A stretch of DNA of 64,000 nt from Vitrella brassicaformis CCMP3155 (lineage: Eukaryota; Protista; Chromerida): assembly GCA_001179505.1 (NCBI GenBank), contig CDMY01000316.1, positions 1-64,000 on the forward strand. Reading direction: 5' to 3'. The notes beneath the pieces were generated by a model. The model made no database searches. It saw only the letters and a list, made by a program, of their open reading frames with translations, and was not told where the DNA came from. A program made the position numbers and the translations under genes. Shown in pieces: positions 1 through 64,000 of the stretch. Numbering within the stretch: position 1 is the first letter of the stretch; each line of letters begins with the position of its first letter.

Positions 1-214
1 GTCTGTCCGTCTGTGTTGTCTCTCTAGCCTCCCAGTGTGTGCCTACGTATCCGCCACAAGGTCCGTCCCCTCGCCGATCACATACTGAGGCAGACAGCAC
101 ATGCATTTGACCCGCACATCAGTCAGGGGAACACGGGACTCTCACTCAGAGCGGACGGCACGAAAGCATGTGTGTGGCTGGCTACCTCTCTCTCTCTCTC
201 TCGGTTGGCTGAGA

Positions 215-385
215 TCAGTTGGTTGTCTGGTGTGTTTGGCTGCGCGTATGGATGGCTGGTATGCTTCGCGTGTGGGTTTGACCGTTACCAGAGAGAGGAC
301 ATCCGCACCATGACACTTTCGTAACAGAATGGCATCCAAAATGAAAAGGTAACCCCGAGATAAAGCCGACTGGTGGGACCCCCAT
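215..385 (-). pseudogene. Degenerate type-B small ORF (MGVPPVGFISGL..., apparent frameshift)
   Basis: The N-terminus matches MVFPPVGFLSAL of 753-905. The hydrophobic continuation FILDAILL, like FIVDSLM, is in a shifted frame. Confidence 0.5.
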
Positions 386-491
386 TGCAGCGGCAGCGGG
401 TGGGAAAGAGGGTGGGGAGAGGGAGGGAGACGATGGTTCCCCTTAAGGGGAGTGGGGGATTTGGCGGGAGGGTTGGGTAGCCTCTGTGCGA

Positions 492-644
492 TTAGAACGG
501 CGTCCTCTCCCATGGGGAGAGCTCCAGCGGCTCACTACAGGACAAGCCAATCGTGTGTCCCAAGAGGCAGATAAAGGCCAAAATGCTCACGATCTCGAAG
601 ACTTGAGCTATCCACAAGCGAAAGCCGACAGAGGGGAACATCAT
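492..644 (-). CDS. 50-aa hydrophobic small protein, type B (MMFPSVGFRLWIAQVFEIVSILAFICLLGHTIGLSCSEPLELSPWERTPF)
   Basis: ATG at 644 and TAA at 492. Same length and stop position as paralogs 1225-1377 and 753-905. One predicted TM segment. Confidence 0.6.
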   Translation of the reverse strand: MMFPSVGFRLWIAQVFEIVSILAFICLLGHTIGLSCSEPLELSPWERTPF

Positions 645-752
645 CGCCAGAGGGTGAGGGTAGGGAACACGGGAGGGAGACGGGAGGATCAGGGCTGCTT
701 CTGCCGCGGGGTACTGATGGTGGATGGAGGGCGGAGTTGCAGAATCAGGTGC

Positions 753-905
753 CTACCACGGCGTCCGCTCTCGTGGGTCCAGCCATCGTGGGCCGCCACA
801 ATCAGACCCGAGGGCATACTTTAGGCAGCACAGAACCCCGACAACCATGAGAGAATCGACAATGAAGGCAAGCGCCGAGAGGAAGCCGACAGGGGGGAAC
901 ACCAT
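753..905 (-). CDS. 50-aa hydrophobic small protein, type B (MVFPPVGFLSALAFIVDSLMVVGVLCCLKYALGSDCGGPRWLDPRERTPW)
   Basis: ATG at 905, 50 codons. Shares the MVFPPVGF start and ERTP(W/F)-stop end with the other B copies despite a divergent middle. Confidence 0.6.
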   Translation of the reverse strand: MVFPPVGFLSALAFIVDSLMVVGVLCCLKYALGSDCGGPRWLDPRERTPW

Positions 906-1030
906 CGCTGCCTTCCTCCAGACGACAACGCCGTTCGCGGCGGGCGGGTGGGAAAGGGGAGGGTGGGGGACAAGCCGGCTGCTTGTGCAGCGGGGCTGAG
1001 GGGAGGAAAGAGAAGGAACGGCTGAGTGAT

Positions 1031-1183
1031 TCAGTGGGAGACGCTCGGGGCGCAGCGCCACTCGTATTCCCCCACTTGGATCAGGTACCACACTCGTGCG
1101 CAGAAATCCTGAACGTAGTCGAGTATGCCGAGGATACAGTAGACGACGAGGCCAATGTCGATGAGCGAAACCACATCAAGCAT
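1031..1183 (-). CDS. 50-aa hydrophobic small protein, type A (MLDVVSLIDIGLVVYCILGILDYVQDFCARVWYLIQVGEYEWRCAPSVSH)
   Basis: Differs from the 1796-1951 paralog by several third-position synonymous changes, conservative V/L/I swaps and an in-frame 3-nt indel. Confidence 0.65.
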   Translation of the reverse strand: MLDVVSLIDIGLVVYCILGILDYVQDFCARVWYLIQVGEYEWRCAPSVSH

Positions 1184-1224
1184 GGTTCTCTTCTGCTGGT
1201 GCCACGAAGGGAGCCGCTGTGCGC

Positions 1225-1377
1225 TTAGAAAGGAGTCCCTTCCCATGGGGAGAGCGTCAGCGGCTCACTACAGGCCAAGCCAATCGTGTGTCCCAAGAGG
1301 CAGAGAAAGGCCAAAATGCTCACGATCTCGAAGACTAGGGATATCCACATGCAGAAGCCGACAGGGGGGAACACCAT
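1225..1377 (-). CDS. 50-aa hydrophobic small protein, type B (MVFPPVGFCMWISLVFEIVSILAFLCLLGHTIGLACSEPLTLSPWEGTPF)
   Basis: ATG at 1377 and TAA at 1225. Colinear with 492-644. Confidence 0.6.
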   Translation of the reverse strand: MVFPPVGFCMWISLVFEIVSILAFLCLLGHTIGLACSEPLTLSPWEGTPF

Positions 1378-1477
1378 CGTTGCTTTCCACCGAGCACAGC
1401 GGCAGAGGGCGAGGAAGAGCCACAGGAGGAAGGGAGGACCAACTGGCTGCTTGTGCTGGGTGCTGAGGGCGGGGGGG

Positions 1478-1777
1478 NNNNNNNNNNNNNNNNNNNNNNN
1501 NNNNNNNNNNNNNNNNNNNNNNNNNNNNNNNNNNNNNNNNNNNNNNNNNNNNNNNNNNNNNNNNNNNNNNNNNNNNNNNNNNNNNNNNNNNNNNNNNNNN
1601 NNNNNNNNNNNNNNNNNNNNNNNNNNNNNNNNNNNNNNNNNNNNNNNNNNNNNNNNNNNNNNNNNNNNNNNNNNNNNNNNNNNNNNNNNNNNNNNNNNNN
1701 NNNNNNNNNNNNNNNNNNNNNNNNNNNNNNNNNNNNNNNNNNNNNNNNNNNNNNNNNNNNNNNNNNNNNNNNNNNNN
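1478..1777. other. Assembly gap (300 N)
   Basis: Run of N. Confidence 1.
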
Positions 1778-1795
1778 CCAGAGAAGGAGCCGCAG

Positions 1796-1951
1796 TCAGT
1801 GGGAGACGTTCGTCGGGGAGCAGCGCCACTCGTATTCCCCCACTTGGACGAGGTACCACACTCGCGCACAGGTGTCACGGAGGGCGTCGAGTATGCCGAG
1901 GATGCAGTAGACGACGACGCCAATGTCGATGAGCGAAATCAGATCAAGCAT
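1796..1951 (-). CDS. 51-aa hydrophobic small protein, type A (MLDLISLIDIGVVVYCILGILDALRDTCARVWYLVQVGEYEWRCSPTNVSH)
   Basis: Paralog of 1031-1183 with a coding-type substitution pattern on the minus strand. Confidence 0.65.
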   Translation of the reverse strand: MLDLISLIDIGVVVYCILGILDALRDTCARVWYLVQVGEYEWRCSPTNVSH

Positions 1952-2094
1952 GGCTGTTGGTTCTTCGCGGGGGAGACGCGGGGTCAAGATTGTGTTATCA
2001 ACACGCTTCTATTCACGAGACTGACGGGTTTGCGAAAAGCATCTCGAAAGCTTCCTTCCCTCCCCCTTGGACGAGATACCACACTCGCGCGCAG

Positions 2095-4043
2095 ATCCAG
2101 CCGCGGGCCGTTGGACAGCCGTTAGAGAAGCTAGCGCTGTACTGCGGCGAGCGCTTTGCCCCTCACCGTGGCCCTCACCACCGCCCTCTGCTGCAGCCAG
2201 GCTCTCCCGCCGGCGCCGCCCGACCCCTCGCGCAGCGCCACCAGCCGCCCCTTGACCACCAACTTACCCGTCTTCTCGAAGAGCACAACATCACCAGCCC
2301 CTTCTCCAACCTCACCGGCGCTCTTAAGCCGCTTCAAGTAGAAGGACAGCCCTGCGAGAAGGTACTGGAGGATTTCGATTGCGAGAGGATCCATCGGGCC
2401 TTCGGAGGTATGGAGGTCTTCACGGTGCACCCATCTACGTGTGTCTGTCTGTGGGTGTGCACGTGTACGTTTATGTAGCTGACAGGTCCTGAGTTCACGC
2501 TGGCAGACGAGGTCCTCCACCTGGTGCCATACGTGCACCTGGACGGCCTCGTCGACGGCTGCATAGGTCGGGGCGGGCGTGCACACACAGATATTAATCA
2601 TGCACAGAAATCCGTGTGTCGCTCTGGTGTGTAGGCATGCGGGAGGGCGAGAGCCGGCTGGTGAAGGTCAGCACGGCAGGCAGCTCTGGTGGTGCCGAGC
2701 AGGTATGTATGTGTGCACTATATAGATGGGCATTACGACCCTTGGTGTCTTGGGCGATTGTCAGGGTGCTGCTGATGCTGAGCTCGAGCAACGAGGGCGC
2801 CGAAGACGCAGAGGTGCGGACGGGACGGCCTGCGTCCACGTGTATATGGATGGGTGCAGCTGTTGCTCGACGTGGGCCCGGTCAGTCTGCACACGTGCAC
2901 ATACATTTATTTGTCTTTGAGCGCATTCACTGTATGCGTGTCTTCCTTCACAGAGAAGTCCCGGACCTCACCGATGCCCTCGCAAGGCAGGCAGGTGCGC
3001 GACGCCATGACGCTCAAGGAGCTGCCGAGCCAAGTGGAGGACAAGCTGCTCAAGCAGTGCCAGGTGGGTGGGTGGGTGGGTGAGTGACAGAGAGGAAGGG
3101 CAAACATATACAAACAAACGAGCGCATTTGGGCTGTCGACATGTGGTGTGCAGGATGACCGGGAGCGCAATCTTCGCGCCGGCGTCATCGCCGCCCTGCT
3201 CGACTGCACCAACCTCACCATCCCAGCCAGGTACACTCAGATGCACGTGTAGATAATGCCTGACTGCTGCATGGATTGGATGTCTGCAAATTGTGCACAC
3301 AGAGACGCTCATAGTGGAACACGGCAAGGGCAAGTCGGAGGCCTCCAAGGGCCACGACGTCTCCAAAGTCACCAAGGCGGCCGCACTCAGCGACTACCTA
3401 CGCCGGAGACAAGCCGCCATCACACAGTAGGCCTTCAACAGGGCGGCTCTGCTGGACTGCAGACATACACACGTGTGCGTTTGTGTGTGTTGGCAGGGAG
3501 CTGCAGGCGTCATTTATCCTGGATGAGATCGCCGAGAGAGAGGGGCTGACTGTGGCGGTGAATTTCCTTAGTACACGTGCCTGTCTGTGTTTGTTAGCTC
3601 TCTGTGTGTGTCTGTGTAGCCTGACGAGCTGCAAATAAACATCGACACGGTGCAGCAAGACATGAAGACACGGTGGCACACACACGCGCAAGAGAGAACC
3701 CCCCCTCAGCCACACACCCCCAACGCACATATGTCATTTGTGTGTGCAGGAATCCCGAGTGCAGTCGAAGCTCGAGGCAATGCTCATGGCGCAGCGGGTC
3801 ATCGACTGGATCACAGAGAGGTCCGTGACACCCATCCACCCACCCAACCACATACGAAGATAATGGTGGCATCCATCCATCCATCCATCCATTTGTGCTG
3901 ACTACAGGTCGTCAATCAGCTGGGTTCACGAGGCCGAACTGTATGGCGGCAATCTCGACGACAGGCTGGACACGCTCATGCGCCAGACGGAAGCCGCCAA
4001 GGCGACAACCGACACCAAGACAAACACCCGCAACGGCCCCTAA
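2095..4043 (+). CDS. Multi-exon hypothetical protein, partly coiled-coil; start not resolved
   Basis: GC3-rich exon blocks separated by GT-AG introns with CA/TG repeats, e.g. LLEEHNITSPFSNLTGALK, ELPSQVEDKLLKQCQ and NLDDRLDTLMRQTEAAK...NGP-TAA. No ATG found in the first visible exon frame. Confidence 0.55.
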
Positions 4044-4556
4044 TGCTGCTGAGGTACGTTAGGTTCCTGACACACACACAGTGTGCGCAGAAAGATGGAA
4101 TTCTTGATAGATGCGCGCATGTGTGCATGTGTGCATCCCTGACTGTAGGCACATGTCGACTCAGGATGTTCTGGCCCGGCGGGCGCAGCGGACCATGAGC
4201 AGTCTCTGGTGATGTGGTCGGTGCTTGTGTACATATTGAGCTCACGGCAAGGCACACGGAGACCTATCTTGTGTGTGGACTGTATATCTGTACACCAGTT
4301 ACGGGCCTGTTGTGTGCATGCGGTGTGTGGAGGTGTCAAGACCTCACATGCATCGATTTCACCGATTGAATTTCATTGCCTGTTTCGCGTAGTGTCCACA
4401 CATACGTTGACCGTTTGCATCTTCCCCTTCCCCCCCTCTCCTTCAAAATGATGAAAACAAAGTACGACAACAAGAAAAAAAAGAAAGAAAAAGAAAAGAG
4501 ACCGGGGTCTCAAGACATCCATCCATCCACGTGAGACGCAGCCAGCCAGAAACCTC

Positions 4557-4620
4557 TCCGTCTCTCTCTCCGTCTCTCTCTCCGTCTCTCTCTCTCTCTC
4601 TCTCTCTGTCTCTGTCTCTG
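4557..4620. repeat. (TC)n-type microsatellite, representative of abundant (TG/CA), (CAGA), (GGAT) and (GA) repeats in introns and UTRs
   Basis: Directly visible. Confidence 0.95.
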
Positions 4621-4700
4621 CACGTGTGTGTCTGTTTGTCATGGTATGTGTACACCCCTGCTGAAACATACACATGTATACAGCACCCTCTCACGGGAAG

Positions 4701-5497
4701 CTAGTACACGTTAAACTTCTTGAGGTTCTTGATGTAATCGCTGGGGGGGACGAGCTTGTCCGCATAGTCAGAGCCGAATGCCAGGCCATGTTCATCCACC
4801 CCCGTCTTGGCGAAGCAGAAATCCTGGATCGCGGGCTCATTCTTCTTGTTGGTGTAGGCGGCTTGCTTGCGCGTCTCGTTGGATTTGCCGCACCGTCCTT
4901 TCGATCCGAAGGCGTCCCCCTCACTGTAGCAGTGACCTTTCCACACGCCGTAGCCCTTCTCAGCGTCTGTTGGCGTGAGAGTCTTCTCGAGGATGCAGAC
5001 GCGGTCGATTGGGGCGCACGCGTACATGTAGGGTTTTTCGTCGGGATTGAACGGTGACGCCACACGCCACGCGGAACCCTGCTCTTTCTTGATGGAGCAT
5101 TTGTGCTCTGCACAAATGGAAGGAAAAGCATGACAAGATCAATTCATGGACCTGCGCATGCATTGAGGAGGTTAAGTGCCGCTTGCTACCGAAAATTTGC
5201 TGAGTGTGGTGAAGGACGCTGTGGGCCAGGAGGGCAAGGTTGTCGGCGGCCGCCGTGGTGCCGTTGAAGGCATCGATGGCCTCCTGGTAACTGTCGAGCT
5301 GCTCGTGCAGCTGCATGAGGCTCACCGACGACAGCTCAGCAGACGTGCCACCTGCATTGATTGCAATGACAGTGCAGCAGACCGGAGGATGACTGCATGC
5401 AGAGGGACTTACTTTGCTCACGGGCGCACTTGGCGGCGACGAGGAGCTCCAGGAGGATGGTCAGTGCGACCAGAAGGAACGTCTTGTGCGCCGCCAT
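4701..5497 (-). CDS. Small secreted cysteine-containing protein, 3 exons
   Basis: Signal peptide MAAHKTFLLVALTILLELLVAAKCA followed by a GTAAGT donor. The last exon EHKCSIKKEQG...KKFNVY-TAG has several Cys. Confidence 0.75.
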
Positions 5498-5847
5498 CCT
5501 CTTGGAGATACTCGAGATGTCACTAAACTTTGCCCTGCCTCCCCCCATGCGTTGGGGTGCATGCTGACTCGTAAAACACATCATTCTGAGCATTTGGAAC
5601 TTTCTCCGACCAACTGTCTGATCCCACCACAGGCACATCCAATCACGCGCATTCGGTCCGCAATGCAAAGAATGCTTGACAGGGTAGACTTCCCTACCGA
5701 TCAGACACTCATCCTATCCTGCATCCCAAGACCAAAAAACCACACGTCTCATATAGATTCTACAGAACAAGTCGACCTGTACACGGCCAAGCAATATGCC
5801 CGACACGACACACGGCTATCTATCTATCCATCCGTCCGTCTGGCCGT

Positions 5848-6673
5848 CTACCTGGCTCCCCCCTCTGTCTCTCTCTCTGTTGCCGTGCTGGAAGAGGGCG
5901 GGTGAATGTCTTTGCCCAGCAGATTTTGCAGTGAGCTGAACAGCCGGCTGGAGCTCAGCATCTCGGTCGTGGCGATGACGTACCTTCTCGCGCCGCCCTC
6001 CAGCTGGCTCAGCTTGCGCAGGGCCGCCACCTCTGAGTAGGTGCATCCGCCAAGAAAGAACACCACCACCACGGTCGGCCGCTGAGTAAGTGAGACAACC
6101 ACACACGGACACAAACAGACTGGCGCGCGCATCTGGAGGGGGTGGAAGCTGTCTTGCCCACCTTGTCCTTTTCCCTGTCTTTGTTGCGGTCGCTGCTGTG
6201 AAGGGACGTGCCTGACGTACAGCAGAGAACACATGCCACGTATGCATCCATCCATCCATTGTGTGCGTGCATCGCACCGACCGTAGTCAGGCAGCGCGAC
6301 AGTGGTGGGCGGGCTGCCCGGCTGCGTGGAGGGCTGCTGACGCACCTCCAACGCAGGACCCTACACACATACATGGACAGCAAGGAGACACCAATGCAGG
6401 TTTGTTTGTTGGTTGCTGCGTGAGTGTCCCCACCCACCCATAGCAGGTTGAGTCCTTCCTGGCAGCTGCGCCAGCCCTTTGGGTGGCTGTGCAGCTTCTG
6501 AACCAAACGCACTGAACAAGACACAGAGAGAGAGAGGTCATGTTGATGCTGTGTGGCTGTCTGTGGGTGGGGGGAGGGATGTGTGGTGGGATGCCTGATA
6601 GTGGTGCATATCCCGAGCAGACGTATGAGATGTCCAACTGGGCCTCATCCTCCTCTACTATCAGATGGAAACT

Positions 6674-6704
<31 letters not shown>

Positions 6705-9700
6705 GGGGTCAGGTGATGTGCCGCTGCTGGGCGTGTAGCGCTGTGTGCACCTTTTTGATTTGTTCCCATGTGGATCTGCCCTGGTATGACCTCAGCAGCC
6801 CCACCGCATCCAAATTCAGCAGCGCCCCCAACTCGACATAGCCATATGACTGACAACCAACGGAGACACACACAGAGAGAGAAGACACATGCGCACCTCC
6901 GCAGTACACACGCATTTCGTGGGTGTCCGTCCCATGTTACACACACCTGTATGATGCCTCGCTTGAGTGCGTCGAGGTGTTTGCTGCGGATGCCGTTGTT
7001 GACCACCGACGTCAGACACAGCAAACGATACAGCTGACACACACACACACATGTTTCTCGTTCCATCTTTGCTGTGTCGGCCACTCTCACCGACCTCTTG
7101 TATAGGCAGGTTCTTGTCGGTGTAGTCCTCCAGCGCATTCAGCACCTCGCTGCTGGCACCAGACCTCGTGATCTCTGAGCACCCACCGACCGATTTGGTG
7201 AACAGACAGCCCCTCCCCGTCCCTCCCTCCTGGTGTGTGTGTGTGTGTTACCGTCTTCGAGCTGCAGCCGCTTGTGGTAGTCCTCCTCCTTGGTGATGTT
7301 GGATATGTGAGACGCCAGGTTGACGTGCGTCGCCAGGGAGCTGTGCTGCGCCTGACCGCATAATGCACATTAAGGGCACACACATATGGGTGGATTGTCA
7401 TTTGGCGTGACCTGACCTGCTCAGCTGACTGACCTGTACGCCTTTGAATTTCTTCATGAACTCGTTGATCTCGGATATGTTTTTGAGGTTGTCCTTCTCG
7501 CGGTAGGTCTGCTGGATCTGGTTGGCCTTAGCGTGCAGCAGCGGACCTAACACACCGATGTGCAAATCACTGCACATACAGCAAAGGAACCACACACAGG
7601 TGTGGGTGCATGTCGCATGATGCACGCACAGCACTCACCGTATTTCGGCGAACAGTGGGTCGCTCGAGGTCAGGGGCACCTGGCCAAAGCATGACAGACG
7701 GAGGGGAGTGACCATACACACATGGATCTGCCTGGACTGACTTGTGTCATTACTTTGGTTTTCCTGTTGGTGGTCCCCTGTGGCGGCGTCAGGATGGGCG
7801 GCCCGACTTCAATGTGAGCTGACAAGACACAGAGACAGACACAGACCAGCAGCAGAGCACCCATCCGTCTCATTCATGGGTGCGTTGACTGTGTGCCGCG
7901 CTGCTGCCCTACTGTGGTGGATGTTAAAGACGGCGTCCAGGAGACCTGTGGATGCAGAGAAGGCACCACGTGATCACTTGTGGATGTGTGTGATTGTTGC
8001 AATGGTTGGGTACCTTCATAGGTGAACTGTGAGCAGAGGGGCGTGATGAGGTCCACACGGCGGTCAATCAACACCAGGTAGTCTATCTCGCACACACCTG
8101 ACATACAGACACACACACACAATACGCGTGCATACCGACACGCACAGAGGCCCAGTGACTGCCGTTTTCCTGTCTTCACCTTTGCTGCCCTCCCCATCTT
8201 TCTTGCCGCTCGCCACTCCTGCGGCCGCATCAGCAGCAGACGCTGAACCAACCACCCACCCCACCCCACCCCACCCACACGCACATCCACAGACAGATGC
8301 GTGTGTACCCATCCATCCCCCTCTGAGCGCATGCGTAGGATGCATTTCATCAGCTCACCTTCACCGAGTATGTATTTGACGGGCGGCACTGCCGGCAGAC
8401 TCGACGATGAGAACGAGTCGCCACCAGCGCCTGCCGACGTGATGGCCGTGCTGTGCGTGTCGGTGGTGGCCATCTCCTCCCGACGAAAGCGCAGCAACAG
8501 CTCAGTCACATACTGACACACATAGACACAGACACACACACAGACGCCGCCGACGCACACACAGTCGAGAAAGAAGACAAAGATCAGCTCTGTCTGTCTG
8601 GTGCTGTGTGTGTGTGAGGTACCTTTGCGGCCGACCCGATGGCCCGTATGTTCGGGATGGCCCCGCCGCAGTGCTGCTGCAGCTGCCAGATGGACAAGGC
8701 CGCATCGTAAAGGGTCGACGGATCGCCGTGCTAACAGCACACAGACAAGCACACGGACAGGCAGATCGATGCGCAGAGATGGATGGATGGAGGTATGGAT
8801 GGATGGGCCCATTCATCCATCTCATGTATCTCATTGATTGCGCTTACCAGGTGGAAGTCGGTGAAGGCGTGTCTGTGTTCGAGTGAGAGGACGTCGCTAT
8901 CGAGGGGCATCAGCAGCAGGGGGTAGGACCGCAGCTGCACGTCCGCATAGACGTTCTGCTGCTTCAGCGCCTGCACAGATGAAAGAAAGAAACGACACGC
9001 GCAGAACGACTGACTAGATGTGATGGTCGATGGATTGACGCCGCTGATCTGCCTGTCCTGTCTGTGGATTGACCTTACCTGCACGCAGAACTCTGTCCGT
9101 CTCGGCACGAACACCACTGCATACGTCTGAAAGACAGACACGCACACGCACAAACAGCGGGTCAAATGTGGTGGGTCGGTCTCCTGCAGCAGTCGGTGCA
9201 TGTGTACCTTCTCGACGCCTCGCCGCTCGCTGGCCTGAATCTGCATTCTGATAACAAACATGCAAACCACACACATGAGTGTGCGCACACTCATGTGCAC
9301 ACACATGAGTGTGCGCACACTCATGTGTGTGTGGCTCGTGTGGAGCTGACAGGGTGGTGGTGGTCGCTTACGCGATGAGTGGTATGAGTTCGACGGTTGG
9401 CCTGACGAGGAAGATGACCTGCTCGACGTCCGTCGTGATCTCATACGCACCCAACTCAAACCAACTGGTGACGCCATGGTCTCGCAGATCGGACACCTCC
9501 ACAACTGTGTGTGACACACACAGGCAGACAGACAGACAGGCAGGCAGACAGGCGTGTGACGTCTGTCTGTCGATCTGTGTGCTACCTACCGAGTCCCAGC
9601 GGCCCTGCGAGTGTAGAGTCGAGCACCAGCACTTTGCGGCCGGGGTACTGAACACACACACAGAGAGAGAGAAGCGCACAGACAGTGATTCACTCATTCA

Positions 9701-9841
9701 TTTCACTGCTTATGTGCCGGTTGGTTGAGTGAAGCAAACCGTACGTACCTCATCGAGCAGGTCCAGCAGCTGCGCCCTGGCGGCCTCCTTCACCTTCCAT
9801 AGGCTGATGGCGCTGTCCTCCAAATTGCCGACCTTCGACAT
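5848..9841 (-). CDS. VPS33: Sec1/Munc18-family vacuolar sorting protein VPS33
   Basis: Exons encode [56 protein letters not shown] and [17 protein letters not shown], all SM/Vps33 motifs. Start [14 protein letters not shown] at 9841. Exact 3' end uncertain. Confidence 0.93.
9272..9328. repeat. Tandemly duplicated perfect palindrome in a VPS33 intron
   Basis: CACATGAGTGTGCGCACACTCATGTG (26-bp perfect palindrome) occurs twice with a 30-bp period. Confidence 0.95.
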
Positions 9842-10117
9842 GAATCAATGATCCTCACTCACTCTCAAGATCAGAGGCAGTTTCGCCTGGGATCAATCAA
9901 CGAACCACATTCACGGTGTCCTACTCCTATAGATGCCTCTTTGCATCCTCAGTTATGCCTCAACGCCGGCGCCATCTTGGTCGAGTTTGAGCTCGCGACG
10001 CCTCGACCGAAGTTCGTTTAGAAGGCTCAGCGTGCTGCCTGGATGGCGTCATGAGGAGGGTCGACCGTCCCTGTTAGCGCTTCTGACCTCTCCTCTGCTC
10101 TCCTCTCAGCTCAGCCA

Positions 10118-10613
10118 ATGATGGCTGCTGCCTCATCGTGGAGCACCAAGAAGCGGCACCACTCGTCAGCCGCCTCCCACCACCCGTACCAGCCCAACCC
10201 CCCCTCTCACTCCCACCCGCAGCAGCAGGTCCAGGTGGCTTACTACGCCACTCCTCCCAGCAATGTCACCAACGTGCCCTTCGGTGGTCACGCCTTCCAT
10301 CCCTCCAGCCACCATCACTACACCCCGCCTGTGTATGAGCCTCAGGGCAGCGGCAGCAGCAGTGGCAGCCCTTACAGCGGCCAGTGGCCCAGGAGTGGCA
10401 GTGGCCTGGGCAGGGTGACGGGTGGTCATGTGTCGGGGGCGGTTCATGGTGGCCATTCTTCGCATCAGGGGTTGAGGGTGGAGGGGCGCAAGGGGTCGTC
10501 TGGCGGGGACAGGCGGCAAGATGGGGCAAGACATGAACGACGGGCAAATGTGAGGAGCGGAAGCGACGACACTCATCCGGCCATCACACTCGAGACGTCT
10601 GCAGCATGCTGTC

Positions 10614-10647
<34 letters not shown>

Positions 10648-11461
10648 ATAGGTTGGTGTTGAAGTGACTCCGCCGTACCCGCCGCCCGCCATGCCGGGAG
10701 CCAAGGAGTCGCCAAAGCCGCTCATCATTCCTGACGGAGGGGGAGGGGCAGGGGGCGGACGCAACAACACCGCCAAACACGACACCAGCATCAACGGCAG
10801 CAGCAACGCCAAACAGACGCACAAACGGGGAGACGACAGCAAGGTGAGACCCGCCTTCACACAGAGGGAGAGGGAGAGGGAGGGAGACAGGGAGGCACAG
10901 CTGCACTGTTGCTTTCTCTCTCTCTGTGTGTGTGTGTTGACAGATTCCCCCTCCCCCGTCATCTGTGTCGCCGGCCAGCTCAGGCTCGTCAACTGGCGAG
11001 GGCATGGCGATTGGTGACCGTCGCGGTTTGGGTGTGTTCCAGCACGAGTCCGTGCAGCAGCTGGGGGTGTGGCTGGTGGACATGCCAGTGGAGAATCGCA
11101 AGCAGGCCCTGGGCGACGTCATCTTCCCCAAGGTCTACCATCTGCTCGGCGGGAAGGACACCGTCCTCTACCTAGCACAAAAGGTCGGTGAGCACCCCTC
11201 CTCCCTCCCTCCCTCCCTCCCTTGTCTCAGCTCACATGTGCGCGTGTTGACGTCATTCATTAGGTGACGGGGATGCTGCTTGACCTCGATCTGAGTTCGC
11301 TGCTGCGTCTGCTGGATGACCCGGCCGACCTGGACCAGAATGTGAAGCTCGCCTTCCACGAGCTCCGCACCGCCAACGCTACGAACGTGCTCCACGACGA
11401 GCGCGCCCGACGGGAGCTCAACTCGCAGGCCGCGCAGCTGGTGCCCTTCTTCGCCCGCTGA
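10118..11461 (+). CDS. MLLE (PABC) domain protein with a low-complexity His/Pro/Gly N-terminus and no RRMs
   Basis: KQALGDVIFPKV...LAQKVTGMLLDLDLSSLLRLLDDPADLDQNVKLA matches the MLLE pattern KQxLGExLFP...AGKITGMLLE. Four phase-compatible exons. Confidence 0.85.
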
Positions 11462-13680
11462 TCTATCGGATCAAGATGGACGGCCGGCCGGTGTGTGTAG
11501 TGGGGTAGAGGAGGCAGGCAGGTGTGTCGGTGTATCTGGTGGTTGGTGGTGAGGGCAGGGTGGCAGAGCAGACGGCCGGCTGTCTCTCCCTCCCTCCCCC
11601 CCCTCCCTCCCTCCCTCCGTCCCTCAGTCTCTCTTTGTCCGTTGGTGCGTCCATGTGTGTGTGTGTGTGAGTCTCGTGCGTGTGTCCCATATGTGTGTGT
11701 GTGTGTGTTGGATCGTATATCGTACGCTACGGCCGGCCGCCCTGTGTGTATGTAGCTACCCATATATATCTCTCCTTATCGTAACGACACCCCGGTGTGT
11801 ATTTCTTTTGTCGTGGTTCTTGTGGTTGTGGATCGATCAGTGGAGGGGAGCGGAGAGGGGAGGGGGCCGGGGCAGAGGAGGGAGCGGGAGAGGAGATAAG
11901 AGGGGCCCTCGTCTGTCTGTCTGGCTGCCTAACCGTCTGGTTGTGTGTGTGGATGTCTGGCTAATATAGATACCTACCTGCATCGTGGTGTGGTGTGGTG
12001 TGGTTGTGTGTGGTTGGTTGCAGAGTTTTGCGTTTTTTGGTTCTCAATTAATCCATGTGCTGTCTGTACGGCTGACTGGCTGTGTGTCCGTTTGTATGTT
12101 CCAAGTGTATCCCCTCTCTTTATACGCACCATCTATGGGCTGGCTGTGCGGCTGTGTGGCTGTCTGCGCACCGACCGACCGACGACCGTTCTGTTTGTTT
12201 ATGGTCCGTTTGTCTGTCTGTCTGTCTGTCCTTTCTCACCCCACACACACCAAAAGATACACACACGTGTATACCGCCACACAGGCAAGGCAGGGCAGCG
12301 AGGCACGTTTTCACCACACACACACCACACTCTGACCACAAGACACGCACACAGCCTTTTTGTGTTGGATAACACCCACATCTCTCTCTCTCTCTCTCTG
12401 CAACCGCACCCACAATGCACCCACGATAGCACCCTTGTATGACTGCGTAACGAGGGGAGGACAGAAGACGGAACACACGTATATCTGTCTGTATGGCTGG
12501 ACGTATCCCTCAACGAGCGATCAAGGAAAGGCCTTTGGCTGCCGTCCTGCAGGTCTCGGCCTGATGCGATCGATACGAATGCATATTTGTGTTTGTATCA
12601 TATAGCTAGACGTCCGCACACAGGCAGACAGGCAGACAGGCAGGCAGGCAGAGAGAGATGGAGAGGCGACTGGCTAGCGAACCGGCAGGAAGGCAAGGCA
12701 GCCGACCGGTAACCGACAACCGGTGTGTGAGACATGAGTGACTGCGTAGGGAGGGAGGGAGGGGAGGACGACAGACAGACAGACAAAAGGAAGGAGCGAT
12801 CCCTTTTGGAGACAGACATCGCTGGCTGGTGTTGTGCCTACCGGGGGCCTGTAAGTGGTGCACGCGCCCCTTTCCGTGCTGACACAGCTGCAGTCACCCA
12901 GCGATCAGAGTGTCACGACATACTCTGGCTGCAAGGTGGCGGCACGGCTTCGTCAGCAGGGAGGGACACGGCCACACACACACAAGCAGCAGCAAACAGC
13001 AGACAAGACAAGACAAGACGAGACGAGACAAGAGCGTGTGTCCGAGGGGCTCTTCTGCCTGCAAACGGTCTGCTGTCCTTTCGTTCGTGGTGAAGCGAGG
13101 GAAGGATTGCATACCGGCTGCCGCGTGGGAGACCTTAAGACGCGGGCATACGATGGATGGATGGACGGCTGGACGGATGGGTGAGCGAGACAGGCAGAGA
13201 GGGAAAGGCGAGCGCTGTGCGGATGGACGCTTATACATAGCACATGCGTACATACATACATAACGATGAGTGGCGTGTGGGTCGGTGGGCGGGTGTGTTG
13301 GTGGTGCGCTGCCCTGCGTGTGAAGGTCGCTTCGGTGCACGCCACGGGTGCGTGAGCCAATGGATGTATGGATGGATGGATGGATGGCTGACCGTGTCCA
13401 TGTGGATGTGTGTGTGCCTGCCGTGTGCGTGTCCTTCCTTGCTCCTTTGCCGTGGTATGCTGTCTCTCTGTGCGTGTACGTGACTGCTGCCTGACGTGAG
13501 AGACCCTCTCCTCTCCTCTCCTCTATTTGTACATTCATTCACTCAATCGTTCACTCAGTGACATTACTCTCTCGCGCGTAGGCAGGTCAGCATGGACCAA
13601 ACCCAACATACTCACCGCCACCCACACGGCACAGACACATGCAGCTACCACTACTGCTGCTACATCATAGCTTCATTTGT

Positions 13681-16504
13681 TCATCTGAGGTCAGTGTGTC
13701 TGCGCGGCGACGACTCGCGCGAGTCGCTGGCAAACTGCGTCTTGATGTGACGCAACACCTGGGCAGTGCACGAAGGACAGACAAAACGCACACAAACAGA
13801 TCAGCTCACTGCACCACACCACACCACACCACATCACACACACAGGCTGACCAGTGGCTGCACAAAGGCCATGGAGATCTGCTTCAGCTGGAGAGACACA
13901 GGAAAGCAGACCAGACAGACAGAGGGATGCACACAGGCGAGTTGATGTGCTCACGGCAGGTTGGGGGGGCTCGGCTGGTCTGCGCGGGGGCGCCACGCGG
14001 AAAAGGTCGGTACCCGAGAGCAGCACGTTGCAGGCCGCACGCCACTCACGCAGCTCCCGCATTATCCTGACACACGCCACAGACATTCTTGTTGGTGCCA
14101 ACGTGTTGCCTGTGTGTGTCTCTCGTCTGCCGTACTGATTGAGTGCCGTCTTGAAGCGCTGGTGGGCGTCCCGCCACCTGCACAGAGAGAGAGAGTGTGT
14201 GTGTGCGCGCCCACAACACCAACACACATGCCAGAGATCGATGAATTGCCGCCGACCGACCTTGCAGTATTCTTGCGGATGAGTGCTATCAGGTAGACGC
14301 GGCGCAGATTCGGCGGGACGCGGAAACGATCAAGAAACTGCCACACATACGGACAGCTATGAACAAGGTGGTTCGTATGTCACTTGTCTTACAGCGAAGA
14401 ACGGCGTCCGTCCCTCGGCGAGATATGCCTCCATCTCCCGCTGCATCTTAGACGGAGGCACCTACACACACCCATCATCACACCCATCGCACCCATACAC
14501 GGCGCACGTGTCAAGCCATTCACACAACATGACATGCATTGGTCCTTACGTGCAGGCTCTTGGCCAGCACCTGTGTCTCCAGCTCCCAGAACCTCTGCAG
14601 CAGGTGCTGCTTCACCTCCCGCCTGTAGACCAGGAAGCTCTTGCACGCGTGGCGGATCCGCTGCACGCACCGGAAGCCGTGCAGAAAGCGCTGACGCAGC
14701 TGTGATCAAACCACCCATCACACCAACCCACCAGCCATCTCGCACCGACGGGTCATTGTTCGAGCGGACGGATTGGCTCACCGGTTCGAGTGGGTCAGCC
14801 CGTCGCAGCGACGCCAGCAGCATGTCAGCCCTGCTGTGCCGCATCCGCAGAAGCAGCTTGGCACCGGAAAACACAGTCCTGCAGACACACACAAGGGTCA
14901 AGCAAGGCATGACTGCGGCATCCAGAATCACACGTCAACACTCACCAGTAGACGGCAGCGGCCCTGGCAGCAGCAGCACGGGCAGCAGCAGCGGCGGCCG
15001 CAAGGTATTCTTTCTCTTCTTCTTCATCTTCTGTGGCACGCTCTTCCTCGTCTTCTCCCACGTCCATCTCCATCTCCACCATCGCTGTCTCGGCTTCCTG
15101 CGGCCGCTCTCCCAAGCCCTCTCTCGTCGGCTGGATGGAAGCGAGGAACGCGGCCACAGCAACACTTGCCAGCCAGTGACGGGCAATCGAGTTGCGAAGC
15201 CGCAGCGTCCTGGAAAGAAACACACCATGTGAAAAACAGAGGGTGTCTGTGTGCGTGCGGATGTGCATACTGTCTCAGCTGCTGCTTGGTCACGAATCGT
15301 GCCCGTTGGTCCATGTCGGCCTGCTCGCGCATCGCCCGTGCCGTCAGGCTCCTCCGCCGCCACTCCTGTCCGTGCGCGGCTGTGGCCGCTCGACGCTGCT
15401 CCAGCTGACTCCTATTGATGGTCATGGGACAGCGGTTGACGGCCACCCAATCCGTGGCGTCTGAGGGCCGCAGGTGGGCCCCTCTGCTGTGGCTCGCGCG
15501 CGACTCGGCTGCGCTGACAGAGAGAGGGGATGGTGCAAAGGGGGGGAGGTGGGGCCGAGGAGGTGGTGTTGTTGTGTCGCGGATGAAGTGGCGCTCTCTT
15601 TGGAGGGTGTCGCGTTTGTGTCGCGTGACGATGGATATGGGTGAGGTGTCGAGGGCGCCTTCCTTGATGAGGGTCCCCAGGGGACTCGACTGGGGACGGC
15701 GCTCGAAGTACTCTGCATGTATACACGCACATCAGAGAGGGTGTGAGTGTGTGTGCAGGTATTGTCTCACCCACTTTGACGCGTAGCCGCTGGGCAGGCG
15801 TCATGCCCCTCATGTCTGCAAACACCCAGCCATCCATCCATCCATCCATCCACCACACACGATGAAACGGACAAATGCGCGCTATGGTCTCTCCGGTGTC
15901 CTCTCTGATATGTGTCGTACGCACATCTCCTGCTCGCATCGTGGATGGACGCCATCGGCTGGAACGCCGTGGGTGAGCTGTTTACCGACCCCCTCTCACT
16001 CACACTGCCATACCTCCCTCCAGGCGGCAGCTGCGCGTCCAAGAACTCATCCAAATCAAAGTAGCTCGGCACCCTCTCCAGCAGCCGATGCCGCTGCTCC
16101 ATCTCAAAGGCCATCGCCCGCTGCATCTGCCGCCTTCTCTTGGCCCTGGCGGCGCTCCGGGCTGTCTGCGGCTTCACTGGCAAAGGCAGCTTCAAGGTCC
16201 CTGCCTGTGATGGTCTTCTCACAATCTGCTGTCCCAGAACCTGTGCTGTCATGGTCATGCTGGGGCTGCGGGATGTGAGGGACGGCCGGGGTGAGGAGAA
16301 CGAAAAGGAGTCGGGGGGGATGGTGGTGAGCTCCTCTTGCAGAAGACGGGCGTGTAGGACGCTGGAGCGGCTCCTGTCCCTGCCCGTCATGGCGTTGAAG
16401 ACGGGGCTGATGTGCTCCTCCACCAGCTCATTGTAGCGGTTGTACCGCTGAGTCACCGACGACAGGTGAAGACGCGCGGACGATGGGGGGCGCGTTTCCG
16501 CCAT
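13681..16504 (-). CDS. Multi-exon hypothetical helical protein with an IQ-like motif
   Basis: Start MAETRPPSSARLHLSSV. Exons include VQRIRHACKSFLVYRRRVKQ (IQ-like) and an acidic/Ala-rich segment. Last exon VLRHIKTQF...TDLR-TGA. Function uncertain. Confidence 0.7.
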
Positions 16505-16706
16505 CGGGAGGGAAGTGAGAAACCAAAACCGTCGAAAGGTCGCGAATCTGTTTACAGCGAACGACTTTTGTACGCGTGAAGGGAAGGCGCTCAGCACAGC
16601 TCCGCCGGCGTCTGCAGGTGCTTTTCTAAAGGGAAGAGGTGAGCTGTGCGTGTGCGCGTGAGCGTGTGTGGGTGGTTAATGCGTTTGCGTCGACAGTCCA
16701 TCGTCG

Positions 16707-19700
16707 ATGGGATATGAGCGAGTCCCACTGGAGGTCCATCGACGGGCGACGAGCGGACCCACCAGACCGGCCGCAAACGGGCTCGTGTTTGTCTCGCTAC
16801 TCGCCATATGCACACTCATCGGTCAGACACACAGACACACAGACAGACAGACACCGAGGTTGGCTCACGGATGCGCGTGTATGTTGGTATGGTAATAGGT
16901 GTGGATATCGGTCTCCATGCGGGCTCCCTCCTCGGGCGGCGGAGTTTCAGCAGCGTGGACGACTTTCTGCAGCTCGCCAGGCAGCCTTTGCTGGAGTGGG
17001 AGCAGATGCACAAGGCATCCGTCGCCGAACTGGCCGATCCAGAGACCGATCAGACCGTTTCAGGCGATGTCGATGAGAGCAAGACGGCGGTACTGTCCGC
17101 AGCAGCAGCAGCAGCAGCCGTGCCCCATGCGTCTCCCTGCAACATGAGCATGACAACAGCGGGGGCGAATATGAGCATGAGTATGGGCATGGCGCAGAGT
17201 GTCCATCCGCTGGACCACTGGGTGACGCAAGAGTGTCCAAAGGTGCGGTGGATGCGGGAGTTCCAGAGGGAGCGCCCTAGCAGCAGGTCGAAGGAGATAA
17301 CCAATGTCGTCTCGCTCGACATGAGGAGCTTCCCAATGGCTATGCTCAATGTATGTCTGTATGCATTTCCATCAATCAGTCAGCCCACAGCAAGTCGCCA
17401 ATGTTTTGTGTTGTGTGGTATGGTGTGCAGAACTCTTTGACGGCCGTTGTGTACCTGGGCGAGAAGCGGCGGGACACATGGGCTGAGACGATGATCCCCA
17501 AGATGCAGGCGTGTCCGCTGGTCAAGGAGGTGCTCATCGACTGGTGGCCTGAGAGCGACCTGTCGCTCTCCAAGCTGCCCGTCAAATCACTAAAGAAAGT
17601 CCGGTCAGTGAGGACCAAAGGACGCGTGCGTGTGTGATGTGGACTTGTGTGTGTGTGTATGTGTGTGCAGGGTGGCTGATGGGAAGCGGGGCCTCGGTGA
17701 GCGCTGGCTGATCGGCGAACAGATCACCACACCATTCACCGCGACGTTCGATGTGAGTGAAGGAGACGATACACGGTCACAGAGAGGATGAAATGAAATG
17801 AGATGTGTTGCGTCTCACATGTCTTTCTGTGTGGCTGGCATGGCATGCAAAGGATGACCGCGGCTTCAGCTGCCGTAAGCAGCCAATACACATACATACC
17901 CAGACGAGCAGACACAAACCTGTCGATCACTTTGTGTCTGCTCTGCTCGTCACGGAGGGCAGACCTGCTGCATCGGCTGATGATAATGGCCATGCGGTTC
18001 CCCAACAAAATCGCCACACTCAGCGAATTCGGTACACACGCATCCACGCACACACGAAATCCACTTTTCGTGTCCACCGTCCCTTCTGCCTCTCTGTCTG
18101 CAGGCCGCCGGATAATGCATTGCCCATCCCTCAATGAGAATCAGCTACAGTCAGCAACACGACAACACACGACACACACACACACACACCCCTGCACACA
18201 GGCGTGTGTGTGTCTCACACACAGGTACAAGTTGTCCAAGTCCAAGGGCGCCATCACACTGCCCGTGGCGGCGGTCGTGGGCACCTCCTCTCTCGTCGCC
18301 TACGCCAAGCTCATGCCCCGGCCGATCATCGACATGATGAACAAAGAGCTCAACTGCGAGGACATGGCTCTCAACTGGGTGGTGGCACAGATGGCCCCCG
18401 ACGGGCAAACAGGCAAGACAAGAAACAAGCAGCAATAGCCGTATCATGAGGGGAGGTGGGGCATGTCCGTGGGCTGCAGGGGTTGTGCTGGAGGAGAAGC
18501 ATCTGGGCGCTACGGGCGACTACATCGACATGGACGACCTCAAGGGGCTGAGCGCCACCGTCAACGGCCAGGTCAGACGCAACGCATGCCTCAACATGCT
18601 CGCACAACTGCTCCCACAATGGTAAGGAAACACACACACACACACACACACAACGCCCCCTCCACACACAGGACCATTCGTGTGTGTGTGCAGGAGGGTT
18701 CCCAAGCCCCCGAAATTCTCTGTCCATGTACGGGACCCGCTGTCCGGCAAGGCGGCGAATCACACTATGGCACGGATTGTCGTGGTGACCGCTGCGTATA
18801 GCGAGAACAGACCCGACTTTTTGGACACCGTCTTCGAGAACCAAGACATGTATGTGTCCACACAGCAGTCGACAAAGGCCTGTGTGTTGATGTGTGCGTG
18901 TGTGTGTGTGTGTAGGTATTGCGCTTTGCACGGGTATCGGAGTGTCACCATCTATGGCAAGGACGTCCAGACAGCGTGAGCAGCCAGAGATCCATAGACC
19001 CCGCGGGTCTCTGCCCACATCACGCGTGTTGTATGTGTTGTGTGTGTCTCCCTGTCTCTCTCAGAGACAGAGGTCGGTCAAGGCATCCGTCAGCCCATCC
19101 ATCCATTCATCCATCCATCCATCCATCATGCCTGCGAACGGCCCGTTTTCAATCCCTCTCTCTCCCTGCGTCTGTGTCTCTGTCCAGGTGCGTACCGTGC
19201 CAAGCTCGAGACGATCCTGAGTCTGATGGTGGAGACCAAGCACAAGTACGTTGTCTGGAAGGACAGCGACACCCTCTTCATGGACTGCTCCAAGAGGCTG
19301 GACCTCCTCGTGCGGGAGTACCCCACGAAGGACATCATTTTCACATCGGACGTCTCGCCCTGGTTCGTCAACACCGGCGTCATGATCTTCAAAAGGACCG
19401 CTTTCGCCAAGAGATTCCTCAAGACCGTGCTCAAGGTGAGGATGTCACACGCGATGCATACGTTTTGGTGCATTGCTTGGGTTGGTTGTGCTGAACAAAC
19501 ATGCAGCTGATGAGCGACATGCCGGCACCAGCTGGATCACTCCCGGTGAGTGGATTCGTCAGCCCATTAGAGGACAGTAGAGCAGATGTTGCTGGTGTGC
19601 ATAACACGTGTGTGTGTGGTGTGTGTGTGTGGGGGGTGNNNNNNNNNNNNNNNNNNNNNNNNNNNNNNNNNNNNNNNNNNNNNNNNNNNNNNNNNNNNNN

Positions 19701-20776
19701 NNNNNNNNNNNNNNNNNNNNNNNNNNNNNNNNNNNNNNNNNNNNNNNNNNNNNNNNNNNNNNNNNNNNNNNNNNNNNNNNNNNNNNNNNNNNNNNNNNNN
19801 NNNNNNNNNNNNNNNNNNNNNNNNNNNNNNNNNNNNNNNNNNNNNNNNNNNNNNNNNNNNNNNNNNNNNNNNNNNNNNNNNNNNNNNNNNNNNNNNNNNN
19901 NNNNNNNNNNNNNNNNNNNNNNNNNNNNNNNNNNNNNNGTGCCCAGGGGGAGCAGGTGTACATCAACTTCGCGCTTCTTGACGCTGCGAGGCGGAAAGCG
20001 TGCCAGCAGGACATCAGGCCGTGCATGAAGGCGTGCAAAGGTGGGTGGGTGGGAGGGTGGGTGGCATACAGGCAGACAGACAAGTGTGTATCTTCTGTGT
20101 GCATGTGTCGGTGTGCGTGCAGGTCTCGAGTGTCTCAAGCACATGGACCCATACCTCTCCAGACACATTGCCGTGCTGCCCAACCACGCCCTCCAGTCAC
20201 TACGATCACAAAGAGTACAGGCGCAATCAACGCACAAGCCCACGCACAAGTGCCCCTTCCTCCTTTCCTTGTGTGTGTGTCTTGATGATGCGTCTCTGCA
20301 GCTGATCCCTCCCCCCCGCCTCGTGCCCATGCGTGTCGAACCTCACGTCCACATCACAACCCCAACCCGTCAAGCAGACCCCCTCTCTCACCACGGACGA
20401 CGGCGCACGACCAGAAAACACAGCTCTGCCAGCCCTCCCCACCACCCGAGAGAGCGGCAGCGAGATCGCCATCCTGCCTGACGGGCAGCTGGTGACCAGA
20501 AAAGCCGTGCCACAGAATGCCACGCTCGTCAAGCATGCCTCCGGCGTCGGAAACCAGCCGCCAAGACGGAGAAGGAGACGAAGGCGCATGTACCAGCAGC
20601 AGGAAGAGGTAGAGTATGTGGCTGAGGATGGCGAGGAGGTGTTCATCATGCACGTGGCGGGAGCGGCGCCCAAGGAGAGCCCCGAGATGCGGGGGCAGAT
20701 CATTCGCGAGCACGCAATGTTCAGCAGCTGCCCGGCCATCAAGCTCTGCAGCGACGTATGCATCACGGCTGCTTAG
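16707..20776 (+). CDS. Type II membrane glycosyltransferase with tandem GT64 (EXTL2/EXT C-terminal-like) and GT34 (GMA12/MNN10/XXT-like) domains
   Basis: N-terminal TM NGLVFVSLLAICTLIGVDIG. GT64 motifs NCEDMALNWVV and GLS..RRNACLN. GT34 motifs IVVVTA..ENQDMYCALHGY, RAKL, VWKDSD, VNTGVMIF and FIMHVAG. One assembly gap inside. Confidence 0.85.
19639..19938. other. Assembly gap (300 N)
   Basis: Run of N inside the glycosyltransferase gene. Confidence 1.
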
Positions 20777-21460
20777 CTTAGCGTGCCTTGGCGGCTTGAC
20801 ACGTACAGGGGTGGACCTAATGGGTGGTTGGTGTGTAATTGATTCAAGAGCTCTGTCTGTCTGTATGCGTGTGAGTGTGTGTGAGTATGCATGTCAATGC
20901 CCTTCGTGCAGTCGTTCACGTGTGAAATGGGGTATATACTGCATACATTTTGTTCTCCCTCCTGCTTTTCCACTGCCTGTGTGTGTATGTCTGTCACGGT
21001 CTGAGTGTGTCGATATGGGTTCGTCTGTGTGAGTAGGGGTAGGGGTGCATGTGTGTCTCTTCCTCTGTGTGCGTGTGTAGCTGTGTTTGCGCTGCCTGCC
21101 GCCTTGACCGCTAAAATGCGGTCGGCAAGGCCCAGCATGCAGGGTGTTTTGTACGAGCCAGCGTGATTTCAGCTCCATTCATTCCACCCACCCATCATGA
21201 TGCATGCGTGTGCGCATATACATACATATGTACATATGTACATACATATGTACATGTGTACACACACGTAGGCAAATACGTACATACGATTTTGCTGTAC
21301 ACACACGAGCTGCCCTCCCTCTCCATTGCAGCCTGCCCATGCCTGCCTGTCTGTCTGTCTGTCTGTGTGCATGTGCACGGGACTCTCGTGAGAGAGATGA
21401 TTTGTATCCCTTCGTGCAAGTGTTGTCTCTGTCTGTGTCTGCGCGTACGTGTATATGGCC

Positions 21461-21510
21461 AAGTGTCTGTAAGTGTCTGTAAGTGTCTGTAAGTGTCCGT
21501 AAGTGTGTGT
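21461..21510 (+). repeat. 10-bp tandem repeat (AAGTGTCTGT)n
   Basis: About five degenerate units, creating four GTAAGT hexamers. Confidence 0.9.
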
Positions 21511-22117
21511 GTGTGTGTGGAGATATCTCTCGTCAACAACTCCGCTCGCTCGTTTGCTCGTCCACAGGTGCATGATGAGTGCGAGCACGTACACACTGCG
21601 ACAGGTCCAGAGAGATAGAGAGCGATAGATAGAGACAGACGTACATATCTAGGTACCGACTCGGAGGCCATTCATGTATTCACACGTACGTGACGTGACG
21701 TGACGTGGTGTGGTGTGATGTGGAGAGGATATATTTGTCGTGATGCGTCTTACACCCGAGGTCGATTTTCGATCATGTGACTTTCTGTCAAGATATCGCA
21801 TTTATGCAGGCCTTCTCGTATCTTGTATTGCATCATGTATAGTGACCTACGTGTACAGACGTCTCTCTAGATTGCTGATTCGAGAGCACACAATTCCCCA
21901 TCGCGGGCCGTATCGGAAAGCGCCAGGGCCCGGCTTTGCGCCGCCAGGCGAAAGCTGTCCTTCCCCTTCCCCCATCATCGGTTCTGGTCAGGGGAGTGAC
22001 CTCATGGTTGCGGCGCGGCGGAGGACCTCGCCATCTGTAAATAATAATATACACAGTGAGACGCCCACCGCATGCATTTCCGTTTGCCCCCTGGCGCCGA
22101 AGGCTGCTAATACCACA

Positions 22118-25100
22118 ATGCGGCGACTGGTACTGTTGCTCTTATCGCTCTCTACATGCCGTCTCTCCCTGTCCGAGACGGCCCTGTCCGACCATCTCGC
22201 CACCATCGCCGGCGTGCAGCCCGCATCAGACTGCCCCAGCCCCACCACATGGTTCCCAAGACCACCCAGGCCACCCGCATCCCCGCCCACACAGAAACGT
22301 ACTGCAAAAGAACCTGAGGCGAACGGCGAGTGGATACCAATCGGCCGTTCCAATGCGACAGCGACAGAGACACCTGCTGCTGCAGCGGAAGAGTCTGACG
22401 AGACTCAGTGGGCGGCGGGGAAGGAGGAGCTGGTGGAGCGGCTGCTGGTGGAGGCCATGAACGAGCTCACCCTGATCAAGACCGCGGACGAGGGGCGGGC
22501 AGGGAGGGCCGCACGCATATCGAGGGAGAGCTACTCTATCGTTGACGTCAAGCACTGCAACAAGGGGCGGGAAGTTGCGCTGACGGACAAGGACAAGAAG
22601 CGACTCAAGAAGATCGGCGAGGTGGCCGTGGCAACCGACAACGGCCTCCAAATCGCACTGAGCAAAAGCGGGTTCGGGAAGTCCACCGATGCTGCCGGCG
22701 GTGCGTCCATGGCCCCCCTGCTCTACCTCCACTTCCGGGAGATCAGGGTGTTCACGCAGACGACCAAGCGAGGGCCACTACACTCCAGGACCGTCTTTCG
22801 CTACGACAGGGACAAATCGCACCCAACTGTGGCTGACCTGGGTGTCAATGTTGTCGACCAGGAGAGGGCCATCAGCACCACGTCGACACTCGTCCAAGAC
22901 GCCGTCAAGCAACTGCGGGTGTACTTCCAAAGCCTCGCCTGCGCCTCGTGCCCAAACACGGTCTTCAGTATCGATGACGACGACATCTTCGCCGCTTTTG
23001 CGCGGATGATTCCCGGCGGATTTCGAGTTCGCCTTGACTTTCAGCTGAGAGGCAAGGGAAGCGGCTGCAAAGGGGCGGACGGGGAGGACAAGACGGCGTC
23101 TTACCATCGCGTGTGGGTGGAGATGACCCATAATGACAATGACAAGGGCGAGGCTAACAAGAGAGAGGCCGTGTTTGACTTCGGATGGGAGTGCGGTGAG
23201 GGAGGGGTGTGTCGTGTGATGGAGGGGAAGCAGACCATCGCGAAATTCAAGACACAGGCCACAGACCCGCAGAAACGAGCGGTTAGTCGACGCCATCACT
23301 TTCACGAACACACATATGAGCAACAGGCGCGCGCGTGTCTCTCTGCTTACCTGCAGGGTGAGTTCTTCTGCCAGCCTGTTGTCCCCCACACAAATGGCGT
23401 GTGTCGGCACCTGTACCCCCACCAGAGTCCCAAAGACTTCTACCGGACCACCAACGCAGATATGGGCTCGTTCATCGACCTCGCCGCCGGCATCAAGGAA
23501 AGCCTCTCAAGCGGTGTGGAGAGGGTGTCTCCCACCGACGCCCGCTTCTGCGCCTATGACGCCGACATACCGTTGGAATTCGGTTCTTTTTGACGCTTGG
23601 CGTCTCCATTGCTTGGAGGTCTCTCTGTGGTTGTCTTCTGTTGTGTGTGTGTGTGTAGATCCGCGAGAGGACGAAAAGGTCAAAACGTGTTTCCCAGACA
23701 ACATCGTCAAGAACCAGGGCACATGTGAGGCCTTCTTCTGGTCTCCATTGGCAAGCCAGGCACAGCCCCCCCGTGTTGTCTGCTTGTGCAGGCGGCAGCT
23801 GCTGGGCCTTCGCTTCTAGCTTCTCATACGCAGGTACGTCAATGGCCACCTGACATACAGACTTCCCACTTTGTCTCTCGTGTCCACGCACAGATCGGCA
23901 GTGCCTGCATGAACTCCGATCTGGCGTGGAGCCCTCCGTGATGTTCGACGGCAACCGGCACACCTTCTCCCCCCAGGATCTCATCTCCTGCGTCCCGGGC
24001 AGCGGATGCAACAGCGGCGTGCCCGCAGCAGCATTCACATACTACTAAGAGAAGGGAGCCACACTGTGAGAGAGAGAGAGAGAGAGAGGGATTTCGTACA
24101 CACAAACAATGGTGTCTCTCTCTCCCCTTTTCAGCGACACAGAGGTGCCGTATGTGTCGATGTGCCGCTTCACAGACGCCGGGGCCGGTACAGTGAATGA
24201 GGAGGCATGCAAAGGGGTGGACATGGAGGAGGCAAAAGCCACGTCTCACGGACCAAATGTGGAGCCGCCGTGTGATGCGACCATCCATCGTCCGTGGCGG
24301 CCGCTGGAGTGGGAGAAGGTGCCGCTGGGGCGGAGGCAGAAGGGGCACAAGTCGTCTGTGTTCGTCATGCCTGACACCACCATGTGGGACAGAGGCCTCA
24401 ACCGGACCCTCGCACATGAGGAAGTCGTCAAGTGCATGCAGGTGAGGTGACTGACGCGGGCGACATCCGTGCGTGGATGAATGGTCTTTTCTCTCTTGTC
24501 AAATGCAGCTCCAGATATACCAGCACGGGCCGCTGGTGGGGACCTTCAACGTGTATGCTGACTTTGCCCTCTATCTGAATGTCGACATCAAGAATCAGCA
24601 GCCTGACAAACCTGCTGTCTACCAATGGGACAAGTCAGTATACAAGAAAGGCATGGCCTGCCTGTCCGATCTCAGCGCTCACGCCACGTTGTCTTTCTGG
24701 TGGATGTGTTGAAGGAAGAGCCCCATCATGGGCGGCCACGCGGTGGTAATCATAGGCTGGGGGGGCGGGGGGAGCACCGGCGTGGAACCATACTGGCTCA
24801 TCCGCAACTCGTAACAATGCCACAAGAGGGATTGCCAAGCCACCAACACCCACCCACCCACCAGTGATCAACCCCCCGTGTCCTTTCCCCATTAGGTATG
24901 ATCTGGAATGGGGTGACAAGGGCCATTTCAGGGTGCGTCGCGGCGCAAACGAGGCTGGCATAGAGGAGGGCACCACCTACATCTACCCCGACAAGCTCAC
25001 CCTGCCGAAGGACAAGACCATCAGGGACATGCTCGCCCATCGCATTCCGATGCCCGAGACGCTGCGTCTCGAGTGGGACAGGGCGTTTGAGTTTGTGGAG

Positions 25101-28100
25101 GGCCACAAGAAGAAGGGCTGCGACATCGCCCTCATGGCGCGAGTTAGGCGCAGCTACAACTGTGTGCCCATCACGGGAAAGACAAGGACGGGCACCTCCT
25201 CGCCAACAAGGGTGCGAGAGCGAGCAAGCAACCAACCAACCAACACATGTCTCATATGTGGATCCTTCCCGCTCAGATTTTGTTGCCTCATTCGTTCACG
25301 TCATCGGTCGAGCCGACATGGGAGGCCAGCAAGCGGACGTCTATCCTTGATCTCGTCTTTTGCCATGCGGACATCCATCAGATCGTGGCTGGTGACCCCG
25401 TCCAGGAGCTCATGCTCTTCGTCCGCGTCACCATACCAGAGTGGCAGGACGACGTACGCACATGCACATGCACCCAAAAGGAAAGAGGATGCGAGACCAC
25501 AAGCTGTGCCATATATGCAGGTGAAAGCCAAGACATGGACGGCCAACTGGACCTTCACAGCACCCGACTTCGACCGCCTTAAGGCGACAATCGGCGAGAC
25601 ACAGCGAGCAGCTTGCGAGAATGCCCTCGGAAAGCTTATGGGCTCCCCCGACAAGGACACCCAAACCATCTTCGCCTCAGCCCCGAACCGTGTCGTCTGC
25701 AAGAAGTGGGCACAGATCATATTTCATCGGGAAATCATGAAGTACGTCAAGAGCAATAAAGGAGGGGAGGTGGATTTCGCGGCAGTAGCAGCGAGACTCG
25801 ATCGGCTGAACCACGTGTTTGAGCTGGACATGGAGAAGGGTATCACTGACGAGAAGGTTGATGTATTTTACGAGCCGCCGCTGCACTACGCTGCCCGTCA
25901 CGGCAAGGTGCCCCTGATCAAGTGGATTGTGACGACCGCATCGGCCAACTTTGCCCGGGCGGACAAGTGAGACAGACAACAGACAGAGACAAGCTTCTCT
26001 CTCTGTGTGTGTCTCCCGCTGCAAGGGATTTTGCCGAGAAGGTGAGGACAAAGGTGGTGAATCGACGGTCACAAATTCAGTGGACGCCACTGATGCGGGC
26101 GGCTCTCAACGGACACCTGGACGGTCGGCAAGAAATCGTTCTTGCTCACGTGCTCCTCGTCTAGGTGCTTTTGTCCTCTCTCCGTTCCCTACAGCCTGCA
26201 AAGAACTGGTGTCTCTCGGAGCGGACCCACTTGTCGATGACGGCAATCTAATCAAAGGGATTTCGGGCCGGGACGTCGCCTACCACAACACATTCTCATT
26301 GGCCGCCCGCGGGGGCAATGTCGCCGTGCTGCAATATCTGGTAGAGGAGGGCATCAAGTTCTGCAAAGAGACCTGCACCACCTTCACGGCCGACCACATG
26401 TACTGGGCCGTCGTGGAGGGCGCCATTCGTGGCAGGGCTGAGGTGGTGGGGTATCTGCTAGGCGGCAAGACGGGCATCGCTGAGTGGGAGAGGGAGAAGG
26501 GCAAGTACATCAAGATGAACGACCGGAGCTAGTATGACAAAGCTGCTTTGGGCAGTGACCTTCGCTACGCACCCAGGACCCCACTCATGTGAGCCAACCA
26601 ACAAGAGACAGGACACAGGGGGGGCATGTGGCGCCAATTCATCCCGTCTTCTCTAGGTATGCGATCCAGGGTGGCAGTGTGGAGGTAGTGCGGCTGCTGC
26701 TGGACCAAGGAGCCGACATTGACGACTACATCCCACCATGCTACCTCCCAAACGGCCCTGACAGTGTCGTCTATTGCAGACAGAATTCGCTCCACATAGC
26801 GGCCGAGTTTGGTCACGGAGACATGATGCGATTGCTGACATCGCACTTGGCCAACGCCGACTACGTCAAGGCCAGACTGAGGTGAGTGAGCATCAACCAT
26901 GCACTCACAGCAATCTTGCTGCACCTAAGTGTTTGATCCATGGCATGAATGGTGCAGTGAGACGCGGCCAGAGTGGCGACTCGACCAGATCAAGCATTGC
27001 CTCATGCGGGGCATTCCCACAGCCTTCCTCAATATCACCTCACCCGGCAGCAGCCCTCCGCATTCGTTCCTCCAGCACAGCCACCACACCAGGCGGACAG
27101 AGCAGGAGTACATCCAGAGCCTCTTCGACCAGCGGCAGTTTGTCATGCTGACCAGCCCCATGCTGCGGGCCGCTGACAATGACGACCCCGACGTGCTGGC
27201 GGCGATGCTGGAGCTCCTTGCTACCAAGAAGATCGACGTGCAGTCTCGCCTGCTGTGGCAGGATGCTCTCACCGCGGTGGGTGACTGAGAGGCAGAAACC
27301 ATAGAGACCACAGACACAGACACAGACACAGACACACACAAAGTCACTCGAGCCCTTTTGTGCTCTTCATTCATGTGCAGACGGTCTTCCACAAGGCCTC
27401 TTCCGACCGCAGCGGCAAGATGATGCGGACGCTCCTGAGCTACGACAAGGGCGACCTTCCCGAGGAAATGTTACGTCAGCTTGACAAGGAGACACACGCC
27501 TTCACGGTCTTGACCAAGGCGATCGACCAGGACAACAGCGCTGTGGTCCAAGCCTTGTTTGAGAGCGACTACGGTCCAGGCGGGAGGAAGTTCATCCACG
27601 CGAATATGGACGTCAACCAGCCATTGGAGGTGACGACCGACGCACACAGAGACATGGACACACAGATAGATCCATACACACATGGCTGTCTGGTTTGTTT
27701 AACAGGAGCTGGGGCCTCAGATGCTGCAGATGCCTGTGAATGTCTTCTCCAACCGTCTCCTGGCAGTGCTGGGCTACATTGGAAGCGAGAGCATCCTCGA
27801 GTACCTCGCCAAATCTGGTCAGCCAGTGAGTGACATCTATATTCTCATCTGTCGGTCTGTGTGTGTGTACTCCCACATGTGATTGGCAGGTCACCTGTGG
27901 GAAGCCGACACCCACTCCTTCCTGGAGGCTCTCCGCGTGACCTTCGCCGTGTCGATGAAGCCAGACGAGTGGTGCAATCCAGAGGTCTTCACCCACCACA
28001 GAGACGACGACAAGTGCCACTGCCATGAGAAGCAAAGTTGCGGCAACACGGGCAACAAGACAGAGACAGAGGCAGCAAAAGCCAAAGAGCCACAGACCCT

Positions 28101-30337
28101 CTACGGCACCCACATAGAGCTCGCCAGCGAGAAGAATATTGCTGGTGGATCGACACCGAGTGGCGTGTGGAGCACGGACGAGGAGGGCTGGGGAGGAACG
28201 GCTCACTGGGTCCACCTGCTGGCCAGCGACGGGAGCGGCCAGCTGAGGCAGCGACCCAAGGTGATGCTGCGGCTGCTGTGGATATTCGTGCAAGCCCTCG
28301 ACACCAACCGAATCGAGGTGCGTGCAGCGATGCACAACAATATAGAGACAGACAGCACCCTGTTTGCTTGTGTGGCGGAGTGCAGGTGGCCAAGCAGGTG
28401 GTCCGTGTGTTGGCGCCGCTCTCATCCTCACCGGCGGATCAGCACTTCACAGTCCGGGAGTTTGGTGACAAGGCTGGTGCGAGGGACCAGCCGGTGTTCA
28501 CGCCGTTCCCCTACCTGCTCGTCCACATATCGATGCACTGCCTTGATAAGCCTGACGAGGTCCTCAAACTCGTCGAAGTCATGAAACTCTACCTCAACAA
28601 GGTAGGTCCTTCCTGTCTGTCCGTCGGCTGCTGGATACATGGCCATTGTTCACTGTCTCTCTCTGTTTGGATGCAGGCCGACAGCATCGAGACACAGCAG
28701 ACGTGGATCACCATGGACGCCTTCACGGCCGATGACACCACCACCAAAGGCGCTCAGGGCATGGATCCCATGCTGACGGCCATCGGAGGCTCCTGTCCCG
28801 TGTTGGTGCACACCTTCCTCACCTGGCTTGACGAGCACAGCAGCCGGCCGTCAGTGCAGGCGTATGTGAAGCACCTGAGGGGCATCAGGGAGGACATTGA
28901 GAAGATGCCCACGGAGCAGGAGGGCTTGAAGGCCCAGGTGCTCGCATTCCTTAAGGACTTTGCCCCATCAGCAGGGTACGCTCAGTCAGCAGGAGACATG
29001 CCTTCATGCATATTCCCATGCCTTTTGTGTGCGTGTGGCAGAGCGCCGTGTGTGGCCAAGAGGGAGAGGGAGCAGGAGGAGCACGAGCAGCAGCAGCGTG
29101 ACTCGGCCAAGTTCCTCAGGCGGCTGGGCAAGGTCGGCGGCAAGATGGTGCTCATCCACAGGACCCTCCTGAACAAGGAGAGGGAGGAGAGCGGACTTGA
29201 TGACACAGAGCGGCCTGACTTCATCCACGGCAGGGTGCGTGAGCCAACAGAAATGGTTGACCAACTCCTTGTTTATTTGCCGTGCCTCTCTCCCATTCCA
29301 CTTGTGCAGTTGTTCATATACCTGCTCGACTACCTCTTCAAAGGCTTCCCGTCCAAGACCTACAATGCCATCCTGCCAATGAGCCAAAGATCAATAATAA
29401 AGGTAACCAGACTTACACACTTACACACCTACCCACCACCAAGCTTCCTTCGTTCGTTCTGTGCCAGTCGTGCCACTTCCCTTCGCAAGAGAAAGCCTTC
29501 TATGATTTCGTCCTATGGCGCCCCGGTGCGCCATCGGCCATGACCGCCGCTGAGCTGCGCGAGTGGGTGGAGAAGGAGGGCATCGCCGTACAGACCACTT
29601 GCGTACTCGGCAGCCAGCCGGCGGAGCTGTGGATCACTGCAATGGGTGGGGAACAGGGTGACGTGTCTACCTGTTCGTATGTCATGGATATTTATCTTTG
29701 TGTGTCTGGCGTGCAGGAAACATCCAAGCTACGTTGAATCTGGAGGAGTTCTCGCGGGCCAACCTGCTCAAGCTGCTGCTCAGCTTCCAGCTGCCCAAGC
29801 ATAAGAAACCAGAGGCACAGGAGACGTCGGGTGAACTGGTGCTGCCGCCACCCGTCAGCACCGCACCAACAGTGTCTCGACGCGTGAAGCCCGCTGAGAC
29901 ACCGACCACCGCAGAGGAGAAGCAGTGTCACGAGCCTCCAAGGATCGATGCCGCCACTGTGGTTGCCCAGGTACGTGAAAAGAGGCATAGACAGGGACAA
30001 CAGAGCAAAAGAGAGAGGGCTTCGGTACGTTTGTGTGTCTCGGTTTGTCATGCAGCGCGTGACGGACCTTTTGAAGGACACTGAGGACGAGACAGACCTG
30101 CCACCACCGGCAATGGCTCCATCTGTGAGTAGAAGGGTGACTGAGCCCTTGCCTGCTGCGGTGGAGGATGAAATGGAGGCTGAAGACGATATGGAGCCCG
30201 CAGGCAAGCCTCGACAAGAGAGTGGGTGTATTCCCCCGTCCATTGGCTGTGTGTGTGTGTGTATGTGTACTGTGTTGTGTATTTCAGCCCCTGCTGTGGA
30301 GTTGAAGCTGAGCACTGCGGATGAGTTGATCAAGTGA
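22118..30337 (+). CDS. Secreted cathepsin-B-like papain (C1A) protease fused to ankyrin repeats and a long C-terminal region; about 25 exons, two in-frame stops (possible pseudogene)
   Basis: Signal peptide MRRLVLLLLSLSTC. Catalytic motifs NQGTCGSCWAF, SPQDLISC..GCNSG, HGP, GGHAVVIIGWG, YWLIRNSY and WGDKGHF. ANK repeats PPLHYAARHG, TPLMRAALNGH, TPLMYAIQGGSVEVVRLLLDQGAD and NSLHIAAEFGH. All splice phases compatible. TAA at 24046 and TAG at 26530 lie in frame. Confidence 0.8.
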
Positions 30338-30934
30338 TGGTCGTGGTGTGTGTGGGGCCAGAGATGTGATTGGATGGTGTGTAGGTTCCATGTATGGCGA
30401 GACATGCCATGTACGTGGAGTGGGACTGTCGAGGTATTCATTTGTGCAGACACATGTGGTCGTGTCCCTTTCTGTCCGTCGATATCAGAGCCCATCCACC
30501 TGTTGACCCATCCATCCATCCAGCCAGCCAGCCAGCCATGCGACAAGACACCAGTCAGGCAGCCAGGCGACCCCGAGCAGACAGACACCAGACACACATC
30601 AATTCTCTACAGCAGACACGGCCACACTCATTCGCACGAGCAAACAGACAGCCAGCCGCGTAGACCTTTCTCTCTGTACACAGACAGGCATCATCAAAAT
30701 GCTCAAAGACAACCCGCGACCGGCCGACCATTGACAAAGAGAGAGGGCTATATAATATATAGACATCGAAATGTATGCATGAGTGTGAAAGAAAAGACCA
30801 CTGAATAAACAACACAGACAGACATGTCGTCCAGGCAGCCATGCATCAGGTGTGTGTGGATTTCGCTGTTGATTGATAGGCTGGTTGCTAGTGGCTCTAT
30901 CAGTGACGGCCCTCTGCAAGGTGAGGGCTCCTCG

Positions 30935-33934
30935 TCACTCGGCAGGGGTGCCATACACTCGCAGTCGGTATAGGCACACGAAGTCGCTGCCGTGATTCGA
31001 CGCCACCTGCAGCGTCACCCTGACGACACACACACACACGCAGATGCACACACAGAGTGGTTGCAGGGAGGCCGTCTGGTCTGACTGACCTGTCGACAGG
31101 CCCCTGTCCGTCCATTCCGCCCATCTGCACCACCGGCGACTTGCTCACAGCCGCCGGGTGGTCCAACACAAACGCCCCCCAGTCCAGCCAGTGGTCCTGC
31201 CGCAGCTGCTGCCCACACCGCTTGACGCCCTTGCGGATGCGGCACTCGCCCGGTGGCCCTCCTGACGCTGGGAGTAGTGCTGATGGTGCTGTGGTAATGT
31301 TGGGCAAAGTGCTGTGGGCGCCGTGTGTGGTTGTCGCAGCTGGGGCGGCCTGCGGCTGGTTGGCAGGGTGGCCAAAGAGGTGCATCTGTTTGGGGGCGGA
31401 CTGGACGTCGGTGGCGTTTGTCTGCAGAGAGGAGACGTGGTGGTACGAGACAGAAGACACCCAGATCTGACACAGACACACAAACCACACATGAGCACCA
31501 TCTGGCCACCCCCCCACGCCCCTCTCTCTCTCTCAGTTAGCTCACTGGTAGAGCGAATTTGACAGTGACATTTGCCGGCAGCCTCTCGTGGTAGAAGGGG
31601 AAGCAGGAGCCAGGGGCGATCTCGTGTCTAGGGTCCAGCATCAGGGCGGCGCGGCTCTGCGTCTCGACCGCATCGACCTCCATGTGCTGGTGCATGAGCT
31701 GCGCCGCCACGTCTTTGAAGGCCGAGAGGTTGAACGACGCAATGGTGCGTGCGAGGGCGGTCCGGGGGAGCAGAGGGGGGCGGCTGTCGGAATACACGTC
31801 AGGAACAGTCCGCTCATGGTCAATACGTGCACCTGCGACAACGGCATGCTCAGTCAGGCAATGCGTCCCTCGCCCACCTTCGTCTCTCACCTAGGTAGAG
31901 AGATGCCCAGTTGGTGGGTCTTTCGATTCCGCCCGCCATGACCTCCACGACCTTGTCCTTGATGTAGCCCTCGAGCTTGTCTGCCTCGGGCACCACTGCC
32001 GACCGGAGCACCTCCTGCACACTCACAACGCCATCAAGCTGGCTCCGAAGCGCATCAATCGACGCCCTCAGCTCCACAAGGGCAGACTCGGTCGACTGGA
32101 CACAAACATGGGGGGGAGGGAGGGAAGGAGGGAGGGAGGGACGCAGGGAGAGGAAAGTGGTCCATGTGTGGTTGTGTGTGGGTGTGGTTGTGACGGGGGA
32201 CATACATTATCGCGGCGGTTGGTGTGCTCAGTCTGCTGCTGTAGTTGCTTCTGCAGTGCCTCCGCGTGCGCCTTGACCGCATTGTACTTGCCCTCCAACT
32301 CAGCGAGACGGGCAGGTTGCGCCGACGCCAGATCTGATCGACATCAAAATGCAGAGGAGACCACGGCACGTCCATCCGTCCTCATCGTGGGTCACCTTGC
32401 AGAGCGGTGAGGGTTTCCTGTGTGTCAGCTGTGGACTGCTGCAGCCGCCCGATGGCCACATTGGCGTCGGCGATGTCGCGCTTGGCCGTGGAAGTCACCG
32501 ACGACACCTCTGCGGAAAAAGGATGATTCAATGGCTGCTCGGCTGTGACGCATGCGCGTTCGTGTGTACCCTGCTGCAGCATTGCTAATGAGTCGTTGAT
32601 GTGGCCGACACGGCCGTCCATCGCTCCAACCTGCATGCAGTCACGTCCGTGCATGTGTGTGTGTGCTGTGTATTTGGCGTGCAGTGCATCCTTTTACCTG
32701 TAGCTTCAGCGCGTCGGTCTCGTTGGTTTGGACGCCGATGAACGAACTCAACTTGCTGTCCAACAGCGCATACTGATCAATCAAACAAACAAACGAAACG
32801 TCAAAAGGGAAGGTGACTGCACGCCAGCAGTGCACCCATCCACCTGTTGGTCATTCCGCTGGCTAATGCTCTCCATCTTGCTCAACAGCTCATCTTTGGC
32901 ACCCGTCTGACCCTTCTAAGCCACACACACACACACAGAGAACACAGAGAGGGACCGAATGCAATCACATAGCCTCCCTCCCCTCTCCCCATTGCCTACT
33001 ACCTTTACGTCGGTGATGTCCTTCTGCATGGCCTGCATGCCCCTGGCCATGGCCTGCACCTCACTGTGGGTCGCGTTTAGGTCCACTGGGGTGCCGGGGG
33101 CGGCCGGGGAGGCCGGGATGGTCTTGGTCTGCACCCATACCGAGAACATGAGGCCGAACAGCACCACCAGCAGCACCAGGCCAGCCAGGAACGCGAGAGC
33201 AGCTGCAACCAACACGCAACCAACACCACAGCCATCCATCCATCCATCCATCCATATGTGTCTGTCTGTACCTCTGACCCACCTCACCTCCAGGGCCTAT
33301 GTTATAGCCGCCGAGGATGTCCATCACCCAGTCGCCCGTCAGCCACTCCCAATCCTGACTCTCACCCTCACCCGCCAGCCCCTCCTCACCCTCCTCAACA
33401 ACCTCGTCATCGTCAGCACCAGCCGCGGCAGCCGCAGCAGCAGCTGACCCCCGACCGTAGCTCGACTTGCGCGTGCCTCCGGTCTTGCGGCTGGGCGAGC
33501 GGCGCAGACGACCGGTGCCCTTGTCACCCTCACCGCTCTCCTCGGGCACGGGAGTGTCCTGAACCATCAACCACCACACACACACACACACACCACGCAC
33601 ACACACCAATGCATGCAGCAGGGCAGGCTGTCATGCGTTGGTCATTCTGCATGCATCACCTGGAGTCTCATGTCCAGACCCCCTCCCACGTCGCGCCCAG
33701 GGGTGCGGGGATTGCGGCCGCGACGACGGCTGATCACAGCGCCACAGTCACAGAGAGAGGAAGAGCAGCATCTGACGTGTGGATGTACGGGTGTCAGATG
33801 GCGAGTGCTTACGTGTGCACACGTTCGGCGATGGACTCTCCTCCAGTCGAGTTGTCATCGTCATCTTTGTCGTCATGTCTGTTGCCGAGGTCGCGGAGAG
33901 GGTGGCGGCGACGGGCAGCGACCGCTGCTGCCAT
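30935..33934 (-). CDS. SUN-domain (Sad1/UNC-84) inner nuclear membrane protein
   Basis: Basic/acidic N-terminus, TM AAALAFLAGLVLLVVLFGLMFSVWV and coiled coil. SUN motifs NWASLYLGARID, EIAPGSCFPF, SAPKQMHLFG and VASNHGSDFVCLYRLRVYG. Confidence 0.92.
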
Positions 33935-34261
33935 TGGTGGTCAGCTCAACCAACGTCACCTGATGCCATGGGATGGATGGCCATGCACATGGCAATTGGC
34001 ACATGGCAAACGCACAGAACGGACAAGACGCTCAGTATTTCCATTGATGCTTGTGCATTCACGTCGGCCTGACTGCGTCGTGAATGCTCCTTACTCAGAG
34101 GTCCTCGTTCGTGTGGGATGCCGAATGCCGTCAGCACAGGCGTGACACTGACGGGCAATGACGGGAATCAGCAAAAGCACCTACCGCAATCACAGCGGTG
34201 GCTCCGCAACAGACGGCATCATGCTTAATCAAGGTGGAAATGAGAAAGGCCCAAACTCAGA

Positions 34262-34648
34262 AGAGCTCGCATGTCCGATCGGTGTGAAGGTTGCCAAGGA
34301 TGGATATCTGTGACGTCTGAGCGTCGCTGGTGGACGAGCAGGGCATACTCTTGCACCCCATCGACAGCAAAGAGATGCCTTCGTTCATCGGCGGCAGCTG
34401 TGGGGCCATAGCTGTTGAAGGGCCGTTCTGATGGCCGAACGACACTGCCCAAGCAGAGAGGAGGTGAAGCAGACTGAGAGGGGAATGAAACACCCACAAG
34501 GGCGGCCGCACCCGAACAAGTTGTGCGCTCTCTTTGTTTATTGATCATGATTTCAGGAGCGTGTAGATGGCATGTTGGTTGGTGACGGTGATGGCACTGA
34601 AGACCCACCGCAGCAAAATGGACAGCAGGTGCGCGTGTGATGCACTCA
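34262..34648 (+). repeat. Dispersed 5' cassette, copy 1 (upstream region, exon 1, intron, exon 2)
   Basis: Closely similar to 39570-39917, e.g. ggatggatatctgtgacgtYtgagcgtcgctggtggacgagcagggcatactcttgcaccccatcgacagcaaagagatgccttcgt. Confidence 0.9.
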
Positions 34649-36619
34649 CGCACAGCCGGCATTGCAGCCAGGACAGGTGCTTGTCCATGTCTGACTGATT
34701 TGTCGTGTCTGCCACAGGCTGCTGGTTCAGCGTCCATGACCGTCGGCGAGGAGGGTGCCCTCAGCATGGGGCTCTTGCACGACGTCATAGATAGAGTGGT
34801 GAGCATCAGCACAAGTGCACCCGGCCGTGTGTGGCCAATCTCAATGTGCGACGCTTTTGCTTCTCTGCAGCCTGGTCTCGTTGTTCGCTTCATCGCCTTC
34901 CCCCCGCTCCACCTGGTGATGCAGCTGTCGTGCCACACACGACAAGAGGCAGCCCCGCACCACAGCCACCTCACCATCAGCGCGGCCACGGCGGCCGAGC
35001 GGTCTTTCTGGCGACGACTGCCCCTCACGCTCATCCAGGACCTGGCGGCATGGCTCACACAGCTGACGGCCATCACCCTCCGCTGCCCAGTCCAGATCGC
35101 TGGCTGGTGCCTCGACGTTATGGTGACGATCGTTGAGGGGCACGCCGAGGCGCGACGGGCCAGGGGGATGCACCGAGGGACGCTCACCAGCATCAGCATA
35201 TTCCCTGACGTCCAATTGGCACACAGACAGCGAAGCGCCCTCCGCCAAACCACTCTGGACCGTCCCCCGCCCTTTGTCACACGGCCGACCCTCGACGCCC
35301 TCGCATCCATCACTGGCCTGCAGGACGTCCATGAGTATTCGGTGGCCGAGAGAGGGTGGGACATGCCCTCCTTGGCTGTAGTGGAGCAGGAGGGCTGGAA
35401 CGGCGACACATTGGGGCGATTCATCGTCTCGTCCCGGTGTCTGAAGCGTGTGAGTGGACGACTCCTCCGGCGCCCCTGGGTGGAAGCCTTCAAGGGCATG
35501 CCGGTGGCCGCATGGGGCGAGGCAGGCCCACTGAGCCAGCTGGAGGCCATCGGCACCATCGAGATCACTGGCTCCATTCAGCAACATCTAGACCAACTCC
35601 AGCTAGGATCACCCGGAAACACCCAAAGCAGAGCTTTGCATACACATCTTGTACGCAGGCGACGCTGACATCGCGTGGCTGCCGGAAGCGAATCAAGCAG
35701 CTCGACCTCAGCATGTCGTATCTTTGCACCGTGGACCAGTTCAGCATACCCCATCTGCGCACCATTGACCGGTTCGTAGCTGCCTGCTGCGCGTCGCCCG
35801 ACATCCCAGTCACGTGTTCCAGCCCATGGGCGAGATTCAACCCGATGATCCTGTGCCACGACGGCTTTCCCGCCCATCCGTCCCCCGCCCTCACCTCCGT
35901 CATGAAGCAGATGGCCAAGCAGGCACACGATGTGCGGTTCGACCTCACCACGGCCTCATCCCTCACACCCGCCCCCAAGCAGTCAGCGATCGACCTGGCC
36001 GGGCAGCTGTCCTTCGACAACGCCAAGAGAGTGACGTTCAACAGCACCCATGTCGATCCCAACTCCCCGGTCCGCCGCCCCTCATTCATCGAGCACATGC
36101 AGCCCCTCCCCAAGGCCGATTGGCTGTGCCTGTCCGGCCGTCTGAATGAGGAAGCCAGCAGGTCGCTGGCTTCGAAGATGCCCCAGCAGCTGGATAGGCT
36201 GGAGATCACCAGGATGCCGGTGGGTGATGCGGTGGGCGCCATCCGGGCGCTGGGCAAGGAGCGGGAGGTGGGGTGGGTGGACCTCAGTCAGGTGGTGATG
36301 GACAGAGAGAGATATGGCAGGGCGGATGGCATCGCTCAGCTGGTGGGGGCGGCGGCCGACTTGCCCGTCATCAAGTCACTTGAGCTTCATTTGACGGGTC
36401 AGCGCCACACACAGGACGAAATACACAAGGGATTGTCTCTGTGTCCTTTCAGTTCGTGAGGACCTGGCAGGCAAAGCTGAGGCCGAGTATGTGCGTGGCA
36501 TCCTCTCATCGCTTCTGCAGCAGCTAAGAGGCCTGCGGCGGCTGGAGATGTACCTGCCGGACATTTCCTGTCCGCAGGCCGTGACGGATGGCACGACTGT
36601 CCACGGCTTCCACATTTGA
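34431..36619 (+). CDS. Member of a lineage-expanded LRR-like hypothetical family; one donor site appears defective
   Basis: Long GC3-rich exons: WDMPSLAVVEQEGW, LGRFIVSSRCLKRVSG, GPLSQLEAIGTIEI and RGCRKRIKQLDL. The expected donor at 35603 reads CT instead of GT. The family assignment comes from recognition, not a search. Confidence 0.65.
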
Positions 36620-37403
36620 TGGAGCCGGACCGCTTCGTGGGGGCGGACGCTTACCGCCTGCCAGTATTGAGCAGGTGAGGTGCACCAGTGTCGCTCATTT
36701 GTCGCGTTTCATCACCTGTGTCACTTATCTGACCAGGTGGCCGGCGGCCTGGCCATTGCATCCCCTTGAGACGCTCTGGTGCAGCTGGCTGAGAGGGGAT
36801 TGTGTAGATGACCTGTTGGCTGACGTGTGTACGGATGGTGGGGGGCCCACCAACACGGCGGCCGGCCATGTGTGTAGGAGGAAGGGACGTTGCATCTGAG
36901 CGGGACTGCTGAATGGGTGCACAGGGGGTGATACTATACATACATGCTTACATGTTGATGACCAATACATTGATTGATGCATATCTGTCTGTCCACACGC
37001 CCGTCCCTTTAGCCCGCCACACCCACACACACACACCTACCCACCAGGCATACATTCCCACACACCAATCGAGAAATTGCTCATTCTTAATGTGTCAAAA
37101 GGAACGTCTCCCTGTCTCACACCGCCTGAATCGACGTGTGCTCGGCCTGGCTGTTTGGCCAGCACGAGCAAACACCGACAATTAAGGCCAATGTAAGATG
37201 GAGAGACGCCAGCCAACCACACCTCAGAACACGATGCACGGACAAATGCGGACACCATTTATGAACGCCAGAAAATACCTAACATGTCACAAGCATCAGG
37301 CGAGATCATTGTCACACACACACACACACAGTCCCCTCAAGCTACGATGGAACAGAAACTTGAAATGTCTGAATGTCTACCCCCTTGCCCCCTTCCTCTC
37401 TCG

Positions 37404-39206
37404 TCAGTTGATGCCCAGCGACACGAAATGCCCATCTTTGTCGACGTAGCCCAGCTGCCCCCATCGGAAGTCGCAGTCGGTGTTGCCCAAGTGGCTGTTG
37501 AAGCCCTTGATGATGGACCCCTCCAGGCCATACACGGCTGCCTCGTCCAAACGCGCCCGATGCACCACCTCTCGCACTCCGAGGCGCCTGTGTTGGCCGT
37601 CTTCTCCCCCCTTAATGGCGAAGCACTGCAGTGGCGGCTCGCCCATCGTCGGCCCGCCTTGCTCACCTCCCGTCACGTTCACCACACTCTTCAACCACTG
37701 CAGCAGCCCCTCTCCCGTTCGTCCCTTGCCCATCGCAGTCTTGCCCACCACCTCTCGATTGCTGACCGTCTTGGTGGCGGCCTGGTTGATGACGTGGTCG
37801 ACGGCGGCACCCACGCGGCGCTTGAGAGGCGAGTCGGCGATGAGGAACTCGTCAACGACGGCACGGGCAGCCGACGGGTCGTGAAGGAATGCGCCGATCT
37901 TCCATGCGATGGATATCGCCTCCTGTGGGCCGAATGTCAGGCTGGACGGGGAGGGGTGAGGGTAAGCACCGTCGTGGTGGGGCGCCATTGGCAGCAGACA
38001 GCCGACGCGGACGGCGGTGTCGCGCTGCCGCTTGAGTGCGGCATTGATGGCAATCATCACACGCTGCGGCAGCTCGTTGAGAATCGCCGCATACTCCTCC
38101 AGCACCAGGGACCGCTTGTGCTGCGTCTCTTGGGTGTGCGAGGGCAGCAGGTCGATCGACCCCCCGTGACGCAGCAGGGTGCGGATGCAGCGCTTGGCCT
38201 CGTCGACCCGGTTAGGAAGCATCGTCCACATAGTAAGGCGGACCCCGACGGATTTGCCATGGTAGCGTGTAAGCTTGCTCTTCAGCCCGCTAGCCGCCCA
38301 ATAAAGGGCGGTCCTGACGCCGCCCACATGCAGAAAGCGCCGGTTGACCTCGGTGGAGGGGATGCGGCCGAGTAGATACGTCAGAGCTGTGTGGTTGGAC
38401 GCCCAGGCCGCGCACTGGAGTGGCGTCAGAGGTGTTGCCTCCCCACCGCCTCCACCTTGCTGTCGCTGCGTCAGCGAGGCTCCACGCTCCACCAACATGG
38501 CCAGGTACTGGTCGATCCAGATCTGCGAAATGCTGATGAATGCGACGCGGCAAACGCTCATCACAGTCGTCTTGCCGTCGATGTCCATGTCGGTGGCCAG
38601 GGAGGGGTCGTGCTGCAGCAGACGGGCGGAGATGTTGAAGAGGACGTCTTGCTTCTCGGCTGAGAAGTAGCCGGCGAGCGGCTGGCCGAGCCTGTCGATG
38701 AAGAGGAGAGGGCTGCTGGCGAGGGACGGGTGGCCGCGGACTGCCACATGGTGGCTGAGAAGCACCTCGACGGCCGTCATGTTGAGTGATTCCTTGGCCA
38801 TCTTGATGGGAACGATGGTGTGGTCGTTTCCTCCGTTGACGCTCGCCCCTGCCAAGATGAGCTCATTGAGGATGGCCGCCTGCACCTCCCGCGTTCGCCA
38901 ACGCCACACCGGGCTCGCGGACTTGAGCGGCGGGAAGATGCTGCTGGTATCGATGGCCAGCGAGAGGATGCCGACATGTTGGATGCGGCAGCTGCACGTC
39001 AGGGCGACCAGGACATTGACGTCAGCGCCAAGGCCGATGAGCCGCCGAATGCCGTCGAGACTGATGCTGCGGAGGAAAATGCCGCGAACGAGGGCCCTCG
39101 TGGGCTGAGTCGCGTTGGCGGGCAGGCGAACATCCACGCTGTCGAAGATGACTGACGTCCAAATCCGGTCGGCCACTGATGTGAAAACAAACAGAGAAGC
39201 GTCCAT
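37404..39206 (-). CDS. Intronless ankyrin-repeat protein of a lineage-expanded family
   Basis: Open 630-codon frame with LIGLGADVN, ILAGASVN, LVERGASL and TPLQCAAWASNHTALTYLL. Probable start MDASLFVF at 39206. Confidence 0.85.
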   Translation of the reverse strand: MDASLFVFTSVADRIWTSVIFDSVDVRLPANATQPTRALVRGIFLRSISLDGIRRLIGLGADVNVLVALTCSCRIQHVGILSLAIDTSSIFPPLKSASPVWRWRTREVQAAILNELILAGASVNGGNDHTIVPIKMAKESLNMTAVEVLLSHHVAVRGHPSLASSPLLFIDRLGQPLAGYFSAEKQDVLFNISARLLQHDPSLATDMDIDGKTTVMSVCRVAFISISQIWIDQYLAMLVERGASLTQRQQGGGGGEATPLTPLQCAAWASNHTALTYLLGRIPSTEVNRRFLHVGGVRTALYWAASGLKSKLTRYHGKSVGVRLTMWTMLPNRVDEAKRCIRTLLRHGGSIDLLPSHTQETQHKRSLVLEEYAAILNELPQRVMIAINAALKRQRDTAVRVGCLLPMAPHHDGAYPHPSPSSLTFGPQEAISIAWKIGAFLHDPSAARAVVDEFLIADSPLKRRVGAAVDHVINQAATKTVSNREVVGKTAMGKGRTGEGLLQWLKSVVNVTGGEQGGPTMGEPPLQCFAIKGGEDGQHRRLGVREVVHRARLDEAAVYGLEGSIIKGFNSHLGNTDCDFRWGQLGYVDKDGHFVSLGIN

Positions 39207-39569
39207 CTCCAGTGTCTGACAGGGTTGACAGCGTTGTGGACGCGAGCCGACAGCGCCTACTGACCAGAGAAATGGAAATGAGTGATACAGTATCAAATCG
39301 TCCCATCATTCATTCATTCATCTCAGCCTGACTGCGTCATGGATGCTGCTTACTGGGAGCTTCTCTGACGTCAGCCAAGGCCTCCGCAGCGAGCGAAGAG
39401 AGAGCAGCAGTGACGGCGAATAAGCGGAAACAGCTACCGGAGCCACAGGGCCTTCGTACTCAGGCACGAGCAAGCGGAGCACAGCAGAAGAGCAACGGCG
39501 TGGATCAAACGTTTCACCAAGATCTTCCTTATGCAGCGTTCGCGTTCTCCAAAGTGAATGCCCTCCTCA

Positions 39570-39917
39570 AAGCTCGCAGTACGATCGGGCGATGAAGGAT
39601 GGATATCTGTGACGTTTGAGCGTCGCTGGTGGACGAGCAGGGCATACTCTTGCACCCCATCGACAGCAAAGAGATGCCTTCGTCCGTCGGCGGCAGTATT
39701 GGTTCGGTAGAGGTTGGAGGGCCGTGCTGATGGCCAAACGACACTGCTCGCGCCAAGGAGAGGTAAGGCAGACTGAGAGCGGGATGAATAGCCGCACCCA
39801 AACAGGATGTGCGCTCTCTTTGTTTACAGGAGCATGTAGATGTTGCTTGGTGACGGTGATGGCGCTGAAGACCCACCGCAGCAGACTGCACAGCAGGTGC
39901 CCGTGTGATGCACCCAC
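39570..39917 (+). repeat. Dispersed 5' cassette, copy 2
   Basis: Closely similar to 34262-34648, with a 5-nt deletion in the second exon. Confidence 0.9.
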
Positions 39918-42040
39918 AATACAATCCATTTGCACTGACACACACAATGAATTGATGGGCTGTGGCTGGCGTGTTGTCTGTCTGCATGTGTGATGCCCTG
40001 TCCGTTCTGCAGCAGTCGAATGTGTCTTTGCCGCTGTGGAAGGTGCCGCCCGACACCCTCTCGACCATCCTCAGCCCACTGCTCTGCACGCAGTTCATCA
40101 TCGGCACACTCTCACTCGTCCGCAAGGCCTTCACGACCATCGCCAACGACCCCTCCACACACCACCACGTCCGCATCCAGACTGTCAAGCCCATCCATCT
40201 CACCGACACGCAGCTCCGTGTCTGGTGCCTTCGACTCAGTAAGACCAAGCGTGCGGTGATCACCTGCCCGATGACGGAGAGCATGGTGCGCCTGGTCGAG
40301 GGCATGCGGAACACGCTGACGTTCCTGGAGATGAACGAGCCGGCGTCACGGCTGTGTACCCCGTTCCCAGGAGGCTGTCAGATGAGCGAGAGAGACCGCT
40401 GGTGGACTTTCCGGTGCTTGGCGAGGTGCGGGCGGGCGGCATGTGGGTGCAGGCGGCGCCTCGCAAGCGATGGGCACTCAAGTGAGCGAAGACACGACCC
40501 ACACCAGCCAGGCGCATCTGTGGGCGGGCCTCATATCTCTGGTTTCAGGTCCCTCGTGTCACTGAGCATTCGCGATGGGGATGTCACGCCGCAGTCGTCG
40601 TTTGCCGAGGGTGGTTTCGGTGTGTGGTGGTCCTTCGGGTCATGCCTCCGGTCGCTGGAGTACAACGATAGCGGGTGCACTGCATATGGCGTGCTGCTGG
40701 ATGAGCTGCCGGCGACCTGAAGATACTGCGACTCAGCAGCGAGCGCTTCTGCTTCACCGCCGCCGGCGCACAGCGGATGGCTCAGCGGGGCCTCAGGCTG
40801 GAGGAGGTCGACATCGCCCTGCGTGGGTTGGCATCCACCTCACGTGTCGAGGTACGAGTTCCATTCATGACAGTTCATTCATCAGGCAGATGAAGACAAC
40901 GATGCAGAGACAACACTCTGTGTGTGTGTGTGTGTGTGTGTGCCTATCAAACAGGCGGTGGATGAGGTCTGCAAGTTGTGCCTGGCGCCTGAGGCCAAAG
41001 AGGACTGGAGCAGGAGTGACATTGCTTCGACCTGCGACTGCTGTGGCAGCAGACGGATGATGCCGCTGGTGACACCATCAAGCTGCTGGCCTCCGTCGCC
41101 ACTAGTGTGCACTTTCCCTACTTACTCGACTGCCTTCCAGGCCCCCTCTCCCCTACTCTCCCGCCTCATCCCATCGCTCACCTTTCCTCGAGCACGCTGC
41201 CTGAAGGTCGACGAGTGCAGCCTACCAGAAGGGCCTCCCTATGGCTCGCCTGTGCCTGAGGTGGTCCTGTCTAATGTGTCACACCTGTTTCCACACGTGA
41301 CACGGGCGGAGGTGAGTGATGTGGACGGTGTGTGCTTTGTGTGTGAAGTGAGGTGATGTGTGGCTGTTTCTGTGTGTGTGTTTCAGGAACGCTGCTACAA
41401 CTTCACCTGCTAATCCGGAGTTCCTGACACCAACAGATCCCCCACAGAAAGACCGACAGACAGCCCCCCCCCCCCCAGACTGACCCAACAGAAAGACCCC
41501 ACAAAGAGAGGAAGACCCCACAAAGACAAACAGACTAAACAGGCTGACCCCCGTGTATGATCGGACGAATGCTGACGACTGCATGCGTGACAGACACCAC
41601 ACCGTTGCATGGACGTTGGAAGGTCTATCCCTGATTCAGTCGGTCATGGTGTTGTGTGGTGACAGCGGGGCACGGCACTCGCTATGAAGCCAGTAGAGAG
41701 CCTCGTACTGCCTTTCATCGAGGTGGTCGAGGAGCCGATTGAGCACTTGCTGCAGCTAGACAGGATCGTTGTGGGCATCACTCTGGAGGGGGAGGGGTGG
41801 GAGGGGGTTCTAGGCAGTGACATTGCCACCGCGCTGCAAGAGCACCGGACGCCCCATCCTGACCCAGCGGATGGGCGTCGGCTGCCCTTTTACGTCTGGC
41901 TGCGCGAGTCAGGCTTTGAGATGGTCGAGCTGCCCCGGCTGGCCTTCGACTGTCGCGTAGAGGTCCACCGGATCGGTTTTGTCGATGAGCCGATGCAGCG
42001 ACGGATCACTGACTACTTCTCTGCTTCTCACAGCCAGTGA
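39730..42040 (+). pseudogene. Frameshifted F-box-like/LRR-like family member with a C-terminal PIP box
   Basis: Paralogous to 54359-56467 (KPIHL..Q...W, AV..CP.T, CLA..A.EDW). Alignment to that paralog needs frameshifts near 39840, 40360 and 40710, plus later lesions. Confidence 0.75.
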
Positions 42041-42411
42041 TGAGACAGACACAGGCAGGGGGAGGGAGGGAGCGAGGAGGCTGTACAGATGGTGGGGGTC
42101 CCGGCCTCCTCGTACATGGGTTGTCTAAGCGAACGGTACACCACCCGCCAGCAGCAGCAGGCCTGCAGGTGGCCGGATGATGCACCAATCGCTGGACACG
42201 CACAAGTGCAGTTTGCTCACATCAATTGGCTCTTCGGTCTCGTGTGAATCTCACGTTTGCCTCATCGCGCATCAACCGACGTGGACACGTCCGAAACCGA
42301 AAGAGAAAGACGTCACCAGAAAAGCAAAGGCAGGCCAAACGGAGACACTGTCTGCACAAAAAATCAGTTATGTCTACACGCACCGTCGCAAACAGTAGAC
42401 GGGATAACGAC

Positions 42412-42446
<35 letters not shown>

Positions 42447-42635
42447 GGCAGGCAGGCAGACAGACAGACAGACAGACAGACAGAGACACAGAGAGACAAC
42501 TTGAAGGGGCAGCCAGCCAGCATTCTCACTCCTGGCCAATGGCCATCTGCCAACCGTTGGTTGGCAAAACCCCAACGGCTGCTTCCTTTCTTGCCGGAAT
42601 CTCGCGCGAAGCCTCGCCTCGCCGAAAGCATCATC

Positions 42636-43921
42636 ATGTCAGTGGTCGCCCTCGCCGCTGTGTGCCTCGGCCTCTACACCGTACGCCGTGCTGACGGCCA
42701 AGAAGATTGCTTCAAAACAAATATTTGTAGGTGTACGCAGGCCACACGGCACAACAGCAACACACGACTTATCCGCCCTTGCGTGTGTTGCTGTTGCCTT
42801 CGTGCAGGCGTGATAGCCGGCGACACCTTTGCCCGTCCCGAAGGTGATGTGGTGGCAGCCGACGACCTGATTGCCAGGGACGATCTGGTTGCCGATGACG
42901 ATGTGGTTGCCAAGGACGATCTGCGAGTTTTTGGTGACGAGGTGCGGGCCCTAAATGCGGAAGTTAGAGCCAGAAGTAAGCAACAAGCAGCGAGTCCTGT
43001 CGCCCGCTTGTGGACGTGCTTGTCTTCCAGGCGTGACTGTCGGTTATCCTGACATTACCCTCTTCTGGTCCGCTCTTGGCGAGGATGGCGAAGTCGTGGC
43101 AGAGAGCGTCGTATCCGCCCCTCGCATCCGTTCGTATAACGATCCATTAAGAGCTCAGTCACCCGCCCTTTTCAGAGAGCGTCTGAGCGTGATGGACGGG
43201 GGGGACATTTCGGCGGGGAACAGCATCACTGTCGGCAGGCCTGACCCTGACCTGAGGCCAGGCATAACTCGCGGAGAGGGCAACATCGTGGCACAGAACA
43301 CCGTTCTGGCCCAGGACATCTCTGCGCTTGGAACCATCAGCGGAGAAGACGGGTGCAGCTGCGGCGGGCTGACTATTCCAGGGGACGTTGAGCTGAGCGC
43401 CACCGACAACCAGCCGCCGGCAAGCTTCGCAGAGTGGGGCGGGAGGAACCGATCATCTGCTTACGAGGCCTTCAGGCAGCTGCCTGTCCACACCAACCCA
43501 CACAACAGGCTGACGCTGGCCGCCCAGGACGTCAGCCGCCTCTTCCCATCGGCAGTGGGGGCTTACGAAGACAATCATCAGCCGAAGAAGGGCGGCAAGG
43601 GGCGGCCGACGAAGCGCACGACCATCGATCTGACCCAGCTAATCTTCACGCAGATGTCCGTCATCCAAGACCTCCAGGCCCGTGCGTCTGTCATCCCTGA
43701 CCTCCAGGCCCGCATCGCCCGTCTGGAGAATGCGCTTGGCGGACACCAGGGTAGCATCAAGGCACACACAATAGCCAAAGGAGCTCACGTGTCTGTCTGT
43801 CTGTCTGTCTGTCTGTGTCTGTGTCTGTGTCTTTGTGGTTGGTGCAGGCCGAGGCGGCAAGAAGGGCAAGGGCGCCGGTGGCCCACCCTCAGTTGCTGGC
43901 GGGAAGGGCGGCAACAAGTGA
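42636..43921 (+). CDS. Secreted phage-tail-fibre-like beta-helix protein with a C-terminal Peptidase_S74/intramolecular-chaperone-like domain, 4 exons
   Basis: Signal peptide MSVVALAAVCLGLYTVRRADG. Six-residue repeats GDVVAA-DDLIAR-DDLVAD-DDVVAK-DDLRVF. ICD-like LAAQDVSRLFPSAV...TIDLTQLIFTQMSVIQDLQAR..IARLE. All three introns phase 1. Confidence 0.75.
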
Positions 43922-45181
43922 GATGTCTATGTGTCTGAGTGAGTGAGTGATGAGTGAGTGTGTATACATACCCTTTCTGTGTTCACAAGTGCGCACTTGT
44001 ATTGCATTGTATGTTATGGTATGGATCGTGTGGTGAGACAGAAGCGCTTTTCTCTGATGCCCTGACTGACTGGAGAGAGAGGCGAACCAATGGAGGGAGG
44101 GGGGCCTGGTTTGCCTGGGCTCATCACGAGTCTGTGTGTCTGTGTGTCGACATAGTTGTGTGAGTGCCGCTGTACACTTCATATGTACTGGACGGCAGCT
44201 GTCCGTGTCCTTGTCCGGCGGGAGAGATAGGTGCGTGCAGTGCTAGGTCATCCATCGCAGAGAGGGCAGCGAGGAGGGGGGCGGGACCTGCGTATGCGGT
44301 GAGTCTAAGCATCTCTTGGGGTGTCTCTAGATCATTTATTTGTCTGCCAATGTGCACATCCTACTCGTATATTTGTGCCGCTGGCTGCATCCATCGCATG
44401 TGTGTCGGCTCACGAATCAATCGCATGGGACAGAATTCTCCTCCGTCTTGGCTGAAGGGAGAGGCAAGGGGAGAGGAAGATGGTAAGGGCAAGGTCGGTG
44501 CCATGCCGACATTCGGCCGTGGCATGGCAACTTGGCGGCATTGCCCACCTTGTTCGCGCATGGGTTGCTCTGAATTTCGGTATGCATTCAGTTTGATTGT
44601 GGACGTGTGGTTCGGTCGGGTTGTAGTTTATGTGTGTCCACAGACAGCAGTGATTCGTGTGTATGCGTGGCGGGTGCCGGTGGCCTGCCTTCTCTCTCCA
44701 CCCTGATCAATTTGTTTTGCCTTTTGGCTGTGTGTGTGGTGTGGGGAAGTAGGGCCTGCCTGCTGCCATTGACCTGCGTGTGTGTGCGGTTGCTGCAGTC
44801 AGTGTGCAGACGTCGTGTGGTGACTGTGTGCGCATTCGTGAGTACAAGTGCACCAAGCCGCCAAATGGTTCTGTCCACTCATGCCACACAAGTCTCATGC
44901 TACGTCCCGTGATGAGTACGCTCAACACAGAGAGAGACAGAGGGAGAGAGACATCCTGTGATGAGTACGGGGGAATTTGTTACGGGGTCTGCACCGAGCC
45001 CATAAATCAAGAGCATTCCCAACGTCAATCCATCCACCCGTCCCTCGCAAAATCCAAGTATACAGACAACCGCACTCATCAATCAAAAGACACACGAGTC
45101 GCCAGTACACACCATAACAGCAACGGCCGGATGTACGGATGCCTTGGTGACGGGCCTGTCTGTCTGTCTGTCTGTCAGCTC

Positions 45182-48100
45182 TCACGCCTTGATCTGTGTG
45201 TGCGACATGACAACAGCGCGGCACATGGAGCAGGTCGGCTGGCGGTGTCTCTGTCTGGTCCTCCCCCAGCAGCTCACACACATGCACATGTGGCTGCAGG
45301 GATGGAAGACCACACATGGGCGGCGCTCCGTGCACACCACACACTTCTTCTGATCCTCCAGGTCCACCAGCTTCTTCTGACACCGACTGCTGAGTGTGTT
45401 CATCTGGTCCAAGGCGTTGGTCACGTCGCTCAGAGACGAGTTGACGTCAGCCTGCAGCTGGAGGACGGCCTGCTCGTCCACTGCCGTGCGCAGCCGATCA
45501 TCGTATGAGCTGCATACACACACAGGGGTCAGAGGCGCTTTGTCTATGGCTGGCCTTACCTGATGGCCGACACGTTGATGAAGCCGACCTGGGCAGCGCT
45601 CTGTGCGCCCTCCAGCCTGAAAGGGCAATGGACTGATTGCACGTGGGTGTCCATACAGGTATGTGTCTCTCCTCACTGTTTTATTTTTGCGACGGATTCC
45701 TCCTTCTCGCGCCGCAGGTTGGTTAGTTGGGCCTCAAGCCTGATGGAAACCGCCACAGCAATGTCTCACCTGCGCACTTCACGTATCAAGAGACTGACTC
45801 GCGTAGTTTCTCCGTCAGGCCGTGGTTGGTCTTGACGGCACACTCTTTCTCAGCCGTGACAGCCGTGACCATTTGCACCTGGCCCTCTAACCTGATCAGC
45901 AGGCACGTGCACTTGTGCCGATGACATATCTGTAACGTGCATTCGGTCTGTCATCCGTCGCTAGATATGTCTCTGACTTGTTCTGTGACTCCCTCAGTGC
46001 TGCGACGGTCTTCTGCTCCCTCATCAGCCTGCAAGCATTCATACAGTGGCAGGCACACAAACATCGACCGACACCTCACATATAGGTTGAGGTCCTTGTC
46101 ACCCACACCCACGTCTGCTTGAGGTCTTCGTTTTGCGCCTTGAGTCGCTCTATAGCAACACTCATCTTCTTGCTTTTCGTTGCGGCGCTGACCCCGACCA
46201 ATGCCCACACAACAATGGCGGCATGGATGCAGCATGAATACCTCTGTCGCTCCTTGGCAAGGGCTTCGTTAAGGGCCGCCTCTCGCTCAGCCGCCATGGC
46301 CTGGCACTGCTGCAGTAAGTCGTCTTCGGAGGTGGCGTCGGCCCTCGCCTTACCGACGCCGACTTCCCCGCCACTGCCATCCGCACGGACCCGGATGATT
46401 GCACAGATGCCAAGTTATTTGACTCTTATGCTCACTCCTCTGCTGGCACTGTATCGCTTGTCGTGTCTGCAGCCACACCAACACTGCCCTCACTGCCGAA
46501 CACGGCAGAGCAAATCAATCATTGTGTCGTCCCTTCGCGTGACATGCCGTCCGCAACCCTTTTCACTTACAGTGGACTCCCCTTACAATCAACGAGGGTA
46601 CATGTAGCAGCAGCATCGTGTCTCTCCGGTCCGCGCGCCCGTGCGGCGCTCTCACCACCCCCCGCCCTGACAGTTACCGCCCTCCGATGCTGTTTCCTCT
46701 TGGTGCGCTTGACGTTGAGAGTCGCGGACTCTGACCGGGAACAGAGGATCACCAGCTATGGATGTCTAGAGGAATAAGGGCTCTGCTTGTCCCTCGGCTG
46801 ACCTAGAAGTTGCTGGTCGAGGTCAATATCGACTGGACGAGGCTGTGCTACCTGCTTGGTCAGCCATGAGATGAGCGCGCAAGCCCAGGAGCCCAACGAT
46901 AAAGCTGCTGCCGTCAGCCGAGAGGGGGTATTCAAGATTACTCTTCTGAGCTTATGGAATGCCTGCCGAAGCAGCCGTAATGGGTGTTGCCTGGTCAGAG
47001 CCCACAACCACAGGCCAAAGATGACGAGCATGGCGACCACCGCCAGTGGAAAGCAGACGCGGCCCTGTTGGACGGGACCTCGTTGCTCATCCATGTGGGC
47101 CGTAGCCGCCGCCCTTAGCCGTGCCGCCAAATTATGGTGACCCTGTGTGCCAGAAACAAGAATGGCATGTATGAGTTTGCCAGCACGAGGGCGAGTATCG
47201 ACCTGTACCATTGCCTTGGCTATGTCAGCCGGTCTGGTATTCCAGGGGTTAAAGCCAGGTACAGGGAGAGTCGGATTGGCGCCTTTTGCCAGTAGCATGT
47301 CGGCGAGGTCGTGGGCACCACTGAGAGATCGATGCAAGACATATGTATGTCTCGTTGTGTCGCATCCATGTGGAAGTATCCATCTCACTTGAGTGCGGCC
47401 CAGTGTAGGGCTGTGCCCGATTCGCCACAGTCATTGACGTCTGCCCCCCTCGCTATGGCCATCCTTGCGATTTCGACTCGATTCGGAATGTCATCTAAGT
47501 ACTGGGAGTTGTGCCAGACCGCTGCCATCACCAACGGGGTGCCCAGATTGGTACGCGCATGAAGATTCGCTCCATTCTCCAGTAGACATTTGACACACGA
47601 GACACAAGAGCCCTGACAGGGAGGCAACACATAATTCCTGTCATCTGTCTCCGGTCATCTGCCTGTCTCCGGTCATCTGCCTTGTGTCCTTACGTCGAGG
47701 GCAGATTGGTGGAGGGCAGTGGTGTTCGTCACTAGAATCCTCTTGCGAAACGGCGGAGGGAGAGGCTTCTCCTTCCAGGCACTGTCGACCCACTCCGCGA
47801 TCGGGATCGTGGCGTCGATGTCGATACCTACCCATACACAAGACGACATTGTAGTGAGATCAGCTCGTGGGGTCCTTTGCAAGCCTTACCGTAGTCGATT
47901 AGCGTTTGTGTGATGGCAACGCAAACTGCGTAGGGACAGGTGATCAAATTTGTGTGAAGTGCTGTCATGCTCATGTTATTCACGCTGTGCCGGCCATTGA
48001 TGTCCACGCCTTTGGCACCCTCTCTCGTTGTCTCCAGCAGCAGCTGGACAAGCTCAATGTTGCCAGCAATCACCGCATGGTGAAGCACGGATTTGCCCTT

Positions 48101-48492
48101 CTCATCGCGGGCATCGAGGTTGGACACGTGTGGAAGAATCACGGGCACTGTCGACATGGGATATTGGCCATGAACAGCAGCAAACAGGGCCTCCTCCAGC
48201 TCATCGTCGGTCTGATCGCTGTTGAAGGGCGGCAGATGGGAGCGCAACGACGGCACATCGGCCTACATGCAAAAGCAAACACCAGAAAGGTGGGTGTCTG
48301 AACACCATGGGCGGTACATACCGCGTATGCGGCCTTTGCGGCGGGAGTAGATACCCACCAAGGAGCACCATCATGATCATCTGCAAGAGGAACCAGAGGA
48401 ACTCGCAGCTCTTCCTCTCCGAGGCACGTTCCACAGCTCCAGCAGCCCGCGGACCAGACAAGCAGACCGAGTGGCAGGATGCGCCACATCAT
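45182..48492 (-). CDS. Signal peptide-ankyrin-TM-coiled-coil-RING (C3HC4) putative E3 ubiquitin ligase
   Basis: ANK motifs SVLHHAVIAGNIELVQLLL and TALHWAALNGAHDLADMLLAKGANP. TM FPLAVVAMLVIFGLWLWAL. RING CVVC..CVVFHPCSHMCMCVSC..CSMCR. The link across 46375-46570 uses a weak acceptor, so it could be two genes. Confidence 0.75.
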
Positions 48493-49306
48493 GGTAATCG
48501 CATGGGCCTGCATCATCCAAATAAGCATCATTTGGGGAGAGTGAGATGGGGGTCGTGTGTGGGCGTCTTTGGACGGGAGATCTCAGATCGAATCGGTCAA
48601 TTGAACGCGCGGGTCTCTTGCTTCGACAGCAAGTCATTTTGAAAAAGCCCATCCACAGGCACGCACGAACAAAGGCCGCATGCACCAAACAAGACATGTG
48701 TCAGTATGTAGCATAAACGTCTCTATGTATGTATCATGTATATGGTGTGTATGTATGATAAAGCTGCTCGATCGCACATGCAAAAAGAAGGACAAGCGCC
48801 GCACAGCAATGCCGGCCGATGGAAAGACTCACTCGCGGTCACTCAGACACACACGTGAAGACACAAACGGATATGAGAAACTGCCGTGGGCACCACAGCG
48901 AAACAGAGATAGAATGGCATGGCATGGGATGAGATGGCATATATGGCGTGTGTGCACACGGTCCTTGAATTTGAAAGCCACACCAGACAGGCAGCAGACA
49001 GCAAACAGACACGCAGGCAAGGGGTGTGGAGCGGGGCACTGTCGGGACAATCACAATGCACCCGCCGCACAAAGAAAAATCTGATCAGCACGAGTAGTAC
49101 GCCATTAGCAGTAGCACCGCACCTATCCCATCGTCCCATCCCGCAGCACCCACCCAGCCACAAGGGCACCAACAATCACAAACAAAGACCGGCCAACCAT
49201 GGAGAGGAAGAGAGGAGCACGTACCTACCAACAATCCAGCTCTACAGCTACGAAAAAAAGATGAGAACGCATGCTTTTCTTTCCCTCCCGCCCCTTCCCT
49301 CCCCAT

Positions 49307-52300
49307 CTAATGTGTGTCGTGGGCGGCGCTGATGCTGCTGCTGCCGTCGTCCCACCGCACCTTCATCAGCCCTCCCTTGGTGTGCGTCTCCTGCTGTGTG
49401 TCGACGTTCACGTCAGCCAGCACCCCGTCGTCGATGCCCTTGAGGGCGCCATCCACCCGCTCGAGAGAGACCATCAAGGACTGGATCGACACGCGCATCC
49501 CCGACCGCTGCTGCCGCTCCTTCAGGAGGCAGGCGTCGAGGGCCTTCATGTCGTTGGCCAGGCGGTCCCGCTGCACGTTGAGGAGCTCGGTCTCGTTGAG
49601 CAGCACTGCCAGCTCGCCCTCCTGCGTGTGGCACCGACGGGCCAGCTGACGGCGGAGGGTGATGCTCTTGTCGATCTGCATGCATGGAACACACACCCAG
49701 ACAGGAACGCACCGTTCACATCGCTATCATGTGCCGTCCATTGCGATGGGTTCTCACCAGGTGCGTGAGGTTGTCAGCGGCCGCCTTGAGGTCCGCTTCC
49801 GCCCGTCTCATCTCCTCCTTCTTGTGCTCCAGCTGCCCCTCAATCGCCCGCTGGTGGCTCTCCAGCCTTGCAGCCTCCTCACCCACCTTGGCCACCTCCG
49901 CATCCGCCCGCCGACACTCGGCCTGTAGCGTCGCCGCCCGATCGGCCAGCCGATTGGCGTCTGACACCATGGCCAGCTGTGCCTCGATGGTCTGCACCTC
50001 CTTCTGGCCCCGCTGCAGCTCAGCCGAGATCCGCTTGATCTTCTCGGCCAGCTGACGCACCCGATGCGACGAGTCGTCGCTCGTCAGGGCGTCTCGGCGG
50101 GCGAGAAGATGCTCCTCTTTGGTCTGCAGGAGGACGCTGAAGCGCTCGGCGGCCTCGGAGTGGGCTGAGGGGGAGGGGGCCGCCGTGGGGTCAACAGAGA
50201 TAAAGTCCTGCACGCTCTCGTCGGCAACGGCAACGGGCAGCTGCCGGGCATACCACGCCAGGCGGTAGGCCACCTTGTCCGAGTCCGTGGCCGCGTCACT
50301 GTCAGGCGCGGTTTCTTGCTGCCCGTTACTGCCGTTGCTGCTGGAGGCGTGGGATGGCACGTGGGTGGGTGAGGCCAGGCTGTCACGGTCGCCCGTGCCG
50401 CCGCTCCGTGAGCGTGATGAGCGGCGGGTGCTGGGGGAGAAGGTGCCGCGCCACTCGTCGAAGTCGTGCCGCACTCGACGAATGGCGCTGAGGACCGACT
50501 CGACGGTGGCTCTGTCGCTGTCCTTCTGGGCAAGAATCTCCGACGCCTCCTCTTTGGCTGCACACACACACACACACACACACACAGATACAGATGGATT
50601 CTCGCATGTGTGAGGGCCAGTAGTACTGGCATCTTTAATGCGTGTGTTCTCACCGTTAGTGAGTTCATGAAGTCTGGCCTCGAGTTGGTGAGTCTGCTGT
50701 TGCTGGTATGCCAGCTGTGCCTGCAGCTGCGTCCGCCGCCTGGGTGCGTCCTGGATGGACTGCTCGGCCTCCATCCACTTCTCCCTGGCGGCCGTGGAGG
50801 TCCGCTTGACGATCCGGAGGGTCTCGTTGGTCTGCCGCACTGCCTGGCACGCCTGCGTCAGCTGCTTGAGCAGCGAATCGGCCTCCGCCTTGAGGCTGTC
50901 GAGGGAGGTGGCCTTGGCAAGGGCGTCGCTGTGGGCTTGATTGACATGAGCCGCGTCATCTCTGGGAAAGGACATCGACACATCATATGATGTGCGTTTC
51001 GACGGTTTCTGTCGGATGTTGTCAAGTCACTCACCTCAGTCTCGCGATCTCTGCGGCGAAGTCGTTAGCGTTGACGGTGAGGCTGCCCTTGGTCAGCACA
51101 TTGGCCTCCAGCATGGTCCGCAGGCGCGTCAGCACCGCCCGGGTGTGCTGGCTGGCATCCGCCAGCGACTCCCGACCCATCTGGTAGGCCTCCATGCCGT
51201 CCCTCAGGAGCTCCCGCACCTTGCCGCTGCCCATCTCCAGGCTGTCCGTCCTCTCCTTCACCCAGCCCTCCCTCTCAGCCAATTTCTCATGCTCGCTTCG
51301 CAGCAAGTCCCGGTGGCCCTCCTGCTCCTTCTCGCAGTGGCTGAGCAGCACTCTGCTGATGCCCAGCCGCTCCTCGAGAGTCGATACCGGCAGCAGGAAT
51401 GAAGGCGGGCGGATGGTGAGGTGGCTGCTCATCTCGTCAGAATAGTCCGATGACGACGCGGCCGACCGTGCAAGCGCGTCGGCACGCAGGGCTGGAAGGC
51501 GGGGAGCGCGGGGCACCTGGGGGGAGCGGAAGAGATGTGATGGGTCTTCCAAAGGACGCAATGAGGTAGAAGCAGCCGACTGGTGCCTCATGAGAGGGGG
51601 GAGGGGGCTGGACGGCTCGCCAGATGCGGACCATGGGAGGTAGAGAAGCAGCGTGGCCACCAGTGCCGCCACCATCCGCCGTGTCTTGGGAGGCAGGGCG
51701 CTCTCCCCCTCCCCCTCTCCCTCTCCGTGCTCCCCCTCTGTCTGCGTGCTCTTGAGCAGCTGCTCCAGCGGCTGAATGAGCCCCTGACTCGACAAGAGAG
51801 CCGCCGCCTCGCCATTGAGAGTCGATCGCTGTGTGAGAGAGCCCCTGGCCGGCTTGCAAGGGTGCGTGACCAACACGGTCAGCAGCCAGCACACGAAGAG
51901 GGTGATGGCCGGCACTGATGGGGGGTCCTTGAGGAGGGAGGCGATGCGCGCGAGTCCTCTGGGGGAGCAGATCTCGCGGACAGTGTTGTAGTTGAGACCT
52001 GGGTGGTTGTGGAGGGTCTCGGGGAGCAGCTCGAGGGACATGGCGGCGCTGTTGGCTGTGTCTTGTTGGAGGAAACGGTTCTGCTTCAGAAGCGTCGCCA
52101 ACACCACCTGAAGAGACAGAAATTGGACGTATAAGGAACTTTGTGAGCGTGGCTTACCCCGCAGCACAGCCTGGCGTCGATCTGTGGCGACTGGTACAGC
52201 GCCTCTGCAAACACACATACACACACCCAACAAATGCACTCAACTGGTCGGTAGGAGCCGAAGACCACAAGGTGCGTGAATGCTCACACACCAAGTATTT

Positions 52301-54115
52301 CCATGCCGATGCCGTCCTGTTCGGCCAATGCTGCCTGCACCTCAGGCAGACCTAGCGCCAACCACAACACCTGACCTGATGGAAGAATCGATACATGAAC
52401 GACACAACAACAGCAGCGGCAACAGCCGACAATAGGCAGGCAGGCAGGACACACGTAGTTTGGGTTGTCATGCCCGTCTGTCCGCTCACCGAGGGCGCCG
52501 TGGACGACAGCCGTTTTTGGGTCCCGTAAGACGCCGCGAAACTGGGCCAAGCCACCTGTCCTGAAGAAGACCAGAAGGCTGCCGGGACCTGCACACACAA
52601 GGCACACACACATACGTGCGTGTCGTGTCCGTCGTGGCGATACTGCAATAGTTGCGGCGTGACGTACTTGATTCGACTAGCGTCTTGAGGAATGTGGTGG
52701 AAGCGACCACGAGTGGCTGCGGGGGCTGCTCGCCGTCCTTGCAGGCTGTCTCGATCATGGACGTCACGAGCGCTATGGACCCGCCCTCAATCAGATACCG
52801 ACGACCACCTGGATGGACATGCACGGACAAGAATGATTGATAGATACCAAATGCAACGTGTCGGCGGATTGCAATCCTCATACTATGGTGCTTGCTTACC
52901 CTCCTTCCTCACTAGTGCGGTCAAGATCTGGCAGACCAGCGTCTGCTCCTCAACAGAGCCGGTGCGGCCCTGGGGAAAGAAAGGACAGCACAGGTCAGCC
53001 GATTCATGTTGATGGGGTTGCGTCTGCTCACCGCCTGCAGGAGGGCTTCGACTACTGGTGCGTGGCACAGGCGATTGACGTGCACTGGGTTGACGGCGAC
53101 ACTTAGCCAAGGCAGACACACACGCACACACACGTGGGTCCGTGTACCCATGGTTGCATCTAAGAGGCGGCTGTACCGTTTGACATCTAGGAGGCGGTCT
53201 ACGAGTGGGACTCGCGTCTTGGAGCACTGCCAGACAGACAGACAGACAGACGGACGGACGGTCAGACCACACCCACACAGACGGGCGACAAGCGATCTCT
53301 CCCCATTAATGTGGGCCAGCATCTCGCTTGCGTACCACAAATCGCGCCACGGCCATTGTGAAGCTATCGGCACCGATGAACGCCCTGATGCACCCACAGC
53401 GAACGACAGCACACGAATGCATTCACTGGATCGATGACGTCTGTCGTCCATGTGTACCAGAACTTGTCGTTGTTCAAAACATCCTCGACGCGCAACAGAC
53501 GCTGCAAGGGGACAGAGAGAGGTAAGAGGCGCACAAATGGCGTTGATGTGACGTGTGACGAGGATTTGTCCTGCCTGTCTGTCTGTCTGTCTTTACCTGC
53601 AGGTATGTCTGTAGGAGTTTCTGACGTTTCTCGACGAAGTCGTGTTTCATCTTCCCAAAGACCTTCTTGGGCGGCAGGTCGGGCAGCTGAGGGATCCCGC
53701 TCTGACGCAACTGGCAGCATCCATACACACAGACAGACATCCCCACAGACATTCACACGGACGACAGTACACACCGCTCTCTCCTTCTCAATGTGTGTCA
53801 TCTCCTTTGTCATTTTCACCTTGTCATGAAGCTTGACAAAGTTGCGAAAGCGCTTGTGTAGGTTGAATCCCTTGCCGAACGCATCGACCTCAATGGTGTA
53901 CTCCTGCAGTCACACACACGCGCACAAAACGAGCAGTGACCATCACGGCGCCTGTTTTTTCTTATCTTTTCTTCGTTCACCGTGTGTTTGGTGCCCAGGA
54001 GGCCCTTGACGTCCTCGTGTGTGAGAATGCGGGCTGAGAGCGGGAGGTTGGGCCTTGGAGGCCTTCTCGGGATGGGAGGCGGCGGCGGAAAGGGAGATGT
54101 CATGGCGCTCGGCAT
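49307..54115 (-). CDS. PX (Phox) domain protein with helical/ARM-like middle and long C-terminal coiled coil
   Basis: EYTIEVDAFGKGFNLHKRFRNFVKLHDK and LPDLPPKKVFGKMKHDFVEKRQKLLQTYLQ form a PX signature. Heptad-rich exons lie at 49.4-51.4 kb. Confidence 0.85.
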
Positions 54116-54358
54116 CACACGCTGCTTTTTCCTCCCTTATGCGGCGATTCTCTCCGGAAAGCGATTTTACGGAGATTCGCGTCTGCGAGCTTGGCTTGCG
54201 GAGAGGGGAGAAAAGAGGAAAAAACGATAAGGCAGGTTGCCTGCGGGACCAGACTGAGTGCTGAGTGATCTGTGTGCTCAGCTTGCATGGCCATCAGCAA
54301 GTTGACTGGCTGAGGAGAGGCGGAGCAGGGCAGTGATGTGACCGAAGAAGAGCCTTTG

Positions 54359-56467
54359 ATGGCGGATGCAGCTGCTGCGTCACCGCATCCGAGGTCAGCA
54401 CAGCAGCACTCACTTTAAGAATTCAAGATCCACAGGATGCATGTGATGTCATGTGCTGTCTGTTCACACAGTCGCCCCCATTCCCATTTCGTCAGTCTGC
54501 CTGATGCCGTCCTCTTCTCGTGCATCGGCCGGCTTCTCGGCACGCACTCCGTCGTCGGCAGCCTCGGTCGTACGCACTCTCCGCTGCATGCAGCCTCCCG
54601 CCACCCAGACATGCACATCGTCCTGTGCATCAACAGCACCAAGCCAATCCACCTCAGCTCACGGCAGGTGGGCGCCTGGGCTCACACCGTCTCACAGACC
54701 CACCACGCAGTGCTGAATTGCCCGGTGACCGACGGCCTGGTTCTGCTCATCGAGGCGACGCGCAAGAGCCTGGTGGTTCTGGAGGCTGACAGCGTGTGCC
54801 ATGTGTCGTGGCCGAGTGGCGATGTCAAGGGCCTCCTCGTCTTCCCGAGGCTGCGGCGGGTGGCTTTGGGAGGTGCCTGGCTGCCAGTGGGGGAACACCG
54901 CCAATGGGCATCAAGGTAAGTAAGGGAGAGTAGGAGGAAGGCCGCCACAGGCACGCAGGCACATCGGAGCCTTTGTGACCGTTTCTGCGTGTTGTAGGCC
55001 ACGTGAGGTGTGCCTCCGCGACAGGAAGCGTCACCAAATTTGCGGCGACAGCTTTGCGGAAGACACCCGATTGGTGTGGGTGACGGGCAGCCGGTCACTC
55101 GAGGCCATCACACTCATCGACAAGTTCGGCTCGCCAAAGGGCTGGGGCGGGGCCGCCGTGCGGCAGCTGCTGCGGACGCCCTTCCCCCAGACGGCCCTCA
55201 GGGCACTCAAGGGCGTCAGCCTCGACGAGCCCAGCTCACAGCTGGCGAGTGTGTTAGCTGCCAACGGCGTCAAGCTGAGTGAGCTGTCGATGGCCATCAC
55301 CGTGGCTGAGTTGGACACCGACATGGTCAAGGTGAGAACAACGAGGGAGGGAGGGAGGGAGGGAGGGAGAGCAGGGCGTGTGATGGCTGATGTGGCCCAT
55401 GTGTGTGTGTTTCGTGTGTTTGTCAGGCCGTGCACACCATCAGGGCGAGGTGTCTCGCGGTTGGGGCGAGGGAGGACTGGAGCAAGAGCAGCTTCGTCTT
55501 CCCAATCTCGCTCATGTGGGCGTTTTCCTCAGTCGAGTTGCGGCTGTACGAGCCCACCCTCATTTTCCTGGCGGCCATCGCCAAGAAGGCCGTCTTCCCG
55601 ACCGGCCTGGCCATCGCCGAGCATCCCACCGGCTTCCTGCCCCTCTACATCTACCGCCACATGATCAAGCTCTCCTTCTTCAAGGTGACGTGCCTTGCGA
55701 TGGAGGATGGCGACGATGAGTTCCTCGCCGAGCACATCGCCTTGCCTGACGAGCTGCTGTCCGAACTGCCCCGACTTTTTCGCCACGTCACATGTCTGGA
55801 TGTGGGTCGTGGGCTGCACACAAACATGGGCACTGGGGCAGTGAGGAAGGCAATCGAGTCGCTGCCCAAGCTGACAGAGATCAGGCACACAGACCCAGAT
55901 CCTGACGTGTGTCTGCTTCCTTCGTGTCTGCTGGACTGTGGCTCCCACGGCACGCCCCTGCACATCAAGGGCCGTTTTGGCCGCGACCCTTATCATCCTT
56001 TTTACGCACCCTGGATGCTGTGGGGGCTGTGGGACAGTGCTCCAGATCCACCAGCCATTGCACCAGACCAGGGCGGCATACGCTCACGGATTCAGCGGAT
56101 CAGCGTAGAGATGAGGATGGCTTACGATGAGGCTGATGTGTGCGACATGTCAGACAGTGAGATCGGCGAGGAGATCAGCTACGCGCACGCTACCTTCAGC
56201 TGCCCACTGTCTATTAGCCAGGCCATTGAGCAGCTGCCGAGCCTAGAGAGGATCGTCGTTGAGTGCCCTGACTTCTCTGAGAGCGGCGTGACTGCCCGTG
56301 TGTGGATGGATGTCATGTTTGACAAGGGCCTCAACGAAGGCAAGAGAACGCTCCGCCACGTGCTGCACAGCCACGGCTGGCAAGTGTGGTATGCTGAGAC
56401 GAAAGTAGAGTTTTGTCGCCGCTTGAGGGGCCAGAGGCCCATCACGGATTTCTTCCCGCGCCTGTAG
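54359..56467 (+). CDS. Intact F-box-like/LRR-like family protein with a C-terminal PIP box
   Basis: Four phase-compatible exons. N-terminal SLPDAVLFSCIGRLL (F-box-like), LRR-like LPKLTEI and LPSLERIVV, and C-terminus QRPITDFFPRL-TAG. Confidence 0.8.
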
Positions 56468-57413
56468 ATGAGGGTGGATGGATGGCTGTGTACTGTCTAC
56501 GCGACTGCTCTAAGTGCTAGCTTGATGTCTGTATTAGACAGTGAGGTCTCTGCCGGTCGTCACCCCTGCATCATGTCGCTGTGTGTCTAGGCTTCCACGG
56601 TGTCATCCCCCTTGTCTCTCCCCTGTGGTGGGAGAAGCAGGGGCGATGGCGACACGGATGGCTGGACATCACCACGACACGGAAGCGGACCGACCGACAG
56701 ACAAGTGGATAGACACCATGACGTATGGCTTGCTTGCCTTTATTGACGGTGATTGGATGTGTGCGTGACCATGCCGCCAGCAAACAAGATATGAATTAAG
56801 TGGATTTCCACACACACTCGTGCAAACATGATCAAAAGAGTCATCATCACACACACGTCCCTCCACGTATGATGCAGACAGACAGGCAGGGGCAGGGAGA
56901 CAGCTAGCTGCGCCGGCTAAATTACACGCGCAGGCAACGAGCCGCCACTCCCCCATCCATCCATCCATCAGCCATCTGTACGTAAGAAGCATCGTTCGTC
57001 CGTCACACCTTGATTGACTTGACCCCACAAACAACACAACACACCACACCACACGACACGCACAGACGCAGGGGAGGTAGCAAAAGAGGAGGGAAAAGGG
57101 CGGCAGAAGAGAAGAGAAGAGAGCCAAGAAAGAAAGGAGGAAAGAGAAACCACACCACCATCCCTCACTCCCTCCGGCTTCCCCTGCCCGCCTGGGCGGC
57201 CCCTGCCTGCCTCCTTCTACCTAGTCAGTCAATGAATGCAGCCAGCCAGCCAAAAGGGGGTGGGCCGGCCATACGTATTCACACCCAGTCAGCTACCTTC
57301 GACAACCACAACCAACTACTGCACCATGCCATGCGGGGCCCCACCAGCTCACCTTCTGCCCCACCCATCCCATTCCCCCATGTACGAGTCACTCACTCAT
57401 CCACTGCTTCACT

Positions 57414-58893
<1,480 letters not shown>

Positions 58894-59045
58894 CGTGTCA
58901 GATCAAATCACCCTCACGCAAGCCATACGCAGGCCTACCGACTTGTCTTGCTTGCGAGAGATGGCAACGAACGCGAACTCAACGCGAATTCGCAGGTGCG
59001 AGCTTGAAGAGGGTTGCGAGCTTTGTTTGGAAAGAGAAGCAAAGC

Positions 59046-60558
59046 ATGGGTGGGTGTTTGTCGAAGAAGAAGGACAAGGACGTGGCGGCCAGCCAGCCCC
59101 ATACCGCCTGGGACGACGACAATCCCAAACTGTCCGGCCCCAACACGCGCTCCCCCTCGAGGGCGGAAGGCGACAGTCCCGGGCCTCTTAAGGCCAAGGC
59201 GCTGTCAAGCGCGTCGCTCCGCAGTGACAAGGGCGAGCATCCCCACACGGCCCAACAGACACACACGCCTGTGCAGCGGCAGAAGTCGGTGCGGGCCATC
59301 AAGTGGGACGCCTTCTCGTTTGAGAAGATAGCCAGCAACCTGGCGGAGAAGGGATTCGAGCCGCTCGTCAACAAAGAGCACAAGGTAGGCGCCAGATTGC
59401 CGTTGGGTGAGAAACAGGCAGGCATTCCCCTCCTGTCTGTCTGTCTGTCTGTCTGTCTGAGTCATGTAGGTGTTTCGTGTGAAGCAGTACCGTCGGCTGT
59501 GGTGGAACGACATGTACGAGATATGGCTCATGAACTTCTTCGACATGCAGTGGAGCGCCATCCGCATCATCCCACCGCCGACCGTCGAGGCCGAGCACAG
59601 GAGGCAGCCCACATGGCGCCTCAAGAGGGCGAGGAGCAGTCAAGACATCAGGGCGGGCGGGAGAAGCACCGAGAGGAGCCAGCTGCTGGCGGGGCAGTAC
59701 CATGTCTTCAACAGGAAGTTCTGCTTCAACAACGCGGCGCTGAGGAATGAAGTCGTCACCAAGGCCACGCAGAGTGAGTGAGACACATCTAATGAATGAC
59801 GGAAGGACAATAGACAGACACACGCACAGACAGAGACGGAGGGAGGGAGAGAAGAGTGTGTGTCTGGCTGGCTGTGTGTGCTTTGTTCAGAGCTGACAAT
59901 GGTCATCTGCAACACGAGGACATCTGTAAGTGACATGATAAATGAATGACAGAGAGGACAGCTGCAGCGACTATGTGTGTCCCCTGTGTCGTGTTCTGTG
60001 TGTAGGAGTGTTGGGCGTGTGCAGAGATGCCGCTGGATCTGACCCTGGAGCTTGAGACACTGGATCTCATGAAACCTGAAAACGCTGAAGTCAGAACGTG
60101 AGACACACACACACACACACAGACAGAGAGAGAGAGAGAGAGGACAACACAATCCTAATCCATTCATCTCTTCCTCTATGTTTCGCTCACAGCCGCGTGC
60201 CATGGCTGGAAATGCAGCTTGTCGACCCGATGAAACAGATGGTACGCAGCCAGCCAGGCAGCCAGGCAGAAGCACCAGCAGAGACGTGGCTGTGCATCGT
60301 TGTCATGATGTGTGCAGGAGAATGAGATGAAGGCCGGTCACGGCGTCATGACGACTAGTGGTGGTGGCGGCCACAGCCCCATCGGGTCGCCAAGGGGCAG
60401 CACCAAGAAGCGATCCATCCCACACAAGGCAACCAACACAACACACAATCACAGGAAACACAGCAAGGGACGCCGCTTATGTGTTCCTCTGTGTCTCTCT
60501 CTGGGTCTGTCTCTCTCAGAGCAAGTCGGCAAAGATGACCTCCGTGGTGCCTGAGTGA
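59046..60558 (+). CDS. Multi-exon hypothetical protein with an N-terminal myristoylation/palmitoylation motif
   Basis: Starts MGGCLSKKKDKD. Phase-compatible exon 2 VFRVKQYRRLWWNDMYEIW. Probable end SKSAKMTSVVPE-TGA. Confidence 0.75.
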
Positions 60559-61133
60559 ATCAATGAACGAAGCTCAGACGTGGGAGGCTGGGCGGGAGAG
60601 GAAGCGGGAGCTGCCCTCACCACCACGGATGACTGGCAACCTCCTTCTACTTTGCTCCTGGTTTTTCGGTCGCGTCTGCGAGTCATGGGGGCCTGCGTGT
60701 GTGGGTGTGCGGGGTGGGTGGGTTGGCTGCCTGTCAGTGTGTGCGCACGTGTCTTGCGCGAGTCGATTTGCTGCACGTCTGTCTTTCGTGTGTCGGCTGT
60801 ACAAAAGCACTCATTGTTCGTCGTGTCAGTCAACGATGGGACTCGATGACAGACAGACACATCGAATACTGACTGTACGTCACACGCACACAAAAACGAC
60901 TGCAACTAAAGACTAAAGGGAGGGAGGGAGAGAGGGAGGGAGAAAGGAGAAAGGCACAACACAGCACAGCAAACGTGCGCCGGCCCATATGGATGGATGG
61001 ATGGATCAATACTGCTCCTTGATGACATGTACTCTGGCTGCCCCACTGATGCATGCTGGCCGACACGCATCACATGCACACGAAAGTACGAAGGAAGGGG
61101 TGCAGGAGCACACGATTACACAACACACCCACA

Positions 61134-61188
61134 CAGCATGCCCGCCCGTATGCAAGCATGACAGCATGCCCGCCCGTATGCAAGCATG
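61134..61188. repeat. 28-bp tandem duplication between convergent 3' ends
   Basis: cagcatgcccgcccgtatgcaagcatg(a) occurs twice. Confidence 0.9.
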
Positions 61189-61706
61189 CAATCATATCGG
61201 TGAATGCCACTGATTTCTCTCTCTGTGTGTTTGCGAGCCATCCAGGACGAATCTTCGCTGACGTAACAACACGTCAGCAAATACGCGTTCATGGTGTCTC
61301 TCCTACACACAGGAGAAACAATCATCCCACCGACGACCAATCGAAGCAATTAAGTGCTGCCTGTCTGGTTGCCGTGTCTGTCTGTCTGTCTGTTCTACTC
61401 TACCTCTCGGTGTGGTCGTTCGCTGCACGTACGTACGTTCCGAGCTGCCTGCTGGTGGACTGGACTCCACCCCGATGGAAGCTCTCCTCCCAACGGCACA
61501 CTGTGACTCCACTTGCAGTGTGTATGCAAGCAAGGTCGCACTACGCCGTCCAGAAGTCAGCATCCATCAGGGTGGGAGCAAAACCACCGAAAACGCAGAA
61601 TGTCCCTCTCGACGGCAAATCAACCACACGCCACGCAAGGATGTCCACAAGACACGATGAGCGCATGTATGTAGCAAAATCATCCTTCAGTCAGTCAGTC
61701 AGTCAC

Positions 61707-64000
61707 TCAATTCTGCTCCTGTGCGGTGCGGTCTTCGCCCACCTCCCCACCACCGCCACCGCCCCCGCCCCCTTCATGCCCCTCATGCTCCTCGGCCACT
61801 CGCGGCGTCCCGCTAACAGACGTCTCCCTTGTTCTCGGCTGGTGCTCCTTGCCCACGCCGCCCGCTTCAATGCCAACACCACCAGTGGCACCGCCCTTGG
61901 TCGCCGCACTGGTAGAGTCCTGCGACAGCGCCGCTGCGCGCGATGACGACACGTTGGGCGCAGACGAGGAAGGGGGCGACACCGACGAGTCGGGGGACAG
62001 GGCCCTGCTGGGCGAGAGTGCTGGAGGGGTGGGAGGTGGCGTGGATGTGGGTCGGGGAGGGGGCGGTGCCTTCCTTCTCAGGGCGCGTTCGTATCGGTGT
62101 CGGTCTGAGATGCGGTCCTTGGCCTCTTGGGCGGCTCGCACGCGGCCCTCCGTGAGCAGTAGCAGGTCTTCGCGCAGGGTGGAGTCGGACTGCAGGAGGG
62201 CCTCGTCGGCCACCGGCAGCAGGGGGTAGTTGGGCGTCGTGCGGATGTCCCAATAACGCACATTGTCGAAATCGAGGTAGCCCAGCCACGTACTGAGACC
62301 AAACACAGGCACAGGCAGACACGTGTGTTGGTGTTGCTGCGGGCGGGGGGCCAGGGGGCAGGTTTGGGTGTGTGTGTGGGTTTGTGCCCACCCGTTGACT
62401 CTGCTGAGTATGTCGCCGTAGCTGTCTTTGATGGTGCCCTCGAAGTAGTCGGTGGGCTTCCCCCGGACACTGCCAAACACATACTCACACGAGTTGCCTA
62501 CACACATACACACACACACACGCAGACAGACAGACAGACAGACGAGATCGATGCACATGAAGCATGCAGGTCGATTTACCTACCCAGTGAGTCCTCCACA
62601 CGCATCCTTCCGAGGATCTCGTGGCGACACACAGGGCCGTACAGAGTGCCTGAGTGCCACACCACATGCGTTGAAAAGCGAGCCGTTGCACACACCCACC
62701 AATACATGGATGGATGGCTACCCCTTGTGTGTATTTCACCTACCTGTCCAGACGTCCCTGGGCAGTTTGGTCATGGTGACGGTGTGCCCGTCGGTGAAGT
62801 CGACGAACCGCTTCCCCGAGTTGTACAGGTGCATCTGGTTCAGAATGGCGTAGGCGCTGAAGATCGAGTACCCCCAAAACAGAAAACGGTCCTCCGCACC
62901 CACAATCTGACAAAGGCACATGGACAGATGGATGGATGGATGGAAGCGTCAAATGTGCCTGTGGCTACTCACCTGCCAGTGGGTCGTTTGGGGCACGTGC
63001 GCTGTCTGCTCTGAGTAGATGCGGGTGCCGTCTGCAGGCGGCAGAGAGACACAGTGACAAGCACAGCCACGTGCATGACGCCGCCAACATACACAGCGGC
63101 ACAACACACACATACCTGGGAGGAAGGCCTGGTAGGTCTCCCCGAGAGTGGGGTTGATCTGACCATTACCAACACAGACCACAGACCACACACAGACATG
63201 AGAGCGGTGTCTACGCGTGTGCGCCACGCCATCGATGATCACGCCGACTCACACACCGGTTTGAGGAAGTCTGAAGTGACGTGCAGTGAGGCAATGTACA
63301 TGGCGACCACCAGCTTGAGCCGCTCAATGGGGTTGCGACTCGCGGCAGCTCGACGCAGATACAATGGCACGTACGCTGCACGGTGAGGGACAGCCAGACA
63401 CACACACACACACATACATACACACACGAGTTAACCTAACGCCCACACAGCCCACCCACCGAGCACACAGCGTGGAGCTGTGTCGGTCGCTTACTGCATG
63501 CGAGGGTGGTGGTTTGGAGTGAGGATCCGGGCTTGCTGCAGCGAATGGGGAACGATATCCGAGTCAGGTTGAAGTTGCCTGCAGAGGGAGGGAAGCAATG
63601 GGGGGACAGACAAAAGGCAGCAAGATGTCATCCGTGAGCCGCTTGATGAAAGGTCGAATGGAAAGCAATGCATACCCGAGAGAATCTGCCGCCCAATCCA
63701 CTTGAGCACTTCCTGCATCGACACACACACACACACGAGCACACTTCCCATCTCCTCTCAACTCATCTGCACCGAGCTGACCTTGGCCACAGACCGCACC
63801 AGCACAAAGGTGTCTCGATCGGCCAGCAGCAGACCCCCCTTGGCGTCGGTGGTGACGTCACAGCAGGCGGGGCATTTGCGCGACCTGAGCCGCACGGTGC
63901 GGCCCGATGCGGGCCCCACCGATGTGGCTGTTGCGATGCGGAAGTCGTCACGGGAGAAGGGATGCACCCACTCGTCCACCTCCTGATCACAGTGACAGAG
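61707..64000 (-). CDS. Oxysterol-binding protein (OSBP/ORP) family; 5' end beyond the window
   Basis: NLTRISFPIR..PGSSLQ, KPINPTLGET, EQTAHVP, GTWLGYLDFD..RYWD and LLQSDSTLREDL..L..G..AAQEAK are ORD motifs. Pro/Ser-rich tail. Confidence 0.9.

Follow-up and report, generated by a model that had tools for sequence, protein, structure and literature searches.

Nuclear polycistronic mRNAs have, to our knowledge, long been held to be absent from most eukaryotes. Small membrane proteins are systematically under-annotated. In Drosophila, the tarsal-less/polished rice peptides are soluble, 11-32 aa long and members of one family. Class IIb bacteriocins are encoded in operons of bacteria, together with leader peptides, immunity genes and transporters. 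Among free-living organisms, chromerids are the closest relatives of the apicomplexan parasites. Green algae possess established leaky-scanning bicistrons with a small membrane protein as first ORF, e.g., the TOM22 and OST4 loci (PMC11291117). For the apicomplexan Cryptosporidium parvum, polycistronic mRNAs of ordinary genes were reported from long-read RNA (bioRxiv 10.1101/2025.01.17.633476).

An array of tiny ORFs of two types, A and B, was analysed on contig CDMY01000316.1 (C316) of Vitrella brassicaformis CCMP3155. Positions refer to the window, the whole stretch of 64,000 nucleotides analysed. Five intact ATG-to-stop ORFs of 51 or 50 aa were located on the minus strand (A1, B1, A2, B2 and B3). 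In the direction of reading, the region comprises:

1979-2368, no strand assigned: duplicate of an intergenic segment of contig C299 with 90 % identity, made up of the 3' end of dyskerin/CBF5, intergenic sequence and exon 1 of a signal-peptide gene
2062-2094, minus strand: A0, what is left of an A ORF (33 nt, encoding CARVWYLVQ), matching A1 at 1839-1871 with 91 % identity and also found in the C299 duplicate
1796-1951, minus strand: A1 ORF, 51 aa, the first, promoter-proximal cistron of the array
1378-1795, minus strand: A1-to-B1 spacer, containing the assembly gap 1478-1777 with C runs on both sides on the coding strand
1225-1377, minus strand: B1 ORF, 50 aa
1184-1224, minus strand: B1-to-A2 spacer, 41 nt
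1031-1183, minus strand: A2 ORF, 50 aa
906-1030, minus strand: A2-to-B2 spacer, 125 nt, homologous to the A1-to-B1 spacer
753-905, minus strand: B2 ORF, 50 aa, of an older B type with a CGGP motif common to the C255 copies
645-752, minus strand: B2-to-B3 spacer, 108 nt
492-644, minus strand: B3 ORF, 50 aa, 80 % amino acid identity to B1
386-491, minus strand: B3-to-B' spacer, 106 nt, pyrimidine-rich on the coding strand
215-385, minus strand: B' ORF, 56 aa, derived from B only at 327-385 (about 19 codons, MGVPPVGF...), the remainder being repeat sequence
1-326, no strand assigned: end of a dispersed repeat, probably a transposon terminus, within which the contig starts and which truncates the last B copy

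The A-B units share with the bicistrons of green algae (PMC11291117) a tiny membrane-protein ORF in first position, a short gap between the ORFs, scarce start codons from the first to the second ORF and a conserved collinearity. They differ in their host, a chromerid alveolate, in both cistrons coding for orphan microproteins, in the decaying tandem arrays and in the intercistronic intron-like elements, and they are known from sequence alone. The C. parvum case is similar in that several nuclear ORFs per mRNA were reported for a chromerid relative; the Vitrella arrangement differs from it in concerning two microprotein families and in being deduced from genomic letters only. Several related tiny ORFs in tandem at one locus are common to the array and to tarsal-less/polished rice, but the array has two families that are not related to each other, both about 50 aa long and with a membrane helix. 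With class IIb bacteriocins the pairs would share, as an analogy only, two unrelated small helical membrane-active peptides that are adjacent and co-made; unlike these operons, no leader peptides, immunity genes or transporters were seen.

The ORF coordinates bear out a preliminary description of the locus, which had listed five minus-strand ORFs of 51 or 50 aa with spacers of 41-125 nt. Its degenerate sixth ORF is B-like over the first 19 or so codons (385-327), but is repeat sequence from 326 down. DNA this rich in GC has many ORFs of such lengths, and 53 with 30 aa or more overlap the first 3.5 kb; beyond chance is the homology among the array copies and to three other loci. Each of the 12 intact ORFs at the four loci had, in its own frame, a periodic GC content of the codon positions (GC1/GC2/GC3 about 0.52/0.40/0.74, GC3 range 0.69-0.79; B3 0.43/0.43/0.75). 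A bona fide eIF4A exon had, for comparison, 0.60/0.36/0.90. Within the array, the ORFs were 88-90 % identical versus 50-67 % for their flanks. B2 and B1 have diverged to 55 % nucleotide identity and are both intact. An A copy at locus C708 carries a 70-nt GT..AG insert in phase 0, and its removal restores the exact family spacing.

Hydropathy maxima of 2.2-2.5 (averaged across 19 residues) indicated one hydrophobic segment in each protein. AlphaFold2 modelled A2 as one helix of residues 4-37 (pLDDT 82) and B2 as one helix of residues 5-31 (pLDDT 74); A and B are thus each predicted to form one long hydrophobic helix, that is, a single-pass membrane microprotein. The prediction of an A2-B2 complex had a score of 0.02, which counts neither for nor against binding. 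Together with the GC3 periodicity and the higher identity of ORFs than of flanks, the one-helix predictions give computational support to the earlier proposal of coding membrane micropeptides: the A and B ORFs have the look of genuine coding sequences, for membrane microproteins with a single helix that fall into two distinct families. A likeness of B to the Pmp3/RCI2 proteolipids had also been considered. Pmp3 has two transmembrane helices and is widespread in fungi, plants and bacteria. Both are very hydrophobic proteins of about 50-57 aa with a proline-proline-x-glycine-like motif by the helix start, but B has one helix instead of a two-helix hairpin and lacks the broad distribution, and the suggestion was dropped after hmmscan against Pfam-A found no match to PF01679 in the window ORFs and nine B members up to an E-value of 10.

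The selective record of the copies is mixed. Differences between A copies had been described as synonymous third-position changes, V/L/I swaps and an in-frame 3-nt indel, but are for the most part not synonymous: A1 and A2 differ 8/4/8 times at the three codon positions, including A>Y, T>F and R>Q. Recent duplicates had no excess at the third position (8/4/8, 9/2/5, 5/6/5), and dN/dS, based on few sites each, was 0.55 for A1/A2, 0.62 for B1/B3 and 0.34 for the saturated pair B1/B2. The missing third-position excess and the ratios of about 0.55-0.6 point to weak constraint or gene conversion. In the older A pairs across loci, differences were most frequent at position 3, followed by position 1 and position 2. 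A length constraint, also proposed earlier, is only loose across the families (A 46-57 aa, B 47-55 aa).

Profile searches retrieved A and B copies on one strand and in A-then-B order at C316, C255, C781 and C708; A1 alone as query found a C255 copy with an E-value of 6e-7. Computationally, this supports the proposed pairing of A and B as a unit that is conserved, in unchanged order, across four paralogous loci within this genome. Degenerate copies were abundant at C255, C781 and C708, many of them visibly decayed. A profile-profile comparison of A and B revealed no relation, and the idea of the two as distant paralogues was rejected. Relatives outside the genome were found neither in Pfam nor among 1.84 billion protein representatives nor in metagenomes, where a scan with the A profile yielded 45 pattern matches and 0 relatives. 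The only foreign match of the 1.84-billion-protein profile search, P0003, is 448 aa long, translates a tandem repeat with a unit of 64 aa, has a pairwise E-value of 0.02 to A1 and was rejected as a repeat-summed chance match. Look-alikes of A1 and B2 in the ESM Atlas provided nothing usable. An exact look-up in public assemblies, which perhaps lack the records of the own genome, had no entry for P0001 (the annotated A2 protein), P0002, B3 and the C255 A and B copies. In the best reading of these searches, A and B would be two unrelated families restricted to V. brassicaformis.

The preliminary description expected gene finders to miss these ORFs. This was partly wrong: A2 is publicly annotated as the 71-aa protein P0001, extended from an in-frame upstream ATG at 1246, and a spliced model, CEL97210.1, runs over two B copies at C255 and links a part of each. 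The analysis flags both models as annotation problems, the first being an over-extension of A2 and the second a chimaera of two B copies.

At its downstream side the array runs into the repeat, which has at least 22 genomic copies of 87-100 % identity, all stopping sharply at 326. The depth was 500-1100 over the repeat compared to about 20 in the flanks, with many differing loose ends at 326/328. B' is a B copy truncated by the repeat or transposon, since its B likeness is confined to the first 19 or so codons and is followed by the dispersed repeat. Nine further contigs with weak matches to the B profile were rejected as copies of the repeat fused into B'. Telomere repeats were sought at the ends of the array-bearing contigs and were absent there. 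The gap 1478-1777 does not cut an ORF; its distances are 18 nt to the A1 stop and 100 nt to the B1 ATG. DNA-run contigs stop in G runs on either side, with 26 G before 1778, and after collapse of the gap the A1-B1 spacer aligns with the uninterrupted A2-B2 spacer. Most likely, the gap is a homopolymer (poly-C/G) tract, and an ORF hidden inside it is unlikely. A hidden B copy, first suggested by the repeat spacing of 733 and 768 nt, was discarded on account of the flanks aligning across the collapsed gap and the contigs ending in G runs.

On the upstream side, the segment 1979-2368 is likely the head-to-head promoter region of the array. The copied first exon of the signal-peptide gene has lost its ATG. 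At four of four loci the first A lies head-to-head with another gene at a distance of 125-200 nt, and at C255, C781 and C708 a conserved upstream block (AAGCTCGCA) precedes the first A and no later copy. A transcription start near 2054, read from contig ends of the RNA runs, was rejected; this is the mRNA 3' end of dyskerin/CBF5 in the C299 paralogue.

Start codons are scarce between A and B. With putative introns removed, the first A-to-B intervals of the four loci contained one ATG in 872 nt versus 9.3 expected (P about 0.0009), a value obtained on the same sequences on which the putative introns were defined; the unspliced intervals had 5 versus 13.3 expected (P 0.006). In the unspliced intervals of C255 and C708, every ATG lay within a putative intron. 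The control intervals from B to the next ORF were not depleted (19 versus 14.8 expected). A1 has zero internal ATGs in all frames. At C255, C781 and C708, the stretch from the A stop to the B ATG holds intron-like elements of 61-76 nt with GT..CAG ends, similar in scale to the real eIF4A introns nearby of about 65-127 nt (rough estimates from exon ends). The inter-ORF distance without these elements is about 44-60 nt at the three loci; in the window, A2 and B2 are 125 nt apart and A1 and B1 118 nt plus the tract, and the A-B spacers there are without a convincing splice donor. The Augustus annotation of Vitrella drew on intron hints from RNA-seq (PMC4501334), and the acceptor in CEL97210.1 is identical to the acceptor inferred here at C255. 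At this locus the B frame is interrupted by a TGA that lies 9 nt ahead of the B ATG, and the A stop precedes the donor, so A and B are separate cistrons and not exons of one ORF. A fusion of A and B by splicing was likewise rejected: the distance from acceptor to ATG is 90 nt (in frame) in A2-B2, but 85 nt (out of frame) in A1-B1, and stops block it at C255. The start context had C or A at +4 in five of five A starts and G in five of ten B starts, with a purine at -3 in all.

A shared transcript per A-to-B pair is plausible from these patterns. The earlier claim of one multi-ORF transcript may stand in this reduced form, by virtue of the ATG depletion, the intercistronic intron-like elements and the one head-to-head promoter region per array; it is not supported for the whole array, where the B-to-next intervals are not depleted. 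Of four runs whose assembled contigs were placed on the window, the two presumed poly-A transcriptomes (X1, X2) had a contig depth of zero over 400-1950. Contigs of the same two runs do cover the adjoining 2219-2422 segment and the C299 paralogue. Leaky scanning hardly explains A2, B2 and B3 on one long transcript, since A2 follows B1 after 41 nt and B1 holds internal ATGs.

Our preferred reading, with a probability of about 0.5, is that the loci consist of tandem-amplified, leaky-scanning bicistronic A-B units of real, species-restricted microgenes. The basic unit would be an A-then-B pair behind a promoter region common to the head-to-head neighbour gene. A and B of a pair would probably be on one mRNA, and a short intron may be spliced from the A-B spacer at the paralogous loci. 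B would be translated by ribosomes that scan past the A start, which is possible because the stretch from A start to B start is kept almost free of AUG. Units would multiply in tandem and decay by birth-and-death, distal copies losing their starts or gaining deletions or frameshifts, and the last B copy in the window is truncated by the probable transposon. Delivery of both products from a single mRNA would suggest a joint role of A and B in a membrane. The ORFs, their paralogous loci, the coding-like composition, the depletion of ATG, the one-helix predictions and the lack of relatives in the searches are observed; that the units are transcribed and spliced, that B is reached by leaky scanning and that A and B cooperate is what we infer.

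Two alternatives are unlikely, to a similar degree. The ORFs may be real small membrane-protein genes, each with its own tiny transcription unit in a compact genome, with minimal or overlapping UTRs; the intron-like elements would then be introns in the B 5'-UTR or the A 3'-UTR. Vitrella genes lie a median of 92 bp apart (PMC4501334), and spacers of 106-125 nt are of like order. Close spacing alone hence does not demand polycistrons, which weakens the earlier argument that the spacers are too short for separate genes. Separate units would also account for A2, B2 and B3 being intact though hardly reachable by leaky scanning. Yet scarcely any room is left for a polyA site and a promoter in the B1-A2 spacer of 41 nt or in the 5-19 nt that separate A stop and donor elsewhere, the depletion of ATG is limited to A-to-B intervals, and the upstream block precedes only the first A of an array. 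Alternatively, the array could be a non-functional, decaying tandem duplication of pseudogenes or never-translated proto-genes, with ORFs kept open by the youth of the copies, the rarity of stops in GC-rich DNA and a homogenisation of the cores by gene conversion. The lack of contigs over the array in the presumed RNA runs, near-uniform substitutions across codon positions in recent copies, the many degenerate copies at the three other loci, the location at a transposon cut and a contig end, and the absence of relatives in the 1.84-billion-protein profile search all fit such a decay. It fits poorly with the GC3 periodicity in all 12 ORFs, including lineages of about 45-60 % DNA identity, or with the retention of start, stop, length and hydrophobic helix across old paralogues such as B2 and B1. 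The frame-preserving intron of the C708 A copy also speaks against it, and the ATG depletion is hard to account for without translation.

Somewhat more doubtful still is a stronger version of the preferred reading, in which A and B would form an obligate two-component membrane system, e.g., a pore of hetero-oligomers or a pair resembling toxin and antidote. Such a system would be encoded in fixed order on a leaky-scanning bicistronic mRNA with an intercistronic intron, and some conflict, e.g., with microbes, viruses or in self/non-self recognition, would drive the rapid birth-and-death.

It is very improbable that the ORFs are exons of a larger spliced protein, or uORFs of a gene past the contig end. 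In favour, the B1 and B2 frames are open over long distances before the ATG, B3 shares its frame with the B2 stop, two B copies are partly joined in CEL97210.1, and the downstream side of the array is missing where the contig ends. Every copy has, however, its own ATG and stop, the candidate acceptor of A1-B1 is out of frame with B1, and the two stops at C255 interrupt the A and B frames; moreover, the arrays at C255, C781 and C708 fade into degenerate copies and not into a large gene. A non-coding RNA cluster with incidental ORFs, e.g., polycistronic snoRNAs, matches the tandem units of about 150 nt and the short spacers, but is hardly credible given no Rfam match (best E-value 0.21, far below the gathering score), no unit folding better than shuffled sequence (z -0.14 to +1.25), and codon-position periodicity and conserved ATG and stop that indicate coding.

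If the preferred reading is true, AUG-depleted paired microgenes in a chromerid would extend leaky-scanning bicistrons beyond the green algae. The loci would then offer a compact natural test case for the balance of products, with two 50-codon cistrons, several diverged paralogues and copies of which some have an intercistronic intron and others lack it. Should the two-component reading be true, A and B would be the first nuclear bicistronic family of microproteins of this kind in the lineage toward the apicomplexan parasites.

The end of contig C316, of which the window represents the first 64 kb, carries an array of small open reading frames from two families, A and B. The composition given in the preliminary description, five intact minus-strand ORFs of 50-51 aa with spacers of 41-125 nt, was confirmed:

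1796-1951, minus strand, A1, 51 aa, ATG-to-stop
1225-1377, minus strand, B1, 50 aa, ATG-to-stop
1031-1183, minus strand, A2, 50 aa, ATG-to-stop
753-905, minus strand, B2, 50 aa, ATG-to-stop
492-644, minus strand, B3, 50 aa, ATG-to-stop
215-385, minus strand, B', 56 aa, ATG-to-stop

The spacers between successive ORFs measure 41, 125, 108 and 106 nt. Since 3.5 kb of this GC-rich DNA are overlapped by 53 ORFs of at least 30 aa, the presence of the array ORFs by itself proves nothing; the weight of the observation rests on the protein identity of 80 % for A1/A2 and for B1/B3 and on the kinship of B2, an older relative with 38 %. The TAG stop of B2 (753-755) is in frame with B3, and the intervening 108-nt spacer (645-752) contains no other stop. 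The shared frame is probably chance, one in three; a read-through of the TAG would fuse two B helices into one product. A 33-nt remnant of an A copy is located at 2062-2094. The plus strand holds spliced exons at 2400-4200, with peptides such as ILDEIAEREGLTV that we took to be reminiscent of trigger factor.

Computation lends good support to the coding, single-helix, two-family reading, in line with the membrane micropeptides proposed earlier. In the ORF frame, GC1/GC2/GC3 values of ~0.52/0.40/0.74 were found for 12 of 12 intact ORFs at four loci; a genuine eIF4A exon of the same genome has 0.60/0.36/0.90. In-array duplicates are 88-90 % identical within the ORFs versus 50-67 % in the 100-nt flanks, and the differences in older A pairs peak at codon position 3 and are lowest at position 2. 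The A copy on contig C708 is interrupted in phase 0 by an insert of 70 nt with GT..AG ends, the excision of which brings back the exact family spacing within the helix. For the young duplicates, dN/dS values of 0.55 and 0.62 (differences by codon position 8/4/8 and 9/2/5) indicate a weak constraint. No unit folded better than shuffled RNA, and Rfam yielded no match. A single hydrophobic segment is present in each protein (Kyte-Doolittle maxima 2.2-2.5), and AlphaFold2 predicted a single long helix for A (residues 4-37, pLDDT 82) and for B (residues 5-31, pLDDT 74). The conserved features are, in A, the initial MLD together with I-(D/N)-x-G-(V/L)-V-x-Y, DFC-x-RV and GEWxW, and in B, the initial M-x-F-P-P-x-G together with a CGGP motif that precedes L-(N/D)-P. 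A comparison of A with B revealed no kinship between the families.

The pairing of A and B recurs in the genome. A1 as sole query matched an A copy on contig C255 (E 6e-7), and profile searches of the genome contigs located three paralogous arrays, each with A leading and B following on the same strand:

C255:17634-20300, array A then B, same strand; head-to-head neighbour eIF4A
C781:266189-267450, array A then B, same strand; head-to-head neighbour RuvBL2-like
C708:286675-288000, array A then B, same strand; head-to-head neighbour an unnamed ORF

The first A and the first B are intact in each of these arrays; distal copies have lost the ATG or carry deletions or frameshifts. On C255 (locus coordinates L010), a truncated-A/full-A combination is present in two copies of 99 % identity (6103-6340 and 7630-7847): a 31-aa truncated A ORF with its own ATG, then a GAAAAGTGA stretch, then a full-length A body in the -1 frame without ATG. 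This combination reflects decay or, alternatively, a shifted product with two helices. The distal array parts of C781 (L011 4980-5451, contig end) and C708 (L054 7205-7705) are nearly identical, both at or close to contig ends, and the distal B copy of C781 is broken in frame by a 1-nt deletion relative to its C708 counterpart. This likeness could reflect a recent segmental duplication, allelic contigs or sequencing error.

At all four loci the first A starts 125-200 nt head-to-head with another gene, in the window with a decayed copy of the first exon of a signal-peptide gene. This copy belongs to a 390-bp segmental duplicate of 90 % identity, window 1979-2368 versus C299:125847-126249 (L056). 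The C299 copy comprises the dyskerin/CBF5 3' end, an intergenic stretch with an A remnant, plus exon 1 of the signal-peptide protein; in the window, the exon lacks the ATG and small indels are present. At C255, C781 and C708 a conserved block with AAGCTCGCA lies upstream of the first A only. At C255 (L010 5575-5625) and C708 (L054 6550-6590) it is preceded by the telomere-repeat-like GGGTTTAGGG / GGGTTTGGGGTTAGGG. Both elements sit 5' of the first A in the short head-to-head promoter regions, where the telomere-repeat-like motif resembles the plant 'telo-box' promoter elements.

Of the possible mechanisms, a putative A-B bicistron is the best supported: both ORFs of a pair would lie on one mRNA, and B would be read by leaky scanning past the A start. 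In the arrays of C255, C781 and C708, the region from the A stop to the B ATG contains an intron-like element of 61-76 nt that starts 5-19 nt past the A stop; its donor reads GTA(C/T/A) and its acceptor is pyrimidine-CAG. Introns of the adjoining eIF4A gene have ~65-127 nt by rough estimates of exon ends. With the putative introns removed, the first A-start-to-B-start intervals of the four loci had one ATG in 872 nt versus 9.3 expected (P ~0.0009), the introns being defined and the test run on the same data; unspliced, the intervals had 5 versus 13.3 expected (P 0.006), and at C255 and C708 every ATG falls within the putative introns. The control, B start to next ORF, had 19 versus 14.8 expected. 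Such a depletion is the signature of leaky-scanning bicistrons; these have been demonstrated by experiment for green algae, with ORF1 frequently coding for a tiny membrane protein (PMC11291117). Polycistronic mRNAs are also reported for the apicomplexan Cryptosporidium (bioRxiv 10.1101/2025.01.17.633476). A and B as exons of a single ORF were ruled out at C255: the A stop lies ahead of the donor, and the B frame is closed by a TGA located 9 nt upstream of the B ATG.

Several observations weigh against the bicistron reading. Vitrella genes are typically ~92 bp apart (PMC4501334), thus tight spacing alone does not demand polycistrons. B1 carries internal ATGs and the B1-A2 spacer has only 41 nt, so leaky scanning would hardly reach A2, B2 and B3. 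The window's own spacers have a strong acceptor-like tract and no good donor. Two small runs, presumed to be RNA from their resemblance to poly-A transcriptomes, have contigs on window 2219-2422 and, in the C299 paralogue, on the 3' end of dyskerin; over 400-1950 they gave none, and contigs drop rare RNAs.

No ORF crosses the assembly gap at 1478-1777 between A1 and B1. The contigs of two DNA-like runs break off in G runs on either side, with 26 G ahead of 1778, and no contig spans it. Once the gap is closed up, the stretch between the A1 stop and B1 can be aligned to the A2-B2 spacer, which has no gap and in which just a few pyrimidines correspond to the gap site. The gap is therefore most likely a poly-C tract (coding strand) rather than 300 nt of hidden sequence. 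The C255 array also holds a gap flanked by C runs (L010 7305-7625; window counterpart 1467-1477 and 1778), and there truncated A-type ORFs have their PLPPP start encoded by the C run of the coding strand. Long C homopolymers probably broke the assembly at both in-array gaps.

B', described as a degenerate sixth ORF, has a B-derived start, but its remainder belongs to the terminal part of a dispersed repeat (window 1-326). The repeat has at least 22 genomic copies of 87-100 % identity, all terminating at 326, a depth of 25-50x the flanks and many different continuations at 326/328; B' is thus a B copy cut after ~19 codons. Weak matches to the B profile on nine other contigs were not B copies, but the repeat fused into B'. 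On C1003 and C268, copies occur in pairs at distances of ~1.9 and 3.7 kb, so the repeat may be an LTR; the presumed RNA runs are rich in it.

Neither A nor B matched a Pfam family up to E 10, Pmp3 included, and the proposed likeness of B to Pmp3 was rejected. Word-indexed searches of 5.8 billion proteins found two Vitrella gene models only, both entered in NCBI and UniProt: P0001, in which A2 is lengthened to 71 aa from an in-frame ATG upstream, inside B1, and P0002 (CEL97210.1), a chimaera joining two B copies of C255. When 1.84 billion representatives were searched exhaustively with a profile, two entries came back: P0001 and the foreign protein P0003, a 448-aa repeat translation that was dismissed as a repeat-driven chance match. 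A metagenome scan found no relatives of A. Small ORFs are seldom predicted, so these results, from protein catalogues and metagenomes with Chromera and other eukaryote genomes outside their scope, show an absence from catalogues, not from nature.

The weak constraint and the many dead distal copies fit a rapid evolution by birth and death, in which gene conversion may take part. The proposed co-production of A and B suggests that the two predicted membrane helices may act together.

What the first reader, a model, noticed from the sequence alone, without database searches (positions are those of the whole stretch)
42636..43921. Domesticated phage-tail-fibre-like protein with an S74/ICD-like chaperone domain, signal peptide and introns
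Seen: signal peptide, six-residue G/D-D-hydrophobic-hydrophobic-A repeats, further GDISAG, GNIVAQ and QDISALG motifs, then AYEAFRQLPV...LAAQDVSRLFPSAV...IDLTQLI...IQDLQARIARLE. Established: that pattern resembles the intramolecular chaperone (Peptidase_S74) domain (AL..L.PV, IAQEV..VFPEAV, VDY..L, AIQEL) that trimerises triple beta-helices in phage tailspikes and in MYRF. It self-cleaves through an S-D-x-R-x-K Ser/Lys dyad, which I cannot find here. Inference: a horizontally acquired, spliced and secreted trimeric fibre with a retained non-cleaving chaperone, perhaps an adhesin or wall fibre.
Basis: partly seen in the sequence, partly recalled or inferred. Interest (0 to 1): 0.76.

Follow-up and report, generated by a model that had tools for sequence, protein, structure and literature searches.

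The report
Algal secreted protein, dead phage-fibre cap
This is a real, spliced and expressed gene of the coral-associated alga Vitrella brassicaformis for a probably secreted beta-helix protein whose tail is a distant relative of the self-cutting "chaperone" cap of viral tail fibres but has lost the lysine needed for cutting, so it probably stays on as a permanent three-chain clamp.

Summary
Window 42636-43921 (+) is a four-exon gene of Vitrella brassicaformis. Its product is the public 350-aa protein P0001. RNA contigs from two studies skip introns 1 and 2 exactly, and pieces support intron 3.

The protein has a short signal-like N-terminus, hexapeptide repeats and a beta-solenoid body. It ends in a domain homologous to the Peptidase_S74 intramolecular chaperone (ICD). 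Pfam PF13884 itself never scores. The support comes from PHROG tail-fibre profiles (best 3e-8), HMM searches in both directions, hhalign against 105 viral ICDs (95%, E 4e-8) and fold matches to MYRF, GA-1 and T5 ICDs.

The catalytic lysine is glutamine (Q214) here and is missing at that position in every paralog examined, so self-cleavage is probably lost.

The family has at least 13 paralogs and was found only in Vitrella. The nearest viral ICDs lie on large low-GC viral contigs and on a virophage, so eukaryotic viruses are as likely donors as phages.

AlphaFold models a single-chain beta-helix, not a triple beta-helix. Trimer formation, secretion and function remain inferred.

UniProt already auto-names the protein an S74-domain protein. 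This scan had already met paralogs of this family on other pieces of the same genome. Interest is moderate.

The parts
42636..42726 (+). Exon 1. It encodes the start codon, the signal-peptide-like N-terminus (aa 1-21, 42636-42698) and the start of the mature protein, with C25 and the first base of the C31 codon.
   Evidence: RNA contig joint 42726->42808 in runs X1 and X19. Paralogs carry clearer signal peptides ending AHA.
42727..42807 (+). Intron 1: 81 nt, GT..AG, phase 1.
   Evidence: Skipped in RNA contigs of X1 and X19 and read through in DNA run X20. The paralog P0002 has an intron at the same position and phase.
42808..42975 (+). Exon 2. It holds the hexapeptide (G/D)-D-h-h-A-x repeats, aa 43-86 at 42843-42974, which form the first rungs of the beta-solenoid.
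   Evidence: An 18-nt tandem repeat of 3.5 copies lies at 42861-42923. AF2 models short strands E45-E78 with pLDDT 79-92.
42976..43030 (+). Intron 2: 55 nt, GT..AG, phase 1.
   Evidence: Skipped in RNA contigs of X1 and X19. Position and phase are shared with P0002.
43031..43365 (+). Exon 3, first part (aa 87-198). This is the rest of the beta-solenoid body, with the GDISAG, GNIVAQ and QDISALG rungs and the CxC motif (C195, C197 at 43354-43362).
   Evidence: There are weak hexapeptide-repeat sequence hits (E 0.024; E 6e-4, far below the cutoff). Fold matches to right-handed beta-helices have low rmsd: bactofilin 2n3d Z 8.9 at 3.1 A, 4wa0 Z 9.9 at 2.4 A, 4om9 Z 10.4 at 3.6 A. CxC is conserved in 9 of the 11 paralogs that cover this region.
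43396..43413 (+). Vestigial S74 cleavage motif S209-A-T-D-N-Q214. Viral ICDs have S-D-x-R-x-K here. Gln stands at the position of the catalytic Lys.
   Evidence: Alignments A3 and A5. Viral sequences carry SDRRIKENI and similar. S and K are invariant in the phage ICDs of A4. Model pLDDT is below 50 over residues 199-215.
43414..43750 (+). Exon 3, second part (aa 215-326): the S74/ICD-like domain proper. It comprises the helix AYEAFRQL, the strand/helix LTLAAQDVSRLFPSAV, the strand TTIDL and a long C-terminal helix (aa 287-323) ending RIARLE.
   Evidence: PHROG tail-fibre C-termini. Vitrella HMM against viral ICDs 1.2e-8, with the best of 702 shuffled or reversed controls at 0.031. Viral ICD HMM against P0001 E 1.4e-4 over aa 251-322. 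hhalign 95%, E 3.8e-8. Foldseek finds 7dc3, 3gud and 4uw8 and BFVD S74 proteins.
43656..43712 (+). In-frame 30-nt tandem duplication inside the C-terminal helix (VIQDLQARAS / VIPDLQARIA). It is absent from paralog P0002 and further expanded in P0022.
   Evidence: period 30, 1.9 copies, 88%. Alignments.
43751..43847 (+). Intron 3: 97 nt, GT..AG, phase 1. It contains a (TGTC)n microsatellite.
   Evidence: X1 record 4 holds 43699-43732 and 43847-43893 within a 107-nt contig. X19 record 18 ends at 43749. The joint was not tabulated because the repeat 43783-43845 was masked. The paralog has an intron at the same position and phase, with 89 of 97 bases identical.
43848..43921 (+). Exon 4: a Gly/Lys-rich tail (G)RGGKKGKGAGGPPSVAGGKGGNK and the stop codon (43919-43921).
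   Evidence: The tail is shared with P0002 and P0022. Other paralogs end in GPIEALxK..GLMAP instead.
43922..44879 (+). Probable long 3' UTR or downstream block that was co-duplicated with the ICD-coding half of the gene.
   Evidence: blastn: window 43364-44879 is 76.5% identical over 1598 bp to the P0002 locus. RNA contigs start at 43864 and run past 44100; X19 record 19 is 1139 nt long.

Best explanation
The gene encodes a member of a Vitrella-specific family of at least 13 paralogs. These are secretory-pathway proteins made of a variable beta-solenoid 'head/body' and a conserved C-terminal module derived from the intramolecular chaperone domain (Peptidase_S74/ICA) of viral tail-fibre and tailspike proteins.

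Shown:
- The gene is real, spliced and expressed, and lies among host genes.
- The C-terminal ~115 residues are homologous to bona fide PF13884-type ICDs.
- The residue at the position of the catalytic lysine is Gln in this protein and is not Lys in any paralog examined.
- The ICD is followed by a long helix. In several paralogs this helix is extended into long coiled coils.

Inferred mechanism:
- The signal peptide takes the chain into the ER.
- The ICD and its terminal helix assemble three chains, as the ICD does in phage fibres and in MYRF.
- Conserved cysteines (C-x5-12-C after the signal peptide, CxC about 12 residues before the vestigial cleavage site) lock the fold and perhaps the trimer by disulfides.
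- Because the Ser-Lys dyad is broken, the ICD is not released. It stays as a permanent trimerisation knob that presents three beta-solenoid arms or a stalk at the cell surface, in the wall or in a secretory organelle.
- The Gly/Lys-rich tail of this subfamily could anchor it to anionic polymers.

The family most likely arose from one capture of a viral fibre gene (giant virus, virophage, polinton-like virus or phage). It then gained introns and grew by module and exon duplication, with a shared 3' 'ICD cassette'.
For: Gene and expression:
- define the gene and its product.
- One search shows two introns skipped in RNA contigs of two studies.
- Neighbours are Ank, PX and Sad1/UNC genes with no viral hallmark.

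Homology to ICDs:
- PHROG phrog_1980 (tail fibre) is hit at its C-terminal end by 11 of 12 paralogs, best 3.1e-8. Four further tail-fibre PHROGs are hit at their extreme C-termini.
- The language-model atlas returns 30 of 30 hits as PF13884 clusters.
- The Vitrella HMM hits viral ICDs at 1.2e-8, while the best of 702 shuffled or reversed controls is 0.031.
- The reciprocal viral HMM hits P0009 at 6.8e-8 and P0001 at 1.4e-4.
- hhalign against 105 viral ICDs gives 95%, E 3.8e-8 over 72 columns.
- All 8 of the 8 viral sequences tested are PF13884 members.

Fold:
- The AF2 model has pLDDT 84-94 over most of the ICD.
- It matches MYRF ICA 7dc3 (prob 0.98-1.00), GA-1 3gud (0.80-0.87) and T5 4uw8 (0.57-0.66).
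- The top BFVD matches are mostly S74 or ICA proteins of phages and giant viruses.
- 7 of 8 atlas rows are PF13884.

Catalytic residues:
- Lys->Gln is seen in alignments A3 and A5.
- The Ser/Lys dyad is essential in endoNF and MYRF (PMC8326128) and described as absolutely conserved (PMC3742443).

Distribution and constraint:
- An exhaustive search of 1.84 billion representatives found the family only in Vitrella.
- ICD codons give dN/dS 0.36 against the paralog P0002.
Against: - Pfam PF13884 gives no hit on any family member, even at E<=10.
- hhalign against K1F/GA-1-type ICDs is not significant.
- A first AF2 model built from paralogs alone was poor (pLDDT 61) and found no ICD by Foldseek.
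- The good model used an alignment that already contained viral ICDs, so its fold matches are not independent of the sequence evidence.
- Trimerisation, secretion, disulfides and lack of cleavage were not tested; no multimer model was possible.
- The signal peptide of this paralog is short and lacks a basic n-region.
- The alignment around the vestigial cleavage site is uncertain by +-2 residues (S209 or T211 at the nucleophile position), and the model is unconfident there.
- Part of the high ICD identity to P0002 reflects recent duplication or gene conversion, since the intron is equally similar. It is therefore not selection alone.
Confidence: 0.65

Rival explanations
1. The ICD is still an active self-cleaving module. 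A Ser or Thr (S209 or T211) attacks the peptide bond with a base other than the canonical Lys, and the C-terminal domain is released after trimer assembly, as in phage fibres.
For: A Ser is kept at the aligned nucleophile position in most paralogs. One paralog (P0026/P0010) has a Lys one residue away, and P0009 has His at the Lys position.
Against: K916A in endoNF and K592A in MYRF abolish cleavage (PMC8326128). No paralog examined has Lys at that position. The parts downstream of the ICD (long coiled coils, conserved GLMAP or Gly/Lys tails) are conserved, which is unexpected for a discarded fragment.
Confidence: 0.12
2. The gene belongs to an integrated viral element (polinton-like virus, virophage or giant-virus insertion). 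It still serves as that virus's fibre rather than as a host protein.
For: S74 fibre genes are ubiquitous in polinton-like viruses integrated in protist genomes (PMC12220804). A virophage contig (L102) is among the better-scoring viral ICDs.
Against: The gene has three spliceosomal introns that are removed in RNA. Its GC content matches its surroundings. The +-10 kb flanks hold Ank, PX and Sad1/UNC genes and no capsid, ATPase or integrase hit; the same holds for the paralog locus. The 13 paralogs are dispersed on different contigs. The catalytic Lys that every viral copy examined retains is lost.
Confidence: 0.04
3. The resemblance to S74 is fortuitous. The tail is only a lineage-specific alpha/beta segment plus a coiled coil with no common ancestry with viral ICDs.
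For: There is no Pfam hit. Profile searches against PDB sequences return only coiled coils. hhalign against K1F-type ICDs is insignificant.
Against: Significant hits in both directions fall in the same register over about 85 positions, covering the non-coiled-coil core. Shuffled controls score about 20 bits lower. PHROG, the atlas and the database-assigned UniProt name agree.
Confidence: 0.04
4. It is an intracellular, bactofilin-like polymer-forming beta-helix protein. UniProt names paralog P0005 this way. The hydrophobic N-terminus would then be a membrane anchor or an artefact, not a signal peptide.
For: The fold match to bactofilin BacA 2n3d covers 101 of 103 residues at 3.1 A, Z 8.9. UniProt names for paralogs point the same way.
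Against: There is no Pfam bactofilin hit. Paralogs have canonical cleavable signal peptides followed by conserved Cys pairs typical of oxidising compartments. The C-terminal module is a viral-fibre trimeriser, not a bactofilin terminus.
Confidence: 0.07

Closest known systems
Peptidase_S74 / intramolecular chaperone auto-processing (ICA) domain of phage tailspikes and tail fibres (K1F endosialidase gp17-CTD, GA-1 gp12, T5 pb1; Pfam PF13884)
   Same: The domain lies near the C-terminus, after a beta-structured body. The order of elements is the same: helix, strand/helix around the (G)xIAQEV..xP.AV motif (here LTLAAQDVSRLFPSAV), strand (TTIDL), and a long terminal helix ending in a coiled coil. 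Profile and fold similarity are significant.
   Different: The Ser-Lys dyad is broken: S-A-T-D-N-Q replaces S-D-x-R-x-K. About six extra residues lie between the motif and the first helix. Pfam's model does not score. The host is a eukaryotic nuclear gene with introns and a signal peptide. Conserved sequence continues beyond the ICD.
S74-bearing fibre proteins of eukaryotic viruses: giant viruses, virophages and polinton-like viruses (e.g. HaV53_86 / HaV-MAG FhaB+S74 protein, PMC13659346; PLV fibres, PMC12220804; virophage contig L102)
   Same: These are the best-scoring viral relatives of the Vitrella ICD (L192, L155, L174, L102). They share ..YPKAV.. and LTL(D/N)..Q(I/L).YT motifs. The HaV example also combines a single-chain beta-helix (FhaB) body with a terminal S74 domain.
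   Different: The viral proteins keep SDRRIK-type catalytic motifs, are usually much longer (700 to more than 2400 aa in the loci seen), lack introns and sit next to viral genes.
MYRF / MrfA (metazoan and Dictyostelium membrane-bound transcription factors with an ICA domain)
   Same: This is the only well-studied cellular eukaryotic use of the same viral domain. The AF2 model of the Vitrella tail matches the MYRF ICA crystal structure 7dc3 (Foldseek prob 0.98-1.00).
   Different: MYRF keeps the Ser/Lys dyad and cleaves itself. It has an NDT80 DNA-binding domain and a transmembrane segment and faces the cytosol or nucleus. The Vitrella family has none of these, is predicted to enter the secretory pathway, and has lost the Lys. 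It appears to be an independent capture.
Bactofilin, two-partner-secretion and autotransporter-type right-handed beta-helices
   Same: The modelled body (aa ~43-200) superposes at low rmsd on BacA (2n3d), tapirin (4wa0), Pet passenger (4om9) and FHA (1rwr). The repeats are hexapeptide-like.
   Different: There is no significant sequence-family membership. Matches to left-handed hexapeptide acyltransferases have high Z but about 11-12 A rmsd, which suggests the same cross-section with opposite handedness.

Membership tests
Peptidase_S74 / ICA (Pfam PF13884, MEROPS S74) | Match to the Pfam PF13884 model at or above its gathering score (22 bits) | tested here: not met
   There is no PF13884 hit, even at E<=10, for exon 3, P0001, any of 12 paralogs, or the isolated domains. 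The positive controls K1F CTD (40 bits) and 8 viral CTDs (52-70 bits) do hit.
Peptidase_S74 / ICA (Pfam PF13884, MEROPS S74) | Significant profile-level homology to bona fide members | tested here: met
   hhalign of family profile A3 against 105 viral ICDs gives 95%, E 3.8e-8. HMM searches in both directions give 1.2e-8 and 6.8e-8, with P0001 itself at 1.4e-4, while shuffles reach only 0.031. PHROG tail-fibre C-termini are hit at 3.1e-8.
Peptidase_S74 / ICA (Pfam PF13884, MEROPS S74) | Catalytic lysine (K916 endoNF / K592 MYRF), five residues after the nucleophile | tested here: not met
   Gln214 aligns with the Lys in both the MAFFT alignment A5 and the ungapped register. No paralog has Lys at that position: it is Q, H, T or another residue. 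S and K are invariant in the phage set A4.
Peptidase_S74 / ICA (Pfam PF13884, MEROPS S74) | Nucleophilic serine at the cleavage site | tested here: inconclusive
   S209 (ungapped register) or T211 (MAFFT A5) falls at the Ser position. A Ser is kept in most paralogs. The alignment here is uncertain and model pLDDT is below 50.
Peptidase_S74 / ICA (Pfam PF13884, MEROPS S74) | ICD fold (helix/beta core plus C-terminal helix that forms a trimeric coiled coil) | tested here: met
   The AF2 model has pLDDT 84-94 over most of aa 225-325. Foldseek matches 7dc3 at prob 0.98-1.00, 3gud at 0.80-0.87 and 4uw8 at 0.57-0.66. BFVD S74 proteins match at prob 1.00 with rmsd 3.5-7 A over about 100-140 residues. 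Caveat: the model's alignment included viral ICDs, and the paralog-only model was poor.
Peptidase_S74 / ICA (Pfam PF13884, MEROPS S74) | Trimerisation-dependent autoproteolytic release of the domain | not testable with these tools
   This needs protein expression or a multimer model. Loss of the Lys predicts no cleavage (PMC8326128).
Phage-type triple beta-helix stalk upstream of the ICD | Three intertwined chains forming one beta-helix | tested here: inconclusive
   The monomer AF2 model gives a confident single-chain three-sided beta-solenoid (pLDDT about 80-92). A monomer prediction cannot show or exclude an intertwined trimer.
MYRF family | NDT80/PhoG DNA-binding domain, MYRF_ICA and a transmembrane segment after the ICA | tested here: not met
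   No Pfam hit to NDT80_PhoG or MYRF_ICA. The only hydrophobic segment is N-terminal.
Bactofilin (PF04519) / hexapeptide-repeat transferases (PF00132) | Family HMM match above threshold | tested here: not met
   No Pfam hit. The NCBIfam Vat hit is 19 bits against a cutoff of 300. PDB sequence hits are at E 0.024. Only the fold class is shared.

The most novel reading that the evidence does not exclude
The family is a domesticated viral receptor-binding fibre turned host tool. A permanent, non-cleaving ICD trimer would display fast-diverging beta-solenoid heads on the algal surface or in secreted form. It might act as a decoy or receptor-blocker against the giant viruses, virophages or polinton-like viruses it came from (analogous to domesticated retroviral env genes). 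Alternatively it might be a variable recognition or adhesion system for the coral-associated lifestyle. The shared 3' ICD cassette joined to diverged heads would be the genetic mechanism for swapping heads.
Probability: 0.1. Interest if true: 0.8.

Novelty: new variant of a known kind. Interest (0 to 1): 0.5.

Why it matters
Outside viruses, the only studied cellular use of the tail-fibre intramolecular chaperone domain in eukaryotes is MYRF, where self-cleavage is the point of the domain. Here an alveolate alga appears to have captured the same domain independently. It has inactivated the protease dyad, put the domain behind a signal peptide and expanded it into a family of about 13 genes.

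If the domain works as a permanent trimerisation clamp, this would be a natural example of a chaperone-protease turned into a structural oligomerisation module. It would also mark past virus-host gene flow in chromerids, the photosynthetic relatives of apicomplexan parasites.

The finding is tempered in three ways. UniProt's automatic annotation already labels this protein as S74-domain-containing. No function is known. This scan has already reported paralogs of the same family.

Tried and rejected
- Pfam, NCBIfam and PDB sequence searches, single-sequence and profile, gave no direct S74 hit. They returned only weak hexapeptide-repeat and coiled-coil hits.
- tblastn of the Vitrella ICDs against 50,697 phage genomes found nothing meaningful.
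- The search for related loci with the family alignment in IMG/VR confirmed no relatives.
- hhalign against the K1F CTD alone, a 6-sequence K1F-type alignment and the GA-1 CTD was not significant. The short alignments were nevertheless in the expected register. The K1F/GA-1 subtype is therefore not the close one.
- K1F CTD hits a different set of PHROGs from the Vitrella proteins.
- The first AF2 model, of the domain with 12 paralogs, was poor and Foldseek returned only winged-helix noise.
- A bacterial or viral contaminant was considered and rejected, because the gene is spliced and has eukaryotic neighbours.
- Left-handed acyltransferase-type beta-helix was considered as the body fold and rejected. 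Those matches have high Z but about 11-12 A rmsd, whereas right-handed helices fit at 2.4-4.2 A.
- I did not build a phylogeny of ICDs. About 80 alignable positions at 15-20% identity would not resolve a donor.
- I could not determine whether contigs L192, L155 and L174 are giant viruses or jumbo phages.
Full report
**What is there**

The window is nuclear DNA of the chromerid alga Vitrella brassicaformis CCMP3155. The source names say so, and an earlier scan note returned says the same.

At 42636-43921 on the + strand lies a four-exon gene: 42636-42726, 42808-42975, 43031-43750 and 43848-43921. All three introns are GT..AG and phase 1, and each acceptor is followed by GC. The conceptual product is identical to the public 350-aa protein P0001.

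I searched exons 2 and 3 by reference and then used the database's own record P0001.

Contigs of two runs from different studies (X1, X19) skip 42727-42807 and 42976-43030 exactly, with GT..AG ends. Contigs of DNA runs (X15, X20) read through. Intron 3 borders a masked (TGTC)n repeat, so its joint was not tabulated. One 107-nt contig of X1 holds both 43699-43732 and 43847-43893, and an X19 contig ends at 43749.

The hexapeptide repeats also show up as an 18-nt tandem repeat in the DNA, and there is a 30-nt in-frame duplication in the C-terminal helix.

**Family and distribution**

A word-based search found two Vitrella paralogs. An exhaustive HMM search of 1.84 billion representative proteins found 13 strong hits (E<=1e-10) that cover the conserved C-terminal region. 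The weaker hits beyond these match only the Asp-rich repeats.

Every named cluster member is from Vitrella brassicaformis. The few unnamed ENA and JGI entries cluster with them. No other organism has the C-terminal domain at E<1e-3.

The paralogs sit on different contigs. The flanks of this gene and of P0002 carry ordinary eukaryotic genes (Ank, PX, Sad1/UNC, ClpP, PPR, RabGAP) and no viral hallmark.

Most paralogs begin with a canonical signal peptide, for example ...LLVAVCLAVYTLPGAHA|EC. This is followed by a conserved C-x5-12-C pair, and a CxC motif lies about 12 residues before the vestigial cleavage site. P0001 has a shortened version of the signal peptide.

**Is the tail an S74/ICD domain?**

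Direct family scans say no. Pfam PF13884 never scores on any member. Sequence or profile searches against PDB return only coiled coils.

More sensitive tests say yes:

- PHROG phrog_1980 ('tail fiber protein') is hit by 11 of 12 paralogs, always at its last ~100 positions, best E 3.1e-8. Four other tail-fibre PHROGs are hit at their extreme C-termini.
- A language-model look-up returns 30 of 30 nearest named clusters as PF13884.
- K1F- and GA-1-type ICDs, fetched from annotated phage records, are too distant. hhalign is not significant, although the short alignments are in the expected register.
- I then collected 117 viral ORFs carrying a GFIAQEV motif from IMG/VR. In most of them the motif lies 40-80 residues before the ORF end. 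All 8 tested are clear PF13884 members with S-D-x-R-x-K motifs.
- The Vitrella family HMM hits these ORFs at up to 1.2e-8 (27.7 bits). The alignments run in one register through ...LG(F/L)(I/A)A.EV....P.AV......LT(L/I)(D/N)..Q(I/L).YT... and the terminal helix.
- The best of 702 shuffled or reversed controls scores 6.9 bits.
- The reciprocal viral HMM hits P0009 at 6.8e-8 and P0001 itself at 1.4e-4 over aa 251-322.
- hhalign of the two profiles gives 95% probability, E 3.8e-8, over 72 columns.

UniRef's name for P0001, P0002, P0008 and P0013 is 'Peptidase S74 domain-containing protein'. Because Pfam does not hit, this name presumably comes from the PROSITE ICA profile. That is my inference.

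**Structure**

A model of the domain built from paralogs alone was poor (pLDDT 61) and uninformative.

A full-length model, whose alignment also held 34 viral ICD segments, reached pLDDT 74 overall. It scored about 80-92 in the beta-rich body and 84-94 over most of the tail, and below 50 at the linker 199-215.

Foldseek finds the three solved ICD types locally:

| PDB entry | Protein | Foldseek probability |
|---|---|---|
| 7dc3 | MYRF ICA | 0.98-1.00 |
| 3gud | GA-1 ICD | 0.80-0.87 |
| 4uw8 | T5 pb1 | 0.57-0.66 |

E-values for the whole query are weak, 0.05-0.6. In BFVD the top matches are mostly S74/ICA proteins of phages and of giant viruses such as Tupanvirus, Gaeavirus and Edafosvirus. 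In the ESM-Atlas shape search, 7 of 8 rows are PF13884 clusters. These fold matches are not independent of the sequence evidence, because viral ICDs were in the model's alignment.

The body (aa ~43-200) is modelled as a single-chain, three-sided beta-solenoid. It fits right-handed helices at low rmsd:

| PDB entry | Protein | Z | rmsd (A) |
|---|---|---|---|
| 2n3d | bactofilin | 8.9 | 3.1 |
| 4wa0 | tapirin | 9.9 | 2.4 |
| 4om9 | Pet passenger | 10.4 | 3.6 |
| 1rwr | FHA | 9.3 | 4.2 |

Left-handed hexapeptide transferases score Z 10-12 but only at about 11-12 A rmsd. I read this as the same cross-section with opposite hand. A monomer model cannot decide between three separate solenoids and an intertwined triple beta-helix.

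**Catalytic residues**

Phage and viral ICDs have an invariant Ser and an invariant Lys five residues later. Both are essential for cleavage in endoNF and MYRF (PMC8326128) and are described as absolutely conserved (PMC3742443).

In P0001 the corresponding stretch is S209-A-T-D-N-Q214. Gln aligns with the Lys in both the MAFFT alignment and the ungapped register. Paralog P0004 still reads S-D-S-R-N-Q, and no paralog has Lys at that position.

The Lys was therefore most likely lost before the family expanded. Sequence downstream of the ICD is conserved or elaborated: long KANEA-type coiled coils, GPIEAL..GLMAP ends, or the Gly/Lys tail of this subfamily. This argues that the domain is kept rather than discarded.

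**Evolution**

Three intron positions and phases are shared with P0002, so the copies arose by DNA duplication, not retroposition.

Divergence along the gene is mosaic:

- Window 43364-44879 covers the ICD codons, the last intron, the last exon and about 1 kb downstream. It is 76.5% identical over 1598 bp to the P0002 locus.
- Within that block, ICD codons are 90% identical (dS 0.21, dN/dS 0.36), and the last intron has 89 of 97 bases identical.
- Exon 2, the repeat head, is only 57% identical (dS 1.24, dN/dS 0.41).
- An intron and exon boundary of this gene resembles a different intron boundary of the paralog.

This points to module duplication, and to a shared or converted 3' ICD cassette on older, diverged heads.

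The donor is unresolved. The best-scoring viral ICDs come from 107-164 kb contigs of 29-33% GC (L192, L155, L174) and from a virophage contig with Sputnik-type capsid genes (L102). S74 fibres are reported as ubiquitous in polinton-like viruses of protists and occur in an algal giant virus together with an FhaB beta-helix (PMC12220804, PMC13659346). A eukaryotic virus is at least as likely a source as a phage.

**Verdict**

The reading 'S74/ICD-like, non-cleaving, spliced, probably secreted' is supported. 'Triple beta-helix', 'phage' origin, trimer formation and adhesin function remain untested.

The most likely mechanism is a secreted homotrimer held by a permanently attached, catalytically dead ICD and coiled coil (confidence about 0.65).

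I found no paper on these proteins. UniProt already flags the domain automatically. This scan's earlier notes describe paralogs of the same 13-gene family elsewhere in the genome and reach the same conclusion.

Noticed in passing
window 43364-44879 vs L002 10734-12214: The 3' half of the gene (ICD codons, last intron, last exon) plus about 1 kb downstream is 76.5% identical in DNA to the paralog locus. Exon 2 is only 57% identical (dS 1.24 against 0.21). This suggests a shared or gene-converted 3' 'ICD cassette' on diverged heads.
   Followed up: partly
window 42756-42831 vs L002 10590-10673: The 3' end of intron 1 and the start of exon 2 resemble (76%) an extra intron/exon boundary of paralog P0002. 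All introns of both genes are phase 1 with the acceptor followed by GC, which fits exon-module duplication.
   Followed up: partly
window 42414-42498 and 43790-43836: There is an (AGAC)n microsatellite just upstream of the gene and its complement (TGTC)n inside intron 3. The same repeat sits in the homologous intron of the paralog.
   Followed up: no
protein P0027 (Vitrella CEL94505.1, 1154 aa): This protein is annotated as tubulin-tyrosine ligase-like protein 9 but carries a family-type ICD at aa 1051-1129. A 188-aa MMETSP transcript (P0012) covers only the ICD part. It is probably a fused gene model.
   Followed up: no
proteins P0022 vs P0006 (same Vitrella locus, contig CDMY01000299): The genome annotation (417 aa) and a transcript-derived protein (314 aa) disagree around the vestigial cleavage site and the first ICD helix. 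This is an annotation error or alternative splicing. P0022 also shows two EV(R/K)ARS|xxVG modules, i.e. a duplicated exon-2-like unit.
   Followed up: no
L102 (IMG/VR contig 3300042806_000309, 21.5 kb): This is a virophage-like contig. It has a Sputnik-type major capsid protein and V18/19 minor capsid next to a >1177-aa fibre gene ending in a catalytically intact S74 domain.
   Followed up: partly
L155 (IMG/VR contig 3300044637_001954, 164 kb, 32% GC): Two adjacent genes with C-terminal or internal PF13884 domains lie next to a C-5 cytosine DNA methylase. The type of virus (giant virus or jumbo phage) was not determined.
   Followed up: no
window 41684-42040 (+): An annotated 118-aa gene without any family hit lies about 600 bp upstream of this gene, between it and other small unannotated genes.
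   Followed up: no
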